Source of the DNA: Naegleria gruberi
Lineage: Eukaryota
Strand: one strand, 5' to 3'
Length of the DNA: 8,109 nucleotides
Assembly (NCBI GenBank): GCA_000004985.1
Contig: GG739089.1
Both the position numbers and the translations under genes were made by a program. The notes beneath the pieces were generated by a model, which saw only the letters and a program-made list of their open reading frames with translations, was not told where the DNA came from and made no database searches. Numbering within the stretch: position 1 is the stretch's first letter; the number at the start of each line of letters is the position of its first letter. Below, one piece after another: positions 1 to 8,109 of this stretch.

Positions 1-1
1 A

Positions 2-199
2 ACAACTTCTTGCACTGCAGCATCAAAAGCTGCTGTCATTTGGCTGGTGATGACTTGTGCCTTCACGCCAACTGTCAAACACACAATAAACAATAACAGG
101 ATAACAATTTGTTTCATTTTCTCTCCAGTAGAAGTAATAGGTGGATGTTTTGTTAATTTTTTCTTGTTGATTTGGTACGAAATGCAAAATGCTTTTTAA
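2..199 (+). CDS. 5'-partial ORF entering from the left window edge: 65 codons plus TAA, in the frame starting at nt 2. Translation is TTSCTAASKAAVIWLVMTCAFTPTVKHTINNNRITICFIFSPVEVIGGCFVNFFLLIWYEMQNAF*. It looks like the hydrophobic C-terminal tail (two TM-like segments) of a membrane protein, possibly a terminal exon.
   Basis: I translated it by hand and found an open frame from 2 to 196 with TAA at 197-199. The two other plus frames hit stops at 48-50 and about 91-93. Local GC (about 47%) is higher than the intergenic sequence downstream, which is exon-like. There are two hydrophobic stretches, AAVIWLVMTCAF and ITICFIFSPVEVIGGCFVNFFLLIWY. The track omits it because it has no in-window start codon. 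A minus-strand ORF at 23..208 overlaps it and is the competing explanation. Confidence 0.25.
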   Translation, partial: TTSCTAASKAAVIWLVMTCAFTPTVKHTINNNRITICFIFSPVEVIGGCFVNFFLLIWYEMQNAF

Positions 200-1004
200 C
201 ACGCACACTTACGCATTCATCCAAATTTAGAAGGCGATTCTTTGTTGAGTGAATGCTAAATATTTTCAATAATATCTAAATTCGATAAGAATACACTAAT
301 GAGAAAAGTGAATTGTGTCTCTTCTCCAAAATGCACTTTTTATCTCTTTTATTGCTATGCCAAATGTCAATTAGATAGCAAACACATCTATAAAGAATTG
401 GCAAGATTTTGATGGCAAGACGAATCGGAAGAGAGAAAGCTCTACAAATTCCATTGTTGTGGAAAGATGGATGGTTGATTTCCGTGAAGTATGTCAGATG
501 CCAATTTCAAAGTTGTTTCGGGGGGAAGTATGGAAAAGGGTATGAGAAATGTGTCCTGTTAGCATTTTCTGTTAATTTAAATATTTGGAAAGTAAATTGT
601 TGTGAACGAAGGATTCGTAAATGGCATGCTTTGTATTACATACTGTCAAATGTTTCTAATATTTCTTGAAACTTCTGTAAACTAAATCATATATGAAGAA
701 ATGCCAGGATGCTTACTCCTGTTGTGTTTTCTAACTGGCTAAATGTCGTGATCGTGGCTATTATCCAATCTTGTTATCCAAATGAAAGCTAACACGAATT
801 GGATAAATGAAAAATGGGTTATGCAATGCTAATAAACATTTTTAGTATCCACTTCTGCTAAAAGAAACTGCAATAGATCTTATGGCACGTTGTTGCAAAC
901 TTATGAGAATGCAGTACTGATTCTCACCAATAAATTTCCCCTTAAAATTGTCCAGGAACATTAATCATCCGATGCTTTGGTCTGGACTACTCAGTGATCC
1001 CTCA

Positions 1005-1042
1005 CTGAGGTTCACCTTAATAACTGAGGTTCACCTTAATAA
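1005..1042. repeat. Perfect 2-copy direct tandem repeat of a 19-bp unit, ctgaggttcaccttaataa (1005-1023 and 1024-1042). A 7-bp stem hairpin, tcagtga-tccc-tcactga, lies at 991-1008 and overlaps the repeat start.
   Basis: Read directly from the sequence: ...tcagtgatccctcaCTGAGGTTCACCTTAATAACTGAGGTTCACCTTAATAAcaatagag. The right arm of the inverted repeat overlaps the first repeat copy. Confidence 0.9.
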
Positions 1043-1242
1043 CAATAGAGTACTTAGTTGTAAACACAGTGTAATACTTGTTCAACAAGTGAAAATTTCC
1101 TATTGAATTTGGCCGATATTTATCAATATAATAATACTTGCCACTGAACCTACTGTTAGAGTTGTTGGAAGTGGTGATCCTGTAGTATGTGCTTTAATTA
1201 AACAATTCTTGAATGTCACTAATGGAAACACAATCAATGGTA

Positions 1243-1248
1243 TTTATT
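1243..1248 (-). terminator. Candidate polyadenylation signal AATAAA on the minus strand (tttatt on plus), 26-31 nt downstream of the minus-strand TGA stop at 1274-1276. An alternative ATTAAA sits on the minus strand at 1194-1199.
   Basis: Read directly from the sequence. Its position relative to the stop codon is what one expects for a eukaryotic 3' end. No cleavage-site evidence is available. Confidence 0.3.
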
Positions 1249-1273
1249 GGACTTCAAGTCCATCAAATCCAGG

Positions 1274-2134
1274 TCAATAATAACCACTTCCATAGACCTT
1301 CTCCACAATGATGAGATTTTCCTTTTCATTTAAGGTTACACGCATCTCATAGAAACTATATAGTGCACCAGCATTGAAAAAGATTGGAAACATTTGCTTA
1401 TCATAATCTTCCCACGAGGATGAAGTTGATGATTGGCTTGTGTAATGTCCATCCAAGTTTGAAAAATAGCAAAATGGACTAATTTGCTGAGATAAATATT
1501 GTTCCAATTTGTCAGTTGATGATTCCTCCTCTTCTTCTTCTGAATCATCGTCTGATGTTATAATATAAGGTGATACTCCATAAACAATCTTACTGTACTT
1601 GACATTACAATTCAATCTCTTTTTGAAGAATAACAAATCCAAACATGAAAACCATTCATCTCCTTCACTAATCAAAATAATAAAACAAAATAATGAGAAT
1701 GGTATTAAAATCTTGGCCTCTTTCACAATATCTGAATTATCATCCCAGAAACATTGATGTAATATAACTTGATCTGTCACAGGATTAGGTCTGTATTCAT
1801 CCGAAATTAAACTTGTCATAATCACAACCAATTTCATCAAGTTTTCTCTCCTCCGTATCTCAAAAAACTCGCCAACCAATGTATTCTTCAAGAGAGGAAA
1901 AGAAAATGTAAATACTTGTTCCAAACTCAGAGAATCTCCTTGAACAATTGTAACATCTTCATTCCTCTCCTCCACTGATATAAATTTAGGAATGATCGAA
2001 AAGAGGTACTCTAAATAATCATAATGATCAGATAAACCTTCATCGGAATTTTGTAATTCAATTTCGATTTCAGGAAACATTGGATTCACAAAATCTTCCC
2101 ATCTAAAATGAGTATTCAACAGGGCAGTCCACAA
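1274..2134 (-). CDS. C-terminal coding region of a minus-strand gene; product is a hypothetical protein. The open frame covers 286 codons and ends at TGA 1274-1276. The first in-frame ATG is at 2078-2080 (MFPEIEIELQNSDEGLSDHYDYLEY…), giving 268 aa if it is free-standing. Most likely it is the 3' exon or C-terminal domain of the large gene that enters the gap. It contains the acidic/Ser cluster SDDDSEEEEEESS.
   Basis: An 861-nt stop-free frame in roughly 65-70% AT DNA is very unlikely to occur by chance. I verified the stop by hand: …VEKVYGSGYY* = revcomp of 1274-1303. The track's start at 2132-2134 is TTG, not ATG. The codon immediately upstream (2135-2137) is an in-frame TGA. The composition is globular-looking, with mixed hydrophobic and charged residues. 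Confidence 0.6.
   Translation of the reverse strand: MWTALLNTHFRWEDFVNPMFPEIEIELQNSDEGLSDHYDYLEYLFSIIPKFISVEERNEDVTIVQGDSLSLEQVFTFSFPLLKNTLVGEFFEIRRRENLMKLVVIMTSLISDEYRPNPVTDQVILHQCFWDDNSDIVKEAKILIPFSLFCFIILISEGDEWFSCLDLLFFKKRLNCNVKYSKIVYGVSPYIITSDDDSEEEEEESSTDKLEQYLSQQISPFCYFSNLDGHYTSQSSTSSSWEDYDKQMFPIFFNAGALYSFYEMRVTLNEKENLIIVEKVYGSGYY
1524..1543 (-). repeat. Coding (GAA/GAG)n trinucleotide run (tcctcctcttcttcttctga on plus) encoding the EEEEEE part of SDDDSEEEEEESS in the minus-strand C-terminal domain.
   Basis: Read directly from the sequence, in frame with the 1274..2134 ORF. Confidence 0.8.
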
Positions 2135-2168
2135 TCATAAATTTCCAAAGGCAGCCTCTCTCCAATAC
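2103..2168 (-). other. Candidate 66-nt GT..AG intron on the minus strand (gtattggagag…ctcattttag). Removing it would eliminate the in-frame TGA (2135-2137) and the TAG (2103-2105) and join the gap-side frame to the 286-codon ORF in phase.
   Basis: The minus-strand read from the gap edge is ttttgca|GTATTGGAGAGAGGCTGCCTTTGGAAATTTATGATTGTGGACTGCCCTGTTGAATACTCATTTTAG|atgggaagattttgtgaatccaatg. The length is a multiple of 3. The acceptor (pyrimidine-rich + AG) is good and the donor (GTATTG) is only fair. The octamer ttttgcag at 2168-2175 could itself be an acceptor instead. Confidence 0.2.
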
Positions 2169-2175
2169 TGCAAAA

Positions 2176-5100
2176 NNNNNNNNNNNNNNNNNNNNNNNNN
2201 NNNNNNNNNNNNNNNNNNNNNNNNNNNNNNNNNNNNNNNNNNNNNNNNNNNNNNNNNNNNNNNNNNNNNNNNNNNNNNNNNNNNNNNNNNNNNNNNNNNN
2301 NNNNNNNNNNNNNNNNNNNNNNNNNNNNNNNNNNNNNNNNNNNNNNNNNNNNNNNNNNNNNNNNNNNNNNNNNNNNNNNNNNNNNNNNNNNNNNNNNNNN
2401 NNNNNNNNNNNNNNNNNNNNNNNNNNNNNNNNNNNNNNNNNNNNNNNNNNNNNNNNNNNNNNNNNNNNNNNNNNNNNNNNNNNNNNNNNNNNNNNNNNNN
2501 NNNNNNNNNNNNNNNNNNNNNNNNNNNNNNNNNNNNNNNNNNNNNNNNNNNNNNNNNNNNNNNNNNNNNNNNNNNNNNNNNNNNNNNNNNNNNNNNNNNN
2601 NNNNNNNNNNNNNNNNNNNNNNNNNNNNNNNNNNNNNNNNNNNNNNNNNNNNNNNNNNNNNNNNNNNNNNNNNNNNNNNNNNNNNNNNNNNNNNNNNNNN
2701 NNNNNNNNNNNNNNNNNNNNNNNNNNNNNNNNNNNNNNNNNNNNNNNNNNNNNNNNNNNNNNNNNNNNNNNNNNNNNNNNNNNNNNNNNNNNNNNNNNNN
2801 NNNNNNNNNNNNNNNNNNNNNNNNNNNNNNNNNNNNNNNNNNNNNNNNNNNNNNNNNNNNNNNNNNNNNNNNNNNNNNNNNNNNNNNNNNNNNNNNNNNN
2901 NNNNNNNNNNNNNNNNNNNNNNNNNNNNNNNNNNNNNNNNNNNNNNNNNNNNNNNNNNNNNNNNNNNNNNNNNNNNNNNNNNNNNNNNNNNNNNNNNNNN
3001 NNNNNNNNNNNNNNNNNNNNNNNNNNNNNNNNNNNNNNNNNNNNNNNNNNNNNNNNNNNNNNNNNNNNNNNNNNNNNNNNNNNNNNNNNNNNNNNNNNNN
3101 NNNNNNNNNNNNNNNNNNNNNNNNNNNNNNNNNNNNNNNNNNNNNNNNNNNNNNNNNNNNNNNNNNNNNNNNNNNNNNNNNNNNNNNNNNNNNNNNNNNN
3201 NNNNNNNNNNNNNNNNNNNNNNNNNNNNNNNNNNNNNNNNNNNNNNNNNNNNNNNNNNNNNNNNNNNNNNNNNNNNNNNNNNNNNNNNNNNNNNNNNNNN
3301 NNNNNNNNNNNNNNNNNNNNNNNNNNNNNNNNNNNNNNNNNNNNNNNNNNNNNNNNNNNNNNNNNNNNNNNNNNNNNNNNNNNNNNNNNNNNNNNNNNNN
3401 NNNNNNNNNNNNNNNNNNNNNNNNNNNNNNNNNNNNNNNNNNNNNNNNNNNNNNNNNNNNNNNNNNNNNNNNNNNNNNNNNNNNNNNNNNNNNNNNNNNN
3501 NNNNNNNNNNNNNNNNNNNNNNNNNNNNNNNNNNNNNNNNNNNNNNNNNNNNNNNNNNNNNNNNNNNNNNNNNNNNNNNNNNNNNNNNNNNNNNNNNNNN
3601 NNNNNNNNNNNNNNNNNNNNNNNNNNNNNNNNNNNNNNNNNNNNNNNNNNNNNNNNNNNNNNNNNNNNNNNNNNNNNNNNNNNNNNNNNNNNNNNNNNNN
3701 NNNNNNNNNNNNNNNNNNNNNNNNNNNNNNNNNNNNNNNNNNNNNNNNNNNNNNNNNNNNNNNNNNNNNNNNNNNNNNNNNNNNNNNNNNNNNNNNNNNN
3801 NNNNNNNNNNNNNNNNNNNNNNNNNNNNNNNNNNNNNNNNNNNNNNNNNNNNNNNNNNNNNNNNNNNNNNNNNNNNNNNNNNNNNNNNNNNNNNNNNNNN
3901 NNNNNNNNNNNNNNNNNNNNNNNNNNNNNNNNNNNNNNNNNNNNNNNNNNNNNNNNNNNNNNNNNNNNNNNNNNNNNNNNNNNNNNNNNNNNNNNNNNNN
4001 NNNNNNNNNNNNNNNNNNNNNNNNNNNNNNNNNNNNNNNNNNNNNNNNNNNNNNNNNNNNNNNNNNNNNNNNNNNNNNNNNNNNNNNNNNNNNNNNNNNN
4101 NNNNNNNNNNNNNNNNNNNNNNNNNNNNNNNNNNNNNNNNNNNNNNNNNNNNNNNNNNNNNNNNNNNNNNNNNNNNNNNNNNNNNNNNNNNNNNNNNNNN
4201 NNNNNNNNNNNNNNNNNNNNNNNNNNNNNNNNNNNNNNNNNNNNNNNNNNNNNNNNNNNNNNNNNNNNNNNNNNNNNNNNNNNNNNNNNNNNNNNNNNNN
4301 NNNNNNNNNNNNNNNNNNNNNNNNNNNNNNNNNNNNNNNNNNNNNNNNNNNNNNNNNNNNNNNNNNNNNNNNNNNNNNNNNNNNNNNNNNNNNNNNNNNN
4401 NNNNNNNNNNNNNNNNNNNNNNNNNNNNNNNNNNNNNNNNNNNNNNNNNNNNNNNNNNNNNNNNNNNNNNNNNNNNNNNNNNNNNNNNNNNNNNNNNNNN
4501 NNNNNNNNNNNNNNNNNNNNNNNNNNNNNNNNNNNNNNNNNNNNNNNNNNNNNNNNNNNNNNNNNNNNNNNNNNNNNNNNNNNNNNNNNNNNNNNNNNNN
4601 NNNNNNNNNNNNNNNNNNNNNNNNNNNNNNNNNNNNNNNNNNNNNNNNNNNNNNNNNNNNNNNNNNNNNNNNNNNNNNNNNNNNNNNNNNNNNNNNNNNN
4701 NNNNNNNNNNNNNNNNNNNNNNNNNNNNNNNNNNNNNNNNNNNNNNNNNNNNNNNNNNNNNNNNNNNNNNNNNNNNNNNNNNNNNNNNNNNNNNNNNNNN
4801 NNNNNNNNNNNNNNNNNNNNNNNNNNNNNNNNNNNNNNNNNNNNNNNNNNNNNNNNNNNNNNNNNNNNNNNNNNNNNNNNNNNNNNNNNNNNNNNNNNNN
4901 NNNNNNNNNNNNNNNNNNNNNNNNNNNNNNNNNNNNNNNNNNNNNNNNNNNNNNNNNNNNNNNNNNNNNNNNNNNNNNNNNNNNNNNNNNNNNNNNNNNN
5001 NNNNNNNNNNNNNNNNNNNNNNNNNNNNNNNNNNNNNNNNNNNNNNNNNNNNNNNNNNNNNNNNNNNNNNNNNNNNNNNNNNNNNNNNNNNNNNNNNNNN

Positions 5101-6786
5101 NNNNNNNNNNNNNNNNNNNNNNNNNNNNNNNNNNNNNNNNNNNNNNNNNNNNNNNNNNNNNNNNNNNNNNNNNNNNNNNNNNNNNNNNNNNNNNNNNNNN
5201 NNNNNNNNNNNNNNNNNNNNNNNNNNNNNNNNNNNNNNNNNNNNNNNNNNNNNNNNNNNNNNNNNNNNNNNNNNNNNNNNNNNNNNNNNNNNNNNNNNNN
5301 NNNNNNNNNNNNNNNNNNNNNNNNNNNNNNNNNNNNNNNNNNNNNNNNNNNNNNNNNNNNNNNNNNNNNNNNNNNNNNNNNNNNNNNNNNNNNNNNNNNN
5401 NNNNNNNNNNNNNNNNNNNNNNNNNNNNNNNNNNNNNNNNNNNNNNNNNNNNNNNNNNNNNNNNNNNNNNNNNNNNNNNNNNNNNNNNNNNNNNNNNNNN
5501 NNNNNNNNNNNNNNNNNNNNNNNNNNNNNNNNNNNNNNNNNNNNNNNNNNNNNNNNNNNNNNNNNNNNNNNNNNNNNNNNNNNNNNNNNNNNNNNNNNNN
5601 NNNNNNNNNNNNNNNNNNNNNNNNNNNNNNNNNNNNNNNNNNNNNNNNNNNNNNNNNNNNNNNNNNNNNNNNNNNNNNNNNNNNNNNNNNNNNNNNNNNN
5701 NNNNNNNNNNNNNNNNNNNNNNNNNNNNNNNNNNNNNNNNNNNNNNNNNNNNNNNNNNNNNNNNNNNNNNNNNNNNNNNNNNNNNNNNNNNNNNNNNNNN
5801 NNNNNNNNNNNNNNNNNNNNNNNNNNNNNNNNNNNNNNNNNNNNNNNNNNNNNNNNNNNNNNNNNNNNNNNNNNNNNNNNNNNNNNNNNNNNNNNNNNNN
5901 NNNNNNNNNNNNNNNNNNNNNNNNNNNNNNNNNNNNNNNNNNNNNNNNNNNNNNNNNNNNNNNNNNNNNNNNNNNNNNNNNNNNNNNNNNNNNNNNNNNN
6001 NNNNNNNNNNNNNNNNNNNNNNNNNNNNNNNNNNNNNNNNNNNNNNNNNNNNNNNNNNNNNNNNNNNNNNNNNNNNNNNNNNNNNNNNNNNNNNNNNNNN
6101 NNNNNNNNNNNNNNNNNNNNNNNNNNNNNNNNNNNNNNNNNNNNNNNNNNNNNNNNNNNNNNNNNNNNNNNNNNNNNNNNNNNNNNNNNNNNNNNNNNNN
6201 NNNNNNNNNNNNNNNNNNNNNNNNNNNNNNNNNNNNNNNNNNNNNNNNNNNNNNNNNNNNNNNNNNNNNNNNNNNNNNNNNNNNNNNNNNNNNNNNNNNN
6301 NNNNNNNNNNNNNNNNNNNNNNNNNNNNNNNNNNNNNNNNNNNNNNNNNNNNNNNNNNNNNNNNNNNNNNNNNNNNNNNNNNNNNNNNNNNNNNNNNNNN
6401 NNNNNNNNNNNNNNNNNNNNNNNNNNNNNNNNNNNNNNNNNNNNNNNNNNNNNNNNNNNNNNNNNNNNNNNNNNNNNNNNNNNNNNNNNNNNNNNNNNNN
6501 NNNNNNNNNNNNNNNNNNNNNNNNNNNNNNNNNNNNNNNNNNNNNNNNNNNNNNNNNNNNNNNNNNNNNNNNNNNNNNNNNNNNNNNNNNNNNNNNNNNN
6601 NNNNNNNNNNNNNNNNNNNNNNNNNNNNNNNNNNNNNNNNNNNNNNNNNNNNNNNNNNNNNNNNNNNNNNNNNNNNNNNNNNNNNNNNNNNNNNNNNNNN
6701 NNNNNNNNNNNNNNNNNNNNNNNNNNNNNNNNNNNNNNNNNNNNNNNNNNNNNNNNNNNNNNNNNNNNNNNNNNNNNNNNNNNNNN
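2176..6786. other. Run of 4,611 N: a scaffold gap or masked block with unknown content. The track ORFs 2103..6797 and most of 2135..7504 are X-translation artefacts.
   Basis: Counted directly: N from 2176 to 6786, and 4611 = 3 x 1537. The non-round size suggests an estimated gap or a masked real segment. Confidence 0.99.
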
Positions 6787-6787
6787 T

Positions 6788-7504
6788 GTTTGAACAAATT
6801 GAATTCATGAAATTAGCTCTAAGTAATCTTAATTTGTCACAAAATTGTCTAAAATTTGAAATAATGTCTTCCATCTCCTGAGACGATTCTCCTGATTCAA
6901 TACTTGTCGAAAAAGCATTAAAAGTCTCTCTAAAGTATTGTACCATAATTTCTGAGATATTCCCTTTGATTAAATACTCTCTTTGGTCGATATTCAACTT
7001 GTAAAATAGAGCTGATTGCACAAATACTATAAATTGTTCTCTCAGTCTCTCTTTAATTTCCAAACAGTTTTCTAATGTCGAAAATACAATTAAATATCGT
7101 TCTGTTATATTACAAATCATATGTACAGCCTGTACCAATGAATTAATATCCGAAATACTATTAAATATTGATACATGATTCTTAATAAAATGTTGTCTCA
7201 TATTTTGAATATATGGTTCAACAATTTGAGTTTTATCCATCACATTCCTCTCTGCCAACAATTTAATTTGCTGAAAACAAATTCCATTCGGATTTTCCAA
7301 CAATTCTGCACAATGAGCTGCATTAATTGCAATAGTTTTTAATAATTCCTGATGACCGGAACCCGAACCAGAACCTCCAACACTATATATTTCTTGTTGT
7401 TCTTTTTGTATGGATAATGATGATGAGGAACAAGCCTTGTTTGATAAATTCCCAACAGCATTCCAACTTTGCACTTGTTGTGCAAGAATTAAATTGTTCA
7501 TCAT
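6788..7504 (-). CDS. N-terminal 239 codons of a large minus-strand gene (hypothetical protein) that continues into the N gap. ATG-ATG is at 7499-7504. Translation is MMNNLILAQQVQSWNAVGNLSNKACSSSSLSIQKEQQEIYSVGGSGSGSGHQELLKTIAINAAHCAELLENPNGICFQQIKLL…RLLRANFMNSICSN. It is helical-looking, with a (GS)4 linker.
   Basis: I verified the codons at both ends by hand (revcomp of gttcatcat at 7496-7504 = ATGATGAAC; the last full codon at 6788-6790 is gtt, giving N). An in-frame TAA lies 6 nt upstream of the ATG, so this is the first ATG of the frame. The context is A-rich Kozak-like, aaaattaaaaaATGATG. It is 717 nt stop-free in AT-rich DNA. Confidence 0.6.
7356..7378 (-). repeat. Imperfect hexanucleotide tandem repeat (NGAACC)3, ccggaacccgaaccagaacctcc on plus, encoding the GSGSGSG linker of the N-terminal fragment.
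   Basis: Read directly from the sequence; it corresponds to SVGGSGSGSGHQ in the minus-strand translation. Confidence 0.7.
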
Positions 7505-7526
7505 TTTTTAATTTTGGAGGGAAATT
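7505..7526. promoter_or_regulatory. 22-bp spacer (tttttaattttggagggaaatt) between divergent start codons. The shared bidirectional 5' region/promoter must overlap it, or the true 5' ends lie elsewhere.
   Basis: The minus ATG is at 7502-7504 and the plus ATG at 7527-7529. In-frame stops sit immediately upstream of each (TAA at 7508-7510 for the minus gene, TAA at 7509-7511 for the plus gene), so neither ORF can extend 5' without an intron. Confidence 0.35.
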
Positions 7527-8108
7527 ATGAAAAAATATTTAAATTTTAATAAACAAGTTTTACTTTCAATTCTCTCTCGACAACAGCAGCAGAAACAACA
7601 ACAACAACGAGTAGATAGCTTTGAATCAAAAATATATAATAGAACAACAAATATTGAAGGATTGAATAGGAGTACAATAGTACAAGAAAGATTTTATAAT
7701 ACAAGCCTCATTAGAATGTCATCATCATCCGATAATAATAATAATTCATCATCACATGATGAGAGTATTGCACCTTCCTCTTCATCATCAGAACAACAAC
7801 AAGTAGATAATAATACAAATTTTGAACAAGTGGGATGGAATCAAACTAAAATTGATAGACCAACACAGGAAGATATTCAAGTCATTGAAAAGATACAATT
7901 GAAGAAGGCTATTACAGTGCCGAATGCTATTGTGAAGAGATGTAAATGGGGATATCCACAAGTGACATTTGCATTCACTAGTAAAAACAAGGCAGAAACT
8001 TCTGAGAATACCTATGTACCAGGAACATTCCTTTGGTTGACATGTCCTAGAGTTAATTTAATTATTGATAAAGTGGAAACATCTGATGAATTTAATGAAA
8101 TAAGAAGA
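7527..8108 (+). CDS. 3'-partial ORF of at least 194 codons running off the right window edge; product is a hypothetical protein. Its N-terminal low-complexity region (QQQQKQQQQ, SSSSDNNNNSSS, SSSSSEQQQ) is followed by a globular-looking segment, …KIQLKKAITVPNAIVKRCKWGYPQVTFAFTSKNKAETSENTYVPGTFLWLTCPRVNLIIDKVETSDEFNEIRR…
   Basis: I translated it codon by codon by hand from ATG 7527-7529 to 8108 and found no stop. An upstream in-frame TAA at 7509-7511 makes this the first ATG. The track omits it because it has no in-window stop. I cannot assign a family from memory. Confidence 0.6.
   Translation, partial: MKKYLNFNKQVLLSILSRQQQQKQQQQRVDSFESKIYNRTTNIEGLNRSTIVQERFYNTSLIRMSSSSDNNNNSSSHDESIAPSSSSSEQQQVDNNTNFEQVGWNQTKIDRPTQEDIQVIEKIQLKKAITVPNAIVKRCKWGYPQVTFAFTSKNKAETSENTYVPGTFLWLTCPRVNLIIDKVETSDEFNEIRR
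7581..7610 (+). repeat. Coding trinucleotide microsatellite (CAA/CAG)n encoding QQQQKQQQQR. The same gene has further runs at 7719..7754 ((TCA)4-GAT-(AAT)4-(TCA)4 = SSSSDNNNNSSSS) and at 7776..7802 (TCC-TCT-(TCA)3-GAA-(CAA)3).
   Basis: Read directly: caacagcagcagaaacaacaacaacaacga; tcatcatcatccgataataataataattcatcatca; tcctcttcatcatcagaacaacaacaa. Confidence 0.85.
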
Positions 8109-8109
8109 A

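What the first reader, a model, noticed from the sequence alone, without database searches (positions are those of the whole stretch)
2103..2175. In-frame TGA separating the gap-spanning frame from a 286-codon clearly coding ORF; candidate 66-nt phase-neutral intron
On the minus strand the frame coming out of the gap (…LQYWREAAFGNL) hits TGA at 2135-2137. The very next codon opens an 861-nt stop-free frame (to TGA 1274-1276), which is far too long to be chance in AT-rich DNA. That frame has no ATG until 2078-2080; the track's start is TTG. The N-terminal fragment at 6788..7504 is in the same frame if the 4,611-nt gap size is literal. The competing explanations and how far the sequence supports each:
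- A short GT..AG intron (gtattgg…cattttag, 2168→2103, 66 nt, a multiple of 3) would splice the stop out cleanly. This is frame-compatible but the donor is weak.
- Programmed readthrough or a selenocysteine codon. Nothing in the window argues for or against this.
- A TGA-sense genetic code. The ORF ending in TGA at 1274 argues weakly against it.
- A sequencing or assembly error next to a gap. Proximity to the gap makes this plausible.
- Two separate genes, with the downstream one initiating at Met 2078-2080. The sequence allows this.
Basis: partly seen in the sequence, partly recalled or inferred. Interest (0 to 1): 0.5.

Follow-up and report, generated by a model that had tools for sequence, protein, structure and literature searches.

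The report
Stop codon artefact beside assembly gap
The in-frame TGA is a one-base difference (GGA glycine in two other copies) inside an ordinary, intronless F-box gene of the amoeba Naegleria gruberi, sitting with a frameshift and a mismatch in the last 41 bases before a scaffold gap, so it is most likely a draft-assembly error rather than an intron, selenocysteine or a variant genetic code.

Summary
In detail: TGA at 2137-2135 (minus strand) is followed by a 286-codon open frame ending at TGA 1276-1274.

The window is a complete 8109-nt scaffold of the Naegleria gruberi NEG-M draft assembly. Its annotated partial protein EFC35651.1 (275 aa) equals window 2101..1277 exactly.

The same assembly holds a full-length copy on a 707,703-nt scaffold (NAEGRDRAFT_46368, 326 aa, F-box-like). 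A third copy lies on metagenome contig L001 as one uninterrupted 981-nt ORF, with an in-frame stop 5 codons upstream of its ATG and a divergent neighbour gene.

Both full-length copies read ...VCKYWREAAFGNLGLWTALL..., so the TGA replaces Gly40 (GGA) inside the F-box-like domain. The 66 nt proposed as an intron encode residues 30-51.

Against L001, the last 41 nt before the gap carry three differences: T/G at 2175, a 1-nt deletion at 2169 and T/G at 2137. The next 834 nt carry 8 substitutions (Poisson P about 0.008). Because of the deletion, the proposed intron would not restore the true upstream frame.

No SECIS was found. The upstream fragment is the N-terminus of APC2, a separate gene that must end inside the gap.

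Verdict: contig-end sequencing error (about 0.7) or allele-specific lesions (about 0.2). This is not a biological recoding feature. Interest is low.

The parts
2135..2137 (-). In-frame TGA at the position of Gly40 (GGA) of the F-box-like protein. It is a single G->T difference.
   Evidence: L001 631-633 GGA versus window TGA. P0001 and P0003 both read GNLGLW.
2168..2170 (-). Site of a 1-nt deletion (AA->A in ...tgcaAgtat...). It shifts the frame between the hidden N-terminal codons and the visible ORF.
   Evidence: alignment: L001 TTTGCAAGTATTGG versus window TTTGC-AGTATTGG.
2175..2175 (-). The last base before the gap mismatches the homologue (T versus G, first base of the Val27 codon).
   Evidence: L001 592 g versus window 2175 t on the minus strand.
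2103..2168 (-). The proposed 66-nt intron. It is in fact coding sequence for residues 30-51 (YWREAAFGNLGLWTALLNTHFR).
   Evidence: Searches show it colinear and coding in P0001 and L001. One search shows the F-box-like hit is lost when it is deleted. One search shows the frame is not restored in the true upstream frame.
2120..2175 (-). Visible C-terminal part of the F-box-like domain (residues about 27-45 of the 326-aa protein).
   Evidence: PF12937 matches residues 10-45 of P0001 and P0003 (31.4 bits, cutoff 24.3).
1274..2134 (-). The remainder of the F-box-like gene (codons 41-326 plus stop TGA 1276-1274). The annotated partial model EFC35651.1 covers 2101..1277.
   Evidence: 275/275 identity to P0002.
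2176..6786 (.). Scaffold gap of 4611 N with an estimated size. By homology and synteny it must hide the first 26 codons and promoter of the F-box gene, a divergent neighbour gene, and the 3' two-thirds of APC2.
   Evidence: gap. (L001 upstream region). (APC2 is about 2.55 kb in N. lovaniensis). (the assembly has 1977 contigs in 784 scaffolds).
6788..7504 (-). N-terminal 239 codons of a separate gene, anaphase-promoting complex subunit 2 (APC2).
   Evidence: P0004, 56% identity. (TPR_ANAPC2). (synteny with DUF501 in L002 and L003).
7527..8108 (+). 5' part of a DUF501 gene, head-to-head with APC2. It is context only.
   Evidence: (PF04417, 27.7 bits).

Best explanation
The window is a small, gapped, redundant scaffold of the Naegleria gruberi NEG-M draft assembly. 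It is probably the alternate haplotype of a locus that is assembled cleanly on a 707,703-nt scaffold.

The 286-codon frame is the body of a stand-alone, intronless 326-codon F-box-like gene (NAEGRDRAFT_46368 family). Its start codon and first 26 codons lie in the gap.

The TGA is codon 40, which is GGA (Gly) in the two other known copies. Together with a 1-nt deletion 32 nt upstream and a mismatch at the very last base, it lies in the final 41 bases of the contig before the gap. I take all three as base-calling or assembly errors of a low-coverage contig end.

Nothing is spliced or recoded. The long gap-spanning frame is an artefact of translating N, and the fragment on the far side of the gap is a different gene (APC2).

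Shown: gene identity, absence of the intron, stand-alone gene structure, position of the TGA in the F-box, and clustering of differences at the contig end.

Inferred: that the differences are errors rather than real allelic mutations, and that the scaffold is a haplotig.
For: -: the only homologue is N. gruberi P0001, 326 aa, 99% identical, with PF12937.
- P0002 (EFC35651.1, 'predicted protein, partial') sits on a contig of exactly 8109 nt and is 275/275 identical to window 2101..1277. P0001 is on a 707,703-nt contig of the same organism.
- P0001 and P0003 read VCKYWREAAFGNLGLWTALL, with Gly where the window has TGA.
- on L001 the gene is one uninterrupted ORF (514-1494). It has an in-frame stop 5 codons before the ATG and an oppositely oriented gene upstream.
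- window versus L001 gives 3 differences in the last 41 nt, two of them ORF-breaking. The next 834 nt give 8 substitutions (5 synonymous, 3 nonsynonymous). Poisson P = 0.0076.
- the TGA lies within the F-box-like match (residues 10-45).
- the N. gruberi assembly has 1977 contigs in 784 scaffolds, so sized gaps are normal.
- the strain is described as heterozygous and diploid.
Against: - No reads or quality values are available, so error versus true variant cannot be settled here.
- The comparison DNA (L001) comes from a metagenome, not from NEG-M itself. For the NEG-M main scaffold only the protein was available.
- The other contig ends I could check (6787 and 8109) show no frame damage relative to homologues, so contig ends in this scaffold are not uniformly bad.
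- Searches with the APC2 and DUF501 fragments returned no N. gruberi protein. I therefore could not show that the whole scaffold, rather than only its left contig, duplicates the 707-kb scaffold.
Confidence: 0.7

Rival explanations
1. The TGA, the 1-nt deletion and the mismatch are real. One allele, or a recent duplicate, of the F-box gene in heterozygous NEG-M is a null or decaying copy. It might still give a 268-aa F-box-less product from Met 2080-2078.
For: The scaffold differs from the other copies by about 1% throughout, including allele-like substitutions and 3' flank indels. This fits a genuine second haplotype. The strain is reported heterozygous. The other contig ends are clean.
Against: Three lesions lie within 41 nt, exactly at the contig end, while the remaining 834 nt look constrained (5 synonymous to 3 nonsynonymous substitutions, no further stops or indels). 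One of the three is the terminal base, which is typical of read-end error.
Confidence: 0.22
2. A 66-nt GT..AG spliceosomal intron (2168->2103) removes the stop.
For: GT and AG are present and the length is a multiple of 3. The deposited partial model starts at 2101, right after this AG, so a gene finder may have used the same acceptor.
Against: The stretch is colinear coding sequence in L001 and in P0001 and P0003. It encodes half of the F-box-like domain, and deleting it removes the Pfam hit. Its GC content (41%) is above that of the ORF (32%). In the true N-terminal frame the splice gives FCNGKIL*.
Confidence: 0.01
3. UGA is decoded, either as selenocysteine or by programmed readthrough.
For: N. 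gruberi is reported to possess selenocysteine machinery.
Against: No SECIS or any credible Rfam hit appears in the whole window at E<=10. Homologues have Gly at the site, not Cys or Sec. The site lies in a structural F-box helix region, not a redox motif. A frameshift 32 nt upstream would still break the protein.
Confidence: 0.01
4. The organism reads TGA as a sense codon (variant genetic code).
For: None beyond the single in-frame TGA.
Against: The same gene terminates at TGA in both the window and L001. There is one in-frame TGA in about 720 visible codons of three genes. Homologues carry GGA at the site.
Confidence: 0.005
5. One very large gene spans the gap, running from the N-terminal fragment at 7504 into the 286-codon ORF.
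For: Only the formal frame continuity through 4611 N.
Against: The fragment is the APC2 N-terminus. APC2 occupies about 2.55 kb in N. lovaniensis and is followed there by a convergent TLC-domain gene. The F-box gene has its own ATG, an upstream in-frame stop and a divergent neighbour on L001. The gap size is an estimate.
Confidence: 0.005

Closest known systems
NAEGRDRAFT_46368 (EFC48749.1 / XP_002681493.1), N. gruberi F-box-like 'predicted protein', 326 aa
   Same: It is 99% identical over all 286 visible codons. It has the same C-terminus and the same F-box-like segment YWREAAFGNL-LWTALL.
   Different: The window copy has TGA for Gly40, plus T->S and P->L changes, and its N-terminus is hidden in the gap. 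The reference differs from the window at one further S/T site.
EFC35651.1 / XP_002668395.1, 'predicted protein, partial' (the model deposited on this very scaffold)
   Same: Identical to window 2101..1277.
   Different: The model is trimmed to start after the AG at 2104-2103. This hides the TGA and the frameshift instead of flagging them.
Redundant haplotigs and contig-end errors in Sanger-era draft assemblies of heterozygous diploids
   Same: This is a small gapped scaffold duplicating a locus of a large scaffold at about 99% identity, with discrepancies piling up at the contig end.
   Different: Read-level confirmation is not available here. Duplication was shown only for the left contig.
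Short phase-neutral spliceosomal introns of Naegleria (median 80 bp in N. lovaniensis)
   Same: GT..AG ends and a size of 66 nt.
   Different: The stretch is retained as coding sequence in homologues. It is not AT-enriched, and it does not restore the true frame.

Membership tests
F-box-like protein (Pfam PF12937) | Domain match above Pfam's gathering score | tested here: met
   P0001, P0003 and the window protein repaired with the P0001 N-terminus and Gly40 all score 31.4 bits against a cutoff of 24.3, over residues 10-45. In the window as sequenced, only residues about 27-45 are visible and they are interrupted by the TGA.
F-box-like protein (Pfam PF12937) | Skp1 binding / SCF complex membership | not testable with these tools
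   This needs biochemistry. It is inferred only from the domain.
Spliceosomal intron | GT..AG boundaries | tested here: met
   GT at 2168-2167 and AG at 2104-2103.
Spliceosomal intron | The sequence is absent from the mature coding sequence, i.e. not conserved as in-frame coding sequence in homologues | tested here: not met
   All 66 nt are colinear and in frame in the L001 ORF and are translated in P0001 and P0003.
Spliceosomal intron | Removal yields an intact, domain-preserving ORF | tested here: not met
   The true upstream frame gives FCNGKIL* after splicing. The F-box-like hit is lost when residues 30-51 are deleted.
Eukaryotic selenoprotein gene | SECIS element in the 3' UTR | tested here: not met
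   No SECIS family appears among the Rfam hits at E<=10 over the whole window. Only 5 weak snoRNA/miRNA chance matches were returned.
Eukaryotic selenoprotein gene | Cys or Sec at the homologous position in relatives | tested here: not met
   Gly (GGA) in P0001, P0003 and L001.
TGA-sense genetic code | TGA is not used as a terminator and recurs at conserved sense positions | tested here: not met
   The gene ends in TGA in both the window and L001. There is a single in-frame TGA in the visible coding sequence.
Assembly artefact (contig-end error on a redundant haplotig) | A second, near-identical intact copy in the same assembly | tested here: met
   P0001 is on the 707,703-nt contig and P0002 on the 8109-nt contig. 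Both are N. gruberi NCBI entries.
Assembly artefact (contig-end error on a redundant haplotig) | Discrepancies concentrated at the contig end | tested here: met
   3 differences in 41 nt against 8 in 834 nt, P = 0.0076.
Assembly artefact (contig-end error on a redundant haplotig) | Low read depth or quality at the discrepant bases | not testable with these tools
   No reads or quality values are available.

The most novel reading that the evidence does not exclude
The TGA and the adjacent frameshift are genuine. One haplotype of heterozygous N. gruberi NEG-M carries a freshly inactivated F-box gene. Alternatively it expresses, from Met 2080-2078, a 268-aa substrate-binding body without its F-box, which could act as a decoy. 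This would be an example of allele-specific gene loss in an amoeba whose sexuality and ploidy are still debated.
Probability: 0.2. Interest if true: 0.15.

Novelty: not a real feature. Interest (0 to 1): 0.04.

Why it matters
It matters mainly as a caution. Translating through N runs creates phantom giant ORFs. A stop codon 38 nt from a scaffold gap invites exotic explanations (intron, selenocysteine, code change) that one comparison with a second copy dissolves.

It also shows that the deposited partial gene model on this scaffold hides two lesions by starting just downstream of them. If the lesions were real, they would only document a null allele of a lineage-specific F-box gene.

Tried and rejected
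- I looked for the reference DNA of the main scaffold. The look-up of encoding contigs holds neither P0001 nor the window's own 275-aa product, so only the protein could be compared.
- A scan of JGI metagenome contigs with a 45-nt pattern across the TGA, with N at the variable base, found nothing.
- Pfam on the 286-aa body gave no domain beyond a chance IIGP match.
- The Rfam permissive scan gave only 5 sub-threshold snoRNA/miRNA hits and no SECIS.
- I tried to show that the right contig also duplicates the 707-kb scaffold. No N. gruberi protein was returned for the DUF501 or APC2 fragments, so this stays open.
- I tried to place the F-box gene and its L001 neighbour in the syntenic regions of N. 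lovaniensis (L003) and L002. There was no tblastn hit, so the gene appears restricted to the N. gruberi lineage. The order of genes inside the gap is therefore inferred, not shown.
- The Fritz-Laylin 2010 genome paper is not held. Statements about heterozygosity and assembly statistics are taken second-hand from PMC9928731 and PMC6125883.

Full report
**Observation.** The window is 8109 nt with one N run at 2176-6786 (4611 nt, divisible by 3) and about 33% GC on both sides. On the minus strand, right after the gap, the sequence reads tttTTG CAG TAT TGG AGA GAG GCT GCC TTT GGA AAT TTA TGA TTG TGG..., with the TGA at 2137-2135. The next 286 codons are open down to TGA 1276-1274. The first ATG is at 2080-2078, and GT (2168-2167) and AG (2104-2103) delimit 66 nt. 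A 287-codon open frame has a chance probability of about 1e-10 at this composition.

**Identity of the sequence.** The 286-aa product has a single hit in the 5.8-billion protein collection. It is a Naegleria gruberi 'predicted protein' of 326 aa (P0001, EFC48749.1, NAEGRDRAFT_46368), 99% identical over the whole query, carrying PF12937 F-box-like.

Its 90% cluster has two more members.
- P0002 (EFC35651.1, 'predicted protein, partial', 275 aa) lies on a contig of exactly 8109 nt and is 275/275 identical to window 2101..1277.
- P0003 (326 aa) lies on a 1631-nt ENA metagenome contig.

The window is therefore an entire small scaffold of the N. gruberi NEG-M draft assembly, and the N run is a sized scaffold gap. 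That assembly has 1977 contigs in 784 scaffolds (PMC6125883). The same assembly holds an intact copy of the gene on a 707,703-nt scaffold. The strain is described as heterozygous and diploid (PMC9928731). The simplest reading is that the scaffold is the other haplotype, but this is an inference.

**What the TGA interrupts.** P0001 and P0003 begin MF(P/L)CRDELSVIFSFLPLEDLVNSKMLVCKYWREAAFGNLGLWTALLNTHFRWEDF.... The window reads ...YWREAAFGNL*LWTALLNTHFRWEDF, so the TGA stands for Gly40. Pfam places the F-box-like domain at residues 10-45 (31.4 bits, cutoff 24.3), which puts the stop inside the domain. The 66 nt proposed as an intron encode residues 30-51.

**Gene structure from an independent DNA copy.** The contig carrying P0003 (L001) shows the gene as one uninterrupted ORF of 981 nt (514-1494). 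An in-frame stop lies 5 codons upstream of the ATG, the spacer is 130 nt, and a gene on the opposite strand occupies 383..3. The gene is therefore intronless and stand-alone.

**Base-by-base comparison of the window (minus strand) with L001**.
- 2175, the last base before the gap: T versus G.
- 2169: a 1-nt deletion (AA->A).
- 2137: T versus G (GGA->TGA).
- 2111: a synonymous change.
- The remaining 834 nt of coding sequence: only 8 substitutions (5 synonymous, 3 nonsynonymous), with no indel and no stop.

Three differences in the last 41 nt against that background rate have Poisson P = 0.0076, and two of the three destroy the ORF. Read tails at a low-coverage contig end produce this pattern. 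A real null allele is the alternative, and without reads it cannot be excluded.

*(a) Intron.* Because of the deletion at 2169, the true N-terminal frame entering from the gap is not the frame of 'LQYWRE...'. As sequenced it reads FCSIGERLPLEIYDCGLPC*. Removing 2168..2103 gives FCNGKIL* in that frame, so the 'phase-neutral' splice is neutral only relative to a wrong frame. Deleting residues 30-51 from the protein abolishes the F-box-like hit. The stretch has 41% GC against 32% for the ORF. The deposited partial model starts at 2101, immediately after the AG, so a gene finder probably used the same pseudo-acceptor. This masks the lesions rather than supporting an intron.

*(b) Selenocysteine or readthrough.* N. 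gruberi is reported to have the Sec machinery (PMC4561486), so the idea deserved a test. No SECIS-like match appears anywhere in the window at E<=10, the relatives have Gly rather than Cys or Sec, and the upstream frameshift would remain.

*(c) TGA-sense code.* The gene ends in TGA in both the window and L001, and the homologous codon is GGA.

*(d) One gene across the gap.* The 239-codon fragment at 7504..6788 matches the N-terminus of N. lovaniensis APC2 (P0004, 56% identity, TPR_ANAPC2).
- In N. lovaniensis (L003) and in another Naegleria-like contig (L002), APC2 sits head-to-head with a DUF501 gene, exactly as in the window (DUF501 at 7527->).
- APC2 occupies about 2.55 kb in N. lovaniensis and is followed there by a convergent TLC-domain gene.
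- In the window it should therefore end near 4950, about 2.7 kb before the F-box gene. This figure is an extrapolation.
- The frame continuity through the gap comes only from N being translated as X.

*(e) Two genes with a Met 2080 start.* There are two genes, and probably more inside the gap. The native start of the downstream one is 29 codons upstream of Tyr30 (2167-2165), inside the gap.

*(f) Error next to the gap.* This is the best-supported reading.

**Verdict.** This is an ordinary, already annotated, lineage-restricted F-box-like gene seen through a damaged contig end of a redundant draft scaffold. I put about 0.7 on sequencing or assembly error and about 0.2 on genuine allelic lesions. 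Intron, recoding, variant code and single giant gene together get under 0.05. Interest is low. The value of the finding is as a worked example of an artefact.

Noticed in passing
window 1004-1043: A perfect 19-nt tandem duplication (ACTGAGGTTCACCTTAATA x 2.1) lies in the 3' flank of the F-box gene. L001 does not cover it, so I do not know whether it is polymorphic.
   Followed up: partly
window 1258-1277, 1189-1198 and about 1132-1136, versus L001 1491-1615: Length polymorphisms lie just past the stop codon. The window has a 20-nt insertion directly after (or overlapping) the TGA terminator and ending in a repeated TTGA, plus 10-nt and 8-nt indels further downstream. The stop is preserved in both.
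   Followed up: partly
window 7505-7526; L003 9962-10001: APC2 and the DUF501 gene are head-to-head with only 22 nt between their start codons. The arrangement is conserved in N. lovaniensis, where the spacer is 38 nt. This is an extremely compact bidirectional promoter.
   Followed up: partly
window 6788-7504 and 7527-8108: Searches with the APC2 N-terminal fragment and with the DUF501 fragment returned no N. gruberi protein at all. Near-identical models should have been found if they existed, so both genes appear to be unannotated, or annotated without these parts, in the N. gruberi reference.
   Followed up: no
L003 10001-10990 and 11014-12548; L002 3138-4043 and 1611-2642: In both related contigs APC2 is called as two adjacent same-strand genes: a TPR_ANAPC2 part and a Cullin_AB/ANAPC2 part. 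They are 23 nt apart in N. lovaniensis. This is probably one gene split by an unrecognised short intron or a frameshift.
   Followed up: no
window 1-117, minus strand: An ORF starts at ATG 117-115 with a signal-peptide-like N-terminus (MKQIVILLLFIVCLTVGVKAQ...) and runs off the scaffold end.
   Followed up: no
L001 (ENA ERZ929261, run ERR1078381, PRJEB11402): A metagenome assembly contains DNA about 99% identical to N. gruberi in the coding region. It represents a third haplotype or strain of this gene (P3L and K->Q relative to P0001).
   Followed up: no
window 2101-2104: The deposited partial CDS (EFC35651.1) begins at 2101, one base after the AG at 2104-2103. The automated model seems to have invoked a splice acceptor to avoid the in-frame stop, so the database entry hides the problem.
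   Followed up: partly

What the first reader, a model, noticed from the sequence alone, without database searches (positions are those of the whole stretch)
7502..7529. Head-to-head gene pair with start codons only 22 bp apart
The minus-strand large gene (ATG 7502-7504) and the plus-strand low-complexity/globular gene (ATG 7527-7529) are divergent. Only 22 bp (tttttaattttggagggaaatt) lie between their first ATGs. Each ORF has an in-frame stop inside this spacer, so neither can extend 5' without splicing. For a eukaryote with roughly 1-kb intergenic regions elsewhere in the same window this is unusually tight. It implies one of four things: overlapping or antisense 5' UTRs from a shared bidirectional promoter, 5'-UTR introns or upstream exons, a wrongly chosen start on one side (next plus-strand Met at 7716-7718; next minus-strand Met far downstream), or a very compact genome.
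Basis: seen in the sequence. Interest (0 to 1): 0.55.

Follow-up and report, generated by a model that had tools for sequence, protein, structure and literature searches.

The report
Conserved back-to-back Naegleria gene pair
Two real genes of a Naegleria-type amoeba (a cell-cycle ubiquitin-ligase subunit, APC2, and a protein of unknown function, DUF501) start 22 bases apart on opposite strands; related species keep this layout, so it is a true but fairly ordinary result of a very gene-dense genome.

Summary
ATG 7504-7502 (minus) and ATG 7527-7529 (plus) are separated by 22 bp, and a TTAA at 7508-7511 supplies an in-frame TAA for both frames.

The window is Naegleria gruberi-like DNA: the plus protein is 97% identical, over its full visible length, to an N. 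gruberi predicted protein. The minus gene is APC2. The plus gene is a DUF501 protein.

Both start codons are supported by orthologues. APC2 begins M-N-x-NLILA. DUF501 begins MKK[Y/I] in six sequences, and the 51-81-codon extension stays open in four diverged taxa.

The head-to-head pairing recurs in three other Naegleria-type assemblies, with spacers of 37, 38 and 58 bp. In Willaertia, APC2 is absent from this site, yet the conserved MKK start lies 2 nt after the upstream gene's stop codon.

Same-strand gaps of 50-90 bp are common in these loci. The tightness therefore reflects genome compaction. It implies very short or overlapping 5' leaders, and promoter elements inside the neighbour's coding sequence. 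No transcription start site (TSS) data were available.

The "large" minus gene cannot be verified: 2176-6786 is an N mask, and orthologous APC2 spans about 2.5 kb. Interest is low to moderate.

The parts
6787..7504 (-). Visible 5' part (239 codons) of the APC2 (anaphase-promoting complex subunit 2) gene. It continues into the N mask.
   Evidence: E=2.7e-52 and 56% identity to N. lovaniensis P0003, which UniRef names 'Anaphase-promoting complex sub...' and which carries PF25773 TPR_ANAPC2. P0003 hits PF25773 at 5e-07; the orthologous ORF is followed on the same strand by a Cullin_AB + ANAPC2 ORF; the alignment runs to the last visible residue (..NFMNSICSN).
7499..7504 (-). APC2 start: two consecutive ATG codons (7504-7502 and 7501-7499).
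   Evidence: Orthologues begin MNGNLILA (L001) and MNQHTFNLI (N. lovaniensis and L004), aligned to the window's MMNNLILA.
7505..7526 (.). 22-bp spacer between the two start codons (tttttaattttggagggaaatt).
   Evidence: Orthologous spacers are 37, 38 and 58 bp and are not conserved in sequence.
7508..7511 (.). Palindromic TTAA that gives the in-frame TAA upstream of both ORFs.
   Evidence: plus-frame TAA at 7509, minus-frame TAA at 7510. Confirmed against the sequence.
7527..8109 (+). DUF501-family gene, first 194 codons. It runs off the end of the window.
   Evidence: PF04417, 27.7 bits against a cut-off of 23.8; 97% identity and 100% coverage to the N. gruberi predicted protein P0005 (371 aa), which starts MKKYLNFNKQ.
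7527..7715 (+). N-terminal extension of DUF501 (63 codons). It is basic, low in acidic residues and low-complexity, and may be a targeting presequence.
   Evidence: M1-K2-K3 invariant in six sequences, and MKK[Y/I]LNFNK shared with Willaertia. ATGAAAAAATATT invariant in 4 taxa; frame open in 4 taxa, P(open|shuffle) 0.002-0.025 each, with 6 K+R and 1 D+E in the first 30 aa.
7716..7718 (+).
   Evidence: The ENA gene caller chose a downstream Met in L001 (Met68 of the extended ORF).
7932..8096 (+). Start of the conserved DUF501 domain (aa 136-190, CKWGYPQVTFA...FLWLTCPR).
   Evidence: profile positions 2-52 of 139; invariant columns.
2176..6786 (.). Run of 4611 N (masked sequence). It hides the rest of APC2 and whatever lies beyond it.
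   Evidence: Orthologous APC2 spans only 2433 bp (L001 1611-4043) and 2548 bp (L003 10001-12548).

Best explanation
This is a genuine head-to-head pair of nuclear genes, APC2 (minus strand) and a DUF501 protein (plus strand), in a Naegleria gruberi-like heterolobosean amoeba. It is evolutionarily conserved, and both first ATGs are the true start codons.

Shown: the 22-bp gap is one case of general genome compaction in this lineage.

Inferred: 22 bp cannot hold two separate promoters plus two leaders. So the two genes must share one minimal bidirectional initiation zone. Their mRNAs must have very short leaders (about 40 nt or less, possibly only a few nt), or 5' ends that overlap in antisense. 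The upstream promoter elements of each gene must lie inside the first roughly 50-100 bp of the partner's coding sequence.

I favour short leaders that start in or at the edges of the spacer over long overlapping UTRs.

DUF501 behaves the same way whatever its neighbour. In Willaertia its conserved MKK start sits 2 nt after the stop codon of an upstream same-strand gene. This suggests that DUF501 initiation depends on sequence at or near its own start (the invariant ATGAAAAAATATT) rather than on a dedicated upstream region.
For: Identity of the genes.

Spacer and stops.

Conserved pairing:
- L001 (ENA contig): APC2 ATG at 4043(-) and MKKY ATG at 4081(+), 37 bp apart.
- N. lovaniensis L003: DUF501 ends at 9962(-) and APC2 starts at 10001(+), 38 bp.
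- L004: 670(-) and 729(+), 58 bp.

Start codons:
- The APC2 alignment begins at Met1.
- DUF501 M1-K2-K3 is invariant in six sequences, and MKK[Y/I]LNFNK is shared by N. gruberi and Willaertia.
- A 13-nt invariant block, ATGAAAAAATATT, sits in an otherwise unalignable spacer region.
- The extension frame has 0 stops in 4 taxa, against 1-19 in the other frames. P(open|shuffle) is 0.0024, 0.025, 0.0075 and 0.0094.

Compaction: same-strand CDS gaps of 50, 66, 84, 89, 58, 63, 83 and 64 bp, and convergent gaps of 3-50 bp, in L001-L003. N. lovaniensis is reported as 77% coding (PMC6125883).

Short leaders: a DUF501 leader reaching into APC2 would pick up upstream ATGs in 3 of 4 taxa (-54 in-frame in L001, -29/-40 in L003, -60 in-frame in L004). 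An APC2 leader longer than 43 nt would pick one up in L004.

Willaertia: the TLC-domain gene's stop is at 9915-9917 and the MKK ATG is at 9920.
Against: No TSS, RNA-seq, CAGE or EST evidence could be reached, so every statement about leaders and promoters is inference. Library searches found no TSS or UTR characterisation for Naegleria.

Other head-to-head gaps in the same loci are larger (188, 325 and 539 bp). This pair is therefore at the tight end even for these genomes.

The genome-wide distribution was not available, and N. gruberi itself is less dense than N. lovaniensis.

The upstream-ATG argument is weak statistically: ATG-free runs of about 100 nt are expected fairly often in this composition.

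The gene models deposited for Willaertia and for L001 start at downstream Mets.
Confidence: 0.7

Rival explanations
1. The DUF501 start is mis-assigned. Translation begins at Met64 (7716-7718). The 189 bp from 7527 to 7715, together with the 22-bp spacer, then form an ordinary bidirectional promoter and 5' UTR of about 211 bp.
For: Acrasis-like orthologues have no extension. The deposited models for L001 and Willaertia start at downstream Mets. The extension is low-complexity, hardly alignable and variable in length. A gap of 211 bp would match other divergent gaps in these loci (188-539 bp).
Against: The frame stays open over 51-81 codons in four strongly diverged taxa, with P 0.002-0.025 each. 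M-K-K is invariant at the ORF's first codon in six sequences, and MKK[Y/I]LNFNK is shared across genera. The N. gruberi reference model uses Met1.
Confidence: 0.12
2. One or both genes are transcribed from a distant TSS with a non-coding first exon and a 5'-UTR intron. On this reading the 22-bp spacer is intronic or exonic UTR rather than a shared promoter.
For: [quoted passage not shown] Nothing in the sequence formally excludes it.
Against: Any such upstream exon would have to lie inside or beyond the partner gene's coding sequence, in all four taxa. Both proteins align from their first Met, so no upstream coding exon is needed. The spacer shows no conserved splice-acceptor-like block.
Confidence: 0.1
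3. The juxtaposition is an artefact: a misassembly, a pseudogene, or chance ORFs.
For: None found. The window contains a long N mask, and the origin of the sequence is not disclosed.
Against: The same pair, in the same orientation, appears in four independent assemblies. Both proteins have strong homologues. The junction itself is unmasked and continuous.
Confidence: 0.02

Closest known systems
Bidirectional promoters of divergent (head-to-head) gene pairs, as defined for mammals and yeast (5' ends less than 1 kb apart). From my general knowledge.
   Same: Two protein-coding genes on opposite strands with facing 5' ends and a single short shared upstream region. The arrangement is conserved among related species.
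   Different: Here the distance is measured between start codons and is only 22 bp (22-58 bp in relatives). That is less than the footprint of one RNA polymerase II pre-initiation complex. The region therefore cannot contain two separated core promoters plus two leaders. Co-expression and TSSs are unknown.
Gene-dense protist and microsporidian genomes with ultra-short leaders or overlapping transcripts: Giardia AT-rich initiators with leaders of 0-14 nt, and Encephalitozoon transcripts that start inside the upstream gene. From my general knowledge; not retrieved here.
   Same: CDS-to-CDS gaps of tens of bases. An A/T-rich sequence surrounds the start codon. Promoter elements are inferred to lie within neighbouring coding sequence.
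   Different: Naegleria is a free-living heterolobosean with a 30-41 Mb genome, not a reduced parasite. No TSS mapping shows that its leaders are this short. The window also contains a gap of about 1.15 kb (118-1273), so compaction is uneven.
Annotated N. gruberi and N. lovaniensis gene models for the same two genes (P0005; P0003 and P0004, locus tags C9374_001998 and C9374_001999).
   Same: Same genes, same orientation and same start codons. In that sense the arrangement is already present in public annotation.
   Different: The window differs from the N. gruberi reference protein at about 3% of residues, so it is another strain or haplotype. I found no paper commenting on this pair.

Membership tests
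Head-to-head gene pair with a shared bidirectional promoter region | Two protein-coding genes on opposite strands with facing 5' ends | tested here: met
   APC2 on the minus strand and DUF501 on the plus strand, both supported by homology. Start codons at 7504 and 7527.
Head-to-head gene pair with a shared bidirectional promoter region | Transcription start sites less than 1 kb apart and diverging from one regulatory region | not testable with these tools
   No transcript or TSS data were available. The ATG-to-ATG distance of 22 bp makes closely spaced or crossing TSSs very likely, unless a 5'-UTR intron is involved.
Head-to-head gene pair with a shared bidirectional promoter region | Arrangement conserved in orthologous loci | tested here: met
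   Spacers of 37 bp (L001), 38 bp (N. lovaniensis) and 58 bp (L004). Not conserved in Willaertia or in the Acrasis-like loci.
Head-to-head gene pair with a shared bidirectional promoter region | Both genes expressed or co-regulated | not testable with these tools
   No expression data could be reached.
APC2 / ANAPC2 (cullin-like subunit of the anaphase-promoting complex) | N-terminal ANAPC2-type helical repeats (PF25773) | tested here: inconclusive
   The window fragment alone gives no Pfam hit. It is homologous (E=2.7e-52) to N. lovaniensis P0003, which hits PF25773 at 5e-07. There was no PDB sequence hit.
APC2 / ANAPC2 (cullin-like subunit of the anaphase-promoting complex) | C-terminal cullin-homology and ANAPC2 winged-helix domains | not testable with these tools
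   That part of the window is masked (2176-6786). In L001 and L003 the directly downstream same-strand ORF carries PF26557 and PF08672.
DUF501 (PF04417) | Match to the Pfam model above the gathering score | tested here: met
   27.7 bits against a cut-off of 23.8, with only the first 52 of 139 profile positions inside the window. 97% identical to N. gruberi P0005, which carries PF04417.
N-terminal mitochondrial-type targeting presequence (on DUF501) | Basic, hydroxylated, acid-poor amphipathic N-terminus recognised by a dedicated predictor, or experimental localisation | not testable with these tools
   Composition alone is consistent: the first 30 aa have 3-6 K+R and 0-2 D+E in four taxa. No predictor was available.
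E2F-type cell-cycle promoter element (TTTSSCGC) | Match to the consensus, including the central CG | tested here: not met
   The window has only TTTCCCTC (7517-7524, minus strand), a 7/8 match with the CG core broken. The L001 and L004 spacers have 7/8 matches that keep GGCGC. N. lovaniensis has none.
Giardia-type initiator promoters with near-leaderless mRNAs | Leaders shorter than about 15-20 nt, and an A/T-rich initiator at the start codon that is sufficient for transcription | not testable with these tools
   Only indirect evidence: the invariant ATGAAAAAATATT, and a DUF501 start that abuts whichever neighbour it has (22-58 bp, or 2 nt in Willaertia).

The most novel reading that the evidence does not exclude
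DUF501 mRNAs in the Naegleria/Willaertia clade are leaderless or nearly so. They would be launched from an initiator-like element that coincides with the invariant ATGAAAAAATATT. On this reading the 22-bp spacer plus the first codons of both genes form a minimal bidirectional promoter, and the same DNA encodes protein (a presequence-like extension and the APC2 N-terminus) while also acting as the partner's promoter. A very short leader could also cause leaky scanning to Met64, giving two DUF501 isoforms, one with the targeting extension and one without.
Probability: 0.15. Interest if true: 0.55.

Novelty: new member of a known kind. Interest (0 to 1): 0.28.

Why it matters
Promoter and leader architecture in Naegleria is essentially uncharacterised. 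Recent transgene work still uses about 1-kb upstream fragments chosen empirically (PMC12845041).

A conserved pair whose start codons are 22-58 bp apart sets a hard upper bound on how much dedicated DNA a Naegleria promoter plus leader needs. So does a DUF501 start that lies 2 nt after a stop codon in Willaertia. Both loci are convenient for TSS mapping, and the spacer is a candidate minimal bidirectional promoter for expression vectors.

Beyond that, it is an expected by-product of a gene-dense genome and does not change any general picture.

Tried and rejected
- PDB sequence searches with the APC2 N-terminal profile, the N. gruberi DUF501 protein and the 286-aa ORF at 1277-2134 gave nothing usable.
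- Rfam and tRNA scans of the window were empty, so no RNA gene hides in or near the spacer.
- An exact-match scan of genome contigs with the 42-mer across the spacer found nothing, so the source contig and its unmasked sequence could not be recovered.
- The metagenome scan with the DUF501 alignment returned only distant loci, Acrasis-like or bacterial, with no APC2 nearby.
- The exhaustive representative search with the APC2 N-terminus gave only 2 hits. It did not yield the N. gruberi APC2 model, so the length of the masked gene could not be settled.
- The N. gruberi protein P0005 is not on record in the contig index, so the reference locus could not be fetched.
- Literature searches for Naegleria TSS, UTR, intergenic or bidirectional-promoter data found nothing specific. 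The N. gruberi genome paper is not held.
- The inverted repeat across the two starts (7503-7512 and 7527-7536) is A/T-run low complexity, and I discounted it.
- The GGAGG upstream of ATG 7527 looks like a Shine-Dalgarno site. It is irrelevant because the DNA is eukaryotic nuclear (97% identity to N. gruberi).
- I considered an alternative genetic code because of the in-frame TGA at 2135-2137. I dropped it: TAA, TAG and TGA all behave as stops elsewhere, and a plausible splice acceptor lies next to that TGA.

Full report
**Observation.** The coordinates are right. On the plus strand the sequence reads ...gttCATCAT|tttttaattttggagggaaatt|ATGaaaaaatat....
- The minus-strand ORF starts with two ATG codons (7504-7502 and 7501-7499; the protein begins MMNN).
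- The plus-strand ORF starts at 7527-7529.
- The spacer 7505-7526 is 22 bp.
- Both frames are closed by TAA inside the spacer: plus frame at 7509-7511, minus frame at 7510-7508. Both come from one palindromic TTAA.
- The next plus-strand Met is codon 64, at 7716-7718.
Window 2176-6786 is 4611 N. The 'large' 1789-aa minus ORF that a mechanical ORF list shows is read-through of that mask.

**What the sequence is.**
- The plus ORF (194 visible codons) matches Pfam DUF501 above threshold (27.7 bits against 23.8).
- It is 97% identical, over 100% of its length, to a 371-aa Naegleria gruberi predicted protein, P0005. The window is therefore nuclear DNA of N. gruberi or a very close strain or haplotype.
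- The minus ORF (239 visible codons) is homologous (E=2.7e-52, 56% identity) to N. lovaniensis C9374_001998 (P0003). UniRef names that protein an anaphase-promoting complex subunit, and it hits PF25773 TPR_ANAPC2.
- In the orthologous loci that ORF is followed on the same strand by an ORF with Cullin_AB and ANAPC2 domains. The gene is therefore APC2.
- Orthologous APC2 spans 2433 bp (L001) and 2548 bp (L003). In the window it should end near position 5000, inside the mask. The ORF at 1274-2134 is most likely a different gene, or is joined through unseen exons. This cannot be decided here.

**Is the pairing conserved?** Yes, within Naegleria-type genomes.
- In an ENA metagenome contig (L001), the APC2 ATG is at 4043(-) and a DUF501 ATG encoding MKKYW... 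is at 4081(+), giving a 37-bp spacer. The gene caller had picked a downstream Met.
- In N. lovaniensis (L003), DUF501 ends its 5' side at 9962(-) and APC2 starts at 10001(+), 38 bp apart.
- In a second ENA contig (L004), the starts are at 670(-) and 729(+), 58 bp apart.
- The flanking order, TLC-domain gene then APC2 then DUF501 then radial-spoke gene, is the same.
- In Willaertia magna (L002), APC2 is absent from the site. The order there is TLC gene, DUF501, radial-spoke gene, all on one strand.
- A tblastn search found no APC2 next to DUF501 in Willaertia or in two Acrasis-like loci.

**Are the two ATGs the real starts?**
- For APC2, the three orthologous proteins align from Met1: MMNNLILA, MNGNLILA and MNQHTFNLI. 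L004 starts the same way (MNQHTFRLI).
- For DUF501, conservation is strongest exactly at the first codon. M1-K2-K3 is invariant in six sequences.
- At the DNA level, ATGAAAAAATATT is the only invariant block in an otherwise unalignable region.
- The 51-81 codons between this Met and the next Met have diverged almost beyond alignment and differ in length. Even so, they contain no stop in frame in any of four taxa, while the other five frames carry 1-19 stops.
- Composition-matched shuffles keep the frame open with probability 0.0024, 0.025, 0.0075 and 0.0094.
- In Willaertia the deposited model starts at a downstream Met. An in-frame ATG 27 codons upstream encodes MKKILNFNKK, against MKKYLNFNKQ in the window.
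- The 'wrong start' option is therefore disfavoured. So are upstream coding exons.
- The extension is basic and poor in acidic residues, as a targeting presequence would be. No predictor was available, so this remains a suggestion.

**How unusual is 22 bp?**
- In the three annotated neighbourhoods, same-strand CDS-to-CDS gaps are frequently 50-90 bp: 50, 66, 84 and 89 bp in N. lovaniensis; 58, 63 and 83 bp in Willaertia; 64 bp in L001.
- Convergent gaps are 3-50 bp.
- The N. lovaniensis genome paper reports 77% coding sequence (PMC6125883).
- A same-strand gap has to hold a 3' end, a promoter and a leader. These genomes must therefore routinely use very short UTRs and promoter elements embedded in neighbouring genes.
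- Against that background a 22-58 bp head-to-head gap is tight but not out of character.
- It is still the tightest divergent gap seen here; the other three are 188, 325 and 539 bp. I could not obtain the genome-wide distribution.
That gap lies between the stop of the 1274-2134 ORF and the start of a signal-peptide gene.

**Mechanism.**
- Shown: two bona fide start codons lie 22 bp apart, and the arrangement is conserved.
- Inferred: the spacer cannot contain two independent promoters and two leaders. Either both mRNAs have very short leaders starting in or at the edge of the spacer, or their 5' ends cross and overlap in antisense. In either case, each gene's upstream promoter elements lie in the partner's first codons.
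- I lean towards short leaders, on two grounds. A DUF501 leader reaching into APC2 would acquire upstream ATGs in three of four taxa (in-frame at -54 in L001 and at -60 in L004; -29 and -40 in N. lovaniensis). An APC2 leader longer than 43 nt would acquire one in L004. This is weak evidence.
- The Willaertia junction points the same way. The TLC gene's stop codon is at 9915-9917 and the conserved MKK ATG is at 9920, a 2-nt gap. DUF501 therefore abuts whichever neighbour it has, and no upstream sequence is shared between the two contexts.
- This suggests initiation is specified at or near its own start. It could alternatively mean read-through from, or overlap with, the upstream transcript.
- No TSS, UTR or promoter data for Naegleria were found in the library. 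A 2025 N. fowleri transgene paper still uses about 1-kb upstream fragments chosen empirically (PMC12845041).

**Comparison with what is known.**
- The arrangement fits the operational class of bidirectional, head-to-head gene pairs. It resembles what is described for gene-dense protists and microsporidia, which have short leaders or overlapping transcripts (from my general knowledge; not retrieved here).
- It differs from textbook bidirectional promoters in that the start codons themselves are closer than one pre-initiation-complex footprint.
- The same gene models, with the same starts, already exist in the N. gruberi and N. lovaniensis annotations. The arrangement is therefore implicit in public data, though I found no paper discussing it.

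**Verdict.** It is a new example of a known kind, of low to moderate interest (0.28). Its main value is as a natural minimal-promoter test case in an organism whose promoters are uncharacterised.

Noticed in passing
window 2176-6786: A 4611-base run of N occupies 57% of the window. Mechanical ORF lists read through it, giving artefactual ORFs of 1789 and 1564 aa. The rest of APC2, and probably a TLC-domain gene expected from synteny, would lie inside the mask.
   Followed up: partly
window 1274-2175 (minus strand): A 286-codon open frame, acidic and Ser-rich near its C-terminus, has no Pfam or PDB match and no counterpart in the orthologous loci. It lies in the same frame as the APC2 start across the mask, but an in-frame TGA at 2135-2137 interrupts it. 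A possible splice acceptor (cattttag|a) lies just downstream of that TGA, so the gene probably continues upstream through an intron. Synteny with N. lovaniensis breaks here.
   Followed up: partly
window 1-117 (minus strand): A third gene starts at 117 and runs off the left end of the window. It opens with a clear signal-peptide-like N-terminus, MKQIVILLLFIVCLTVGVKAQ. The 1156 bp between it and the 1274 stop is the only long non-coding gap visible.
   Followed up: no
window 1004-1043: A perfect tandem duplication of a 19-bp unit (ACTGAGGTTCACCTTAATA, 2.1 copies) lies in the long intergenic region.
   Followed up: no
L002 (Willaertia magna JBEGDK010000079) 9915-9922: The conserved DUF501 start (ATG at 9920, MKKILNFNKK) lies 2 nt after the TAA of the upstream same-strand TLC-domain gene. 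The deposited DUF501 model (P0002) starts 27 codons further downstream and probably misses the true N-terminus. This implies overlapping or bicistronic transcription.
   Followed up: partly
window 7517-7524; L001 4062-4073; L004 679-686: Near-matches (7/8) to the E2F consensus TTTSSCGC fall inside the APC2/DUF501 spacer in 3 of 4 taxa. The expected numbers per spacer are 0.006-0.11. This would suit a cell-cycle gene such as APC2. However, the motif was chosen after seeing the data, none of the matches is exact, the window's copy lacks the CG core, and N. lovaniensis has none.
   Followed up: partly
L003 10001-12548; L001 1611-4043: APC2 is deposited as two separate gene models in N. lovaniensis (311 aa and 377 aa) and as two in the ENA contig. 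These are probably one gene split by unrecognised introns or frame changes.
   Followed up: no
L001 4027-4081; L004 669-729: In two relatives the DUF501 frame is also open from an in-frame ATG further upstream, at -54 and -60. That ATG overlaps the APC2 start codon in antisense (TTCATGG in L004). The longest ORFs of the two genes would therefore overlap head-to-head. Conservation favours the MKKY Met.
   Followed up: partly
window 7527-8108 compared with P0005: The window differs from the N. gruberi reference protein at about 3% of residues (for example Y37H, T40I, T50F, and a Q/N shift in the EQQQVDNNTN tract). It therefore comes from another strain or haplotype, not from the reference assembly.
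   Followed up: no

Follow-up and report, generated by a model that had tools for sequence, protein, structure and literature searches.

A heterolobosean DUF501-family gene with a putative mitochondrial presequence and a predicted metal-binding domain

The open reading frame (ORF) at positions 7527-8108 on the plus strand of the 8,109-nucleotide stretch of DNA analysed here (the window) is the 5' half of a real gene, and profile and motif comparisons place its product in the DUF501 family (Pfam PF04417, InterPro IPR007511, COG1507, K09009). We read the gene as a heterolobosean DUF501 member in which a leader, putatively a mitochondrial presequence, and a variable linker precede a predicted metal-binding domain that would act in a Ppx/GppA-linked process, and we regard this combined reading as moderately probable. 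DUF501 is a catalogued, functionally uncharacterised family without an experimentally determined function (bioRxiv 10.64898/2026.08.31.746906), and the window gene adds another eukaryotic member to it rather than a new kind of gene. Naegleria was already listed, without interpretation, among about 100 eukaryotic DUF501 members (bioRxiv 10.64898/2026.08.31.746906).

The frame begins with an ATG at 7527-7529, five codons downstream of an in-frame stop, and continues for 194 sense codons to 8108, where the final full codon of the window ends. At the local base composition (stop probability about 0.079 per codon) so long a frame would stay open by chance with a probability of about 1e-7, and the remaining two plus-strand frames over 7527-8108 are dense in stops. 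The ORF was absent from the ORF list only because its frame runs past the window end. Three full-length orthologues are collinear with it as far as its final codon and, because they continue for about 190 residues further, about 190 additional codons are expected 3' of the window. The initial annotation had proposed a gene here with a domain extending beyond the window. The gene is borne out by the 194 open codons, the PF04417 match and the orthologues in three heterolobosean genomes, and the extension by the length of those orthologues together with the Pfam match, which ends at profile position 52 of 139. Two minus-strand ORFs at 7546-7704 and 7788-7961 (52 and 57 aa) were considered as genes and rejected as shadows of the conserved plus-strand frame. 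Scanning the window for tRNAs and Rfam families gave no matches.

PF04417 was the single Pfam match of the ORF in hmmscan (E 3e-6), and its 27.7 bits exceed the gathering score of 23.8. Residues 136-190 (7932-8096, plus strand) cover positions 2-52 of the 139-position profile, and the window end cuts the domain about one third in. The full-length orthologues scored 67.5, 72.1 and 60.4 bits with the same profile, and an NCBIfam scan of the window fragment gave no match. The DUF501 features that can be scored on the visible part, namely the profile score, two N-lobe motifs and the invariant glutamate, were all found in the window ORF. A conserved block at residues 100-194 (7824-8108, plus strand), 51-66% identical to the three orthologues, comprises the DUF501 N-terminal lobe and a heterolobosean-specific lead-in (F-x-x-x-G-W). 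An abrupt switch to a conserved domain had been placed near residue 115, and this agrees with the onset of orthologue conservation at about residue 100 (G103-W104), with the first helix that is modelled confidently in the orthologue, at the equivalent of window residues ~114-123, and with the Pfam match that follows. The suggestion that the domain was either divergent or uncharacterised held in so far as DUF501 is functionally uncharacterised, but the family itself can be matched (PF04417, COG1507).

Among 5.8 billion proteins, a word-indexed search found two homologues, each with PF04417. One, P0001, is a 287-aa protein from an ENA metagenome (ERZ27315067 k141_463892; E 1.3e-35), whose 68% identity over the domain is the highest of any orthologue; the other, P0002, is Willaertia magna ABK040_001883 (298 aa, E 3.9e-23). 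Searched with a profile, 1.84 billion cluster representatives yielded 110 proteins at E <= 1e-3, and the top matches include an Acrasis kona protein and Naegleria lovaniensis C9374_001999 (XP_044550956.1, 372 aa), which is 59% identical to the window protein over 111 aa. P0001, P0002 and the N. lovaniensis protein all belong to species other than that of the window. Identity to the orthologues is unevenly distributed along the window protein, with 38-69% at residues 1-13, 12-24% with many gaps at residues 14-99, and 51-66% at residues 100-194.

The gene lies head to head with a divergent neighbour on the minus strand, the visible N-terminal part of an APC2 orthologue at 6787-7504, which is 49% identical (E 8e-62) to L001:3138-4043(-) of orthologue locus L001. 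That L001 ORF is followed on by others with matches to TPR_ANAPC2 (101.9 bits) and Cullin_AB/ANAPC2; in the window, the remainder of the neighbour falls in an N-masked run. The start codons of the plus-strand DUF501 gene and the minus-strand APC2-like gene are separated by a 22-bp spacer (7505-7526). The same APC2 (-)/DUF501 (+) pair was found in L001, with a 37-bp spacer, and in the N. lovaniensis locus L009, with a 38-bp spacer, and a radial-spoke gene is next after DUF501 in both. In Willaertia the DUF501 gene has no head-to-head APC2 and is placed after TRAM_LAG1. Altogether, the orthologue loci carry genes for TRAM/LAG1, APC2, a radial-spoke protein, dynein heavy chain, DOCK and zf-DNL. 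Because the head-to-head APC2 pair is common to two orthologue genomes, gene order identifies the window as part of the nuclear genome of a heterolobosean amoeba from the Naegleria clade. A bacterial, phage or giant-virus origin was considered and is ruled out by the APC2, radial-spoke and dynein neighbours and by the orthologues in Naegleria and Willaertia nuclear assemblies. Family membership, orthology and synteny of the gene, and conservation of its individual residues, are matters of direct observation.

Residue conservation was examined in 81 representatives of the family. The N-lobe motifs R-C-x-x-G-x-P and W-L-T-C-P are represented in the window by C139, G142, P144, W170, L171, C173 and P174, all in columns that are at least 90% conserved. 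Of the motifs first pointed out as possible anchors of a conserved fold, WGYP and WLTCP are thus represented by these seven near-invariant residues, and FAF is conserved only in Heterolobosea. Cys139 (7941-7943, in R-C-x-W-G-Y-P) corresponds to C49 of P0001 and is Cys in 75/75 ungapped representatives, and Cys173 (8043-8045, in W-L-T-C-P) corresponds to P0001 C84 and is Cys in 80/81. Glu184 (8076-8078), the invariant DUF501 glutamate, corresponds to P0001 E95 and is Glu in all 81. In P0001 numbering, E95, K225, C226 and H228 are invariant in the 81 representatives, and at least 90% of them retain C49, C84, H230, C272 and C279, most exceptions being fragments. The motif K-C-L-H-x-H lies about 130 residues past the window end and is present in 3/3 orthologues. 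The C-terminal cysteines also fall beyond the window, and in eukaryote-type proteins a third one makes the pattern C-x3-C-x2-C.

A divalent-metal site formed by Cys113, His115 and Glu59 was proposed, from computation only, for the M. tuberculosis member Rv1025, and was described as incompletely coordinated and solvent-open with a conserved Lys/Arg in its second shell (bioRxiv 10.64898/2026.08.31.746906). Judged by motif (L-E after W-L-T-C-P) rather than by direct alignment, Glu184 appears equivalent to Glu59 of Rv1025. The ligand set conserved in the 81 representatives is wider than this published triad and comprises five Cys, two His, one Glu and one Lys. These patterns suggest that the DUF501 domain probably binds metal, and that Cys139 and Cys173 may form, with two near-invariant C-terminal cysteines, a second, four-cysteine site for Zn or Fe-S.

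For the closest orthologue, P0001, AlphaFold2 gave a confident model from an 81-sequence alignment (pLDDT 84.2, pTM 0.83). Over the part equivalent to the conserved block at window residues 100-194, pLDDT was 87-95 except for a loop at residues 61-70 (pLDDT 65), and an insertion of about 50 residues between the two halves of the Pfam match in the orthologues was poorly modelled (pLDDT 60-65). No relative of the model was found in the PDB by Foldseek (best E 2), and phmmer with P0001 gave no solved relative (best E 0.26). The best match of the 81-sequence profile against the PDB, a MarR regulator (E 0.033), was judged to be due to chance. The modelled DUF501 fold therefore appears to have no relative among solved structures, and no structural homologue was found for Rv1025 either (bioRxiv 10.64898/2026.08.31.746906).

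The N-terminus differs in character from the rest of the region upstream of the domain. Residues 1-29 (MKKYLNFNKQVLLSILSRQQQQKQQQQRV; 7527-7613, plus strand) form a basic leader, conserved in the orthologues, with six K/R and no D/E before residue 30. The N-termini are MKKYLNFNKQVLLSILSR in the window (start 7527), MKKILNFNKKHCLLASHCVKR in Willaertia (start 9920 of L002, an in-frame upstream ATG), MKKYWSSLQKGKSLVV in L001 (start 4081, likewise an in-frame upstream ATG) and MKKYFFAVLASNNLATL in the annotated N. lovaniensis protein (start 8001 of L009). They begin MKKYLNFNK, MKKILNFNK, MKKYWSSLQK and MKKYFFAV, respectively, and all four carry 5-8 K/R and no D/E through the first 29-50 residues. 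Between the window and Willaertia, 8/9 starting residues are identical despite three synonymous codon differences, which points to selection on the protein. The N-terminus had been described as a plain low-complexity tail, which does not fit its first ~18-29 residues, a conserved, basic, acid-free leader in 4/4 heterolobosean genes.

Matrix-targeting presequences are N-terminal, 15-50 residues long, rich in K, R, S and L and without acidic residues, with the potential to form an amphipathic helix. Among 21 neighbouring genes from the three orthologue loci, a comparable N-terminus was found only in the zf-DNL (Hep1/Zim17) protein, whose family resides in the mitochondrial matrix and which is the one neighbour recognisable as mitochondrial. 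An RCC1 protein in L009 was intermediate (4 K/R, first acidic residue at 44), and 16 other neighbouring genes had few basic residues and early acidic ones. The distant eukaryote-type homologues P0006 and P0013 likewise begin with long, basic, acid-free extensions. The hydrophobic moment of the leader helix is moderate, at 0.34-0.44 (0.34 for the first 18 residues of the window protein). By simple composition rules and this small comparison with genes in the same loci, residues 1 to ~29 are most likely a mitochondrial presequence, although the assignment is a putative one, and we infer that the window protein is targeted to an organelle. A literature search for a link between DUF501 and mitochondria found no paper.

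The leader also bears on where translation starts. The gene call of P0001 and the NCBI annotation of Willaertia P0002 both begin at internal methionines. The upstream frames contain no stop over 27-67 codons, although any one codon would be a stop with a probability of about 0.08. The extended ATG is just 22-38 bp from the APC2 ATG, and the Willaertia one follows the stop codon of the preceding gene by 2 bp. From the conserved leader, we predict that the true start codon of the DUF501 gene is ATG 7527, within that leader, and that the gene calls of P0001 and W. magna ABK040_001883 probably begin 3' of the true start.

Between leader and domain lies a variable linker at residues 19-99 (7581-7823, plus strand), which overlaps the leader tail, varies in length between species and shares only 12-24% identity with the orthologues, with many gaps. 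It is partly Q/S/N-rich, with homopolymer runs of 3-5 residues: QQQQ-K-QQQQ (19-27), SSSS/NNNN/SSS (65-76), SSSSS (84-88) and QQQ (90-92). The content of Q+S+N is 45% in residues 1-100 vs 16% in residues 101-194. The compositional bias originally assigned to residues 1-110 is thus present but was overstated, as residues 1-18 and 28-63 are of ordinary complexity. The mention of CAA, TCA and AAT microsatellites is likewise an overstatement, since Tandem Repeats Finder reports (AAC)5 at 7594-7608 as the sole microsatellite. An internal methionine, Met64 (7716-7718), falls in this linker.

Functional associations of DUF501 were found in bacteria. All eight of the long representatives scanned (500-580 aa) were DUF501 + Ppx-GppA fusions, another scanned representative was GNAT + DUF501, and in the bacterial loci L003 and L004 DUF501 is directly upstream of Ppx-GppA. 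Four bacterial contexts stand outside the actinobacterial paradigm: S1 - DUF501 - Ppx; mfd - surA-like - mazG - eno - divIC - S1 - DUF501 - Ppx; S1 - DUF501; and PLD - DUF501 - rplU - prp - rpmA - obg. This association is typical of bacterial members but does not define the family. No Ppx/GppA gene was present near eukaryotic DUF501 genes in the flanks examined (the window and the L001, Willaertia and N. lovaniensis loci), as would be anticipated in eukaryotes, and profile scans found no Ppx-GppA domain in the window protein or its orthologues. The essential proteins of M. tuberculosis (Rv1025), C. glutamicum and C. diphtheriae include their DUF501 members (PMC10166564; bioRxiv 10.64898/2026.08.31.746906). 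A literature search found no paper on where eukaryotic DUF501 proteins reside or what they do. By analogy with the fusions and adjacent pairs, bacterial DUF501 would work in a Ppx/GppA pathway (polyphosphate or (p)ppGpp hydrolysis), and the best-supported working model is that of a protein which depends on metal and shares its process with the Ppx/GppA phosphatases. For the window protein we infer, correspondingly, metal binding and a link to phosphate or nucleotide metabolism.

In the mechanism that we propose, the short, basic, acid-free leader would direct import into the mitochondrion and then be removed, and a fast-evolving, partly Q/S/N-rich linker without conserved sequence would join it to the domain. 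The DUF501 domain would be a metal-binding module, of which the window holds only the N-terminal lobe. Glu184 and the invariant K-C-L-H-x-H would form a Cys-His-Glu divalent-metal site as predicted for Rv1025, and Cys139 and Cys173 would build a second site, for Zn or an Fe-S cluster, with two C-terminal cysteines. A bolder version, which we put forward only tentatively and consider rather improbable as a whole, is that in heterolobosean amoebae a stand-alone DUF501 protein with two metal centres is imported into mitochondria and carries out the essential reaction of Rv1025 without a Ppx/GppA partner. If true, it would offer a eukaryotic organellar setting in which the function of DUF501 could be discovered.

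Several other explanations were weighed against this mechanism. Translation of the DUF501 orthologue could start at the internal Met64 (7716), leaving the upstream 63 codons as 5' UTR or a chance frame and the protein in the cytosol; the internal methionines of the P0001 and Willaertia P0002 gene calls fit such a start, and the 22 bp between ATG 7527 and the APC2 ATG leave scant room for promoters and UTRs. The N. lovaniensis protein, however, is annotated from its MKK start with a spacer of 38 bp, four genomes keep the MKK[Y/I] start and the open frame, some identical residues being encoded by synonymous codons, and the chance of 63 and 67 codons staying open is about 0.005 each, so that we consider a start at Met64 unlikely. 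The extension might instead be translated but have no targeting role, being either a disordered, biased tail or another signal such as a weak signal peptide. Compositionally biased disordered tails are common in AT-rich protist genomes, residues 19-99 are indeed poorly conserved and Q/S/N-rich, the first 18 residues have a modest hydrophobic moment (0.34), and the eukaryote-type homologues P0005, P0008 and P0011 lack an extension as called. Such a tail does not readily account for the identity of 38-69% over the first ~13 residues vs 12-24% in the linker, nor for the K/R-rich, acid-free 29-50 residues in 4/4 heterolobosean proteins, which resemble those of the zf-DNL mitochondrial neighbour, and a typical signal peptide would have longer hydrophobic stretches than are present. 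We therefore hold an extension without targeting role to be rather improbable, yet less so than the Met64 start.

The reading of the domain itself also has alternatives. A decaying pseudogene or assembly fragment, with nothing functional past the window, is a very improbable reading of the ORF: its 3' part does lie outside the window, and an exact 51-mer (8016-8066) is absent from the genome, metagenome and viral contig collections, but orthologue identity is 51-66% up to the final codon, all family-conserved residues are intact and the APC2 synteny is conserved. DUF501 could also lack catalytic activity and serve as an adaptor or as a regulatory subunit of, for instance, Ppx/GppA-type phosphatases, its Cys, His and Glu residues being structural or redox-sensing. 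We see this as the strongest of the competing explanations, a possible one but still on the improbable side. Ppx-GppA fusion and adjacency are the sole consistent functional associations of the family, five Cys and two His suit structural Zn or Fe-S as well as catalysis, and the literature search found no biochemical evidence. A solvent-open, incompletely coordinated site with second-shell Lys/Arg is, on the other hand, more typical of catalysis, and AlphaFold-Multimer gave no support for an Rv1025-Ppx2 complex (bioRxiv 10.64898/2026.08.31.746906); moreover, the eukaryotic DUF501 genes stand alone, without a Ppx gene in the flanks examined. The metal-dependent, mitochondrially targeted DUF501 protein remains our preferred reading. 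What the analysis contributes is a predicted heterolobosean start codon upstream of two existing gene calls, an encoded presequence-like leader that points to an organellar role, the wider conserved Cys/His set, and eukaryotic DUF501 proteins with no Ppx/GppA partner fused to them or encoded in the flanks examined; these are leads for the discovery of function and leave the classification of the gene unchanged.

Compared with the orthologues from N. lovaniensis, Willaertia and P0001, the window protein has the same collinear architecture and the same MKK[Y/I] start, and it differs from these three heterolobosean proteins in having the longest and most Q/S/N-rich linker. The bacterial DUF501-Ppx/GppA fusions and pairs share with it the same domain and the same conserved Cys/His/Glu/Lys set, whereas neither the window protein nor its orthologues have a Ppx-GppA domain, or a Ppx gene in the flanks examined. 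In contrast to Rv1025 and the bacterial archetype, the window gene is nuclear and monocistronic and stands outside the eno-divIC-DUF501-ppx operon. Rv1025 has 155 aa and the heterolobosean proteins have ~325-372 aa from the extended start, with the window protein adding a leader and linker of about 100 residues and the orthologues an insertion of about 50 residues and a C-x3-C-x2-C tail. Across this difference in size, R-C-x-x-G-x-P, W-L-T-C-P and the invariant Glu of the DUF501 family are found in the window protein, and K-C-L-H-x-H in its orthologues.

The gene for DUF501 (Pfam PF04417), a partial plus-strand ORF at 7527-8108, lies head to head with a divergent neighbour on the minus strand (6787-7504), an orthologue of APC2, subunit 2 of the anaphase-promoting complex. 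The spacer between the APC2 ATG and the DUF501 ATG is only 22 bp long (7505-7526), and the same head-to-head pair with a tiny spacer was kept both in L001, a metagenome contig locus (37 bp), and in Naegleria lovaniensis (38 bp). The conservation of this arrangement implies that the pair either has a very compact bidirectional promoter or that its transcription starts within the neighbouring coding regions.

The E2F consensus is TTTGGCGGGAAA / TTTGGCGCCAAA, and motifs that are each one change off it were found in the spacer of the window (TTTGGAGGGAAA, 7513-7524) and in that of L001 (TTTGGGCGCCAAT, 4061-4073). An E2F-like motif would be fitting for APC2 as a cell-cycle gene; it may also have arisen by chance, since no E2F-like motif was found in the corresponding spacer of N. 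lovaniensis.

From its ATG at 7504, the APC2-like gene in the window should extend over about 2.4 kb, and most of it is concealed by a run of 4611 N (2176-6786). This run makes up more than half of the window and conceals about 2.9 kb of sequence in addition to this gene. Two ORFs of 1789 aa and 1564 aa listed across the run were rejected as masking artefacts, as both of them read through N. The APC2 gene of L001 (1611-4058, minus strand) is divided among three ORFs that overlap and differ in frame (3138-4058, 2540-3205 and 1611-2642), a pattern suggestive of short introns or of frameshifts in the assembly. It was reported as two genes by prokaryote-style gene calling.

An ORF of 286 aa on the minus strand (1274-2134) adjoins the masked run and probably represents the C-terminal portion of a gene beginning inside the masked region. 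It includes an acidic stretch of Ser, Asp and Glu, SDDDSEEEEEESS. Its comparison with Pfam gave nothing better than an E value of 0.1. The ORFs in the region of about 1.2 kb at the start of the window are short, with a maximum of 86 aa, and within this region a 19-bp unit, ACTGAGGTTCACCTTAATA, is perfectly duplicated in tandem (1004-1043, 2.1 copies).

For two DUF501 orthologues, the true start codon probably lies upstream of the one in the public gene call, by 67 codons in P0001, encoded by L001 (extension at 4081-4281), and by 27 codons in ABK040_001883 of Willaertia magna (extension at 9920-10000 of its locus, L002). In Willaertia, 2 bp separate the extended ATG from the stop codon of TRAM_LAG1, the gene upstream. 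The DUF501 homologue of Acrasis kona (P0005, KAL0477208.1) is named "trehalose-phosphate phosphatase D" in its source, which looks like an annotation-transfer error because DUF501 was the sole Pfam domain found in it.

In three of the four bacterial contexts that were examined (L003, L004 and L006), a small gene encoding an S1 domain (RNA-binding, YabR-like) was located directly upstream of DUF501, and in the other (L007/L008) this arrangement was replaced by DUF501 followed by rplU-prp-rpmA-obg. The upstream S1-domain gene and the downstream rplU-prp-rpmA-obg genes together hint that bacterial DUF501 is linked with RNA or the ribosome in addition to Ppx/GppA.
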